Assembly (NCBI GenBank): GCA_020891255.1
Contig: BQFW01000014.1
Span: forward strand, 1,550,001 to 1,614,000
Length of the DNA: 64,000 nucleotides
From: Entomortierella parvispora E1425
Taxonomy: Eukaryota > Fungi > Mortierellomycota
Direction of reading: 5' to 3'
The notes beneath the pieces are model-generated. The model ran no database searches. It was given only the letters and a program-made list of their open reading frames with translations, and was not told the DNA's origin. Position 1 is the first letter of the stretch. The number at the start of each line of letters is the position of its first letter. This document shows, piece after piece, positions 1 through 64,000 of this stretch. Position numbers and translations under genes: made by a program.

Positions 1-1
1 G

Positions 2-919
2 AAGGAAATCCTTCACACCATCATGGGCCGCGGCAGCTGTCAGCACTTCATGATCAATTGCGATTTTGAGTCCACCAAACCCATCCGGGCTAATATCACT
101 CTCAACACAATCCGACAAATCTTGTCCTTGGCCCCGTACAACGAGCCCATCGCCATCAACAAACTTTCTTTGCACAAGACAGAAAGGATGTTGGTCTTGG
201 ACAGGATTATTATCAACAAGTACACCGCTATGATCGACGCCATTGTACAGACCCTTGGAACGAAGAATGTTTTACAATCAAGCGTTTTGAGGCAATCCTA
301 TGAGCTCAAGAAACTACTGAACAACCTGCGGGCCGAGAAGTTGGAGGGAGAACAATTCATTGCTGAACACGACACGCAAAATCTTGTCATGATCTACGAG
401 AATCGATTCGACGAGCACTGGAGATTGATACACGTCAACCGCCCCCACTCTATGGCCTTCCCTAGCCAGCATCTTACCATACGGAAAGTAATGCTGCTGC
501 AAGAATTCACAGAGATCTCATCGGAGAAAGGAGGAAAAGACCATGCATTCTGGACGATCGATTTCAAGCGCGCATCATACAAAAATGGTGTTCTTCACGC
601 CAAACTTTATACTACAAGTGCGGACAAGTACCGATGGGCCATCTCGACAAGGAAAACTCGAGCTGTTTGCCTGGAGTCAGAGATTCCAGAGGCTGAGGAT
701 AGTTTGAAACGGCACAACGAGTTGTACGGGAGTCAACAAGAAGACATTGATCAGCTAATTAAGCAAAACAGCTTATACACGCAAATGCTGTCCTTGGCCA
801 GAAAGGACAGGCTGCATCCGGACATCTTTGCTCAGATGGTTGACCAAAGAGCATACATAGGAGAAGTCGACGAAAATGCCCTCAGTGTGGAAAGGGTCTA
901 TTTGCAAATCGTTCAATAA
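2..919 (+). CDS. P-loop GTPase family paralogue 1, C-terminal part (5' end lies outside the window)
   Basis: Frame is open from the window start (KEILHTIMGRGSCQHFMINCDFESTKPIRANITLNTIRQIL). This aligns with KDILNSIMGRGSCRHIVIDCDFETTKPIRRYITLNTIRQIL at 1047-2729 and with the matching segment of 3224-5350. Confidence 0.8.
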   Translation, partial: KEILHTIMGRGSCQHFMINCDFESTKPIRANITLNTIRQILSLAPYNEPIAINKLSLHKTERMLVLDRIIINKYTAMIDAIVQTLGTKNVLQSSVLRQSYELKKLLNNLRAEKLEGEQFIAEHDTQNLVMIYENRFDEHWRLIHVNRPHSMAFPSQHLTIRKVMLLQEFTEISSEKGGKDHAFWTIDFKRASYKNGVLHAKLYTTSADKYRWAISTRKTRAVCLESEIPEAEDSLKRHNELYGSQQEDIDQLIKQNSLYTQMLSLARKDRLHPDIFAQMVDQRAYIGEVDENALSVERVYLQIVQ

Positions 920-1046
920 AAATTCGATAACTTGATAAGTGGTATTCCCCCCCCCTAAAAAAAAAGGCCAGGGAGGAATGAGAACCAAAACACCATGTGA
1001 GTGGTGCCCTCTAACTCCTCATCATCAGGCGGAAGGGTATGGTTTA

Positions 1047-2729
1047 TTATTCCTCACGCTGACTCTGCAGTTCTAACAAAGAGAATCCATGCACCACTTC
1101 TTGCAAATAAACCTTCTCGACGACCTCTTGCAAATAAATTTTCTCGATCTCTATGGCTGCCTCAGCGTGGTCTTTGGAGTAAACCCCACTCGATACTAGA
1201 GCCAGGAATCGAGCGATACTCACAGAAGGTTCCTCCGCCTTGGCTGTCATATCGGTTCCGAGTTTACTCGTTTGCTGGAGCACCTTGATCTCTTGAAGCA
1301 GAGATGAGTTCGTCTCTTTATAATCGTTTAAATCCTGCAAAATCATCGGACGATCGCGTACTGCAGCATCAAGCCTTTCCCGGGCCCTTGAGATATCGTC
1401 TTTGTACCTCTCCAGAGACATTGTATAGTATTTGGCGGTTAGCAATCCGTTTCGGTAGGCGTCCCGTTTGAAGTCAATCTCGCAGAAATTGAAGCCAAGT
1501 CCACCTCTAATGCCTTCAATCTTCATGTTGTCGTTTGTAATGACCAGGTAACGAATGGGGTATGCTTGAGCGGGAAACGTTAAGGTTTTACGACGAAACC
1601 AATCAATAGCCCTCCAAACACCGGGAAACGCCTGTTCGTCAATGAGGACAGGTTCTGTCGTGCACACTGCTTTGGTATAGGCTAGCTCCCGAACTATAGT
1701 TGCCTCGATTGTGTTGATTGCCGTGTTGAGAACGGCAATGTCTTGCAAGGCATGGCCCTGCAGGGTGTTCTTGGATTCTAGAGTCCGGTTGCCGGCATCT
1801 AAGGTTGCCCTGTACTTGTTGTAGATAATCCTGTCGACGGTCTTCATTTTTGAAGTTTTGAAAACTCTCTCAGCGTCCATGAATACTGGCAGGTTCGTTC
1901 GTGCCTGCAATAGAATTTGTCGGATGGTGTTCAGGGTAATGTATCTTCTTATAGGCTTTGTCGTCTCAAAGTCGCAGTCAATCACGATGTGCCTACAGCT
2001 CCCCCGGCCCATGATGGAGTTTAAGATATCCTTTCGCTCGTTCATACTTTCGAGCTTGTCTTTTCGGAGAGGGTGGAGCTTAGCGTAATCGAACTTGGTG
2101 TGTACAAAGGTAACGATGCCCTGAAACTTTGGAAACACTTCCATGTAGGACTTGAGGGCCGATTGGGAACCTTCAGTGAATGGGCCATCTCCAACAATCA
2201 CCAGTACAAGATGGATGCCTCCAACATCTTGGAGACTCTTGATGATGGATGCGATGTGAACTTCATCGTCGCCGTTGGTGTCGTTTAGGCCCGGGGTATC
2301 AAAGAGATGGATGTGATGCATCGCCTCCCCCTCGGGGACATCGCATCGATGAAGAGTTTTATTACTCCGACAATCGAGGCTGGTCTCATAGCCCTCCCAG
2401 TCGTTCATGTTTTCTTCCATAAGCGCATCGATATTGACGACAGAGTATGAGGGAGGCTCTGTCGGATTTCCTGGGTTGGGTGGAGTTTCTAGGAGAACCT
2501 CATGCAGGGGATAGTTCATATCGACGCAGGATATGTGGACATCTTTGGTCATTGAAACATTTCCGTTTCCAATGGTGTCCTTTTCTATCTTGTGGCTTGG
2601 GTTGGCGTATTGTTTGACTGCTTGAACAAAAGTACTCTTTCCAGCCTGGGTTTCGCCAAGAATAAGGACATTGCACACTTTGGATTCAGAAGGATTGCTG
2701 GGAAATATGGGCTGGGCGTCCTTGGTCAT
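1047..2729 (-). CDS. Intronless P-loop GTPase (TRAFAC, AIG1/septin-like G domain) with coiled-coil C-terminus, paralogue 2
   Basis: 560-aa ORF with G1 GETQAGKS, G3 DTPG and a G4-like FVHTK after a hydrophobic strand; C-terminal helical region. Confidence 0.85.
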   Translation of the reverse strand: MTKDAQPIFPSNPSESKVCNVLILGETQAGKSTFVQAVKQYANPSHKIEKDTIGNGNVSMTKDVHISCVDMNYPLHEVLLETPPNPGNPTEPPSYSVVNIDALMEENMNDWEGYETSLDCRSNKTLHRCDVPEGEAMHHIHLFDTPGLNDTNGDDEVHIASIIKSLQDVGGIHLVLVIVGDGPFTEGSQSALKSYMEVFPKFQGIVTFVHTKFDYAKLHPLRKDKLESMNERKDILNSIMGRGSCRHIVIDCDFETTKPIRRYITLNTIRQILLQARTNLPVFMDAERVFKTSKMKTVDRIIYNKYRATLDAGNRTLESKNTLQGHALQDIAVLNTAINTIEATIVRELAYTKAVCTTEPVLIDEQAFPGVWRAIDWFRRKTLTFPAQAYPIRYLVITNDNMKIEGIRGGLGFNFCEIDFKRDAYRNGLLTAKYYTMSLERYKDDISRARERLDAAVRDRPMILQDLNDYKETNSSLLQEIKVLQQTSKLGTDMTAKAEEPSVSIARFLALVSSGVYSKDHAEAAIEIEKIYLQEVVEKVYLQEVVHGFSLLELQSQREE

Positions 2730-3223
2730 TTTTTGAGACTCTTGGATGTGTAAGTGAATATGTCGAGGGGAGCTGCAAAATGTAGTCTAGAGAAGGACGA
2801 AGAGAGGGTGGGAAGGAGAGTAGAAAATGTCTAGTAGAGATTAAAGAGGTGAAAGAGATTACATCCAGGGCACAGTTTGTCCAAACATCCATTGACACCT
2901 GCACCTGGTCAGATGAACAACATCGAACACAAGCAATTAGAGCTGTACTTTGCCTTGCATTGCATTTCTTTGCCTTGGTTTGCCTCAATTGTACCAATCA
3001 GCAGATGACAAACACCCTCGCCCCCCTACGCCTCGAAAGGTCATTGAGGAAAACACACAAGGGCGTCAATGGACTCGTCGCTTTGCAAAGAAACCTGTGG
3101 GAACAAACACTGCGCCAGAAAAAAAAAAAAAGACTCTGAAATGGAGGCATGTTAAGAGTTATCATTGTTGTCCTCTCTTCTTTCACTTCCTTTAGCACTC
3201 AATCCAGCCCAACCGCAATTTGG

Positions 3224-5350
3224 ATGGCTTCCGAAATGGTAAACATCCTCGTTCTGGGGGAAACACAGTCTGGTAAAAGCACCCTTGTAGAAGCGCTCAA
3301 GCTGTACGCCGATCCAAAATACAATGTCAACAGTTCAAAGATCGGGTCTGGCAATATCTCGAAAACAATGGAGGTAGTCCAGGAAGCTATCTGTACTCCA
3401 ATACCAAGATACTCCGTCTTCTTGAAAACCGATTTCGACCCGCACTCAAAGCTGCTACTGCCGGGGAAAGAGGCTGCCGCTCACGAATATTTCATCTTGA
3501 ACGACAAGGAGCTTTATGAACAACAGCTCAATGACAGGAAACATTTTCGCCAACCCGTTCCGTTGAATGATAGCATAGATGCTCTCAACCTCAGTCGCAA
3601 CTTCAACATCATTGATACACCTGGACTGAACGACACTTCTGATCGAGACGAGGATCATGTCTCCAAGATCTTCTCAGCTATCGGGGCCAAGTCCCTTAAT
3701 CTGGTCCTCGTCACTGTCTCTCGTGGTGCTTTTACACAGGGTCTGAAACAAACCCTTCGATCGTACCTGGACCTGTTTCCACAGCTTGGTGACATTATTG
3801 CATTTGTTCACACACGTGTGAATTACTTGGACCTTCACCCAGGGATGACCGACTTCCAGACCTACATGAAGCAGAGAACGGCAACATTGAACGACATTAT
3901 GGGTCGCGACTCAATTCCACACTTTTGGATCGATTGTGACTTTGAGAGCACAAAGCCGATTCGCAAGTGCATCACCAATAACACTCTGCGGAAGATCCTA
4001 AAGCTTGCAGATGGGAGCGAACCCGTTCCCATGCTCTATTCCGAAACTGTAAACAAGACGCCCAAGATGAAGGAGATTGACCAGATTATCAAGAGTCAGG
4101 TCCAAGCCGTCATGCAGGCAATCGAAAGCACACTTGAGTTCAAAGACAGCGAGGAGGGCAGACTATTACGAGGAGTGTATCTTCACGCTACAAAGATCAA
4201 TGAGCTTCAATCGAGGATTGAGCTCTCTAAGGATCTCAGGAAGAGCTATCAGACCGATGAGCTTGGGCTACTATTCCAAGAACGGTTCGACGATTTCCAG
4301 AAACCCTATGCAATGGACGAACTTCGCCTGGTGAAGTACGAAGGGTACCATCAGATCGAGAAGCAGGTTGTGTGGACGGACTACTTCTATCGCGATTTCT
4401 CTTCGATAATAGGCGAACTGCAGACGAACTGGCATCATAATTTTAGAAAGATGGCAGGGAACTACAGTGGCTATTATCATGTAAAGCTGTACGCGAAAAA
4501 GAGTAGCCGTTTCGCTTGCCAGATTGATGCACTCTCTAGTGAAATTGAGCAAATGGAACAAGATCTTGAGCAGGCGATCTTGGAGAGCGATCAACAACCA
4601 AAAGAATTACTCTCCAGGATTCAGTCCTTTGTGGATGAACACAACCAACACATGGAAGTCATTCGACTGGCAACGGCAGACACCTTACATCGCGACCTAT
4701 TTGTGCAATTACTTCATGATGAGGCATTTGCAGGACCCCAACACGAAAGTTCGGAGAAAGTAGCGAGGAGCTACCGCAGATTTGCAGCCAAAAGGATTCA
4801 ACATATCCACAATGTACCCACTTCCCCTTTTCTCCAAACGAGGGACAAAGATTTATATCAGGTGCTTGCCAGGACTCCAGAGTTGTGCGATGCGATTGAT
4901 AATGAGATGATTAATGCCGATATTCAATCACCATTGCAAAAGCAAATGGCGCCGCAATCCTTGCCTTATGAGCCGACAAATACCTTACCGCCTTCAGGAC
5001 TCCAGAGAAGAAGGGCCAGAGTTGGCCCTAGCAACGCGCGTAACGACCATATTGTTCTGCCAATTGAACACTCACCCAACCATCCGATTCCTAGTCCCAT
5101 TCAGCCAACAGACGAGGCGGAAGGCTGGGTCAAGGTCGAAGAGGTCGAAACAACATATGATTTTAAGCGCACCGAGGAGGTAAAGCGGATCGAGGAGGTC
5201 AAGCGTACTGGAGAGGTCAAGCTCACGGTGGAATTTAAGACCACCTTCGTGTACGAGGAGCACTCTGTCAAAAAACAGGCCGAGTCCGGGGATCAGATTG
5301 AGGGTATGAGTGATACCATGGCAATGGTCATAGTCGAGAAAGAGACATGA
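3224..5350 (+). CDS. Intronless P-loop GTPase paralogue 3 with low-complexity C-terminal extension
   Basis: Probable ATG at 3224 (MASEMVNILVLGETQSGKS); DTPGLNDT; FVHTR; IDCDFESTKPIR motif shared with the two neighbours. Confidence 0.85.
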   Translation: MASEMVNILVLGETQSGKSTLVEALKLYADPKYNVNSSKIGSGNISKTMEVVQEAICTPIPRYSVFLKTDFDPHSKLLLPGKEAAAHEYFILNDKELYEQQLNDRKHFRQPVPLNDSIDALNLSRNFNIIDTPGLNDTSDRDEDHVSKIFSAIGAKSLNLVLVTVSRGAFTQGLKQTLRSYLDLFPQLGDIIAFVHTRVNYLDLHPGMTDFQTYMKQRTATLNDIMGRDSIPHFWIDCDFESTKPIRKCITNNTLRKILKLADGSEPVPMLYSETVNKTPKMKEIDQIIKSQVQAVMQAIESTLEFKDSEEGRLLRGVYLHATKINELQSRIELSKDLRKSYQTDELGLLFQERFDDFQKPYAMDELRLVKYEGYHQIEKQVVWTDYFYRDFSSIIGELQTNWHHNFRKMAGNYSGYYHVKLYAKKSSRFACQIDALSSEIEQMEQDLEQAILESDQQPKELLSRIQSFVDEHNQHMEVIRLATADTLHRDLFVQLLHDEAFAGPQHESSEKVARSYRRFAAKRIQHIHNVPTSPFLQTRDKDLYQVLARTPELCDAIDNEMINADIQSPLQKQMAPQSLPYEPTNTLPPSGLQRRRARVGPSNARNDHIVLPIEHSPNHPIPSPIQPTDEAEGWVKVEEVETTYDFKRTEEVKRIEEVKRTGEVKLTVEFKTTFVYEEHSVKKQAESGDQIEGMSDTMAMVIVEKET

Positions 5351-5510
5351 TGGCGCCCATGCCTTCGGAATGAGTTCTCGAAAATAAAATCATTTTTTCT
5401 GGCTACAGTTTTGGATCCCCTCTGTTTCCACTGTTGTTTTTTTCTTCACATCGCAATTTGAGCTTTTAGCAGTTGGACCTTCACTTCTTTTTTTTTTTTT
5501 TTTTTTTTTC

Positions 5511-5570
5511 TTTGCCAGCAAAATGGGGCTGGGAAATCCACTCTTCGTAAACGTGCACATCCAAAGAGAT
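5511..5570 (+). pseudogene. Possible frameshifted Walker-A remnant of the AIG1-like gene at 6336
   Basis: tttgccagcaaaatggggctgggaaatccactctt...atccaaagagat aligns by eye with ttcgtcggcaagaccggcagcgggaaatccactctt...gtccaaggtgac (about 6360-6420), with a 15-nt exact core and small indels. Confidence 0.3.
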
Positions 5571-6193
5571 CACCACCTCATGTCTGTGATGTTTGAGTCA
5601 TCGCCCTCGATAAAATGGACCGCCATTGATTCCTGAAGATATGTCAGTCTGAAGGACAGCCTGTACCCAGTGAAGGGAAAAGATACGTTGTGTCAAACCA
5701 AATGCTTTGCCTTGGTTGTGGCACAAAAAAAAAAAAAAAAAAAAAAAAAAACATGCAAAAGAGCCTTGAAAGACATTGCACAGAGAATGCAAAAAAAAAA
5801 AAACACAAAGGGTGGTTCGATGTTCACTTCTGATCCCTGGAAAGGAGCGATTGTTTCCTCTTTTTTTTCGTGCTTGGGTAAGCTTTATGGCCATACACGC
5901 CCATTCAATGGCTTGTTCTCGTTCTTAATGGGAACCTAACTGCCAACTAACAATCGGTTGCTCGAAGAAAACCATCGCGAGCGTTCAGACAAATACCCTT
6001 GAGAACCCATTCCTTGATTGAGCTCGAATTTGATTTAATTAACCTTTACATGAAGTAAACGACATCCAGCGCAGCCTTTTCAAGTTGACCAGGTCCTGTT
6101 ATCTGAAGGATAGGCCCAGAGGGCGGAAAAGAACCGTGAAGTGGTGAGAAAAAACCATGGTGACAACATGACTGAGAGAGAGCCTTTTTTGCC

Positions 6194-6224
<31 letters not shown>

Positions 6225-6335
6225 GGCTTTGCCAACAGTCAACAATGTCCAAATACGATGAGAACGCCCCCAAAAGGTCGCTTTTGCATCTTCTTTCTCT
6301 TTCCTGCTACTTCCTTAGTTCGGCATTCCGATACA

Positions 6336-7076
6336 ATGGCACCCTTACAGAAAATCATTTTCGTCGGCAAGACCGGCAGCGGGAAATCCACTCTTTGCAA
6401 CATGCTCGTCCAAGGTGACCTTCAGAAGAAAAACGCCCGGGAGGTCAGCGACAATGCCGCCGGCGTCTCTTGCGACATCCAACTTGTTCAAGGTCGTCAA
6501 TGGAGTGCCTGTGATACTGTGGGCTTAGGAGAATTGCAAGCCAAAGGAGCCGGGGTGGTGGACCCCGCACTGGAGCTTTTGGCCAGTGCTCTCAAGGCAG
6601 GTCAACATGGATTCCACTACATCGCGTTTGTCGTGCAAAAGGGTCGTATCGCCCAGGAGAACGCAGAGCTTTTTGATCTGTTCAAGGCGACGTTTGTCGG
6701 AGCAGAAAGCAACTTTGTGCTCATCTTCACACACTGTCACAGCGCGAAATGGATAATTGACAATCAGCTGACGATCAAGAGCGTCTATGGAGATCTTCCT
6801 ATTGTTCATTGCGACTTCCCGTTCAACCAGGAGAACATTGATGAAGGGCGAGAGAAGAGAGTCAACAGTCTGAGTGAGTTGGAGAGACAGCTAAGCGTGA
6901 TCCAGCGGAGTCCGGTAGTGCCTACTTTGTCGAGGGTCTTGCCCCCAAATCCCACACCTGAGCAGGCTCGGGTTCGAGAAGAGGCTACTCGGAAGTTTGC
7001 CATCTCTTTGGGCGCTTTTCTCGAGGTTGGATGGTGCATCTTCAAAACTGTTATGTTTTTCATTCAAAACTTTTAG
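6336..7076 (+). CDS. AIG1/GIMAP-like GTPase with hydrophobic C-terminal tail
   Basis: ATG at 6336 (MAPLQKIIFVGKTGSGKS); G3 DTVG; FHYIAFVVQKGRI and VLIFTHC resemble AIG1-family motifs; tail FAISLGAFLEVGWCIFKTVMFFI. Confidence 0.8.
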   Translation: MAPLQKIIFVGKTGSGKSTLCNMLVQGDLQKKNAREVSDNAAGVSCDIQLVQGRQWSACDTVGLGELQAKGAGVVDPALELLASALKAGQHGFHYIAFVVQKGRIAQENAELFDLFKATFVGAESNFVLIFTHCHSAKWIIDNQLTIKSVYGDLPIVHCDFPFNQENIDEGREKRVNSLSELERQLSVIQRSPVVPTLSRVLPPNPTPEQARVREEATRKFAISLGAFLEVGWCIFKTVMFFIQNF

Positions 7077-7321
7077 CATTGGTATCTAGAACATACACCT
7101 ACTACGTATCTTCCCGACCATTCTAAATGAGTACTTTTTCACAACCACTCGCAATGAACGTCGCAATGAACCTCTCGCTTCATTATTTGAGGTGATGCAG
7201 GGCGTGATAGTGGCCCATGCTCCACCTTGAGCTCCACAAAATATACAGCCTCAACTATTTCAATGGGTATCATAACACTTTAATTGAGCACGCCATGTTC
7301 TTGCATCATGTCTTATACTTT

Positions 7322-10300
7322 CTAAGCTCCTCCTCGACCTCGTCCACGTCCACGTCCGCCTCGTCCACGCCCACGGGAGGCCCAAAAGCTGCGACCCTTC
7401 GCCTTCCCGCCTCCGCGGCCCTTTTGTTCAGAATACGACAGGGTGGGCTTGCTCCGAATCGCCAAACTTCCATTAGCTGTCGTCGGCATGCCCCCGAAGG
7501 GCAACTGTTTCGGGCCTTGCGATATGTTTCCAAAGTCTTCCACAGAGAAGCCATAACCTGGTGCGGGTCCTGACGAGGATGAGCCAGCACTGGACCCCAA
7601 AGTCATCGGACCTACCCCTGCCCCAAAAGTGAGTTGCCCTTTAGCGCCTTGGTTCCCTCGTCCACGTCCTCGTCCACGACCTCGGCCACGGCCCCGCCCT
7701 TTGGCTGTCGCAGACCCTTCGTTCTCGTCATCACTGCCGCGGTGAGTCCGAAACTGTGCAAAAAAAATCTCAACTGAAGGGTCTCCTCGTAATTTTCGCA
7801 AATCAACCACGTCGCTTAACAAGTTCTCGTCTGAGATCTCCTCTTCATCGTCATCGGTAGCTGCTGCTCTTCCTACGTAATCCTCGTTCAAAAAGGCGCC
7901 GTTTTGACTATTTGTTTGGGGATCCCACCACTCCTGACTTTGAAAGCCATAGTCAACATCATCAAACTCGAACGGCTGAGGATCCTCGGATCGATCACTG
8001 ACCCGTTCCTTTCCTTGGGAATGATCGCCCTTATTGCGGCGAGCACCTGAGCCCGAGCCTCCACTTTGGCGTTGACTGTATGATGGTCTGGACACTATAT
8101 CTGCCTCTTGTGTCGCAGTCTTCGCTGATTCGACGGCAGTTTTGGTGACTTTGGACATCACCAGCTTGCCAGGGATGGCTCCAATCCCACCCACAACGCC
8201 ACCAAGACCAACTCCTCGAACCTGACGATGATCTAGCTTTTCAGAGTCAAATAGATCGTCCTCCTGATTCCAAAGCTTCTCTGCGACAGGCCGACGTCCG
8301 ACCTCGATCTCATGCTCCGAGTCCTGACCTTCGGATGCCTTGGGCGAGCTAACGCGCCTGCGTCCCTCTTTTAACATCTGCTGACGCCGTTGCCGAGCAG
8401 AGTCAGGAAGCATGCTATCAAGGACGGATGCTCTCTGTTTTTTTATAGTCCCAGGCAGCTGTGTTTGGCTGTGTGCGATTTCAGCAACATTATCTCCTTC
8501 TGAATCGTCCAACTGGATATAATCCCTCCTTAGCCCTTGTCTTGCAGTAGCAGACTTAGCCCCAGGCTCTAGTTTGGTTTGTTGCTCCAGAACAGTCCCT
8601 GAATTTTTGATGACTGACTTCTCTGGGGCGCGAGAGATTCGCATTTGGGTAGATGGTCCTGAGCCCTCCATGAAATCATCCATATCATCCTCATCCACTT
8701 CAGAGAAGGCCTCCGCTTTGTCCTTCGCCGGCTGGCTAGCGGAAGATAGTGCGGCCACCCCTTTCTTTGGTTTGATTACACGAGTCGAAAAGTACGGCGC
8801 TACAGAAGAGGCTGATGAAGTGGGGAGGACTGCTCGAGATGACGACTGCGTGCTCAGCGGCGTTACTACAGCCTGTCCTGCTGGGATTCCAAAGGCACTC
8901 TGGCTCGAGGCGCTGTCGATCTGGGATATTTCAATGGGATCTGTGTCGTAAATCTGACTGCCGACTTCATCGCTTGATAAACCAGATGAAGCAGTTTTGC
9001 GTAAGCTGGCGTTCCTTCTGCCATCTTTCTGCAATTTGGCTGGTGGTGAGTTGAGGGTCATGTTTCTCACTTGACGGGTTGGTGAGTCAACGGATACCAC
9101 GGCCTCCTGACGCCTGCCACGATTTCTAACCGCATCATTTGACTCAACACGGCGACCGGTCGGGTATTGGGTGTGTAGCTCACCCCGACCTGCATGCTGC
9201 TCCTCATAGATCGATCCTGCTGCATCATCAAAGCCCATGTCCTGCGTCTGGAATGTCCTCTCCAAGGCTAGGGCCATCTCCTGATCCTGCCTCTCGATAG
9301 CATCTTGCTCTTCGCGGTCCTTTTCTTGGAGCTCTGCTTCAACATGGGCCGCCAAATCCTCAGCTGGCATTATCTTGGAACAGAGTGGACAACTACCGGT
9401 AGCCTTAACAGGAAGGATGGGCGAAGGCGGCGGGGAAAATTCTAGGTCGATATGACGCGATGCTGGCCCTCTCTCTGTCATGCTCTCTCCATATAGTGCC
9501 GTTGGCGCAGTTGGAAGACTATTGAGATCTACAAGATGCAAGCCAGTAAACCGCTTCCTACTGCGCTCGTGATGTAGCACTGTCGCCTGGAGTCTTTGGC
9601 TTTCATCCGAGAACAGTTCAATTTCTTCCACAGGTGAGGGCTCCAGTTCCGACTCTGGTTCCGGCTCTAGGAAACGAGGCCCAGGCTCTGTCAAACGCAT
9701 GCGTTTCGAGGGAGATGTCAAACTGGCGCGTGCCGATCTTCGACGAATCCTTGGGTCTTCTAGTGGTTCCTCAAACTCTTCTTCGGACTCGTCAGCCTCA
9801 ATTGGATCTTGGGTTGGTTCCTTGGTTGTTGATTGGGTGGCTCGTTGGAAAATAGGGAAAGGTCGGGGTGGACTTTTTTCTTTAGCGATCTGTAGAGACA
9901 TGCGCTCTATGACAGGTTTTGGAGTTGGTGTGCCGATTTCGAAATCGTCCTCAAAGAGTAGAGTCTCACGGAGTCGCCTATGTGATTCTTCGACTTCCTT
10001 TGCATCTTCATTTTTCGAAGATAAATCCTGGCTTGATTCGATATCGGATGGTAAATCGAGAATCAACGGTCTAGGTTTTGTGAGCTTGACAGGCTTCGAG
10101 CTCAAGTAGCCTGCGCTCTGGTTTCCTTGTGTTGGTGATCGGCCCTTTTGTTCCTTTGAGATATCCGCCTCGGCCTCAGAGTCAGACACAAGGGCTCGAA
10201 CGGGGCTATCCTTTTGTTTCGATCCAATAAATGAGCCGATATTGGGCAACCCCAAGTGATTGCCTACAGAGCTTTGACGACGTGAGCGAGGCCAGTCTTC

Positions 10301-11560
10301 AGATGCGTTCTCCAGCTCAGACTCATCGTCTTCGGAATCCCCCACCATGTCATAGTGCCTAATCCGCTGTTTGGATTTGGGGGTGGATAAAACAATATCC
10401 CCCTCTGGCCCTTCCGCGATAGACCATGGCATGGCAACACCGCCATTTGGCGAAGACACGACTTTGGAGGGCGATTCCGAATCCTTAGGGATGGTGTCAA
10501 GGGCAGTGGGGTATGCAGATGTACGCTTCCTGGTACGGTCCTGTTTGAGGGTATTTTTGCCCATATCCTTTGAGAGTTCATCCTTGTCATCATCGCTGTT
10601 GTCTTTGAGTTCAACAGGCACATTTGAGAGTCGTGGCGCCGACTGTGGTGGCTCTGGCTCGTCGTCGCCACTGGAAACTAGATTGATTGTCTGCAATTTC
10701 GACGCTTGAACCTATATAATTACAAACTTGATATTAGTTCCAGGCGTTTCCTTTGATATAGGAGCTCTGTCGGAATTTTTGCATGCATACCAATCGCCGT
10801 CGACCATTTGATTGCGGAGAGATAGCACTTTGTCCCTTTCTTCTCGCTGGTTGATGTGCCACTCTCCTCTTTGGTTCTTCTCGATTGTCGTTGATGAGCA
10901 CTGCAGTTTCGTCGTCGTCGGACCCTATCACCTCAATCGGTTCAGACGACTGCATATGACGCCTGGGAGAAGCGAACCGAGCTCTATAAGACTGATCCCC
11001 ACCAATGCCCGAGGTGGCTGACATGAGCACAACAGGTTCTAGGGATGGCCGTCCAAATGACGTCCTCCTGGGATTAACTCGATTGGGGGACTCGGTCCGA
11101 AGAGATTGGTGAGGGGTATCCGGCTCTGACAGCCACGGGTCAATCAAGTCTTTGGCTGGCTCTTTGCTGCTGCTAGCCCTGCTGTTCCCATTCCAGCTGT
11201 TGACAATTGCGCTGTTCCCCTGAGCCGTCTTTAAACTGTCTTTGAGGGCTTGCTGGAAAGCGGCCTCTTCATCATAGTTCGTTTCGTTGATTTCATCATG
11301 ACTCCTGTACTTGTTGTTGTCGTCGTTTGCGTCTGCCCTGTTGAACTCTGATCGAACCGAGCCCCGCCTGTTCTCCGTTTCCCTGTGTTTCCGAGTCCTG
11401 CAGAGTAAAGGAAGGAAGGAAGGTTAGTTCACCGAGCGGTTGTTGTCAGCAATGAACATTCCTGGGAATGAAGGGAATGAGCCGCTCTCCCCTGTTCTCA
11501 TAGAATTTTGGTGGCAAACGAAGGAAACAAAAATGAGTCAGGGACGTACTGAGAAAACAT
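7322..11560 (-). CDS. About 1330-aa disordered protein with N-terminal UIM, UBZ-type zinc finger and C-terminal RGG/RG repeats; 3 exons (11560-11550, 11397-10791, 10711-7322)
   Basis: Two GT..AG introns with CTAA branch motifs join in frame (MFSQTRKHR...; RRRL/VQASKLQTIN). Motifs: DEEAAFQQALKDSLK (UIM), CPLCSKIMPAEDLAAHVEAEL (UBZ-like), QDQEMALAL (MIU-like) and GRGRGRGRG repeats. Confidence 0.8.
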
Positions 11561-11795
11561 CTCGGCGATCTTTGGAATGCTGCGGCCAATCAGTTAGGAG
11601 CACCGTTGCAACCAACCGAGATTGGTCAAAGGGGGAATGGAATGGAAAGCAGAGGCGTCAGGGATGGAGACGGATTGGTTCTGCGTAGCAGGGTAATGTA
11701 GCGAGAGAGAGAGAGAGAAAGGGCAAACAGAAACGCGTTGGTGAATGGAGGAGAGAAAAAAAAAAGCGGGCACGTGATGTGCATCGCAAAAATAT

Positions 11796-14141
11796 TTATT
11801 GGTGGCGCTCGCCGATGCGCTCGCCCATCTTCACAAGAGTCTCGATGCCGTTCTTGGAGTTCTCGAGCAGGTCCTTGTCGAACGATACAGCTCCCTTCTT
11901 GAAAACCAGGATGCAGGTCGATCCACCATACGCGAAATATCCAAGCTCGTCTCCCTTTTGGACATGGTTGCCCACCTCCTGTGCGCCAGTCAGCTCGATG
12001 GATCCAACTAGAAATGTTGAAGACGAAACAACCGTTAACCAACATTGTCAGGAACACTTTTTTGACACGTGCACACATGCATCACAGTACAACATCGAAA
12101 ACAAGAGGGACACGGCAAAACACTTACCAAGGAGGGCACCAATTGAGATGAGCACGCATTTGTCAAAGGCCTCGTTCTTCTTTTCACCGCTCTGTTCGAG
12201 ATTGATCACGGACACCTTGCGGACATTCTCGGTGAAAACATCCAAGTCCTCGTTCACAGCCATTGGGTTCACAGTAAAGTACGTTCCGTCAATCTTCACG
12301 GGCGACTTTGCAATGGTACCCTGCACAGGACTGTGGAAACGATGGTAGTCCTGTGGCGCCAAGCGGAAGAGACCAATCGATCCGCCTTCAAACTCTGCGG
12401 CCAAGGCCTCGTCCTGAATCAGATTTTGAACCGAGAATGATTTTCCTTTGACCCAAATCTGAGTAGCTGCGCTGATCGACTCAAAGACACAGAGTCGGCA
12501 ATCTGCGCCTGACACAATAATGTTCTATTTCCAGGCCATAGATTGACAGAAACCACGAAATGTGTTAGAAGCGAAGAGACTTTGTAAGTCAAGTAAACTT
12601 GGTGTACAGCCTCGAAAGACTACTTACAGGATCCAACTTTTCATGAATGGGTCGCGCGTCTGCCTTCAACTTGCGAGAAAAGAAGTCGTTAAAGTTCTTG
12701 TACTGAGTAATGTCGGGCTGCAACAGCTCTGACAGATCCAGCTTGTACGTCTTGATAAAATGAGGGATCTGCGCCACGGACTCTGGTGCATCAAAGTGCT
12801 TGCCCTGGTTCAAAGACTCGATCGAGAACAAGTGTCGAATCTTGTGCGTGGCGAGCACTAGTCATTCATGATCAAGAGTCGAAGGGTCGTTAGAGGAGCC
12901 ATTCAGCGATACAATACGTAGCCTTTATGTCTCAGCAGTTCGGCAGTGGCTCATGGTACTCATTCCGAGCAACCTACACTTGTGATCAAACATGCAGGCA
13001 AAGATGAGATGCATTCCAATACGGGCATAGATGGGCATGTCCTCCCAGGTCTTCGTTCCGTTCTTTTTAAGAAGACGGCAAGTAGCAAAGAAATCAAAAA
13101 AAAAAAAAATCAAAAAAAAAAAAAATCATGATAGTTAGTTGTGGATCCTGCTTCTTCCTGTGCCTCGCTCGCCATTGAACGGCAGTGGCATTACCTCTCG
13201 GTCAGTGATGACATAGTTGCCGAAATGGTGCTCGCTGGACAACTTCTGGACCCAGTTGAGGGGAATGGTGGCGTGGTACCACTTTTTGTGGTTTGCGCTG
13301 GTCAGGATTCCTCCCTCGACTGTACAACAAAAAGAAAAGAAAAGCCCAGTCAGCCACCAGAAGCAAATCTCCCGGCTCACAGACCCCCCTTCCTGCATGC
13401 CTCAGCCATTTTACGCCCGGTGATTGTTTTAGACTCAAGGCGTGATTGGGTGAAACTTACAAAGCTTGCCGGCCTCTTGCACTGCAGACGACTTCTCAAT
13501 CGAAGCAGAAAGGGCATGCTTCAGACCGTCGACATTCAGCTGCTCCAACTGCTCCTTGACAAACTTGGCATCGATTGTCTCTGGATAAGACGACGAAGAC
13601 GGGGTGGCAGGCGAGGCTGAAGACGACGGTGTCGATTCGGAGGACTGGACTCCAAAAGACACGGAGGAGGTAGTCTCTACGGAATCGACCGCGAGACCTC
13701 CCTCCGTCTGCTCTCGGATAGTGGTCGTGGTGGTGCTCTCCTTGCGAGTCAATGTTTCAAGCATTCGCTTGAATCCGCTGCGAACCCCATGACCCTCCGA
13801 GGAGGTTCTAGGCTTGTCGACTACAGGGGCAGCCGACTCTTTGTTCTCATGGAGACGAAGATTCTCTACAGAGTTCTCCAAGTCCTTGGTCTCGTCCTCC
13901 TGGTCATTGACGGCATGCTTATCAAAGCTGTCGGTGGTGGTGGTGGTGGTGATGGTCGTATAGGGCTCGCCATCCTGTCCAGTCTGGCCAGACTGAACGG
14001 TGGTGGTGGTCTCGACGGTTTCGTGACCTGGACGCGTCAATTTGTCTAAGAAAGTGAGGGAGTGAGTTTGACTGGCTTGTTTGCAATGAAGAGCAAACCT
14101 GGCTGGATTAGCAATGGGCTACCTTTGAATGTCTTGAGCAT
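11796..14141 (-). CDS. PSD2: Phosphatidylserine decarboxylase proenzyme (GGST type), multi-exon, with S/T-rich N-terminus and no visible C2 domain
   Basis: Exons encode FNDFFSRKLKADARPI, FRLAPQDYHRFHSP and GDELGYFAYGGSTCIL (self-cleavage motif). First exon MLKTFK splices in frame to DKLTRPGH; stop TAA at 11798-11796. Confidence 0.9.
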
Positions 14142-14873
14142 GGCGGAAATGGCGGGAATGGAGGGAGTGAGGAAAGTGGAGAAGAAAAGAAAGAAAACAA
14201 GAGCAAGAAGAGCAAGAGCAAGAGCAAAAAAAAAAGCGCCCTTATCAGGGCATCCACATGGCTTCCGACAGACACAGGGACAGGCACAGAAACACAAGGG
14301 GGCACAGATGCGCTCATCGACCCACAAAGGAGCGAATGATCATCCTTCTGTCGACAACGGACTCGATGCGGTCATATGCCGACCCTCATCTGTTGTGCTC
14401 ATGCTGACAGAGATGCTCCCTTGCTTACCCAACAACAGACCTTTTCGCTGCTCCAAACCACCGATTGGTCTTCGCCACTAGTGGAGTCCATCCCCCCAGT
14501 TGCGCCTTTTTTAGCGGTGTTTTCAACGGCTCTCGTGGGAAGAAGGATGATTGATGATCCTCAATTGCTCTGTCAGTGCAGTCCAATTTTGCCGCGCACA
14601 CACACCAACATGACATGTTCGTCGTCGTTGCTCAACAGACTTGTCTACCCTTGCATTACCATGGAACTGCGATTGTGCGGTGGGGGCTGTGCCCAAACTC
14701 ACTCTCAGAGAAGAAGAAAAATGGAGGGACAAGCTGGGTTTATGAGGAGCAAGCAGCACTGACCACTCTTCGACCAAAGACGAAAAGGGGCCAGACAATA
14801 TTAGGTGGAGTATGAAATAGATACAAGCAAAAACTACAGCGGGGGAGGGGGGGGGGAAGGTGTCAAGCAGCGT

Positions 14874-16225
14874 TCACGTCTTTCGGAAGAGAATAAAAAT
14901 CAGCGAGCATCCCAGGGGAACGCTGGCACCATGGATCCAGATCAAGGCGAACGCCTCACTTGCAGCGCTGTTGTTCAGGATCTGCATTCGGAAAATGGCA
15001 AAGAACAACATCATAAGGCCCATGATAGGCGAAAGACTGCCGCACAGAATCAGGATAGCACGCATGCGTTGGTACGTTGACTTGAGCGTGTTCAGTTGCC
15101 GCTCGTTGTCGTCCCTGTCAATATACTCGGAATTGCTGCCGATTCTGGAGGAGACTTTACCGACGCTGTCGTTGATGGACGCCATGTTGGACGAGATAAT
15201 TGTCAGCAGTTGCCTATTTCAATGAAGATCGACTATTGTTAGGTGTCCACTCGTTCTTTTCCTTTTTTTTTACAACCGTGCCACTTCCAGCTGGAGTCCT
15301 TACTTTCCAAAAAAGATGTACAGCAAAAAGATGATGGCCACCACAAAGGTCCAAACGCCGTACATGGCCGAAAGGATACCTCTGTAGAGTTTCGACTCGC
15401 CACGGTCAAAGGCTGCACCCGCGAGTGAGGCCAAGATCTGGTTTGTGACCAATGGCAGGAGGGTGAGTCCCAAGAGCGTAAAGTTGAGAACCATTGGCGT
15501 AGGCAAGTACACGCGCTTGGATTGCATTCTATTTGCTGCCTCCTTTTCATCCAATGTGCCTCCTGGAAGGACGCCGTCAAATTCTGCGCTTTGGGTGCTA
15601 CGTCGCTTCTTGTTTGATTGATTAGTAGAAAATGAGGCTGGTGTGGCATAGATGATCCCCACGAGATAGAACCCCATCGCCCCAGAGACAAACACCCAGG
15701 GAAGATCCGCCTAGCGTTGTAATAGCAAAGTGTTAGGCCTCAAAACGACATCTTTTGTATTCGCTGTCATCCAATCGTGGTAGGGCCAGTCCACTTACAA
15801 AGTTCTCGAGGTAGCCGCGCCTTCCCTCATTCACATCCACCAGGAGAAGGACTGAAAGCAGACATCGGACTGAGTTGATGGATGAGTTGCTGCGTTAGTT
15901 GGATCGTGTCACCAAACAAAAACTCCTGATTCTATAGGAAAACATGTGCCCTTCCCTCGCACTTACAGAAAAAATAACCCGCGCACCAAAAGACAAACCC
16001 TTCCGTTGGGCGCGGTCGGAACGCGCGATCGTTCCTGGAAAACTCCCAGATTTTTTGACCCTTCCACCAGATGTTGTGGATCAGGATACCGATAGATATG
16101 AAGAGAAAGAGAAAGGAAGAGATGATGTGGGTGGTGTACAAGAACGACACGTAGGTCGATCCTTCACAGTTGCCTTGGCTTTGAACGCGCCAATCGCAAA
16201 ACTCTGGTCGGACAACGGGTTCCAT
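14874..16225 (-). CDS. Orphan seven-transmembrane (GPCR-like topology) protein, at least 4 exons; 3' end uncertain
   Basis: ATG at 16225 (MEPVVRPEFCDW); GT-AG junctions at about 15966, 15800 and 15300; seven hydrophobic segments counted by eye, with a long polar loop between TM5 and TM6. Confidence 0.6.
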
Positions 16226-17769
16226 TGTCGGAAAGGGATTCGTGTTACCGGTGACTGTGGGGAAGGCGCCAGTCGCTACTGCAGAGAAAGGGGAAGTTAA
16301 GGTCGAGAATGACAGGAGGGGTGGTGTCAAGGCAGAGGAGATGCAATAGACTCGGGTAGGGAATGTATTATGTAACTAAGGGATGTGGGTTCTGCAGGAG
16401 AACTGGCGATCCAGGTGGGTGGAAGTTTGCTAGAGAAGGGCGGAATGCAGATATGAACAAGTAAGAAGGAAAGAAAAGAGAAGAAAGGCAAGGTATCAAG
16501 AAAGAGGAAGTACGAGAGAGAAAGAGGCGCAGAGGCGTAGTTGGACAAAACAGCAGCCACTGATTCTCGCGTTTTTTGAGGACAGCATCAAATATCGTGG
16601 CCACCGTACGAGATGACGAGGGGCAAGGAGATGGGACTTCAAAAAAGGGGTCGCAAAAAAGGTCAACAGAGCTCCTCATTTATGAAAGGTGGCCCCACTC
16701 CGTCAGTTGCCGACTTGGGCTATTATATCAACACAAAAGTAAGGGAGGACGAAATCCTTGTGCTCGTGGGTGAGGAAAAGGAAAGGGTGCGAGAGGAGGT
16801 GGTTGCCAGACTCAACAGGCGGAAGTGAAGGGGGTTGGGTCCGCCACTAAGGAGAAGGGAAAGCCGCGGAAAGCAGCTGGCTCGATAAACAAGGCAAGGG
16901 CCAGGACATGTGTGGTCAGGTAAAGCAAGGCAAGAAAAGTGGCAACAGATACAACAGTCCCAATTGAACGGTGCCAACATCGATCTACAAAAAAAATACC
17001 GGGGCAGGAGCAAGAGCACTCGGTCAACCACCTGTAACTTTGGCTCTTCTTGCCTCGCTTAGATACCAGGGGCTAATGCACCTGAGGGAATGCACAAGGG
17101 CAGTCTCTCATAAGCAAGAAAAAAAAAGGGTGCCCATGCGAGCTGGCAAAATGTGGTCTCTCTACAGGACAGGAGTGTCTCCTCAGTGCTCTTTCTTCCC
17201 TATCCCTGTTTCTTTCGTTTCGACCACCCGACTAAAAGACCGCACTTGCCAACCGACCATGATACTGGACAGTCTCCTTCCTTCTGAGGAAAGTCATGAA
17301 TGGAGAGACTAATATGCAAGACGGAGGAGGAGGAGGAGAGTCTCCACCATGCCAGAATGACCATAAGGGTTATCATTCGCCTGGTGTCTTGCTCTACCGG
17401 AAACTTGGTCTATCACCTACAAGGATAGCCCACAATGGACCCCGGGCTCATCTAACCTCCTCCCATTCTCGAATTGAGAGCAGCATCTTTGAGGATGTAA
17501 CAGACCAAAACAGAGATCACGGAGAGAGTGAGAATAGAAGTGGTTCGAGGCACGACAGATCGAGGCTATGAACACACTCTTCAGATCTAGATCCAGCATC
17601 CCCCATTCATTGAACCTACAACTGGGCAAGGATGTTGTTCAAAGCTTCAAGACGAGATATGTCCTATATTAGATAGACCGTATTATAAATAACAAACGAA
17701 AAGTTCGAAAGTGGCATCCTGAGTGGCATCATTTCCTCTCTCTGCAGCCTAAGTCCTTCACTTCATGTC

Positions 17770-20712
17770 CTATAGAGCTGCTTGCTCCTTCGCAAACTCG
17801 ATAAAGACCTGAGCCAGCGTGGTCTGACTGACAGAGTAATCTTCAATTCCAAGCTCATCGCGGCTCTGTTCAAACAACCTGAATAGTTTGGTCAGCATGT
17901 CCGTCGTCCTCTCGCCTTCAACGCGCGTCAACTCGTATTCAAGACTGGCCCCCAGAGCCTGAACCAACGTCACCCGTCCAGTTCCCACAGCTTGCTCCAA
18001 CGCCAAGGTCACATGGCTGTTACTACTGGCAGAGGTGGCAGCGTTGTAACGTGTCTTCACAACAACCTTGTATCCAGCTCCATATGTGTTCTTGAGTCGC
18101 TGTGATGTACCCAACGCCTGGATGTGTCCGTTCGTAATAATACCAATCCGATCGCACAATGCATCGGCCTCTTCCATGGAATGGGTCGTCAGAATCACGC
18201 ACGAGGTCCTCTTGAGCTTTCGAATCGAGTTCCAGATCGCTTGACGAATCGACACATCTACTCCAGTCGTAGGCTCATCCAAGAAGACAACCTTTGGACA
18301 ACCAATGACAGCCATGGCCAAACTCAATCGTCGCTTATTTCCCCCTGAGAACGTCTTTGCCAACTTTTCGCCTAAAGGTGCCAAGCCCATCTCATCAATC
18401 ATTTGTTGGACAGCCGGCTCAACGTCCTGTGGTGCAACACCCTTGATACGAGCAAACAACCTGAGGTGATCACGGACCTTGAGATTTGGCCAAAGAACAT
18501 CAAATTGAGGGCAGATACCGATCATGGTTCGCAAATCCTCATGGAACGGCGCAATAGGGAGACCCATGATCGTGCCCTTGCCAGAAGTTGGACCCTCTGC
18601 CCCTGTCAAGATCTTGATCGTCGTGGTCTTTCCTGCACCGTTTGGCCCCAAGTATCCAAAGCACTCGTTCTTCTTGAATGACAGGTAAACATCATCCAGA
18701 ATCACCAGGTCGCGTTTCTTGCTCTGAAGATGGAACACCTTGGACAGTCCAAACAGACGAACAGCATCCAGATCCTGATCACCAGCTGCTGCTGATCCCT
18801 TCAGTCGTAACGTCTCTTCCACAACCTCGACATCCCGCTCTCGGAACTTGCCGTCGAAGGTAACTGAGGTCTCCTGTCGACGAATTCCTGCAGTCTCGGC
18901 CTTCTTGTCTTCATGAGACTCGTACTTTGTTGGATCATTGTAGGCACTTCTCCGGAAAAAGAAATCAATTGGCGAACGGCGAGTTTGGATCAGGTTTTCG
19001 ATCCAAAAGATGAGTCCCAGATAGATGAATGTCTGAACCACAAAGAGAATCATGACACAGAAAGGCGGCTTGGTGATGTCAAAGGTATCCTTCATGGTGT
19101 AAGGCGAACCGGTCGTTTGAGCGACGGCGATGGCCGAGATGGACCGCTCCAAGGCAAAAGACGGCGCGATCAAGCCAACCAGTAGGATGGCCAAGAGGGA
19201 GGCGCCACCAAAGACAAACTGAACAAAGAAGAAAGGGATAAACACGATGAGCGACATGCCGATGCCAAGGACTTGACTCACAGACTGCTGGTTGTTGAAA
19301 AAAAGCGAAAGAAGGTAGCCAAAGGTGATGAAGGGGAATCCGGCGATGAGGAGGACGAGAAAGTATGGGACCCAGGATCCAGCGGTGATCATCTGTAGCC
19401 TGTGCTCACCCATGAGCACAAACGACATCACCACTGGGAACAGGTAACAAATCCAGTCGATGACAAAGCGGGCGAGGTAGTATGTCGAGGGCTTGACGCC
19501 CATGTTCTGGAGGTGCGCCTTCTGACCCTGCTCCTTCTCTTGGACGAGATTCGATGCCACAAACGTAGTATAGAACGAGAAAGCTACAATACACAGGATC
19601 ATTAGTCAACTGAAACCTGGGGTGGCCAAAAGTCCAACAGCCTGCATGGTACTCACCTAAAGTCAAGAATGCAGGCACAACATAGCTTGCGATATCTGTG
19701 TTCTCGCTGCCCTGTGCCGGAAAAGTCTGGAGGGTCAACAGGAATCTGAGTCCAAGAGCAGCCTCGGAGCCATTGGATCCACTGGTGGCGTCCACATTCT
19801 GAGTGAATTGATTCATTTGGCTCAGCATGAAGGGAATCGAATCATTCACCGACTGAGAGATGGTAAAGCCAAGGTCCACTGCGCCACTTGTCGAGGTTGA
19901 AGGTCCAAGTGCATCCATTTCAAATCCGAGTTGCGGGTCATAGTCCATCAGTGTCCTATTCTTCAGCATGTTCTTTGCATTCTGGTGCTCGTACGCCGCC
20001 ACGGCATCCATCGAGGGATAGTCGACAAAGTCTGGGTTGAAGACTGAATATACCTGCTTCAGGTTCTGCACCACTGAATCCGTCAAGTTGTCAAGGGCAG
20101 GGACGCTTTTGACAACAGGAAAGTACACCACGGGTGTGCTCACGTAGCTACCCGAGATCCCTGTCTCCTCCAGACTGAATGTTCGACTATGATGGATGAG
20201 TAAAAGAGAATAAGTACAATGTGTGTGTGTGTGTGTGTGTCTTCAACTTTTTTTTTTTGCGTCCTTTGTCATACTTTTCGATCTCGCCTGCCACAACCTC
20301 TGGGATGTTGCTTTGAATGCCGGCTGACTACCAGATCGTGATTGAAATTGCATCCCGTAAGTACTTAAAGTCTCGATTCCACGCGTTTGCAACAGAGGAA
20401 CTTTTTCGTGGACAGGTCCAACCAGCCTCAGACCCTAGGTAAGTTAAAAATGGACCAGGCTGCTGCAGCTCAACTTACAATTTGGATGGCAATCCCGATC
20501 ATAAGAAGAGGAATGAGAGCTCCAAGAACATACACGGATGGATTACGAGCGGAGACCATTGAGTTGTGAGAAACAAGGGCCTTGAAATGATCCCACTTTG
20601 TAGGCGTGATAGTGGCTTGGATGATATCCATGTCTTGAATATCATCGTGGTTGTCGCGATGAGAGTGGGGAGGAGGAGAGATGTCCCTCGGAGGAAGTGT
20701 TGGTGAAACCAT
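17770..20712 (-). CDS. Half-size ABCA transporter, C-half-like (TMD-NBD), copy 1
   Basis: ATG at 20712 (MVSPTLPPRD); WDHFKALVSHNSMVSARNPS; Walker A ECFGYLGPNGAGKTT; signature FSGGNKRRLSLAMA; Walker B VFLDEPTTG; H-loop LTTHSMEEAD. Exons splice in frame. Confidence 0.9.
20221..20240. repeat. (GT)10 microsatellite inside an ABCA intron
   Basis: gtgtgtgtgtgtgtgtgtgt; not seen in the matching intron of copy 2 (about 32290-32370). Confidence 0.9.
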
Positions 20713-21171
20713 GATACAGCGGGTATGGAGGGATCTGCGAAGTCGCAGGGAGGACTTGAAATGAGGAGAGGAGCAAAGGACGAAATGAAGACGGAGCGGG
20801 GCGACTGCTGGGACCAAGATTAAAGAAAGTGAGCGATTTATACATGGGAGCAGGGGGATCGATGGTTACTGTGGACATGTCGCCGTCCTGCTGATGTGAC
20901 CCAATGGCTCCTTGCTCTGTGGGGCGATGACGCACCCGGGTCACAAAACTCTGACCATCTGCGGTCGGACCATCTACTTTTGATACTCGTTCCTCCATGA
21001 TATCTTTTCATTGGCTAGGATACCTTTTCCTCTGCCCAATCGTAAAAGCTAGCCATGGCCCGTTGGAGAACGAATGGTCAAGAAAAGACCATGAACCATG
21101 TGGAAATACTGATGTCGATTTTTATGGAGGCCGTGAGTGTAGACCAACTCTAAACTTGTGGTCACTTGTGG

Positions 21172-21387
21172 TCCACGCGTTGCGAGGGAAAGGGGAGTAC
21201 ATCCTTCATGCATCGGGAAGTATCCTCAGTCGCAATATGGGCATTGCCACTTCGGGCCATTTGGCAAAGGCTCAGGCACCTCTACATTATGACCGGCACA
21301 TCCCAAGTCGCTGTTCTTCAAGTGCTTGGATCAGCTTAGTTTGATCAATAGTCCCTCCACGCGCCGCGTTTGCGAACATTCATTTGA
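21172..21387 (-). pseudogene. Frameshifted remnant of the glyoxylate reductase last exon
   Basis: Minus strand gives FANAARGGTIDQTKLIQALEEQRLG / AGHNVEVPEPLPNG / AHIATED..MK..LPFP in shifting frames, matching FVNTARGGIVDQSGLIRALKENRLGSVGLDVTVPEPLP...SEIAIEN...MKGERLPFP at 33514-33786. Confidence 0.75.
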
Positions 21388-22401
21388 TGCACAAAAGCAA
21401 ACTATCCAGCTTTGGCAAGAAAAAACTCTCGCTGGCAAAGAAATGCTCTTTAGAACAGAAAAGAAATACAGTCATCGACTTTTGGCAAACAGCAGAGAGT
21501 GGCTAGCTTTTTTTGACATTTGTGGAAGCGTGTATGTTCTTGAGCCTCCAAGAGAAATCGGCTGCATCGACGGACGAGGCCAAATAGAATGTCGGATTGA
21601 GCATCTTATCATGGATAACAAATAAGACCATTGACCAGTTCCAAGTATGAAAACAAGCAACTGGAGGCCCTGCTGGAGGGATACAAATAACTTTATGCCG
21701 TGGGACAACTTTGCCTAAACGGAGAAGGTTTCACAGCAGTCGGGTAACAAAAGGAGTTTTTCCACAGATGCGGTGTGACCAAGCTAGCCAAATTGCTCAA
21801 CACACGAACCCTCTTTGGATGTTGACAAGTCTCTCTCAGCCAGTCAAGATCAACGAAAGTAGATGCCCCCTATGCTTTAATCCTGTAGGAAAGCACAACC
21901 ACGAACGTGCGACTTTCATTGGCAACGCGGATCCAAGTAGCAACTTTTCTCACAAAATAAACAGGAACAGGAGTGCGACATGACGGACTAGAGCAATGTC
22001 CAGATCAATGTGTGAGGCAATTGAGCAAGGCAGTTTACAGCGGTCGACTTTGTACGGAGAAAACAAGGAAAGATGGAGAGAGAGCAACACGAGCCGATGA
22101 GCCGACACCTGCGGCCATGATCATCAAACGACGAGGCTGATACTAGGTCATCAGCGGTACTGAGTCACCCCAGAACGTGAGAGGAGGGAGAGATGTCCCC
22201 AGCTCTTGTTCTCGTTTGGGAGAAAGTCGACGGCAGCTGCACTGAAGACTGAATCGCTGGAGGGGATTCAATACGCGACAAAGGCGAGCCAAAAAGAGCT
22301 AAAAAGGACCGCCCCATCCTTCCAGTCGCCGCGCCGCCGCCCTTCAATCATTTTTGTGCCTCTCCCTGCTCTCTTTTCCTCTTCTGGACTCTCCCCTTTC
22401 A

Positions 22402-25400
22402 ATGGATTCGAATATAGAGTCATTCCCCCTCTCTCGATTTTTCCCTTCGGCATCCTCCGAGCAGCACTCCCTCCAAGAGTTCAACCCTCAAGACAACATA
22501 CCCCCCATGGATAGCGGCAATGACAGTGCAGCTCATCTGCCTTCTTCCTCCAGGCTCACTGCTCAGGCCGCCTTTGATGTTGTCTCTGAGCCATCAGCAT
22601 CAAAACAGCTTGTTGCTCTAGGCATCAAGAACGTCAAAGTCCGTACAAGAGACCTCCCCCAGACCATGTATGGCCCTACTGATACACGCTCCCTCTCTCT
22701 TACTCATGCCGTATGCTGTCTATCGTTCACTTATCGGTTGTCCATGTTCTTCTTTAATGGACCATCTCTAGAAATGCTCTGTTCCAGGTACATATCTGAT
22801 CCGTTGCCTGTACACACTATCGATGATTGTCACTGAACTCGATCTCTATTCCCTGCATAGCCTGTTTGGATGATGCTCGTCTTGGTCTTTCTACACCTGT
22901 CTGCGAAGTCTGCTCCCGACCGTATGTCTCTCTCCACTGTTGCCGTTGACATTCCCTCGTGCGCAAATCAAAAATTCTAATTTGCGCCACCAATCTTCTA
23001 TGCTTTAGACATGGCCGTCAAGGCCCTGCCTTTCCTTTCTGACGATACCTGCAAGTCGACCACAGACTGCACCTACTTTGGATACACCGGCATCCCAGCG
23101 ACTGACCCCATCATCGCAGAACTCACCAGCTTCTTCGCAGCCTCAGAACCCCAGTCCGTTGTTCCCAAGCTCTACGCGTCCGAGGCTGACATGAACAGTG
23201 CCTACGAGGCCTCGCCTGTCAACTTTGTGGTCGGCGTAGTCTTCTTGGGTCCATCGACCAATCTCAGTCTGCCATCCACAGCCGCAGGATCTCCATCAGA
23301 CTTGTATCAGTACACCATTCTCGCCAACCACACGGCCGCTGTCTACGACGATTACCTTGATACCCGATTTGCAACTGCTCAGGTACACTTCCGGAGATGC
23401 CGCTTCAATTGACAATGAGTTGAACGCACTACTACTGACCCATTGCTGTTAAACTCACCCACTTCCTCACTTTCGCTGCATGTAGGCTTATATCGAGCGT
23501 GCTGCCATTAACTTGCGCCGCAAAGCCAACAACAAGCCTCCACTCTCGTCGCCGTTGCCCTTGAAGATATCTCCCGAAGTGACGAACTCGGGCGCTGGCA
23601 GGACATTTATCTCCTACGCCAACTTTGTCGGGCTTGGATCGTCCATCAACTCAAGTTTGAACCCATACTATATCATCTTTTGCTTCCAGGCCGTATGGCT
23701 GGGTGTCCTCAGCATTCTCGTCGTGGAAAAGAAGAAAAAGATTCGCATGGCCATGACCATGATGGGCATGACCCAGAACCCGTACCTTGTTTCTGTCTGG
23801 TTGATGCAAAAGTAAGGTTCGGACCCACAGCCACCATCACCACTGTACTCAATTGCTGCTTCCTGCTGTTTGACACCAAACTGACGTTGACGTTTTTATT
23901 TTCATCTTCTACCAATAGCATCCAGAACTTGGTGACCTGCGCGCTCATGGTCTTTATCCTTTTTGTAGGAAAGATCTTCAGCTACACGAACGCATTCATT
24001 GTGTACCTGCTTCTTATCCTGTTCTCTTTCAACGCTACCGCATTCGGATCCATTGCCGCCGTCGCTGTTCCAGATCCCAAAAAGACAAATCAGGCGTCGT
24101 TTTTGATCCTCATTTTGACCGTTGGAAGCTACGGCATCTGTGCAGCTTTGGTCTTCGGCAGTGGTAAGGTCTTGAACCCGACGACCGAGACCCTCCTGTT
24201 CCTTATCCCCTCAGTTGCTTTGGGACGAGCCATCAGCTATATCACCGGTATTGAGGCTGCACTCGGCGGTGTCACCTTTGAAAATATCTCGACAGGACCC
24301 TGCGGCAAAGCGCTCTGGATGATGGCTTTGGACTGCATCATCTTTTACTTTTTGGCATGGTATTTGGATGCAGTGTTCCCCGGAGAATTTGGCAACCCTT
24401 TGCCATTCGACTTTTTGCTCCGACCAAGCTACTGGGGCCTTGGACAGTACCAAGGAGGGGAATCAGCTATGAACCCCGCGCCTCTCTCCAGCCCCACTAC
24501 TCACAACCTGGATCCATCAGATGACAGTGATCACGTCGATATGTTTGAAGAGACGGACATTTCTCGTATCGCGCCTGCAGATCGCAGTATCATTCAAGTC
24601 AGAAACCTTCGAAAGTCATTTGATACCGCGATAGGTTTGGGTTATAGTATCCCTCTTTTTGGACTCCTTTTCCGTGTGCTCATCCCGCCCAAGGCATCGC
24701 GGACCAGGGGTCTCTTCAAGGGATCGCAGAAGCAAGAAGTCGTCGAGGGATTGAATCTGGAGGTCCACCGTAACGAGATTCTTGGATTCTTGGGCCATAA
24801 TGGCGCTGGCAAGACTACAGCGCTCTCGATTATCATGGGCATGTTAAAGCCTAGCTCAGGATCCATCACCGTCAACGGTCATGTTTTGCCAGGGAGTGAC
24901 GGGATCGCCCAACGGGACATGGATCTCAGAACCTTGGGCGAGGTCCAGAAGCTGATGGGTGTCTGTCCCCAACACGACGTCCTTTTTGATACCCTCACTG
25001 CTTGGGAGACTGTCCAGCTCTATGCAACGATCAAGGGTGTCAGAGTTTTGGGTCACAAGGGTCGGGACACGCAAGACATACAAGCGGACGAGAAAGCACT
25101 CTTGGAAGAATACTTGGACCACCTGTTGGATGATGTCTACCTCAAGGAGAAGAAGCATGAGCGTGTTCAGACCTATTCTGGTGGCATGAAGCGCAAACTC
25201 AGTGTGGCGCTTGCTTTCCTCGGCGATCCAAAGGTTGTGTTGTTGGATGAGCCCACGACAGGAATGGATGTGTTTACACGAAAGCAGGTTTGGCAATTGA
25301 TGCAGGACTCCAAGGCTGGTCGCGCCATTCTCCTGACAACCCACTCGATGGAGGAGGCCGATGCTCTCGGGGACCGAATCGCCATTCTTTCCCACGGTAA

Positions 25401-25944
25401 ACTCCAAACGCTGGGAAGTTCCCTGTTCCTGAAGAACCGGTTCGGGCTTGGTTATAGACTCAGTCTGGAGAAGCGTCGCGTGATGTTGGCTGATCACAAA
25501 TCACAACAGCAGCAGCAACAGTGCCACTACCATGAACAGCATCTTGAAATCCAATCGACAAGCCTCTTGGGAAATCATGATGGCGAGTCGGATCAAGTCG
25601 TGCTGTTTGATGAAGAGAAGGCCACAGCCATTGTGCAGGAGCACTTCTCGGACGCGACCATCGATGTCAACACAGCGACAGATATTACCTATGTGCTCCC
25701 TACGACAGGAACAGTGGAACAACGGGGTGGTAGAACGGCGCAAGAGTACATTCGCGACAAGAAGGCGGCTCTCCCAGCATTGTTTGCACAACTGGACGCT
25801 GAGATTGCGGCCAACCGACTGGGCGTCAAGAGTGTAGGTCTGTCCTTGACGACGTTGGAGGAAGTCTTTGTCAGTCTCCAAGAACAAGAAGAGGCCGAGA
25901 ATCTGGCCAAGGAGGAAGCTGAAGCCGCTAAAAACCAAAAGTAA
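22402..25944 (+). CDS. Half-size ABCA transporter, N-half-like (TMD-NBD), copy 1
   Basis: ATG at 22402 (MDSNIESF); QLVALGIKNVKVRTR; 16-nt microexon at about 22771-22786; Walker A EILGFLGHNGAGKTT; signature YSGGMKRKLSVALAF; VLLDEPTTG; LTTHSMEEAD. Confidence 0.9.
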
Positions 25945-27505
25945 TTGGTAGACAAAAAGACTCGAATAAAACAGGCGGCCCAGGCGAGGCGCGTCCTCCT
26001 TTCTTCCAAACACCAGAAGGGAACGATGCACGTGACGACCTCATTCTCGGTGGCTTGTATTCTGGCCCAAGTGGCCCAAAAGGACCGCGCCCACGCGAGT
26101 GCCACTGTTCCTCCTCTTTCGCCCACCATGGGCCACCTACTCCGCCACCATAGGCCACCTTCTCCGCCACTCTGCCGCCGTGGGATGCCCAGCCCGGGGG
26201 TAGTCCCAGGTAAGTATCGTGTTTATTGCTGAGAGGCAGCTACTCCGGGGAGTTGCAAACCGGCTGCGGTATTGTGCGCAATCGTCTTTGAAGGGGTATG
26301 TGGCGGGGAAGGACTGGTCATTTCAACCGCTTCAACGACGTTCCAAGCGCAGAATGAGAGGCATTGCCCCCTGAATGTCTCTTTGGCAGGCGGAAAACAG
26401 AAGTAATGGCTGTGTCGGGACTTGGGAGTGCAGGTGGTGTTCCTCACCCGGGTCCATGTGAACTCTGTTTACATTTTCTTGCTTGCATCACTCTGGACAT
26501 GGAATGAAAGGCCTCCATTAAATTCTCTTGGCTCTTTTTCAAGACCAGCGAAAGGAGGTGTTGGGGTCAAGGAGACTTTGTACCGCTTTAGGGAAGAGTT
26601 GACTTCAGCGCGTTGCTTTAAACAGCAACCCGTCATTAAGGATTCCCGCTTGGAGGTGTTGGAGGGGTACTCAACCTTCGGTCAGCGGCAGACGCGTTTC
26701 TATTTATTTTGTTTCGTATGCCATGTTCCCTCGTTCTTCTCTCACTGGTCTGTGATCTTGCAGCAAGGTGTTTGGGGAGGTTGCAAGTCGGTGAGGATGT
26801 GTGTGGACCAGCGTTGTCTTCTGGGCATATTCTCATTTACGGAGTTCCATCGGCTTTCGTTTGGAATCCTTCTGTCGTGTTCAAGGAGCATGATGGGTCT
26901 GTTATTCTTGGCACGTCGCTGGATAAGAAGGAAGGTGGTTCGGACCGGCTATGAGGGCAAAGCGAGTGCTGTGAGGCCGTGTAGCTGAGCCTCTTTTCTC
27001 TACTTGCTTGCGAGTAGGGAGCAGTACCTTTGTCGTTAGTACGTTATCTGGGATATGTTTGGGGTTCAAGATGCTCGAGTTGTGTTTCTGTCGGGGATGG
27101 ACAGGAGCACTCTCTTGTGTCGGGGGTGAGAATCTTGTGTTGCGCTGCCTCTCAAGTCGCTCCCAGCAGTCAGCAATCCGGTCTATTCCTTTTATTTCCC
27201 CCCTCCTGCCCCACCCTCCATGGGTTGGGGTTGTTGTCAATGCGGCTAAATCCACTATTGTTTTCATGAACAACTAATAGGGCCCACCCGTACCAAGAAC
27301 CGTGTGATCACCAAAGCTCGAACAGGAAAATCTACTGAAAGGCTCGTCAGCTAAAGCCCGGAAATGAGCTCCTCGAAGTCCACACCTGCACATGGCCAAA
27401 GATCCGCCTACCATCTCCTTGTCCCTCAGCTCCATCCATGGCCACAAAAGCCTTGAAGTTGAGCATTCCACAGAGTATCCGATGAGCTGCTTCGCCTATC
27501 AACCT

Positions 27506-28190
27506 TTAGCATGGGACCAAATCCAACACTTTCAAGGATCTGAAATGAACCGCGCTGGCCGTTTTGAAGTAATGTGTACGACTCGCGGTCAAAGTTAGGA
27601 AACACAACGTACGCGACCAACGTTGTGGAAATGCTTTTGAAACTCTTTTATTGTTTCTGCAAGTTGCCAAATATAATCCATGAATCTCTGGGCCTCCTCT
27701 GAGTCGATCGTCTCTCTTCTTCAAAGGAAAGCAGCATGCTATACAATGCGGGCCAACGAGTGCACGACAGATCAGCAATGTTGCCAAGAGGGAAACAAAG
27801 ATTCATCGTAAGATGTCAACGATGGACTGAGTACCTTGAAGGAGCGTCTTAAAGGATGTTTGACGAATCCAGGGAGAATGAGAAACGAGAGACAGTTCGG
27901 CCAGCGCCCTGCTTTAACACCAGGGGCTCCAACCAACAGACTGCCGCCACCATCCGACCATGACACTGGACGGTCTCCTTCCTTCTGAGGAAAGACACAA
28001 ATATGGGCAGAGCTATTATGGAAGACTCAGGAGAAGAGCCTCGACCAGGCCGGGCAAAGGCAGAGACGTACGAGTACTCGAGCAACTGCAAAGACATTCC
28101 GGGCTTTATCCATGAGAACCCAGAACAATTCTCATACATTCTCCGGCGATATGGACGTCCGGATGCCGGTTTCAAAGATGTGGCTGACAA
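27506..28190 (-). pseudogene. Possible degraded F-box/LRR-like gene; weaker homologous block at about 17255-17520
   Basis: Stop-interrupted frame SPENV*ELF..AVARV..CPAWSRLFS* loosely resembles an F-box start; RSLKVLDL lies further on. No intact ORF. Confidence 0.25.
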
Positions 28191-28424
28191 ATAGAGCAGG
28201 TCAGGTTATCAGATCGTGAGATCGTCGATCCATTTATAAAAAAAAATAACATCCACACGCAAACCCCTGTGCGACTGCATACTGGTGGCAAGGAATGAGA
28301 TTTGGCCCCTTTTCAAAACAACAAAAATCCATGACCCGACTTTATTGCTCGAGACTTTCTCTCATCCCTCTTCTCTGTTCTCCAACCCCCCGTCCACTGT
28401 CCTTCCTCCTCCCCATTTGCCACA

Positions 28425-29717
28425 ATGCTCGACAGCAGGAAGTGGTTCCACCTGAGTGTATTACGGTCACGGCTCTTTTCACGGGTCTTGACGCTCATCG
28501 GCTTCATCACCCTCTTTTACCTGGTGTTTGTCCAGAACCGATTGACTGACTATATCAGCTCATCCTGGTCACGTCCCTCTCTTTTCGGAGAGCCCATGAT
28601 GCCAAAGATCGTCATACCTACGGACGTACCGACAATGTGCACGATCGCACGTCCATCCGACGGGAGGAAAGCACTTTTTGATGTCGTCATCTTTCACAAG
28701 GAATTTGATGCGCTCGAGATTCGACTTCGGGAACTCAGCCCCGTCGTCAATGTGTTTTTCATCATTGAGTCTCCAGTCACGTTCTCTGGACAGTCCAAAC
28801 CCCTGTACTTTCAGGAAAACAAGGATCGCTTCGCGGCTTTTAACCACAAGATTGTTCATATTGTGATACCCCCCATGACCGCGGCCGAACAACGACGTCA
28901 AATGAAGAGTTGGAACATCACGAAAAGAGAATGGGCAGAGGAATACCACACCAGGGACATTGGCCTCTATATGGCTATCCAGATGTGCCGACCCCAGGAT
29001 GGTGACTGGATTTTCCTTTCGGACATTGATGAATTACCCCGGCCTGGGATGCTGAACGCTCTTATGAAAGCCTCCTCCCCAGACGACGTTGAATCAAAGT
29101 GGAAACCTTGGACACATCGATTCAGCGAAACCTCAAAATACTATGGAGGAGACATTTTCCGATTCGAATGCATGTACTACTACGGATCGTACGAGTTCAG
29201 GGGAAGAGGGAAGACAACAGTCGGTCCGGTCGCGGTCCGCTTTCGTGAGCCGGACTCACCTTTCCTTCTCGGGGACAGAAAGACCCTACCTATGATTGAG
29301 CATCAGGAAAAGGCCATGCAGAAAGACTGGCGGTACGCAGGGTCAGTTCTCCGTCGGTGCTCGGGTTACGGTACTGTGTACTTGGTCCCGGACGCTTGTT
29401 GGCATTGCAGTTGGTGCTTCAACACGATCGCTGATGTGCACGAAAAGTTGGGAGCCTACTCTCATCAGGAAAACAATCAGGAACAATATAAGGACCCAGA
29501 TTGGATTATCAAGCGTCTTCAAAACGGGAAGGATCTGTTCAACGAAACAAACACGATCTTTTTGCGCAATCCACATATGAACGATATACCTCAGTCCGTA
29601 CGAGACAACCTTGGAAAATTTGAATATCTGACCATGAGGAGCAAACTACCAAATGGAGGATTCACAGATACTGATTCATTGAAATCAAAAGAAGAAATAG
29701 ATCGGCCCGAGAATTAA
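28425..29717 (+). CDS. Glycosyltransferase family 17 (beta-1,4-N-acetylglucosaminyltransferase III-like), intronless type II membrane protein
   Basis: N-terminal TM VLTLIGFITLFYLVFV; E.DALEIRLRELSPVV..F.IIES..TFSG..KPLYF; IFLSDIDELP (DxD); WHCSWCF. Confidence 0.85.
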   Translation: MLDSRKWFHLSVLRSRLFSRVLTLIGFITLFYLVFVQNRLTDYISSSWSRPSLFGEPMMPKIVIPTDVPTMCTIARPSDGRKALFDVVIFHKEFDALEIRLRELSPVVNVFFIIESPVTFSGQSKPLYFQENKDRFAAFNHKIVHIVIPPMTAAEQRRQMKSWNITKREWAEEYHTRDIGLYMAIQMCRPQDGDWIFLSDIDELPRPGMLNALMKASSPDDVESKWKPWTHRFSETSKYYGGDIFRFECMYYYGSYEFRGRGKTTVGPVAVRFREPDSPFLLGDRKTLPMIEHQEKAMQKDWRYAGSVLRRCSGYGTVYLVPDACWHCSWCFNTIADVHEKLGAYSHQENNQEQYKDPDWIIKRLQNGKDLFNETNTIFLRNPHMNDIPQSVRDNLGKFEYLTMRSKLPNGGFTDTDSLKSKEEIDRPEN

Positions 29718-29852
29718 CAGCTGGAGGACATTATTGTTCAAAGTGCAAGATGGGATATGTCTTGTATTAGATAGGCAGTAGATAACGAATGAAAGTGGTA
29801 TCCTGAGTGGGTATCGAGGGGTATCATCTCCTCTCTGTGCTCCCCAAGCCCT

Positions 29853-32796
29853 TCACTTCATGTCCTCTGGAGCTGCTTGCTCCTTCGCAAACTCGATAAA
29901 AACCTGCGCCAGCGTGGTCTGACTGACAGAATAATCTTCAATTCCAAGCTCATCGCGGCTCTGCTCAAACAATCTGAACAGTTTGGTCAGCATGTCCGTC
30001 GTCCTCTCGCCTTCAACGCGCGTCAACTCGTATTCAAGACTGGCCCCAAGAGCTTGGACCAACGTCACCCGTCCAGCTCCCACAGCTCGCTCCAACGCCA
30101 AGGTCACATGGCCGTCGCTGCTGGCAAATGTGGCAGCGTTGTAACGTGTCTTCACAACAACCTTGTATCCAGCTCCATATGTGTTCTTGAGTCGCTGTGA
30201 TGTACCCAACGCCTGGATGTGTCCGTTCGTAATAATACCAATCCGATCGCACAATGCATCGGCCTCTTCCATTGAATGGGTCGTCAGAATCACGCACGAG
30301 GTCCTCTTGAGCTTTCGAATCGAGTTCCAGATCGCTTGACGAATCGACACATCTACTCCGGTCGTAGGCTCGTCCAAGAAGACAACCTTTGGACAACCAA
30401 TGACAGCCATGGCCAAACTCAATCGTCGCTTATTTCCCCCTGAGAACGTCTTTGTGAACTTGTTCCCTAAAGGTGCCAAGCCCATCTCATCAATCATTTG
30501 TTGGACAGCCGGCTCAACGTCCTGTGGTGCAACGCCCTTGATGCGAGCAAACAACTTGAGGTGGTCACGAACTGTGAGCTTTGGCCAAAGAACATCAAAT
30601 TGAGGGCAGATACCGATCATGGTTCGCAAATCCTCATGGAACGGCGCAATAGGGAGACCCATGATCGTGCCCTTGCCAGAAGTTGGACCCTCTGCCCCTG
30701 TCAAGATCTTGATCGTCGTGGTCTTTCCTGCACCGTTTGGCCCCAAGTATCCAAAGCACTCGTTCTTCTTGAATGACAGGTAAACATCATCCAGAATCAC
30801 CAGGTCGCGTTTCTTGCTCTGAAGATGGAACACCTTGGACAGTCCAAACAGACGAACAGCATCCAGATCCTGATCACCAGCTGCTGCTGATCCCTTCAGT
30901 CGTAACGTCTCTTCCACAACCTCGACATCCCGCTCTCGGAACTTGCCGTCGAAGGTAACTGAGGTCTCCTGTCGACGAATTCCTGCAGTCTCGGCCTTCT
31001 TGTCTTCATGAGACTCGTACTTTGTTGGATCATTGTAGGCACTTCTCCGGAAAAAGAAATCAATTGGCGAACGGCGAGTTTGGATCAGGTTTTCGATCCA
31101 AAAGATGAGTCCCAGGTAGATGAACGTCTGGACCACAAAGAGAATCATGACACAGAAAGGCGGCTTGGTGATGTCAAAGGTATCCTTCATGGTGTAAGGC
31201 GAACCGGTCGTTTGAGCGACGGCGATGGCCGAGATGGACCGCTCCATGGCAAAGGACGGCGCGATCAAGCCAATCAGTAGGATGGCCAAGAGGGAGGCGC
31301 CGTCAAAGACAAACTGAACAAAAAAGTAGGGGACAAACACGACGATTGACATGCCGATACCCAGGACTTGATTCACAGACTGCTGGTTGTTGAAAAACAG
31401 CGAAAGAAGGTAGCCAAAGGTGATGAAGGGGAATCCGGCGACGAGGAGGACGAGAAAATATGGGACCCAGGACCCAGAGGTGATCATCTGCAGTCTGGTC
31501 GCGCCCATGAGAACAAACGACGTGACCACTGGGACAAGATAACAGAGCAAGTCGATGACAAAGCGGGCGAGGTAGTATGTCGGGGGTTTGATGCCCATGT
31601 TTTGAAGGTGCGCCTTCTGACCCTGCTCTTTCTCCTGGACAAGATTCGACGCCACAAACGTGGTGAAGAATGAAAAGGCTACAATGCATAAATAGGATTA
31701 ACAGTCTGCTAATAATATGAACAGCAGCAGTACGCCAGTCACTTGAAGGGTGCTCACCAAAAGTTAAGAATGCAGGCACAATTAAGCTTGGGATATCCGT
31801 GTTCTCGCTACCCTGCGCTGGAAATGTCTGGAGGGTTGACAGGAATCGGAGTCCAAGTGCGGCCTCGGAGCCATTGGATCCACTGGTGGCGTCCACATTT
31901 TGAGTGAATTGATTCATTTGGCTCAGCATGAAAGGAATCGAATCATTCACCGACTGAGAGATGGTAAAGCCAAGGTCCACTGCTCCACTTGTCGAGGTTG
32001 AAGGTCCAAGTGCATCCATTTCAAATCCGAGTTGCGGGTCATAGTCCATCAGTGTCCTGTTCTTCAGCATGTTCTTTGCATTCTGGTGCTCGTACGCCGC
32101 CACGGCATCCATCGAGGGATAGTCGACAAAGTCTGGGTTGAAGACTGAATACGCCTGCTGCAGGTTCTGCACCACTGAATCCGTCAAGTTGTCAAGGGCA
32201 GGGACGCTTTTGACAACAGGAAAGTACACCACGGGTGTGCTCACGTAGCTACCCGAGATCCCTGTCTCTTTCAGATTGAATGTTCGACTATGGATGGACA
32301 AAAAAGAAAATATGAGGATTCTGGGACTTTCAGGTCCTTTCTGCGTTTGCCCTACTTAGGATACTTACGTTTCGATTTCGCCTGCCACAACCTGTGGGAT
32401 GTTGCTTTGAATGCCGAGCGACTAACCACATCATGATCGAAATTGCAGAAACGTGAGTACCAAAAGTCTCGATTCCAGTATGTGTTTGTTACAGGAAAGA
32501 AACGGCCTCGGGTCCTGGACCCTTTTCAAGTCCAGAACAGAACAGGATAATGGGCTACAACTTACGATACCAATGGCAACACCGATCATGATAAGAGGAA
32601 TGACAGCGCCAAAGATGTAAACAGACGGGTTACGGGCAGCGATCATTGTGTTGTGGGCCACAAGGGCCTTGAAATGATCCCACTTTGTTGGCTTGAGAGT
32701 TGCCTGGATGATGTCCATTCCTTGGATATCATCGCGGTTGGTGTGCTGGTTGTGAGGAAGAGGAGAGGCGTTCCTCGGAGGTGATGGTGTGACCAT
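29853..32796 (-). CDS. Half-size ABCA transporter, C-half-like, copy 2
   Basis: ATG at 32796 (MVTPSPPRNAS); same exon structure and motifs as 17770-20712; ends AAPEDMK*. Confidence 0.9.
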
Positions 32797-32982
32797 GGCA
32801 CGGCGGGTGTGGTTGGTATGGTTGAGAGAGGAGGGATCCACACTGCAGGGGGGAGCGTCAGGGGTTGGGGGTAGAGGAAGAACGGTGAAGCGACCGTTTG
32901 GCCAAGAGATTGCCCCGGCTGGTGTATGCACAAGAAGAGGGAGAGAGGGGCTAGGATGGGGATAGGGAAGGGACGACTCGAA

Positions 32983-33050
32983 GAAGAGAGAAGAGAGAAG
33001 AGAGAAGAGAGAAGAGAGAAGAGAAGAGAGTAGAGAGAAGAGAGTAAAGA
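32983..33050. repeat. Purine-rich (AAGAGAG)n simple repeat upstream of ABCA C-half copy 2
   Basis: Run of gaagagagaagagagaag... seen directly. Confidence 0.8.
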
Positions 33051-33513
33051 GAAAAGCGAAACACAAACAAAGAACAGAGAAGAGAACGGAGGCGCTTTTT
33101 AAGGTTGATTTGGATTTGGAGTTCGACGGCTGCTGTGATCGAGTCACGGCCCTGCCAGTGTGACCTGCATGGCTTTTTCCGCCTCGGCTGAACTCATCGG
33201 GTGTGATACACGCCGCTCAATTGCTCCATCCTCGCTGTTGGTCACCACAGCCCAAACACCCGCGTCCAGACCATCGACTTTGATCCGTCCGCTTGTTCCT
33301 TGAGTACCGCCACACCCTAATCCTCTTATCCTTTCCCCCTTGCTGACAAGATGATGAAACGCTCATTGGCTACATTGTCCGTCGACTCTGCTGATGGTCA
33401 CTATTACCCGGTTGCAAAAGCCCGCCAAGACTCGCGTTGACAAAGAGAGTGATCGGGTGCATTATGTATGGACAGTCCGGTCGATTTTATGGGAGCTCTA
33501 GACTGGTAGTCAC

Positions 33514-34860
33514 CTACGCGTTGTGAGGGAAAGGAAGGCGCTCTCCCTTCATGCCACAGAGAACATTCTCGATCGCAATTTCAGACATTGCTGTCCGTGT
33601 TTCCAATGTCCCGCTTCCGATATGTGGTAAAACAATGCAGTTCGGGAACGATAACAATTCGGAGTCACTTGGCAACGGTTCGGGCACTGTTACATCAAGA
33701 CCGACAGATCCAAGTCGATTTTCTTTGAGTGCTCTGATCAATCCAGACTGGTCGACAATTCCTCCACGCGCCGTGTTCACGAACACCTATTTGACGAATG
33801 ACATTGGAAAAAAGTATTGCATAAGAAAAATAATAGACAGTCATTGACCACTGGCACGTTGTACACAGCAATTAGCATTCAATAATTACCACTGTCTCCT
33901 TCATCTTTGAGAACGCGTCATAGTCAAACATGTTCTTGGTTTTGTCATTGAGTGCGCAACAGATGCAGATAACGTCTGATTCCCGTAAAAGACGGTCCAT
34001 CTCTGAAAACTCCACAATGGCGCCTGTAATCCCCTTCTCAGTCTCTTCCTTGCGTCGCGTGCCCTGATATAAAAACTTCCTCACTCCAAATGCTTGCAAT
34101 CTCTTGGCTACTGCCACGCCAATTCGTCCCAATCCTACAATGCCCACGGTCTTGTCCGTCAGTTGAGAACCCAGAAGCCAAGTAGGGCTCCAAGTACCCC
34201 ATTGACCCTTGATCACAGCATCCACCCCTTCGCGCAATCTCCTGGCTGCGGCCAAGACGAGTAAAACGGTAGTGTCGGCTGTGGCTTCGGTCAAAACCCC
34301 TGGCGTGATACCAAGAGCAACCTTGCGTGCTTCCAGATCGGGGACATTGACGTGATCGTATCCAACAGACATGGTTGATACAACCTTCAGCTGAGGACCT
34401 AATAACAACATGGCCGATAATTGAACCTTCAGATAATGGATTTCATAAAGAAAACCAACATAGTCCACTATCTCCTGTAACATACCTGCAGCATCCAAGA
34501 CTTCAGCATCAATCTTGTCAGTAAGGAGACAGAGGATACCATCAGCACCCTTAGCCATATTCAAAAGCTCGGCCCGTGGGATAGCTCTGTCCTCCCTCCA
34601 TTGCACAATGTCGATCCTATAAAGCGCTTCTTTGATGTTAGAAGGAGAGTCCGTTGGACGTTCGGATGATGTATTGTTTAGCACTCAAACGAAATATACC
34701 CCTCGAATCCTTTCTCGAGACGAGCCTGCGAGGCCTGGGGGAGTGTTCTTGTCACGACAAGTCGCTGACGTTGTAGTGTAGTCATTGTTGTAGAAAAGGC
34801 TCGTCTGGTAAACTGAGCAGGCGAGAGGAGTCTGGCAGGAGAAACGAGGCGTGGGATCAT
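33514..34860 (-). CDS. GOR1: Glyoxylate/hydroxypyruvate reductase (D-2-hydroxyacid dehydrogenase), multi-exon, with mitochondrial-type presequence
   Basis: STMSVGYDHV, TPGVLTEATAD, GIVGLGRIG (Rossmann fold), VNTARGGIVD, LDVTVPEPLP, LPHIGS. Confidence 0.9.
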
Positions 34861-35143
34861 TAGCCAAACTACGTTTTATTGCTCTTTGTGGAAGGAGCGA
34901 TTGAATGAGGAGGAGAATGGAACAGAGTGATGGGGAAGAGATGAAGAGAAATGATGGGCAGGGTATGTAACAAATCGGATGGAATGCGGAGGAATCCGTT
35001 GGGGCCAATCAAGTGGGGTTTGGTTGGAGGCAGAAAGAGAGCCTGTGGGAGCGGGCAGATCGTGCCTTGGAAGAGACGGACGCGCGCAGTGTCGCGTCTT
35101 TTTTTTGATTTTTTTGATTTTTTTTTTTTTTTTTGTTCATGCT

Positions 35144-35623
35144 TCACTTGATGTGGTCAGCCCTTGGACTGTCTGGTGAAGCATACAGGCGAGTCCACTC
35201 CTTGGCTGTCTTGTCAAAGAGCGCGCGGTCGGTTGTCAGGGTATGAGCTATTTGAGAGTCCATCGGCTCATCAGGAGATAGCTGCCCTAGAGACTCGCGC
35301 AGTCCTATGAGAACCTTGGAGAGAGTAAAGACGGGACTCCAGGAGACGCTATTACAAAAATCGAGGCACATCGAACCATTGCTATTGATGGCAGGGTGGT
35401 AGACCTGGACGAGGAATTTGATCCTCATTGGTTTGAACGGGTAATCTGGTGGAAAACGGATTGACAACCGAAAGACGCCTCCTTCGTAGACAGACCCCAC
35501 AGGGCCATGGATGGTCGCCTCCCAGAGAAAGAGATTGGAGGGATCGATAGGTGAAGCAGAGTAGAATGGCGACGGGTTCTCTTGTATATCCTTGAGTTCC
35601 TTTGCGGGCCGTTTTGTAGCCAT
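35144..35623 (-). CDS. Divergent, intronless UBC4/UBE2D-like E2 ubiquitin-conjugating enzyme
   Basis: MATKRPAKEL, WEATIHGP..SVYEGGVF.LSI.FPPDYPFKP, YHPAINSNGSMCLD (catalytic Cys retained), WSPVFTLSKVL, AKEWTRLYA. Confidence 0.85.
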   Translation of the reverse strand: MATKRPAKELKDIQENPSPFYSASPIDPSNLFLWEATIHGPVGSVYEGGVFRLSIRFPPDYPFKPMRIKFLVQVYHPAINSNGSMCLDFCNSVSWSPVFTLSKVLIGLRESLGQLSPDEPMDSQIAHTLTTDRALFDKTAKEWTRLYASPDSPRADHIK

Positions 35624-35829
35624 AGTGGAGAACACAGGTTGCTCGAGATGGAGGGACGAAAAGAACCTCCAGCAGCTGGACCAAGTGGAGCAAAATTGCG
35701 GACTGCGGCCACAAAGAATAGAATCCTGTGACTGTCTGTGGAAAGAAAAAAAAAAGAAAAAGGGAAGCTCTTTGCTCGTCTTTGTCGCCATTTCTCCCCT
35801 CCTCCGCCGACCTACAACACATATACACC

Positions 35830-37044
35830 ATGGTTATTGTCCAGGTAAACGAGGCAGCCTGTGAAGAACTGAATCGAAAATTGGATTGCCATTGAACATG
35901 TTGACTAATTCGAATGTCTGGTCTTGAATTGATCATTAGCCCAGCAACCAGATCAAGTACGACATCGTGGACACGGACAAAGGCTAGGAATGGACTGAAG
36001 CAGCAGCAATTAACAATACTCGCTTCTACAACAACCTTGCAAATAGACTGACCAATGTCTCTATTGTCCGTTACCGCAAGGGCGGCAAGAGATTTGAGAT
36101 TGCTTGTTACAAGAACAAGGTCATGGAATGGAGAAGCGGCGTGTAAGTGTGCGCGCTACCCGACGGCTATGTTTGATTCAAAAAAAGGTCTTTACAAAGA
36201 CTAACCATTGACTTTCAACAGTGAAAAGGATCTAGGCGAAGTGATGCAGATCGACAACGTTTTTCTCAATGTCTCCAAAGGACAGGCCGCCAACAAAGAT
36301 GATTTGCAAAAGTGCTTCAAAACTGAAGACAGAAACGCCATTATTCTAGAGGTGAGCTTATGGACCCTAGGACTGAATAGGTCGACCAGGACTTTTGACC
36401 GCACAACTCTACGATACTAAACAAGACCTTACTACTATAAACCTTCGACCTTAGATCTTGAAAAAAGGAGAGCTTCAAGTTGGCGAAAAGGAACGTTCGT
36501 CAATGCTGGAGGGCATGTACAGGGATATCGCCACGACCGTCGCTGAAAAGTGCGTCAACCCAGAAACCAAGCGGCCCTACACTGTCACAATGATTGAGAA
36601 GGCTATGGCAGATCTGCATCTCTCTATCAATCCTTCCCGGTCTGCAAAGTCGCAAGCGCTGGATGTGATCAAGCTGCTTTTGGAGAAGAAGACCATCCCA
36701 ATTGCCAGAGCTCAGATGAGGATCAGGATCGTTGTCCCCTCGAAGGATGGCAAGAGGATAAAGGACAAGTTGATGGCCATGATTGCATCCAAGGAAGATG
36801 AGGATTTGGACGAAAATTATGAATGGGTAATGCTTCACTCCGCAATTTGGAATCTCAGTTTTTTGGCTTTGGAGCCGCAGCCAGCTGACAAATTATATTT
36901 TTTTTTCCTCCTATTTAGACGTGCCTCATTGATCCTGGACAATTCAGACCCATCAATGAGCTGCTGCAGTCAGAGACAAAGGGCAAAGGACAGCTGGAGA
37001 TGTTGAGTTTGACAGAGACCAAGCAAGGCGACGAAGTTTTCTAA
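35830..37044 (+). CDS. SDO1: Ribosome maturation factor SBDS/Sdo1, multi-exon
   Basis: Spliced [36 protein letters not shown]; [15 protein letters not shown]; KKGELQV; [10 protein letters not shown]; [10 protein letters not shown]; ends DEVF*. Confidence 0.92.
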
Positions 37045-37145
37045 ACCCACCACCAATTGACGACATGTGTTCATTACCTGCATTTTTCAATAAACATTTG
37101 TCGATCAAAATCACTTGGGGTATACCAATCAATTTATTGAGGTTT

Positions 37146-38265
37146 TTAAACCTGAGGACATGGCTGCACGCCCAATTCGCGCTGGACCTCTTCTACAGGG
37201 CGATCCATCCATTCCTCCCATCTGACATTCATCAGCAGCTTTGAGCTACTACCGTATTCGAGCGCCCAGGGGATATAGTACTCATGGAGCCGCGATCTCT
37301 CTTCGCTAGTCAACCGCAATGGCCCAAAGAAGGACGACAGCATCGTCATGGGAAGACCAGTCTGCAACATCTCGAACCACTTGAGTGCAATTTCTCCGTC
37401 CACTGTTACAGGCAGTCCAGTCAATGTGTGATAAAAATCGTGTGTTTCGCGATATCTCTGCATTACATAGGCAAGCTCTTCAGAGTCGACAAAGTGAACC
37501 TAAAAAAGAACACGGGCGGGTGGAAAATAACAATGAGAAGAGGTATCAGGACCTTGTCGCAGAGCAGTATAGAACCATCCGCACCATGGATTTGTTGACA
37601 ATTATCTCTCAAGAACACGTACCGGCTCACGAGTATCGGGCGAGACCTGTTGGTCATCCAGGAACCGAACATATTCACGACCAAATGTACCGTCAGGGAG
37701 CTGACGCAACGCGTCGAGTTGCATTGACTCTGACGTGATTTTGGGTCTTTCTCTCAAGATGCGACGGCCCTCAGGATCCAAAAGCATTTGGTCACGGATC
37801 CGGGCCAGGAACATGCCACCAGTTGTCTCCCCCAATGCCGCAACCATGTCTAACGTGGCCACAAGAATAGACAAGTTAGAACTTTATACTGCCAATTATG
37901 GTGTTCCTGGTCAAGTCTCCTTACCTCCGCGCAAAGGGTTCGCGAGAGCTGTAAACGCGGACCCAACAGCCAGAATGGATCGTTGCAGTGGTGAAATTGG
38001 GATATGGCCCTCATAAAGTTTCCCAGTAGGTGGCTCCACTATCAATCGAGGTTGAGTTGTATATGGTCAGGGCTTGTTGATATAAAGTCTGGGAGAACAG
38101 GTGGGCCTTCCTAAAGTTAGACAATGCCTTACATGGGGATCGGCATGTAAAGAGAGTGGCGCAACGGGTCCAATGCGCGGGTCTCCTTGTCAGTGCCAAG
38201 GAACGCGCTCTGATAGAGGCGATTGTGGCATTCGCAGTTGCGGCTGTGATGGTTCGAGCAGACAT
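37146..38265 (-). CDS. COQ4: Ubiquinone biosynthesis protein Coq4, multi-exon
   Basis: ALGETTG..RIRDQMLLDPEGRRILRERPKI; QRYRETHDFYHTLTGLP...GEIALKWFE..QTGLPM; N-terminal presequence. Confidence 0.92.
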
Positions 38266-38485
38266 TGTTGTGAGGAATGGGTGATGGTTGAGAAGCGAAC
38301 GAAATGGCAGAAGGAGAGAACCGGCAAAAATGGTGGCGTTAGGACTGCGAATTGTTTGGTGTGACCAAACAGAAAGTGAAAAAAACAACGATCAGAGACT
38401 CCATTCATTCATTCATTCATCCATCCAAGGACCTAACAAGGACAGAATCGTCAGGACCTTTCTCTGGAATCATAAGCAGAACACA

Positions 38486-39478
38486 ATGGCAAAGAACTAT
38501 ATCATTGAGCACATGGAGGAGGGTACGTACTTCTCGCATGGAATTGGGATTCCACTTGCTCAGACTCGGTGGATGAATCAGGTCTCAGTCGCCTCGGCTC
38601 CTCCACCCCGCCAGCGTCTGACCACCTACCTAATCTTGTATCCATTATTAATTCAACACAGGTATGCACGACTGGTGCAAGCTGGAGTACGAGCACATGG
38701 TTTCCGTCATTGGACCCGATCATGTTTACTTCACCGCCTTGACTCCCTCGACTTTGGCCGCTATGCCTCCCAGCCTCGCCAAGGCCCAGTGCTACACCGA
38801 GGATATTCTCACCATGGCCGACCGTATCCCCCATGAGAAGGTCTGCCTTTTGGACCCCTCCTCGCCCAATGTACTGAGCCCCGAAGATGCTGATACCTAC
38901 GATTTCTTTTTGTTTGGAGGTATTCTCGGCGATGACCCACCAAGAGGTAATTTTCAAGTGCAACTGGACGGTCAGGAATAGAAATCAGCCCTTATGCAAT
39001 TAGAAATCCTAATCATAGACGCGACATTCATTTATAGATCGCACTGGAGAGCTCAGAAAACTCGGGTTCGCCACTCGCCATTTGGGATCAGTCCAGATGA
39101 CAACCGACACGGCTGTCAACGTGACGAGACGCGTTATCGAAGGAAAGAGTACGTTGTTTTTGGAGCGTGATCATGCTTATTTTCTCGAAGTTCGGAAGCC
39201 CGACAGACTTGGCGCTAACTTTTCACGATTGCAACTCTTGTATAGCTCCATTGGACCAGATCCCCTTCATTGACCACCCAGAGATCAAGCTCCGTAAGAA
39301 GGAGACTGTTACCATGCCCTTCCGTTATATTGCTCTTCCACCCAAGACTGAATCCGCGTCAGAAGAAGGAAGCGAGACGAAAAAGGCAAAGAAGCCAAAA
39401 AAGCCCGAGCCTCTCCTTCCTCCAGGCATGATTGAGCTTCTTATCAAGGACAACGACGAGGCTATTGACCAGTTCTGA
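38486..39478 (+). CDS. SFM1: SPOUT-family protein arginine methyltransferase Sfm1 (DUF431), multi-exon
   Basis: YIIEHME, WCKLEY, VCLLDP, FLFGGILGDDPPRDRT, RHLGSVQMTTDTAV, PFRY. Confidence 0.88.
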
Positions 39479-40431
39479 TTAGGAAAGGGCAAGGAAAGAG
39501 ACTACAAAAAACACATTAGACATGATTTTTCGTGGCACAATAAACACGGCCTAGGGATAATTTTGCGCAAATGGCGGCCAGTTCACAAAGTCAGGTCACA
39601 AAACACAGAGTTTTTCCAGGATAGAGTTTTGGGGTCTGAGAGCTCAGGACTAGGCTTTATACCCAAACTGCTCAGCAGGCTGTGGTTCTTGGCAAGACAC
39701 AAGGGAGGCGTCGAGGCACACCCGCCAAACAACTTTCATTGGAACGTGGACATCCTTTTGACACAAAACAAACGAGAGTGCGGCGTGCATGCACGAGAAT
39801 GGAAGCATGGAAATCGTGAAAGACGAAGGATGATCTGTGTGTGCCCCTATAGTCTACGTAAGGAAGGAAAGACCATTGAACAATGATCGAGTCAGCTTCA
39901 GGAACAACTGAACGACGTGCGGGACTACAGTAGCGTCGACTTCGAGGCTGTTGCCAGGACTGAGAAAAAGCCCTCGGGGAATCGGAGTAACTAAGTAAAA
40001 CAACAAAACAGAAGATCTGGTGGTCATGATAGACAGGCTCTAAATTGGTAGCGCAGCGGGGTGCCGCCTTCGGTGAAGAAAGAAAGCGAAAAAGAGTCGA
40101 CACCCAGGCGATGCTGATCCATCCCAGAACAGGAGAGAAGGGACAGCTGCCTCCGCTTTTGTTCTCGTCCAGGCCAAAAGTCGACAGCTGTGGCGCAGTG
40201 GCGGCGAGGACTGATTCACTGAAGGGGACTTAGACTATCCACGGCTGAGACGAGCACAAATAGCTTAAAAAACCGCCGCTCTCCCTTTCCTTTGCTCGCT
40301 TCGTTGTATTAATATTATCCGTCTCGCTCATTCATCCTTGGTGCTCCGTCTGCATCGCCCTCTCTCTCTCTCTCTCTCTCCCCTACTCCTCTCCTCCCCT
40401 TCCAGCTTGCCCTGATTGATTCTCATTCTGG

Positions 40432-43400
40432 ATGAATTCGAATCTGGAGCCATTCCCCCCTGCTCGATTCTCCTCGTCTACTTCCTCAGAGCGCCATTCC
40501 CTGCGAGAGTTCAATCCTCAGGACAATAGACCCCTCATGGACAGTGGCAAGGACAATGGGGCCAACAGACCCCCCCTGCCTTCGTCCTCCAGACTCACCG
40601 CCCAGGCTGCCTTTGATGTGGTATCCGAGCCTTCAGCTTCCAAGCAGCTTATTGCCTTAGGCATCAAGAACGTCAAGGTCCGAACAAGGGACCTCCCACA
40701 GACCATGTACGTCCCTACTGGCACGCACGCACTATATATCCCTCGCCCCCTCTCCTCCCCCTGCAGCATGCTATTTACCGTACCACGTACTCACTGACCC
40801 TCCACGCTTTCAATTGATCGAATCTCTGCAGCAATGCCCTGTTCCAGGTACACACCTTGTCCAGTTGCTGTCTGCAATACAACCCATGCCAATGCCTCTT
40901 CAATCGCCCACTAAGCGCTTGTTCGACCCTCTTCTCCTATGTAGCCTGTTTGGATGATGCTCATCCTGGTCTTCCTTCATCTATCTGCAAAGTCTGCTCC
41001 CGACCGTATGTCTCTCTCCACTGTTGCCGTTGACATTCCCTCGTGCGCAAATCAAAAATTCTAATTTGCGCCACCAATCTTCTATGCTTTAGACATGGCC
41101 GTCAAGGCCCTGCCTTTCCTTTCTGACGATACCTGCAAGTCGACCACAGACTGCACCTACTTTGGATACACCGGCATCCCAGCGACTGACCCCATCATCG
41201 CAGAACTCACCAGCTTCTTCGCAGCCTCAGAACCCCAGTCCGTTGTTCCCAAGCTCTACGCGTCCGAGGCTGACATGAACAGTGCCTACGAGGCCTCGCC
41301 TGTCAACTTTGTGGTCGGCGTAGTCTTCTTGGGTCCATCGACCAATCTCAGTCTGCCATCCACAGCCGCAGGATCTCCATCAGACTTGTATCAGTACACC
41401 ATTCTCGCCAACCACACGGCCGCTGTCTACGACGATTACCTTGATACCCGATATGCAACCGCTCAGGTATCCTTTCAGGGCTGCTAAATCAATTGATCGT
41501 GAATGGAACGTACTACTAACCCATCGCCACCCATATCACTCTCGTTCACTCTTTTCGCTACTTGTAGGCCTATGTCGAGCGTGCTGCCATTAACTTGCGC
41601 CGCAAAGCCAACAACAAGCCTCCACTCTCGTCGCCGTTGCCCTTGAAGATATCTCCCGAAGTGACGAACTCGGGCGCTGGCAGGACATTTATCTCTTACG
41701 CCAACTTTGTCGGCCTTGGATCGTCCATCAACTCAAGTTTGAACCCGTTCTATGTCATCTTTTGCTTCCAGGCCGTATGGCTGGGTGTCCTCAGCATTCT
41801 CGTTGTGGAAAAGAAGAAAAAGATTCGCATGGCCATGACCATGATGGGAATGACCCAGAACCCGTACCTTGTTTCTGTCTGGTTGATGCAAAAGTAAGAT
41901 TCGGACCCATAGCCACCATCACCACTGTACTCAATTGCTGCCTCCTGTTGTTTTAACACGACACTGACGTTTTTATTTTCATCTTCTACCAATAGCATCC
42001 AGAACTTGGTGACCTGCGCGCTTATGGTCTTTATCCTTTTTGTAGGAAAGATCTTCAGCTACACGAACGCATTCATTGTGTACCTGCTTCTTATCCTATT
42101 CTCGTTCAACGCTACCGCATTCGGATCCATTGCCGCCGTCGTTGTTCCAGATCCCAAAAAGACAAATCAGGCGTCGTTCGTGATCCTCATTTTGACTGTC
42201 GGAAGCTACGGTATTTGTACCGCTTTGGTCTTTGGCAGTGACAAGGTCTTGAACCCGACGACCGAGACCCTCCTGTTCCTTATCCCCTCTGTTGCTTTGG
42301 GACGAGCCATCAGCTATATCACCGGTATTGAGGCTGCACTCGGCGGTGTCACTTTTGAAAATATCTCGACAGGACCCTGCGGCAAAGCGCTCTGGATGAT
42401 GGCTTTGGACTGCATCATCTTTTACTTTTTGGCATGGTATTTGGATGCAGTGTTCCCCGGAGAATTTGGCAACCCTTTGCCATTCGACTTTTTGCTCCGG
42501 CCAAGCTACTGGGGCCTTGGACAGTACCAAGGAGGGCAATCGGCTACGAACCCCACGCCTCTCTCCAACCCCACTACTGACAACCTGGATCCATCAGTTG
42601 ACAATGATCACGTTGATATGTTTGAAGTGACGGACACTTTTCGCATCGCGCCTGCAGATCGCAGCATCATTCAAGTCAGAAACCTTCGAAAGTCATTTGA
42701 CACGGCTATTGGTTGGGCCTATAATCTCCCTCTCTGGGGACTCTTCTTCCGCATGTTCTACCCACCCGAGTCATCGCGTACCAAAGGCCCCTTCAGGGGC
42801 TCGCAGAAGCAACAAGTTGTCGAGGGATTGAATCTGGAGGTTCACCGTAACGAGATTCTTGGATTCTTGGGCCATAATGGCGCTGGCAAGACTACATCGC
42901 TCTCGATTATCATGGGCATGTTAAAGCCTAGCTCAGGATCCATCACCGTCAACGGTCATGTTTTGCCAGGGAGTGACGGGATCGCCCAACGGGACATGGA
43001 TCTCAGAACTTTGGGCGAGGTCCAGAAGCTGATGGGTGTCTGTCCCCAACACGACGTCCTTTTTGATACCCTCACTGCTTGGGAGACTGTCCAGCTCTAT
43101 GCAACGATCAAGGGTGTCAGAGTTTTGGGTCACAAGGGTCGGGACACGCAAGACATACAAGCGGACGAGAAAGCACTCTTGGAAGAATACTTGGACCACC
43201 TGTTGGATGATGTCTACCTCAAGGAGAAGAAGCATGAGCGTGTTCAGACCTATTCTGGTGGCATGAAGCGCAAACTCAGTGTGGCGCTTGCTTTCCTCGG
43301 CGATCCAAAGGTTGTGTTGTTGGATGAGCCCACGACAGGAATGGATGTGTTTACACGAAAGCAGGTTTGGCAATTGATGCAGGACTCCAAGGCTGGTCGC

Positions 43401-44021
43401 GCCATTCTCCTGACAACCCACTCGATGGAGGAGGCCGATGCTCTCGGGGACCGAATCGCCATTCTTTCCCACGGTAAACTCCAAACGCTGGGAAGTTCCC
43501 TGTTCCTGAAGAACCGGTTCGGGCTTGGTTACAGACTCAGTCTGGAGAAGCGTCGCGTGATGTTGGCTGATCACAAATCACAACAACAGCAGCAACAGCG
43601 CCACTACCATGAACAGCACCTTGAAATCCAATCGACAAGCCTCTTGGGAAATCATGATGGCGAGTCGGATCAAGTCGTGCTGTTTGATGAAGAGAAGGCC
43701 ACAGCCATTGTGCAGGAGCACTTCTCGGACGCGACCATCGATGTCAACACAGCGACAGATATTACCTATGTGCTCCCTACGACAGGAACAGTGGAACAAC
43801 GGGGTGGTAGAACGGCGCAAGAATATATTCGCGACAAGAAGGCGGCTCTCCCAGCATTGTTTGCACAACTGGACGCTGAGATTGCGGCCAACCGACTGGG
43901 CGTCAAGAGTGTAGGTCTGTCCTTGACGACGTTGGAGGAAGTCTTTGTCAGTCTCCAAGAACAAGAAGAGGCCGAGAATCTGGCCAAGGAGGAGGCTGAA
44001 GCTGTGAAGAACCAAAAGTAA
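40432..44021 (+). CDS. Half-size ABCA transporter, N-half-like, copy 2
   Basis: ATG at 40432 (MNSNLEPF); same exon structure (including the 16-nt microexon) and NBD motifs as 22402-25944. Confidence 0.9.
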
Positions 44022-45089
44022 AGCGAGAGAATAATTCTCTCCGAAATGAGACTGGGTACGCGGCGCGCTCTCTTGTTCTCTATCCTTTTGTCTATGAAAA
44101 ACTACCATCTATGTCCCACCAAATGAAAAAAAAGCCGGAGATCTTGCCCATATATCCTTCATCCGAACCCATGGTTTCGAATCTCATGTCAATCTATAAT
44201 AAAATACAGTACAGTACTGTAGTCATCCAAGAGCCAAGAAGTTAGAAACAAACAGGAGAGAGTTGCATGGCAATTGAAACCTCCCGGAGCAGAGACTGCA
44301 GCTGCCAGAGCATTCAGCAAGATTGGAGTCGCCGAGCGGGAGATAAAAAGAGGCCGACAGGGGGAAGAAGAATCCGAACCCAAGAACCATGAATGAAATA
44401 AACCTGTTCTGCAGTCGGGCAGATCAGCTCAGGTCTCGATTTGATTTACAAAAAAAAAAGCCCGAAGTAGCGCCATGTAGAAATTGGTGGCAACCGACGA
44501 GGCTGGGTCAAAAAAAGGTGATCTTGGGCACAGCCAATCAGAGATCAGGGATGCAGAATCAAAACAGACCGTTTTTCTTTTGGTTTCCAGCCAGCCAGCC
44601 AGCGAGCCAGCGAGCCAGGGCCAGATCTGTGTGTTTGTGTGCATATGCGTGGATATCTTGTTTCCTGTGTTCTCTCGCGGGGGGAGAGGAGAAGAGGAGA
44701 GGAATGAACAAAACAAATGGTGCACACAACGAACAAGACAAGAAGTGGTCTGATCGAGGGTTGCCCACAGAACAGACCAGGGCGCGCGGGAAAGAGAGAA
44801 CAAGAAAAAGTGCCTCCCACCACCCCCAACCTCACCCACCGGACAAAAAGAAGAAAAAAGACCCAAACAACCGAGTCCGAACAGATAGATATAGATGGAC
44901 GCACAGAAAGAGACATCACCTCACTTTTTACCTTTTAATCTTTTCCTCCTCCAGGCACCCGTCTTTGCTCGCACAGGAACAGTCCGCTACTTGTCTTCTT
45001 TTTTTTTCCCCTCTTCTTTTCTTCTTTTTTTCTCTTTCTCATCTCTCTTCTCCTCATCCTTCCTTCCCTCCTCATTCCTCATCTCCGCA

Positions 45090-46914
45090 ATGGCCATCAT
45101 TGTCCAGTTGGTCCAGGGCTTCCAGTCCTTGGCCGCTAGTCTGCTCAACCCCGCCAACCTCTCCCAGCTCCTCTCCACCCTTGTTATCGGTATCGTCGTC
45201 ATCCTCGTCCTTACTCAGATTCACCAAAGGATCAACGTCGACAAGAATGCTCCTCCAGAGGTCCCTTACTGGATCCCTTACCTCGGATCCGCCATCCAGT
45301 TCAGTGTCAACCCCATCAAGTTCTATGACGACAACCGCAAGAAGTACGGAGACATCTTCACCTATACCATGGTCGGCCGCAAGTTCACCGTCTGTCTCGG
45401 TGTTGAGGGCAACAACTTTGTCTTCAACGCAAAGACTGCCGACGTCTCTGCTGAGGAGTCCTACACGCCCTTGACCACCCCAGTCTTTGGAAAGGGTGTC
45501 GTTTACGATTGCCCCAACCACATGCTGATGGAGCAAAAGAAGTTTGTCAAGTGGGGCATGTCCAACGACGCCTTCCGCGCCTACGTTTCCGAGATTGAGG
45601 AGGAGACCCGCACCTACTTTGAGCGCTGGAACAACAAGGTCGGCGGCAGAGCCGATCTCTTCACTGCCATGGCCGAGTTGATCATCAACACTGCTTCCCG
45701 AACTTTGATGGGTCCTGAGATCCGTTCGTTGATGGACGAGTCTGGTAAGTTTCCCTTCTTTCTTCTACCTTCCTCTTCTATTTTTTTCCGATCTGCTAGC
45801 AGACTTGGATCTAGTCGCGGGACGAGAACAAAGGGCAAAAGGAACCAGGAGCAAGGGTCCTCTATGTTCTTAAGCAACAGCCGTTACTTTTACCTTTTTT
45901 TTCTTGTGACACCTTCCCAGGCACAAGAGCATGGGCCAAGCACAGCTCAACCTTTATTTCTTTTACCAACTCTTTTTCTTATCTGGCTCTCTATATTTTC
46001 CAACATGTATAGTTGCCCAAGTTTACCACGATCTCGACGATGGTTTTCAGCCTATCAACATGTTCTTCCAGTGGTTGCCCCTTCCTTCCTACGCCCGCCG
46101 TGACCGTGCCCACGTCAAGATGCGCAACATTTTCATGAAGGTTATTGAGGAGCGTCGCGCCAACAACATCACGGACAAGACCGATATGCTCCAGTCTTTG
46201 ATGAACCAGACCTACAAGGACGGTACCCCCTTCACTGACGTTGATGCTTGCCACTTGATGATTGCCTTGCTCATGGCCGGTCAGCACACCTCCTCCACCA
46301 CCGCCACCTGGGCCCTCTTGTTCTTGGCCGAGAACCCCGAGTTGGTCAAGGAGTTGCGCGCTGAACAGAAGGATGTCCTCGGATCTGACGATGCTCCTTT
46401 GAACTTTGACATGATGAAGAACATGACCTTGCTCGACAATGTGATCCGTGAGACTCTTCGTCTTCGCCCACCAATTATCATGATTCTCCGCAAGGTCATC
46501 CGCCCCATCGCCTACACTGGAACCGACTATGTGATCCCCAAGGGCAACTACATTGCTGCCTCGCCCATCGCCACCCAGGTCGATGAGCAGTACTACAAGA
46601 ACGCCATGAAGTTTGATGCTCATCGTTGGGACTCTATCTCGACCGAGGAGTCCACCACGGAAGGCATGGTCGATTACGGATTCGGAAAGATTGCCTCTGG
46701 TGGTGCCCGTAACCCCAACTTGCCCTTTGGCGCGGGTCGTCATCGTTGCATTGGAGAGTCGTTTGCGTACGTTCAGCTCAAGACCATCATCTCGACTTTT
46801 GTCCGCATGTACGATGTGTCATTGACCGAGAAGGGTATGCCCGGCTCTGACTTTACAAAGATGTTTGTCCAGCCCGTATTACCCGTCGACATTGACTACA
46901 AGCCCCGCAAGTAA
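45090..46914 (+). CDS. ERG11: Sterol 14-alpha-demethylase CYP51; one intron at 45745-46012
   Basis: YTPLTTPVFGKGVVYDCPN (Tyr retained at the position equivalent to Candida Y132), EQKKFVK, LMAGQHTSS, ETLR, heme motif PFGAGRHRCIGE. Confidence 0.97.
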
Positions 46915-47174
46915 GAAGGGAGAAAAGGCGAAAGCAACAACACAACATCGTAGCATTGTATCTGTTTAGAACAATTTGTAGGATAGAAAGAAAGTATATA
47001 AAAGAATTGCATATCTGAAAACACCCAGTATCGATATCCATTCGTCGACCTAGTGGTCTTGAAAGTGCGAGCCATGACCTCGAACAGCTCTTTACAAAGC
47101 TGTTTTTGAGGCATGGGAATGAAAGGGCAATCAGGATTAATGAGGATTTTTTATTTATTTATTTTTTGGACACT

Positions 47175-49901
47175 TCAGCCATCGGTCCTTTGTCTCTTTC
47201 TTGCTCCTCCATCTAGACGCTCCCCTCTTATATCCCTATTGGTGCTGCCCATTTTGGGGAGAGTTTTTGCTACACGGAGAGCAATGTGTAGCTGGTTTAA
47301 CAGCTCTGGCGTGGCAGATCTACCTCGAATGCAGTTCTCGATAGAAGCTAGCAAAGTGGCCGCAATAAAGTTCAACCTCGCTTGATCAGCAGCTTCATCC
47401 TCCTGCTGTTGCTCGACCAACGGCTCCATCACGTCCTCAGGCTCCAGATCCTGGTCCTCTTGCCCCAATACCTCCTCCTGTCGATGCTCGACCAATGGCT
47501 CCATCGTGAGATGAGCAGGTCCAAGATCCAGACTCGCTTGCTCAGACTGACTTGCCTGCCGTTGCTCAACCGATTGGTCTATTGTGTTGTCACAAGGCGC
47601 GGAGCCTCCTTGGGCAACGGCTGAGCTGGAGGTGCCGTCGGATGAGGGCTGGACTTTATCACTAACTGATCGTCGTAACTCAAGGTATACACGCCCAATG
47701 GCAAAAACGTGCTTACAGAGGCGACCCAGACGGAGAAAGTACGGGCAAGTGCAGCTAATGGCCAGAGTGCGCTCGTCCACAGAGATCTCGTGGAAAAGTC
47801 CTGGGTTTGTGAAAGAGTTCATAGAGCACCTCCAAGTAGCGGCACCCGGCAAGCGTAGGAGAAGACGAACTCGCTGTTTGAGAGTAGCACTGTCCATCGA
47901 GATGGCCGTCAGTTTCTGGTAAAAGTCCAGGGTCCCTCCTTTTGTGTGGCGGCTGATCCGGGCAGGTGAGAGTGTGTCCTCGTGCTTGAGATAGTCGACG
48001 ACAATGTATGAGAGAAGATGGACAATTTCGTCGCCCCGCAGTGGTCCACTCCGATCTCGGAGGATATGGGCCATCAAATGGTTGTGCCATGATTCTACAT
48101 AATCGTTGGTAACCATAGCGGCATAATCCACGTCCGTCCGACAAGCCCTCATCCACGTCTGTTGACGCGCTTGTGGGTAGAAATATTCCGTTCGCAGATA
48201 CTTCAAAAGCTCGTCATAGGCCTCCCATTTCGTCCCGAATAAAAGGATCCTTTCCTGTGCCCGCTGTAGATCTGTTTCGTACATGATGGCTGTCAGATCA
48301 GACAGCACTTTTGCTCGCAACTCGATGGCCTTTTCAGGAGTGGCGGCAGTGACAATTCCTCGGATCTTGATGGACCAGACGCGCACGATGTGCCACAAAC
48401 AGAGTTGAACCTTGACTTGGCCGTCAAACGGTTTGTTGACTGTCAAGCGCTCCATACCAGGATCGTCGGTCGTGATGTACTGGATAGGACCGACGGTCTT
48501 TTGGAGCTCTTGAATCCATGCTTGCAAAGGCGCATGAGACTTGTCGCTGGTTAAAAGAAAAGCAACAGGAATCGCTCTCAATGATGGGCGATCCTGAATA
48601 ACAGCGGTGAACAGCTCATAAGAGTTTCCCATGGAACCATGCGTCGAATCGAGTCCAATGGCCACTGGATTTGAGTGCAACTTTTCAATCTGCCATTGCC
48701 GAGCAAACCCAAGAGCAACCGGTCGTTCGCCTTTGTCGTGTGTGTGGGGTGATTCATAAAGGAAAGCCCAAAAGTCTGGATCGTCGCGAAGCTTCTCATA
48801 CCACTTTCTGATCGAAACGTGGTCATTGTCGTCCAGGTGGACGGGACTTTTCCAGTCTTTTCGGTGGACGTTATCTAGATCGGCTGACGTGACAATGTCG
48901 TCTCGGGTGAATGTCAGGTTGGACAGTCGCTGGGCCAAGAGTGCGGGCGGCACAGACAACTTCTTCCTGACCTCGTTCCTGCCAAGACCCAGATCGGTAT
49001 AATAGGCGACCTGGCGCCGTTTCTCATCGCTCAGTCGCAATAGTTTGACATCGTCGGTGCAGCCCACATTGTGGTGGGTGTGGCAGGAAAAGTAGGCGAC
49101 TCGAACTCGGCTCTTTTGCACGTTGGAAGCAAATTCTGGATCGCCGGACTGCGGCGTGTAGGCGCGTAGCTTGTGGACAAGGACCTTGGCGCGGCACCCA
49201 ACACCCATGTGGTCCTTGTTGAACTTTCGTGTTTTCGGCACCTTGACTGCAGGTGTTTCCATCGGCAACGGGTCAGGGTCACCACTAGGGTCCAAGATGC
49301 GCTCTGGTGCAGTTGAGCTCTCCCGTGAATCAGGATCGTGCTGTAGTGCGGGCTCGCTCACTGGACGCCGTGATTTTTTCTTGAAAGAGCCTGGGGGCCT
49401 GTAACGATGGCATTTCCATGTCTCGTAGTAATCGAATTCGCTCCTGCCCTGCGCTTCAGAGCTGACCCTCATCTTTTTCGTCCACCGAAAGAAGCGGCTG
49501 CTACCGTCTCGAAAGAGCCAATCTTTGTAGACCGCCTCGTCCAAGAAGAAGACCTTTGGGTGAACGAGGACTCTCTCTCCTTCAGGAGAATCGAAAATCT
49601 CGGGATCAATGCTATCCAACACCGCGGTATCTGTCACAAGGGGTACGCTATCCCATCGACTTTGCTCGTCCTCTAGTACACGCGTCGCCACAATGTCCTT
49701 GAAAGGAACTAGCGAGTGTAGATCGTACTCGCCCCGCTTTAGTTTGATATCGACCGTAGACCGCATTGCATCTCCTGGGGGGAGATCCGACTCGTCGACA
49801 TCGCCAAGAGAAATATCATTCTGTCGGATCACTTCCTCGTCCTCCAACACTTCTAGCAACTCTTTACAAAGTTGCGGCGGAATAGTCGAGAGATCAGCCA
49901 T
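47175..49901 (-). mobile_element. Mutator-like (MULE) transposase, intact 908-aa intronless ORF; no TIRs seen
   Basis: DDE-type motifs IGLDSTH, ITTDD, LCLWH and TNDYVESWHN; SWIM finger CTCPYF...CKHVFA; N-terminal C..C/H.H-type region (WKCHR...GCRAKV...CHTHH). Confidence 0.85.
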
Positions 49902-50190
49902 GGAACATCGACTGTGTATTCAGAGAGGTATGAAGATGGCTAATGAACACGGCGCAATGGCAGATTAATAACCGGCAATTTACATTTGAATGAGAATGAC
50001 ATCCCTGGGAACAAAATGCCTATCTTTCTAGGGGTGTGATGGTCAGCGATTGAAGGGGCTGATGTGGCCAAACAGAAAATGCATTGGTCACCTGACTGGA
50101 TGGTAACGCGTTGGTTGCACATAGTGGTATTATGAGTGGATTTTTTTTATTGGATCTGGACTCGTGAATCTGACTGTACAACCCAATGCA

Positions 50191-51817
50191 TTATGACCAG
50201 TTTCCAGTGAGTCCGGTGCCCGAAAATCCACCCGGGCCTACCTGTTTCCTCTCTAATCATCGACGCGAAAGTCATAAAAAGAAAGAGATAAAGGGAAAAG
50301 TAGGTGTCAGAGGGCAGATATCAAGAATCCATTTCCTTTTTTTTTCTCGCCGATCTTTCTGCTTCTCACCTTCTTCGTTTCTCTTCTTGACCTCTTCAGA
50401 GTCCTCGTCAAAGGTTATCAGGTTCAGGATCGTATTCGGCGCAATCTCTAGCCCTTCAATCGTCTTTTCGTTCTCGTCCAGTTCGAGATCACCCAACATG
50501 AGCTTTTGGTACAAAGGGACGATAGCGGTTTTTTGCATGATCTGAACAATAAAAGTTGTTTGCGTCAATGGCCACTCTTTTCGTTCGCGTCTCCAATCTT
50601 TTTTTTTTTTTTTTTTTTTCCCTTCCATACCTTCACTTTAAGATCCATGACAGTGTCCTGCTTGTTGACGACGACTTTGTGTTCTGTAAAAGGGTCCTTG
50701 GAAGATTTAGATCTCCTGGACCTTCTCGATCCAGTCATGTCCACAACTGAAGATGGTGACTTGCGCTTGTGATAGCCATTGTTTGCCTTTGCGTCCACAA
50801 GGTCAAGATCCTCGTCAAGTGGGGACTCTGCAATGGCCACAATTGGCTCGCCTGGTGGGTAAACGCGCACAATAATATTTGCAGATGAGAAATCAAGAAT
50901 CCTAGGAGCACAGACAAAAAAAAGAGGAAAGATTCACACAAGGTGTAAGTAAATGCAATAGCCTTGAGTCACGAGAAAAGGCTCCAGAGCGCCCTGTTGA
51001 TCATACCTCTTGTTCCTGCACTCTTCACACACTGGAGTAGACACTGGAGTAGTGGGTGACGGAGAAATATCGTCTTCTTCGGGCTTGACTGGAGAGGGTT
51101 TGACGTAGATGACTTCTTTGCCGCCCTCGTATCTTTAAAACCCAAGAGATAAACAAGGAAGTTTAGGATAATAAGGTCATAATGAACAGTCATCGAGTGC
51201 AGATCATATCAAACGGCTTACAAATTAGAGAGGGCAGTCCACTCGTCGTCAAGAAGAACCACGAAGCCATTCACATCCTTATAGTCGACCGGCTCTTCTA
51301 GGTCATAAGTGAGAAGTCCATGTTCGCACAGCAACCCATCATTGTCCAAAATCTCGGGCCTCTTAGCGACTGTGGGCTTCCTGATGAAATCTACCCACGC
51401 CTTCATGAATCCTATTGGAATCCACACAAACGAGTACACGTTTAGTGGAACAACGAACACGTAGAAAAACAGTTGTGTAGCCTGTCATTGGTGATTACCT
51501 TGAGATACAAGGTAATATTTGGTCAAGGGCAACATGTCGCGTACGCGAGGTCCACGGGCCAAATACTCGGAAAGTTCTTGCTATTTTTCATCAAAGTGAT
51601 CCAGTATTAGACAATCTTTTAAAAGCATTTGACATTTCGAGGAAACACCGGGAGGTCATACCTTTTCATATGCAGCTCTTGCAGCAGTGTCTTTCTTGTC
51701 ATCGAGTAGAGGCTGTATATCATCACGGCACTCAGCGCACTCTACGACATCCCTTTTGAGGATATCCAGCTGTCCAAAGACTCTTTCAAGAACTGACAGT
51801 GCCTATAACAGGAACCC

Positions 51818-51850
<33 letters not shown>

Positions 51851-54800
51851 GGAAAAGGAAAATGTCAGAAAATGTCAGAAAATAACAAGAGAATGAGAAG
51901 AAAGAGTCAGGTCATGGAATCAATCGTTACAGTATTATTGATCTGCCGCCGCTTGGACCTGTCTACAGCGAGACATGAATGAGGGCAAATGACGTCCGGC
52001 AGATAAGCATCCGATATTGGGCTGGCATCCTCACTTGGGGCAGTATGCTCTTTGTGAAAGCGGGGGGTGACCTTCGACCACTCCGTTACCCAGGCCCTAG
52101 AGATCCAATTCGTTGCGGCATTCTTTGGTCCTTTGTACCGTACTTTGCGATCAAACTCGTCCACATCTCGTTTGTGCTCAATGGCGTAGAGGCGATCTAT
52201 TTTTCCAAAAGATGAGTCAGCAGCAATCAAAAGATATCCCGCCATCTGCTTTTGTGATGTGGTCCTCCTTTTTTTTACCTTGGACTTGGTCCTTGGCACA
52301 TTCTGTGCACAGGTCATCAGTGGTCAGTATTGAGTACTGGTCAACTAAGCCCATCTTGATCAAGATACTGTATGCGCTCTTATCATTAAAACCGAAGAAA
52401 GATTAATAAAGCGGTTGAAATTTGAGCAGAAGCTAACACAGAGAAAATTCAAAAATACGAACCTCGCTTACGCGTTTGCTTCGAACAACCGTCTTGGGGC
52501 AGAGTTTACGGTGCTTGCAGGTGATTTGAGGAGGAGGAGGAGACTCCATGGCATCGTCCGACTCTGTCTTCAACGCCAGGATCTGCGTGAGCAGTTCTTG
52601 AGGGACATAGTACCCTTTGTCATCATCAACGGACCAGATTCGGTACAGCTCTCGAAGAACAGACCGACGTTTTTCAAACTCTTGGATCTGGGCCTGGCGA
52701 CTACAGCAGACGGAAATCAACCATTAGAAGTGAAAACTTGAAAACTTAAAACAAATTGACTAAACCAGCTATTACGATAACTTTAGAACTTACGCAGACA
52801 TATAAGAGTCGATTTCTGCCTGATAGGTATCATTATCGTTTAAAACTTCAGACATGACCGCATCAACTGGCACAACGGTCGTGACATCTCTCTTGGTCAC
52901 ACGCCTAGTATATGAAAGCATGTAGGCGTTTCTGGACGAGAAGATACTAGATTCCCATAAAAACATTAATTAGTTCTTTGATCTCCTTCCCTGTAAGAAC
53001 TAGTCATTAATCCCAACTTTTAACGCCCGCCCTTACTTTTCCGTGTCATCAACTTCAGTGAGGGCGACCTTTTGCTTCTTTGCTTTAGGCTTCGTTTTCT
53101 TGGGCTCGACATAGTCCACAGGATCAAACTTCGTAGAGCTGAACTCGAGTACGGATTCATCGTTACAAATGAACCACTTTTTGCTTCTAAGATCCAAGCG
53201 AAAGGAATGAGTTACATCCAACTATGAGTTTCTCCTGCTGGCCATCACTTCAGGTAACTGACACTTACTCTGGATGCAAGACATAGGCAAGATAATGGCC
53301 GGTCTCCACTGACTCTCCGCTGTGCACGAGTACAGCCGAGAGATCGTACAGCTGACTTTCGGTTGACCCTACAAGTCGCGAGACATCGATTGATTCTGGG
53401 AAGAGCACTTTGTCGAATGACTTTTCTTTTGTCCAAGTCTCAGAGTCGTATTTGAACCGCATCAACTGAACGTTGAGGACCTAGTCGTGATTGACGAGGC
53501 AAACGCGCCACCTGATGTAAGGATAACTTGTTTCTTGAACTTGCTCATGAACCCCCATGGTTTGCATGCCATTCCTAGTCCTACCTCGGGAATATTGTCA
53601 AACTTGATTTCCCTGGTTGCGTTCTGTAATGACTGACAGACGCTACAAAAGTACCTAGAATGGGGCAGAGGTAATCGTTAAGGGCGACTGAGAAAAGGGC
53701 CAAGTTCTGAGTACGAACTAACACCACCCACACCCCTTCTCAAGCCCGTTTGACCTACCTATCGTCTCCTACTAACTTTTCAGGTTTCAAAAGATCGTCC
53801 AGACAGTCCTTCAGAGTCCAGTGATCATCAATGTTCAAGCTCAACTCGAAAAACGGACACGGTCGAATAGAGGTCGTTTTGCATTTTTTGCAGGTTGTGC
53901 TATAGTTGTAATTGCCTTGAAACTAGAGCGTGGTTTCCAAAGCACATTCAACGTTAGCATCTACAAACTCGGGTGGCGGTCAAAAAGAATTGGAGGCGGG
54001 TTGTCCATGAAAAGTAACATAGTGGTGTGCGCAAACTCACATGATCCTTGATAAAAGTACGTAGTTGGCCATTGTCCTGTTGTTGGAGCTCACTGTCAAT
54101 CTTGGACATGAGCAAGCTACCAAACCTGTAGAAAAAAAAAGGACAGGAAATCAGTAACACAAGTCGTCCAGCTTGAAGTTCTCAGGCGTCCAGTTGGATG
54201 GTGAACGTACTCTTGTGCATCCTGCTCTAGTTCCATGTTGAGTCCAAGGCACTCCACTAGCGAAAGAGGACTGTAGCTGTTCTTTTTTCCTTTGTCCATG
54301 TGTGCAAACAGCGATTGTAACTGATGAAGAGCATCCTATGCACAGCATTCGTCACAGGTCATTCGTTCAAAAGAAAAAAAGAAATAATGAAAATTGTTCA
54401 AGCTATAATATGAAGCAGACAAATCATTTCTTTACCTTGGAGATATTCGTATTGGGCTTGGTGACACATTGGTAGATACAATCCCGAAATGCCGGGTCAT
54501 GGAACCAAACCTGCAGGGAAGCATTGGCATAGCAGGTAGCTCCCAGGTTCTTACAGGATGGAAAGAAAAGCGAAAAATGAATAAACTACCGTCCTTAATT
54601 GGGCGAACAACGAACTATTTTCGAGCTTGCTTACTTTTAATCCAACGGACGTCCCTGCTATCCGCTTGTCGAGGAGGGGGTTGTCCTTCTTGCTGTCTGG
54701 AGAGCAGTACTTTTCGGCCGCATCTGTTTGCGAGAAAGAGCAAAGAGAGAGAAGAGAGAGGTGGGTGATGTGTTTGGGCAAACATTGATCGTTGGCTGAT

Positions 54801-55150
54801 AGATGGCTGGTCTTTTTTTTTTTTTTTTTCGAGCGATAAATCCTACCTTCTTTCTCCCACTGGTCCTGTCCCAGGTAGTTGAGGCACTGAGGGTTCCCCT
54901 CCTTGGAACATGTGGGCGAGCAGGAGGCACTCACAGTCGGAGGCTCGCTGTACTTGTTACCACAGTAGGGAGATGGTGCATCCTTGGTCGAGTTGGATAT
55001 GGATTCATCCTCAGAATGGCTGTCGTCGATGGGTTGCAAAAAGTAGACACGGCGAAGATGGGCTGGTGTAAAGTCCTCTATCGACTTGACCTCTGTGCCC
55101 ACAAACCCGTACCGTCTGTCAGCTCCTCTTTTGCCGCTGACCGGTGGCAT
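50191..55150 (-). CDS. USP48: Ubiquitin-specific protease, USP48-like, many exons
   Basis: CSKEGNPQCLNYLGQ; Cys box NLGATCYANASLQVWFH; EQDAQE; His box YDLSAVLVHSG..VETGHY; WFICNDESV; Ubl-like QKLMLGDLEL; final exon GFSGTGL ending TAA at 50193-50191. Confidence 0.85.
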
Positions 55151-55755
55151 CCTCGGCCCGTCTTCAGCTGCGTTGTTGGTGGTTCAGAGGGGCAGGAGCG
55201 AAATAGATTGTGAGCGCGCGATCGTTTTTGTTGAGCGTTGGTTGTCGGAATGAATGAATGAAATGAAATGTAGTGCGCAGGAGCGATCCGCTGGATGGAT
55301 GAGTGTGTCTGCGGTGAGTTCTCGGGGGGAAATGTACCCTCGTTTTGGTAATGGGTAATGCTATCTCGATGGTGAGGGGGTCGGGAGGATTGGATCGGGT
55401 GAAGAAGAGAAAGGGACGAACGAATGCAGTGCAATGCATCGCGCTTTTTTGCATTGATGCGCGGCAAAGGCACAGTCAGGGCAATTTTTGGTGCGGGTTT
55501 GAGCCTCTTTCATTTTCACTTTGCCTCGCTCCTCTTGTCTTTTCTTTTTCGTCTGCGTGTGTTCTACTCAGTGATGGTGGTACACGTCGCTTTATTCGTG
55601 GCGGATGGTCTCTAGTGTACACGCAGCAGGGCATGGTAGATATTACAAAGGAAGAAACAAAGGGATGGTGGCATGGTATATGATACAACAAAGGAGGAAT
55701 CTTCAAAAAAAAAGAGAACAGAACGAGTTGCCGCAGGGAGAACCCCATGCTTCGA

Positions 55756-58700
55756 CTATCGGGACGCAAACCCGCGGCCTGCACCTCCTCGCTTCATAGG
55801 CATTGGCCGGCTAACTTTGCGTGGTCCCTCTGATCCGTTGTTTGTCAGTCCAGACTTCCCCGTCCCTCCGAAAACTACACCGGACAAAGGCGTGGAGGAG
55901 AACATGCCCGTGGCGGGCGTCTGGAGTGAAGTCGAGTGTGTCGAGTGAACTGGCGTGGCGGAACGTGCAGGATTCATGTGGCTCTTGTTGCTAATGTCTG
56001 AAAGACTGCTGGCTCCTGAACTAGTCTCGCCGCCTCCATTGCCCTCCATATCAGATGCTGTCCGCTTGGGGATAGACGAGAACATCCCAATGCTTCCAAC
56101 TCCTTTGCTTGGCCGGACAGGTCGTGACACGTTGTTGATGGAAGTGATGCCACCGATCCCCCTTTGCGCCAAATTTGCCAACACTGTTGGTCTCGCAGCC
56201 TCTTTGCTCTTTTCTGCGTCCTGCCCTGCAAACAACGGTGAAGGTCTTCGCAAATTTGACTGTCCTGAAGACGCCGATTGACCTGCCAAAGGTGAAGAAA
56301 CACACTTTTGACTCTCTGATAAAGTGTTGCTATCAAGGACGATGTCGCTTGCAACAAGAGGACTTGAAGCACGACTGGTGTCCATGGCGCTTGTAGCATC
56401 TATTGCCGCGACGGGTATCGTAGGGGTTTCACTGACAATGGGCTCCAGAAAAGGGTCTTGGAATGGATTCAAAGTCGCGTCGGTAGTCATCCCTTGTTTT
56501 TCCGATGGAGGTTCAGAAGAACTCGTTTGAGTACTACCGTCCGAGTCTGCCATGGAGTCGTCTTTGTCTTGCAGAGTATCCGAAGCTGCCGTTGTATACA
56601 CATCCACGCGACCGCGCTCTCTAAACTCTGAGAGAAGTTCCTGTGGAGGGCGTGTCCTCCCCCATGTCTGAGGGAACTTGTACTGGCGTCGCCGAGGTGT
56701 CCTCCCAGTGGAATCATCTGCCTTGAGGCGCTGCGGCAAGATCTCTCCTGTTTGCTCTCGGATTTGCTCAATATCGTGGCCTGATTCCTCTGAAAACTTT
56801 TCCACTTCGTCTTTGAAACCGTAGATCTGCAAAGTTAAATGCACAAATTGATTGTTAGCTATCAATTCAAGAGAAACATTCTCTCAGCAAGAACAATCAT
56901 ATTCTACAAGCGGATTGCTTACGATATCGTTAAGTGGCCCGTGCTTGTCGTCAAAAGTTTTGATAGTTCTGTCCGTGCGCAACTTGAGGTCCTTGAGGGC
57001 CGTCGCATTATTATCTGAGGATTCGGTGAACAACTTTTCTAGGTTTTCGCTTCTGGCCGTCACTTCCTGATAGCCACCCAGGGCTTTGGTGTACATATTT
57101 TCCACTTCCCCTTGAGTGTGGTCGCCCATAGATTGGATATCATTCAGACTAGATGACTGCCCATCGCTGGCCACCTTAACAACATCTTGACGCTTTCCTT
57201 CCAGCGCCTCCTTGCCCTTGTCACCGAGACGCTGGAACTCAGCCTGCGATTTCGCAAGTTGAGCGATATGATCCTGCTCTTTCTCGTTGAAACTGGAGGC
57301 CCAAGTCTGCTGCTTCACGTGTGCATTCTTCAGTCTGTCGGTGACGAGTTCGATCGAGTTGGTCGCGTCCGAGAAATGACCCATTAAAGAGCCTGTCTGT
57401 TCCTTCAAGAATCGATTCAGAGAGTTCCCGAGCTCCAGCAACAGTGCATCTTTTTGCTGTATGCTTGTAGTCTCCTGCGCCTCAAGCCGCTGTCGAAGCT
57501 GGTGATTTTGTTCCTGAAGGAAGTCGATCTCTCTCTGCGTCGCCTCGTCGTACGAGGCAAGAGAGATCGATAGCTGGTTCGCTCTTTCCTCTGAAAATAG
57601 TCTGGATTCCTCAGCCAATGATAGCAACTCGGTTACCATTGAAGCATGTTGCGTCTCTGCGAGTCCTGAATACTCCTCTAGAACTTTCTTCAGCTGGCCA
57701 AAGCACTCGATCGAATTGACTTTCGCGGACTCTGCTTCTTTTTTCAGGGACTTGACGGTAATTTGGTGCAAACTTTCGAAACGTCTCTTGAGATCGGTGA
57801 TGGCCTCCACGTTACGACTCTTCTCCAGTGAAAATCTTGTCAATGTCTCGGCCAAGTCCGCCAGTTGTGCTTCAAGGTAGAACTTTGTGTCTACCAGCTC
57901 TTTGTCGGTGTCTTTGAAAGCTTTGTCGACGATACCATCTAATGACTCCAAGAGTTTGCGTTGCTTTGATTCGTGGTCCTCAACCTTCTCTTCGACTTGG
58001 GATGCAAGGTCGGTCAGTCGTTCCTGAAACTCCTTGATTGTTCGTCGGTTCTCTCTTTCGACGAAGGTCTTGCGCTCCAGCTTCTCATGCAGCCCCTTGA
58101 TATCCTTTACGCTAGTAGACAAGGTTGAACGTAAGCCAGAAGCTACAGAGTTGAGGTGCTGCTCTGTATGTGCATGTGCCTTGCGTAGAACCATTTCCTC
58201 TTCAAGGATGCGTTTGGTTTGCTCTAATTCATCCTGGGCTTTTTGTAGTTCGACTTTCTTGCCCTCCAACTCGGTATTGGAGAGGCTTAATTTGACCTCC
58301 GTCGTTGTGAGCAGCTTCATTGTATCCCGGAACTTTTCCTCCATCCGGCTAAGCTCCTGAGCTGACTTTTCTGCCATTTTTTGGACTTCGCTGACCATGT
58401 CCTTGCGACTTGAATTTTCGTCCACAAGCTGCTGGTAGGATTCCTGGGTCATGAACACGCCATTTTTCTCCCGCGTGGCCTAATCGACCATTGTAAACTT
58501 TGGTTAATATCGCACCATATGATCTTCGGCTTGCCAGGCCATACATGTTATCAATCTTACATTGAGATCAGCCTTGAGACGATCGATTTCCAAAAGATAC
58601 TCCTTGATGAGGGTCTTCTTTGACATTTTCTGGTTGATCTCAGGAGTATTCTTGATGTTTTTAGCCCGGTTCGCGTAATTCAGGGTACTGATTGTTTCTT

Positions 58701-60105
58701 CCAAGCAAGACCTTGCAGGTGAAATTGTCGCGATAATACAGGTTTTGGTCTTTCCACCGAGAGAATCTTCAAGTAGTCTGGTCAGTTTGCTCTCTCTAAG
58801 GCATGACATTTAGATAAACCAGTGTGAGCTGACAAGTCCCTGCACATTAATAGCCAACAAAACCACCCGTTCGGCCATTTCTTTCCATACCTGTAAGGAA
58901 TATGCTGCGATCTCTCCACCAATGAATTGATCACTCGTCCCAAAGTCAACAAACTCTGGTTGATACGTCCTGCTTCCTTTGCCTGGGTGGCTTCTGCACC
59001 AGATCGAGCAATATTTTCCGATCCGGCCAGATCTACCAAGTTCAATTTCCCGATTTTCAAAAGCTCTTCGCCGTCGTCTGTGGTTTCCTTGACGTGCACT
59101 GTGACTGAAAATATTCCATGAGATCGACTTGACTTGTCGTTGCTTTTGGTTGCTGCTACAGTTCGCTTAGCACTGCCACGTCTCAAAGCCTCAATTCCCT
59201 GCATGGCATTGAAAACAGCCACCTCCTCCAGTCCTTGCACAAGTGGACCCTGTTTCTTGAGGTTGTCAAAGATCTTGACAGCTTTGCGATCATCTTCTGG
59301 CGCCAACAAGTCCTTGATCTCTTCGTTGTAAAGCTCGAGGAAGGATACTCGGACGGTGTACTCTGTGTCCTTCCTTTCCAAGGCCGCGAATAATTGGTAC
59401 AGCGTTCGGGGGATAATTCCTGCATCTCTCGAGCACTCTCCAAAGTTGTCGCGGAGATCTCCTTCCATCGTATACGTCTTTCCAGTGCCTGTCTGACCAT
59501 ATGCAAAGATAGTGCAGTTGTATCCTGTCAAGACTTCGTCCAATATCGGAGTTACGATCTCGTTGTAGATTTGCTCCTGGTCCGAATAACAAAAGACTCT
59601 GTCAAAGCTGTAGCTCTTTGAGGGTGCTCGGTCGCCAAGAGCAGAAGGGACAAGAATGTCCTTCTTGTTATGTGCCTGTACAGCTACAGGTGAGTTTTCC
59701 TTTTGTTCGCGTTCGCTTCGGTCCCTGCTCGAGAAAAATATATTGATTAATACTTCATCCACCCATGTGCACCCTTTAGGAATCAAAACAACCATTTTCC
59801 ATGCCGTACCTAATGCGGACCACGACCTGAATATTAAGCTCCTTGTTTCCATTGACGAGACCCTGTTGGCTGGTGGAACTGGTCATGGCCTTCACAGACG
59901 ACTGCTGGTACTGCTGATTCATTGAACCTCCAGGGAGTCGCATGCCTGCTCCGCCTCCGCCTCCCGAGGCGGCAGATGAGAGAGAGTCGGAAGACAGTCG
60001 TCTGCGTAACGTAGGCGTGTCATTCTCTAGCAACTGTTGACCGAGATGTTTTTGATGGGTAATGTGATTCCGCGCTGCGGACGACCCACTTTTGGGGCCA
60101 AACAT
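55756..60105 (-). CDS. bimC: Kinesin-5 (BimC/Cut7/Eg5 family) spindle motor, multi-exon
   Basis: [56 protein letters not shown], coiled-coil stalk and BimC-box-like TGRTPRRR. Confidence 0.93.
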
Positions 60106-60344
60106 GATAAAGGGGATGCCCGGCGGTGAGGAATTGAGGGGCAGACGATGGAGGGTGGAAACGGAGGGCCAAGTGAGCGAGGATGGGATTAAATGCAGTG
60201 AAGAGCGTGAAAGGTCGACTCAACAAACAGAACACACAAATAAAGAGAAACGCGCTTTGGGCGTGTACCTATTTTCAACGCAAATTGCGCGAGTATACGT
60301 CACCGAATAATGACCATGGGTGTGCTACGGCGCCAACTAGATGT

Positions 60345-60350
60345 CACGTG
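60345..60350. promoter_or_regulatory. E-box (GTCACGTGAT) 52-57 bp upstream of tRNA-His
   Basis: Palindrome seen directly; matching motifs lie upstream of tRNA-Phe. Function is inferred only. Confidence 0.35.
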
Positions 60351-60401
60351 ATAACCGACATTATTATCGCATCAATGCTACTGCAGATATCATGTGATCA
60401 G

Positions 60402-60473
60402 GCTAACATAGTATAATGGTTAGTATATCTCGTTGTGGCCGAGACGATCCTGGTTCGATTCCAGGTGTTAGCA
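60402..60473 (+). tRNA. tRNA-His(GTG)
   Basis: Acceptor stem GCTAACA/TGTTAGC plus A73; anticodon arm TCTCG-ttGTGgc-CGAGA; T arm CCTGG-TTCGATT-CCAGG; T-runs follow. Confidence 0.96.
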
Positions 60474-60560
60474 CACATTTTGTGCTTTTTTAGAACGTGT
60501 GTCTTTTTTGTCGAAGGAGGGAGCAGCTCAGTTGGATCGTCTTTGGCTGGCGGCGATAGA

Positions 60561-61194
60561 CGAAGAATCAGTCGTTGGTTAGTTATCCGTCGACCTTGAC
60601 ATCTCGTATCCGCCGACCATTAATCACCGACCTTCCTGTCTCTCATCCACCGACCTAACCATTGCCGTATCCGCCGACCTGTCTTCATCTTATCTGCAGA
60701 CGACCCCTTCCTTAGTCCTCGACCTAACCAAAGTACTTTGTTCATGTCAACGAAAAAAAAAAAAAAAAAAAAACTAGATCGGTGACTTATAGACCGGCGG
60801 TGTCTTTCTCACCAACCGCTGTCCTTTCGAGCAGCCGGTCACCAACAGCAGAAGTTTCAAGGACCCAGCTGGCCAAGCTACAAGGGAGATATTGCTTATT
60901 GCTAGACACATTGGTATAAGATCCATAGTATCTACTTTTCACAAGTTCAGGAGAGAGTAATTACTTCGCAACTTTTGGTAAGTTTGAACCCACCTAAAAT
61001 TTCACAGGTCAGCGGCTATGGAAGTGTCGGTGGTCAAGAAACGGAGTGGTCGGCGGATGAGGGACAAGAAGGTCGGCGGATTAGAGAGGGGTCGGTGGTT
61101 AATGGTCGGTGGATACGAGATGTCAAGATCGACGGATAAGACGCCCAAAAAGGAAAGTCCCCCCATGGTCGGTGGTCGTTGGTTAGATTTTTTA
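60561..61194. mobile_element. Non-autonomous TIR element (MITE), copy A, with partly deleted termini
   Basis: Internal inverted repeats (ttatccgtcgaccttgacatctcgtatccgccgaccattaa and its reverse complement); flanked by ggcgataga (60552-60560) and ggcgataaa (61195-61203); reverse complement of copy B. Confidence 0.8.
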
Positions 61195-62542
61195 GGCGAT
61201 AAAACATGGAGCGTCCCTCGACGAAGTACAGCCCAGAGTTCTTGGGCTCTCTATCGGCCTTCCAAACGGGCCATGACGATCTGATAAAAATCACTCTTCC
61301 TGATCCCGTCTCTTTGGAGTAACAATAAAAGATAGCTCTGAAAGAGAATATTCTCCTTTGGTCGAAGGGTTTTCTTGAAGGCTATTCTTCATTCTGCGAG
61401 GAGCAATCTCGTATTGTTCCTTCCTACCCACCATTGTTCCTTTTTGTTTCGCGTACATGTAGTTCAGACTTGGCTTTTATGGCGAGGTTCACGATCTATG
61501 AAAAGAGTTCGTTTTTGTCTTGAAGGCGCTAAAATAAAGATGGTGCACGTTGAACAATATGAGATTGGTGTTCACAGAATGAGAAATAATCTCAGGAGAC
61601 TCCTCGATCAAAAGAGAGCAAAATGAGCACGGCTATTGAGCTAACTATGCTCTCACAGATGACAACAAGCGACCCAATCTTTTTTTTTTCCTTTTTTTTT
61701 TCTGTGCTGAAGCCATCACCTGAACAGGCCAATGCAAAGCGCGAGGCGAAGCACAGGGCAAAGCGGATGGCAAGGCACAAGCCAAATCACAAAGAAAATG
61801 AATACCATTCCCTGCCGAACCTTTCTCGTCCCCGTCTTCATCAATTGAGCAACATTAGTTTTTCTCTTACCCATCCTTGCCTAAAACCCTCTATCTCTAT
61901 TACTTTGACTTCACCCTGCTCTTGCCCTACCATGTTCTCAGGTCATATCCATTCAATACCAGGTTGAACTTTCTGCTACTGCTATTTACTTGAGTCAGAC
62001 ATTATCAACTAGACTTCGGTTCTTACAGCCTTCTTAACCATCGTGTACCAGCCATGACAGAGTTTTGATGCAAGAAAAATAAGTAAATGTAGCCCTAAAA
62101 CCAAAGGTGACGAGTATGAAGTCAACATCCGATATGAGGACTTCGACAGGAAGCTGAGTATCACATTTAAAAACCACACCGAGTTCAAAGTTAGGCCCAT
62201 CGTTCATTTCGCGTCTCCTTTGGGAAAGCCATTGGTTGTGAGTCCTCCAAGTCTTCTGCGCATGGGGGGGGAAAGCCCTAACTGGGCCACTGGAAGGAGG
62301 TGCGCCAAAATCACCAGGGAGCTGACTGCTTCTCTCATTCATTGTGCGGTGTCCTTTGGGGAGTTTGTGCTTGAGTGAAAGAGCGAATGCACACCAGGAG
62401 AGAAACAAAAAAAAAAAAAAAGACTTTTGACAGAGTAAAACAAAAAAAACCCAACTCTCCTTCCTGTCTTTCCGTGGCATATGCCACGGGCAGACACGCT
62501 ATTGTAGTTTTCCTTCGGCGATCAAAACTGCCGTCTCTCAAC

Positions 62543-63220
62543 TAAAAAATCTAACCAATGACTATGTCGTTATGTCGTTTGTTAGTTTTCCACCGACCAT
62601 GGGGGGACTTTCCTTTTTGGGCGCCTTATCCGTCGACCTTGACATCTCGTATCCGCCGACCATTAACCACCGACCCCTCTCTAATCCGCCGACCTTCTTG
62701 CCCCTCATCCGCCGACCACTCCGTTTCTTGACCACCGACACTTCCGTAGCCGCCGACTTGCGAAATTTTGGGGGGGGTTCAAACTTACCAAAAGTTGCGA
62801 AGTAATTACTCTCTCCTGAACTTGTGAAAAGTAGATACCATGGATCTTATACCAATGTGTCTAGCAATATCCAGCTGGGTCCTTGAAACTTCTGCTGTTG
62901 GTGACCGGCTGCTCGAAAGGACAGCGGTTGGTGAGAAAGACACCGCCGGTCTATAAGTCACCGATCTAGATTTTTTTTTCGTTGACATGAACAAAGTACT
63001 TTGGTTAGGTCGAGGACTAAGGAAGGGGTCGTCCGCAGATAAGATGAAGACAAGTCGGCGGATACGGCAATGGTTAGGTCGGTGGTTTAGAGAGGGGTCG
63101 GTGGTTAATGGTCGGCGGATACGAGATGTCAAGGTCGACGGATAAGACGCCCAAAAAGGAAAGTCCCCCCATGGTCGGTGAAAAACTAACAAACGACTGA
63201 GTCGTTGGTTAGATTCTTCG
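62543..63220. mobile_element. Non-autonomous TIR element (MITE), copy B, inverted relative to copy A
   Basis: TIRs of more than 100 bp (gtcgtttgttagttttccaccgaccatggggggactttcc... at 62574 and its reverse complement ending 63197) plus outer aatctaaccaa(t/c)gac repeats; flanked by gtctctcaac (62533-62542) and gtctctcagc (63221-63230). Confidence 0.85.
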
Positions 63221-63274
63221 GTCTCTCAGCAACTTGAGAAGGTATCGAGGCAAAAGAGAACTGAAGCAAAAGAA

Positions 63275-63299
63275 TGCGACCTGTGTGGATTGAACACAC

Positions 63300-63340
<41 letters not shown>

Positions 63341-63347
63341 AGGTCGC
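63275..63347 (-). tRNA. tRNA-Phe(GAA)
   Basis: Reverse complement GCGACCTTAGCTCAGTTGGGAGAGCGTCAGACTGAAGATCTGAAGGTCGTGTGTTCAATCCACACAGGTCGCA folds as a cloverleaf with anticodon GAA. Confidence 0.96.
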
Positions 63348-63403
63348 TATCTTGATTGATTGCTCTAATTCTGAGAAATCTATATTCTAAAGATAGAGAC
63401 TAT

Positions 63404-63422
63404 CACGTGATCATATCACGTG
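63404..63422. promoter_or_regulatory. Two CACGTG E-boxes 57-75 bp upstream of tRNA-Phe
   Basis: tatcacgtgatcatatcacgtg seen directly; function is inferred only. Confidence 0.35.
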
Positions 63423-63639
63423 TACATCATTTCGGTTCGCATTTGTCTCATCCTCTGCATGCATGCATGCATGCATCCCTCCCTCCCTATAACTTTTAAC
63501 CCTCTCCCAAGCACCTTTGCTCACAATGTAAGTTAAGCCTGTTCAGTGTTTTCCAATCCTGTGTATATTCTGGTTCATGCACATTGTTTGTACTTTGAGA
63601 ACCTGTGTCAATGATGTGCTTGTATCGATGGAGTGCCTT

Positions 63640-64000
63640 TTTTTTTTTGGTTCTGCAGCAAGGAGGTGGAAGGAGAAGTCCTTTTCTTTCTATTTTCTTT
63701 ATATACTTCCTCTTTCTCAGCGCATCCTGCTTAGCGTTGCGGCAGGGAGGCGGAAAGAGAAGTCTTTTTCTTTTTCGTATTCTCATTTGAGTGCTTCCTC
63801 TTTCTCAGCGCATCCTGCTTGGCGTTGCGGCAGGGAGGCGGAAGGAGAAGTCTCTTTCTTTCTATTTTCTTTATGTACAGTACTTCCTCGTTCTCAGCGC
63901 ATCCTGCTTGGCGTTGCGGCAGGGAGGCGGAAGGAGAAGTCTCTTTCTTTCTATTTTCTTTATGTACAGTACTTCCTCGTTCTCAGCGCATCCTGCTTGG
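63640..64000. repeat. Tandem array of 88-89 bp units, continuing beyond the window
   Basis: ctcagcgcatcctgc recurs at 63716, 63804, 63893 and 63982; the last units are identical and the first is degenerate. Confidence 0.92.

Follow-up and report, generated by a model that had tools for sequence, protein, structure and literature searches.

A family of short transposable elements (MITEs) in the fungus Entomortierella parvispora E1425 is inserted immediately behind tRNA genes. Of the 27 members identified in the genome, 25 are found at most 115 bp past the 3′ end of a tRNA gene, never on the 5′ side, and the tRNAs concerned represent 19 anticodons and 15 amino acids. Targeting of the region downstream of tRNA genes by this family is therefore real and is confirmed. 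The elements very probably constitute a Mutator-type MITE family that is mobilized in trans and aimed at sites approximately 15–115 bp past tRNAs, independently of sequence and orientation. An earlier note on a window of 64,000 nucleotides (contig BQFW01000014.1, positions 1,550,001 to 1,614,000) had proposed, from two copies, that a fungal cut-and-paste family inserts just past tRNA terminators, and this proposal is substantiated by the genome-wide data.

Copies A and B in the Window

The tRNA-His(GTG) gene that serves as the landmark for copy A is found at 60402–60474 (+) of the window and was identified using ARAGORN and Infernal/Rfam (RF00005, 64.8 bits). Runs of four and six T residues that resemble a Pol III terminator follow directly at 60478–60491 (+), with the first T4 at +4, and copy A starts beyond them. 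Copy A is 634 bp in length (60561–61194, +) and reads from end 1, CGAAGAATC, to end 2, ..GATTTTTTA. The CGAAGAATC tip is 86 nt from the 3′ end of tRNA-His. The flanking direct repeats, GGCGATAGA at 60552–60560 and GGCGATAAA at 61195–61203, match at 8 of 9 positions. The left terminal inverted repeat (TIR) of this copy has been shortened through internal deletions.

Copy B is 678 bp in length (62543–63220, −), and its end 1, CGAAGAATC, is at the right, facing the tRNA-Phe(GAA) gene at 63275–63347 (−; ARAGORN; Infernal/Rfam RF00005, 70.1 bits) at a distance of 54 nt from the tRNA 3′ end. The flanking direct repeats, GTCTCTCAAC at 62533–62542 and GTCTCTCAGC at 63221–63230, match at 9 of 10 positions. 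The two arms of the long TIR, at 62574–62695 and 63076–63197, form an inverted repeat of 122 nt with 97% complementarity, and subterminal motifs of the ATCCGCCGACC type are repeated in the left arm. A palindrome, CTAAC.AACGAC-3 nt-GTCGTTGGTTAG, is located near the tip at 63186–63212, and the same palindrome is present at both ends of the members of the family. The identity between copies A and B is 95% across the 589 columns that they share. The two TIR elements described in the earlier note behind tRNA-His and tRNA-Phe were thus recovered. Its reading of the different flanking repeats as the result of independent insertions holds as well, the repeats being copy-specific throughout the genome.

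Family Census and Target-Site Duplications

The census combined a whole-assembly BLAST search with two independent motif scans and yielded 18 large copies and 9 relics. The consensus is 705 bp and the copies range from 600 to 771 bp; they are too short to encode a transposase and are therefore non-coding in this respect. With a length below 800 bp, TIRs, target-site duplications (TSDs), and multiple copies, the family has the general features of a MITE. The TIRs are approximately 170 bp overall, the family tip is CGAAGAATCTAACCAACGAC, and the motif census places ATCCGCCGACC two to five times in each copy with spacings that include 23 and 33 bp. An Rfam/Infernal search detected no RNA family or tRNA-like element inside the MITE. 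Twenty singleton motif matches were fetched, and those without a tRNA exhibit no similarity outside the seed. The copies are 91–98% identical to one another (2–9% diverged), with no pair above 97.8%, so the family is not very young.

Perfect 9-bp TSDs are present in four copies (L002, L003, L004, and L009), and the perfect repeats are TGAGACGCG, TTTTTTTTT, TTGTTTTTC, and CTTCTTTTT. Matches at 8 of 9 positions are found for L007, which is copy A, and for L001, which is copy B read as 9 bp; matches at 9 of 10 positions are found for L008 and for copy B read as 10 bp. The TSDs are thus exactly 9 bp in six copies, four of them perfect and two with 8/9 matches. Two full copies (L005 and L014) have no TSD. 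The duplicated sequences are often T-rich and have no consensus. Since these flanking 9-mers vary between the copies throughout the genome, they are TSDs and not constant parts of the element, the alternative that the earlier note had set against its own reading.

Empty insertion sites were sought in three public runs stored as contigs, and no contig cleanly bridges one. The downstream flanks of tRNA genes with the same anticodon diverge, as judged by eye, past about 10–15 bp, and therefore no paralogous empty site is available. Exact-pattern scans of metagenome contigs returned 0 matches to relatives of the MITE. A second public sample, which is approximately 8–10% divergent in unique DNA, carries contigs resembling the MITE family.

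Position and Orientation Relative to tRNA Genes

Insertions begin approximately 15–115 bp past the tRNA 3′ end, with a mode of 52–60 bp. A run of at least four T residues separates the tRNA from the MITE in 23 of the 23 cases checked, and every adjacent tRNA gene was called intact by ARAGORN. A comparison with chance, along the lines that the earlier note had called for, gives a probability of P ≤ 5e-59 for the observed adjacency, even if 1193 tRNA genes are assumed genome-wide. This number of rough candidates is a deliberately high bound, adopted because the tRNA genes of the genome are incompletely enumerated: the RF00005 search scored 63 of the ~1193 candidates, and a B-box pattern scarcely exceeded its control. 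The family thus has the strong position bias of elements directed to Pol III genes, irrespective of tRNA identity. Relics and repeated insertions at the same tRNA flanks (L011, L012, and L003) suggest that targeting was recurrent. There are two members without an adjacent tRNA gene. One (L037) is at +220–245 and the other, relic L034, is 1.7 kb away; the DNA between L034 and its tRNA is unique and contains no inserted repeat, so this relic stays an exception.

Insertion in a specific orientation, as the earlier note had suggested, was rejected. When orientation is read from the asymmetric core, 13 copies have the CGAAGAATC end toward the tRNA and 6 have the TAAAAAATC end there (p = 0.17). Counting the tip-only relics as well changes this ratio to 14:8 (p = 0.29), and the TSD-verified copies divide 6:2. 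The common orientation of copies A and B is therefore unremarkable, and the fixed orientation to the tRNA that characterizes TRE5 and TRE3 is not seen.

The same genome contains an autonomous MULE of 9612 bp that has a 9-bp TSD and encodes a MULE-domain transposase. All nine of its resolved copies lie 24–69 bp 3′ of tRNAs, in both orientations (6:3). The copies are 99.8% identical and hence young.

A generic preference for the nucleosome-free, open DNA that flanks tRNA genes, instead of a specific protein tether, is an unlikely source of these positions. Plant Mu does favor open chromatin at the 5′ ends of genes (PMC7337890), the insertion range of the MITE is broad, and T-rich TSDs would suit such a preference. 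However, every one of the 25 tRNA-adjacent MITE members and of the nine resolved MULE copies is on the 3′ side, with none on the 5′ side or at a Pol II promoter, and maize Mu shows no such enrichment near tRNA genes (PMC7337890).

Superfamily Assignment and the Autonomous Partner

The 9-bp TSDs, the ~170-bp TIRs with ATCCGCCGACC repeats, and the absence of a Merlin transposase point to a non-autonomous element of the Mutator type. The Mutator-like assignment of the earlier note is in agreement with both TSD length and TIR architecture: the TSDs are copy-specific and about 9 bp (8–11), and the long TIRs carry subterminal repeats (ATCCGCCGACC) of the transposase-binding type. The superfamily was assigned from the TSDs and TIRs only, because the assembly contains no matching autonomous element. 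A partner sharing the TIR ends, for which the earlier note had proposed a search, was not found in the assembly by BLAST, by a scan for the tip 14-mer with up to one mismatch, or by a scan for a subterminal 11-mer, and only MITE copies and relics were matched. Such a partner may have died out, or this strain may lack it.

The MULE domain occurs 37 times in the genome. Three other MULE-domain loci, with open frames of 925, 314, and 394 amino acids, were used as controls, one per family. At the one locus inspected for each, neither TIRs nor a tRNA within 10 kb were detected, and these loci are therefore not evidently related to the MITE system.

The resident 9.6-kb MULE might itself mobilize the MITE, and the common target would then follow from a shared transposase. 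The two elements have in common the TSD length, the downstream window, and the use of both orientations. Their tips are weakly similar, sharing 11–14 of 25 tip-anchored bases (shuffle p 0.0005–0.02), and ATCTA at tip positions 7–11, followed by a short palindrome, is common to both. Cross-mobilization is nevertheless improbable. BLAST detects no similarity between the MITE and the MULE (best E 0.63), and the MULE was rejected as the parent of the MITE on this ground. The MULE is a coding element with 50-bp TIRs, and its motifs are GACAACCCA rather than the ATCCGCCGACC repeats of the MITE. In addition, the MULE copies are 99.8% identical whereas MITE copies are 91–98% identical; with no MITE pair above 97.8%, the MITE was therefore idle during the recent MULE burst.

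There is similarly little likelihood that the MITE belongs to a different superfamily with TSDs of 8–9 bp, either Merlin or hAT-like. The matching transposase is absent, and a TSD of this length is not confined to Mutator; by this measure alone, Merlin would be compatible. However, the Merlin/IS1595-type transposase domain (PF12762) has no match in the assembly, and Merlin was rejected accordingly. hAT elements generate 8-bp TSDs, whereas six copies of the MITE have TSDs of 9 bp, and in two further instances 10-bp repeats match almost perfectly (9/10). The long TIRs with subterminal repeats and the presence of a MULE with the same target in this genome also argue against a superfamily other than Mutator. 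Dada was rejected as well, since the MITE sits ~15–115 bp outside intact tRNA genes and has 9-bp TSDs without a target consensus.

Proposed Targeting Mechanism

In the mechanism proposed for the Mutator-type MITE, a transposase supplied in trans would move the ~705-bp element by cut-and-paste, with staggered cuts of 9 bp at the target. The transposase would direct integration to a zone ~15–115 bp downstream of tRNA 3′ ends, most often at 52–60 bp. Integration would take place beyond the first T-run of the Pol III terminator of any tRNA, in either orientation, and without a conserved target sequence. The landmark would be a protein or chromatin feature of the Pol III unit at its terminator end, such as TFIIIC or the zone of termination, and not a DNA motif. 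We infer from these positions that transposition of the MITE may be tethered to the Pol III machinery. The missing transposase would be a relative of the co-resident 9.6-kb MULE that also targets tRNAs. The chances are somewhat better than even that a fungal, Mortierella-type lineage of Mutator transposases has evolved a tether that is directed to the Pol III transcription complex on its terminator side, and that for this reason at least two families unrelated in sequence, the old MITE and the young MULE, integrate only in the ~100 bp behind tRNA genes. The MITE insertions show that the habit of inserting at tRNA tails predates the young autonomous MULE and extends beyond it.

Some filtering after insertion may have contributed in the case of the MITE family taken alone. 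Random insertion followed by survival only in harmless tRNA 3′ flanks is highly improbable: copies that are 2–9% diverged would have had time for purging, but the target window is ~0.1–0.4% of the genome, so that >99% of random insertions would have to be lost, those in other intergenic DNA included, and the young MULE is already behind tRNAs in 9/9 cases, while the relics and repeats at the L011, L012, and L003 flanks indicate recurrent targeting.

A DDE transposase that chooses a harmless multicopy landmark without a target sequence would be relevant to convergent Pol III tethering and to genome engineering. If the mechanism is correct, the system would offer a natural template for safe-harbor integration of DNA.

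Comparison with Known Systems

Position-specific integration adjacent to Pol III genes is the classic way in which retrotransposons of compact genomes reach a safe haven. The results presented here show that the same strategy is also used by a Mutator-type cut-and-paste element in a fungus. Ty1 and Ty3 of yeast resemble the MITE in their direction to Pol III genes as a safe haven, through protein tethers (AC40/Pol III, TFIIIB); unlike the MITE, these elements are retrotransposons, and their insertions lie upstream of the tRNA gene.

The plant Mutator elements and MULEs (maize Mu, Pack-MULEs, and MuTAnT) share with the MITE long TIRs, TSDs of the 9-bp class, non-autonomous derivatives, and non-random targets. 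The targets themselves differ, since maize Mu favors Pol II genes at their 5′ ends, without enrichment at tRNA genes (PMC7337890), and MuTAnT targets TA microsatellites (PMC4486113).

According to a review (PMC5911963), dictyostelids are the only organisms in which elements are known to insert downstream of tRNAs. The non-LTR element TRE3 of Dictyostelium integrates 40–150 bp downstream of any tRNA, and its landmark is the Pol III unit, not a sequence (PMC5911963). The window of the MITE is nearly equal (15–114 bp), and any tRNA is likewise accepted. TRE3 differs in being RNA-mediated (APE, RT), in its fixed orientation to the tRNA, and in its amoebozoan host, whereas the MITE is a DNA element with TIRs and TSDs that inserts in both orientations in a fungal host. 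Skipper-2, a Ty3/gypsy LTR retrotransposon of Dictyostelium, also inserts downstream of tRNAs, at 8–23 bp and at ~140 bp in related species (PMC5911963), but utilizes an integrase with a diverged chromodomain and is not a cut-and-paste element.

The target-specific DNA transposons given in the reviews consulted are Pokey, CryptonV, and Dada only (PMC8869645, PMC5911963). Dada is similar to the MITE as a DDE cut-and-paste element specialized on multicopy small-RNA genes transcribed by Pol III (PMC8869645). Dada, however, is found in animals and integrates at a specific sequence within the RNA gene, with one target gene per lineage and a TSD of 6–7 bp (PMC8869645); the insertions of the MITE are external to the gene, can follow any tRNA, and have 9-bp TSDs but lack a target consensus. 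Targeting of tRNA tails by an apparent Mutator-type cut-and-paste element is not described in the literature searched. To these known systems the MITE family adds ~25 independent insertions behind tRNAs of 19 kinds and, if the proposed mechanism is correct, would represent the first cut-and-paste DDE system with position-specific, sequence-independent targeting adjacent to Pol III genes.

Copies A and B in the Window

The tRNA-His(GTG) gene (window 60402-60474, + strand) and the tRNA-Phe(GAA) gene (63275-63347, - strand) are called in agreement by ARAGORN and Infernal. Two mutually facing copies of one TIR element, hereafter the MITE, lie between them. Copy A (60561-61194, 634 bp, flanks GGCGATAGA / GGCGATAAA) has its CGAAGAATC tip 86 nt from the 3' end of tRNA-His, and its left TIR is partly deleted. 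Copy B (62543-63220, 678 bp, flanks GTCTCTCAAC / GTCTCTCAGC) occupies the opposite strand with its CGAAGAATC tip 54 nt from the 3' end of tRNA-Phe; its TIR arms span 122 nt with 97% complementarity. The two copies are 95% identical over shared columns. The description in the earlier note of two TIR copies behind these tRNA genes, each with its own flanks, is accurate.

At 63654-64000, an 89-bp unit is repeated in tandem (at least 4 copies, 88% match); the array begins approximately 300 bp upstream of tRNA-Phe and continues past the window end. A public sample with the same organism label (run X3) differs by ~8-10% in the unique stretch at 61246-61805 and contigs resembling the MITE were also obtained from it; the sample probably represents another strain or a sibling species that carries the MITE family.

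Anatomy of the MITE Family

An alignment of 10 full-length copies (pairwise identity 90.7-97.8%, median 94.5%) provided a consensus of 705 bp. Lengths range from 600 to 771 bp, which leaves no room to encode a transposase. The two tips, CGAAGAATCTAACCAACGACTCAGTCGTT for end 1 and TAAAAAATCTAACCAACGACCATGTCGTT for end 2, differ consistently across copies and the core is asymmetric, so that orientation can be scored. A palindrome with a 12-bp stem (CTAACCAACGAC, 3 nt, GTCGTTGGTTAG) is found at each tip, and inside it is a TIR of ~170 bp with several ATCCGCCGACC-type motifs, whose spacings include 23 and 33 bp.

Genome-Wide Association with tRNA Genes

The assembly (38.9 Mb, 20 contigs, with the window at C14:1550001-1614000) was searched by BLAST with copy B as the query, which provided 18 substantial copies and 4 short fragments. 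More relics were obtained from two independent motif scans using a tip 14-mer (at most 1 mismatch) and a subterminal 11-mer. All copies and relics were fetched (loci are given as L numbers), and 20 motif hits that occurred as singletons were added to provide an unbiased check. A tRNA gene adjoins 18/18 of the large copies and 7 of the 9 relics (L031, L032, L033, L035, L038, L050, and L052). The two other relics are L037, 220-245 bp past tRNA-Leu, and L034, which is separated from tRNA-Thr by 1.7 kb of unique sequence. The 15 singleton hits without a nearby tRNA have no similarity outside the seed word and are therefore chance matches; reversed-pattern controls predict about as many.

Thus, 25 of the 27 bona fide members are within 115 bp of a tRNA gene, and it is the tRNA 3' end that is faced in 25/25 cases. 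The neighboring tRNAs represent 19 anticodons and 15 amino acids, and a run of at least four T residues appears between tRNA and MITE in 23/23 cases checked. With an inflated upper bound of 1193 tRNA genes (~1193 rough candidates, 63 scored), the 120-bp 3' flanks comprise 0.37% of the genome, and the probability of finding at least 25 of 27 members there is 5e-59. About 100 kb of DNA that had not been selected for carrying a MITE copy, namely L039-L041, L044-L046, and the first 60 kb of the window, contain no tRNA gene. The association with tRNA 3' flanks is a real feature of the MITE, as the earlier note had proposed.

Head-to-head pairs of same-anticodon tRNA genes, 150-450 bp apart, are a recurrent arrangement in this genome (L005 833-1440, L008 1117-1421, L009 1125-1413, and L070 16-311; anticodons Ser-GCT, Gln-CTG, and Pro-AGG twice).

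Target-Site Duplications and Orientation

Copies with both tips intact carry flanking duplications specific to each copy, the exceptions being L005 and L014. The duplications match at 9/9 positions in L002 (TGAGACGCG), L003 (TTTTTTTTT), L004 (TTGTTTTTC), and L009 (CTTCTTTTT), at 8/9 in copy A (GGCGATAGA / GGCGATAAA), and at 9/10 in copy B (GTCTCTCAAC / GTCTCTCAGC; 8/9 if read as 9 bp) and L008 (ATGCTCGCAT / ATCCTCGCAT). No consensus is common to them, and thus the target is not defined by a DNA word. Since each TSD-bearing copy has its own duplication, the insertions were independent, as had been proposed. No TSD was found at the full copies in L005 (C8:2538461-2539166) and L014 (C5:53610-54211), each with intact tips and behind a tRNA-Ser(GCT) with end 2 proximal.

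The distances from the tRNA 3' end to an intact proximal tip are 15, 52, 53, 54, 55, 57, 60, 72, 86, 86, 100, 103, and 114 nt (median 60 nt, mode 52-60 nt). Short tip-like relics sit between tRNA and MITE in L003, L011, and L012. Micro-derivatives of 30-70 bp, several of them 55-68 bp long, with the tip palindrome region alone are each found ~55 bp behind a tRNA (L031 2982-3049, L032 3035-3090, L035 2993-3021, and L038 3026-3079). Together these remnants suggest that the same flanks were hit repeatedly and retain footprints of excision; the tip-only derivatives resemble such footprints or the products of abortive gap repair.

The fixed orientation proposed in the earlier note did not hold. Scoring by the asymmetric core gave end 1 facing the tRNA in 13 members and end 2 in 6 (p = 0.17), or 14:8 with tip-only relics added (p = 0.29). 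The ratio for TSD-verified copies is 6:2.

Superfamily Assignment and the 9.6-kb MULE

The 9-bp TSDs and long, repeat-bearing TIRs fit Mutator. Merlin elements have TSDs of 8-9 bp, but the assembly lacks their IS1595-type domain; MULE domains are present in 37 instances. No autonomous element with the MITE tips or subterminal motifs was detected in the assembly by BLAST or by either motif scan; the transposase link is therefore missing, and the assignment as a Mutator-type cut-and-paste element is made from TSD and TIR architecture.

An autonomous Mutator-like element of the same genome, the 9.6-kb MULE, is represented by a copy at L043 290-9901 (9612 bp) with 50-bp TIRs (GGGTTTATCTATTTGACAACCC...), a perfect 9-bp TSD (TTTTTCCTT), and a PF10551 MULE domain, 62 nt past tRNA-Ile. 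A second copy, 99.8% identical, lies 61 nt past tRNA-Pro. Both ends were probed in 8 further copies, which brought the total examined to 10, of which 9 could be resolved. Each of these 9 is located 24-69 nt 3' of a tRNA gene (62, 61, 48, 24, 37, 43, 69, 58, and 35 nt), with one end proximal in 6 copies and the other in 3.

The MULE and the MITE have in common the TSD length, the target window, the exclusive use of the 3' side, and the lack of strict orientation. No BLAST similarity is found between them (best E 0.63), and their subterminal motifs are unlike. Of the first 25 tip-anchored bases, 11-14 are identical between the two elements, including ATCTA at positions 7-11 (shuffle p 0.0005-0.02), and each element has a short palindrome immediately inside the tip. 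The highest identity for any MITE pair is 97.8%, and thus the MITE was not mobilized in the recent burst of the MULE. These comparisons demonstrate two distinct families with one target habit. In the simplest reading, the MITE is dependent on a relative of the MULE that is now missing, and tRNA-3' targeting would then be a trait of that line of transposases. No tRNA is found within 10 kb of three other MULE-domain loci, and therefore not every MULE-like gene of this genome shares the habit.

Both elements are found among four clustered tRNA-Pro(AGG) genes (L009 and L047, C12:1763444-1775999): one gene is followed by the MITE at 72 nt and another by the MULE at 61 nt. At L036 3010-3090 (C1:~1819910), one end of a MULE copy lies directly against a short relic that resembles the MITE (GTCGTTGGTTAGTTTCC..CCGAC); no tRNA is present on that side, and tRNA-Tyr is found at the other end of the copy, in L082. 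An uninterrupted 908-aa ORF in the window (47175-49901, - strand) contains a SWIM zinc finger and a MULE transposase domain with a weak score (23.7 bits, under the Pfam cut-off). No TIRs were detected within 5 kb on either side, and the ORF may represent a MULE-derived gene that is immobile or domesticated.

Mechanism of Target Selection

The anatomy is that of a cut-and-paste element, and the footprints are those of 9-bp staggered cuts. Integration is landmark-directed and sequence-independent, just past the Pol III terminator. The transposase would recognize a landmark on the terminator side of the Pol III unit, either a protein or a feature of the chromatin. By analogy with TRE3, which uses a B-box-dependent window 40-150 bp downstream (PMC5911963), obvious candidates for the landmark would be the B-box module of TFIIIC or the termination zone. 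The main rival, a generic preference for open chromatin, accounts for the breadth of the window but cannot account for the exclusive 3' side. Selection after insertion is implausible as the sole cause, given a target fraction of 0.1-0.4% of the genome and a young MULE that is already behind tRNAs in 9/9 resolved copies.

Comparison with Known Systems

A literature search on MITE or Mutator elements and insertion downstream of tRNA genes returned nothing relevant; subscription journals and Repbase were outside the search, and a prior description is possible. The target-specific DNA transposons listed by Kojima (2022) are Pokey, CryptonV, and Dada, the last of which inserts within RNA genes with TSDs of 6-7 bp (PMC8869645). 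According to Cheung et al. (2018), insertion downstream of tRNA genes is confined to dictyostelids, where TRE3 and Skipper-2 show it (PMC5911963), and no enrichment of maize Mu is seen at tRNA genes (PMC7337890). The present analysis adds a genome-wide test of the MITE, rejects orientation specificity, and shows that the separate MITE and MULE families share one target habit. Integration directed to Pol III genes is already known; the carrier here is a Mutator-type cut-and-paste element.
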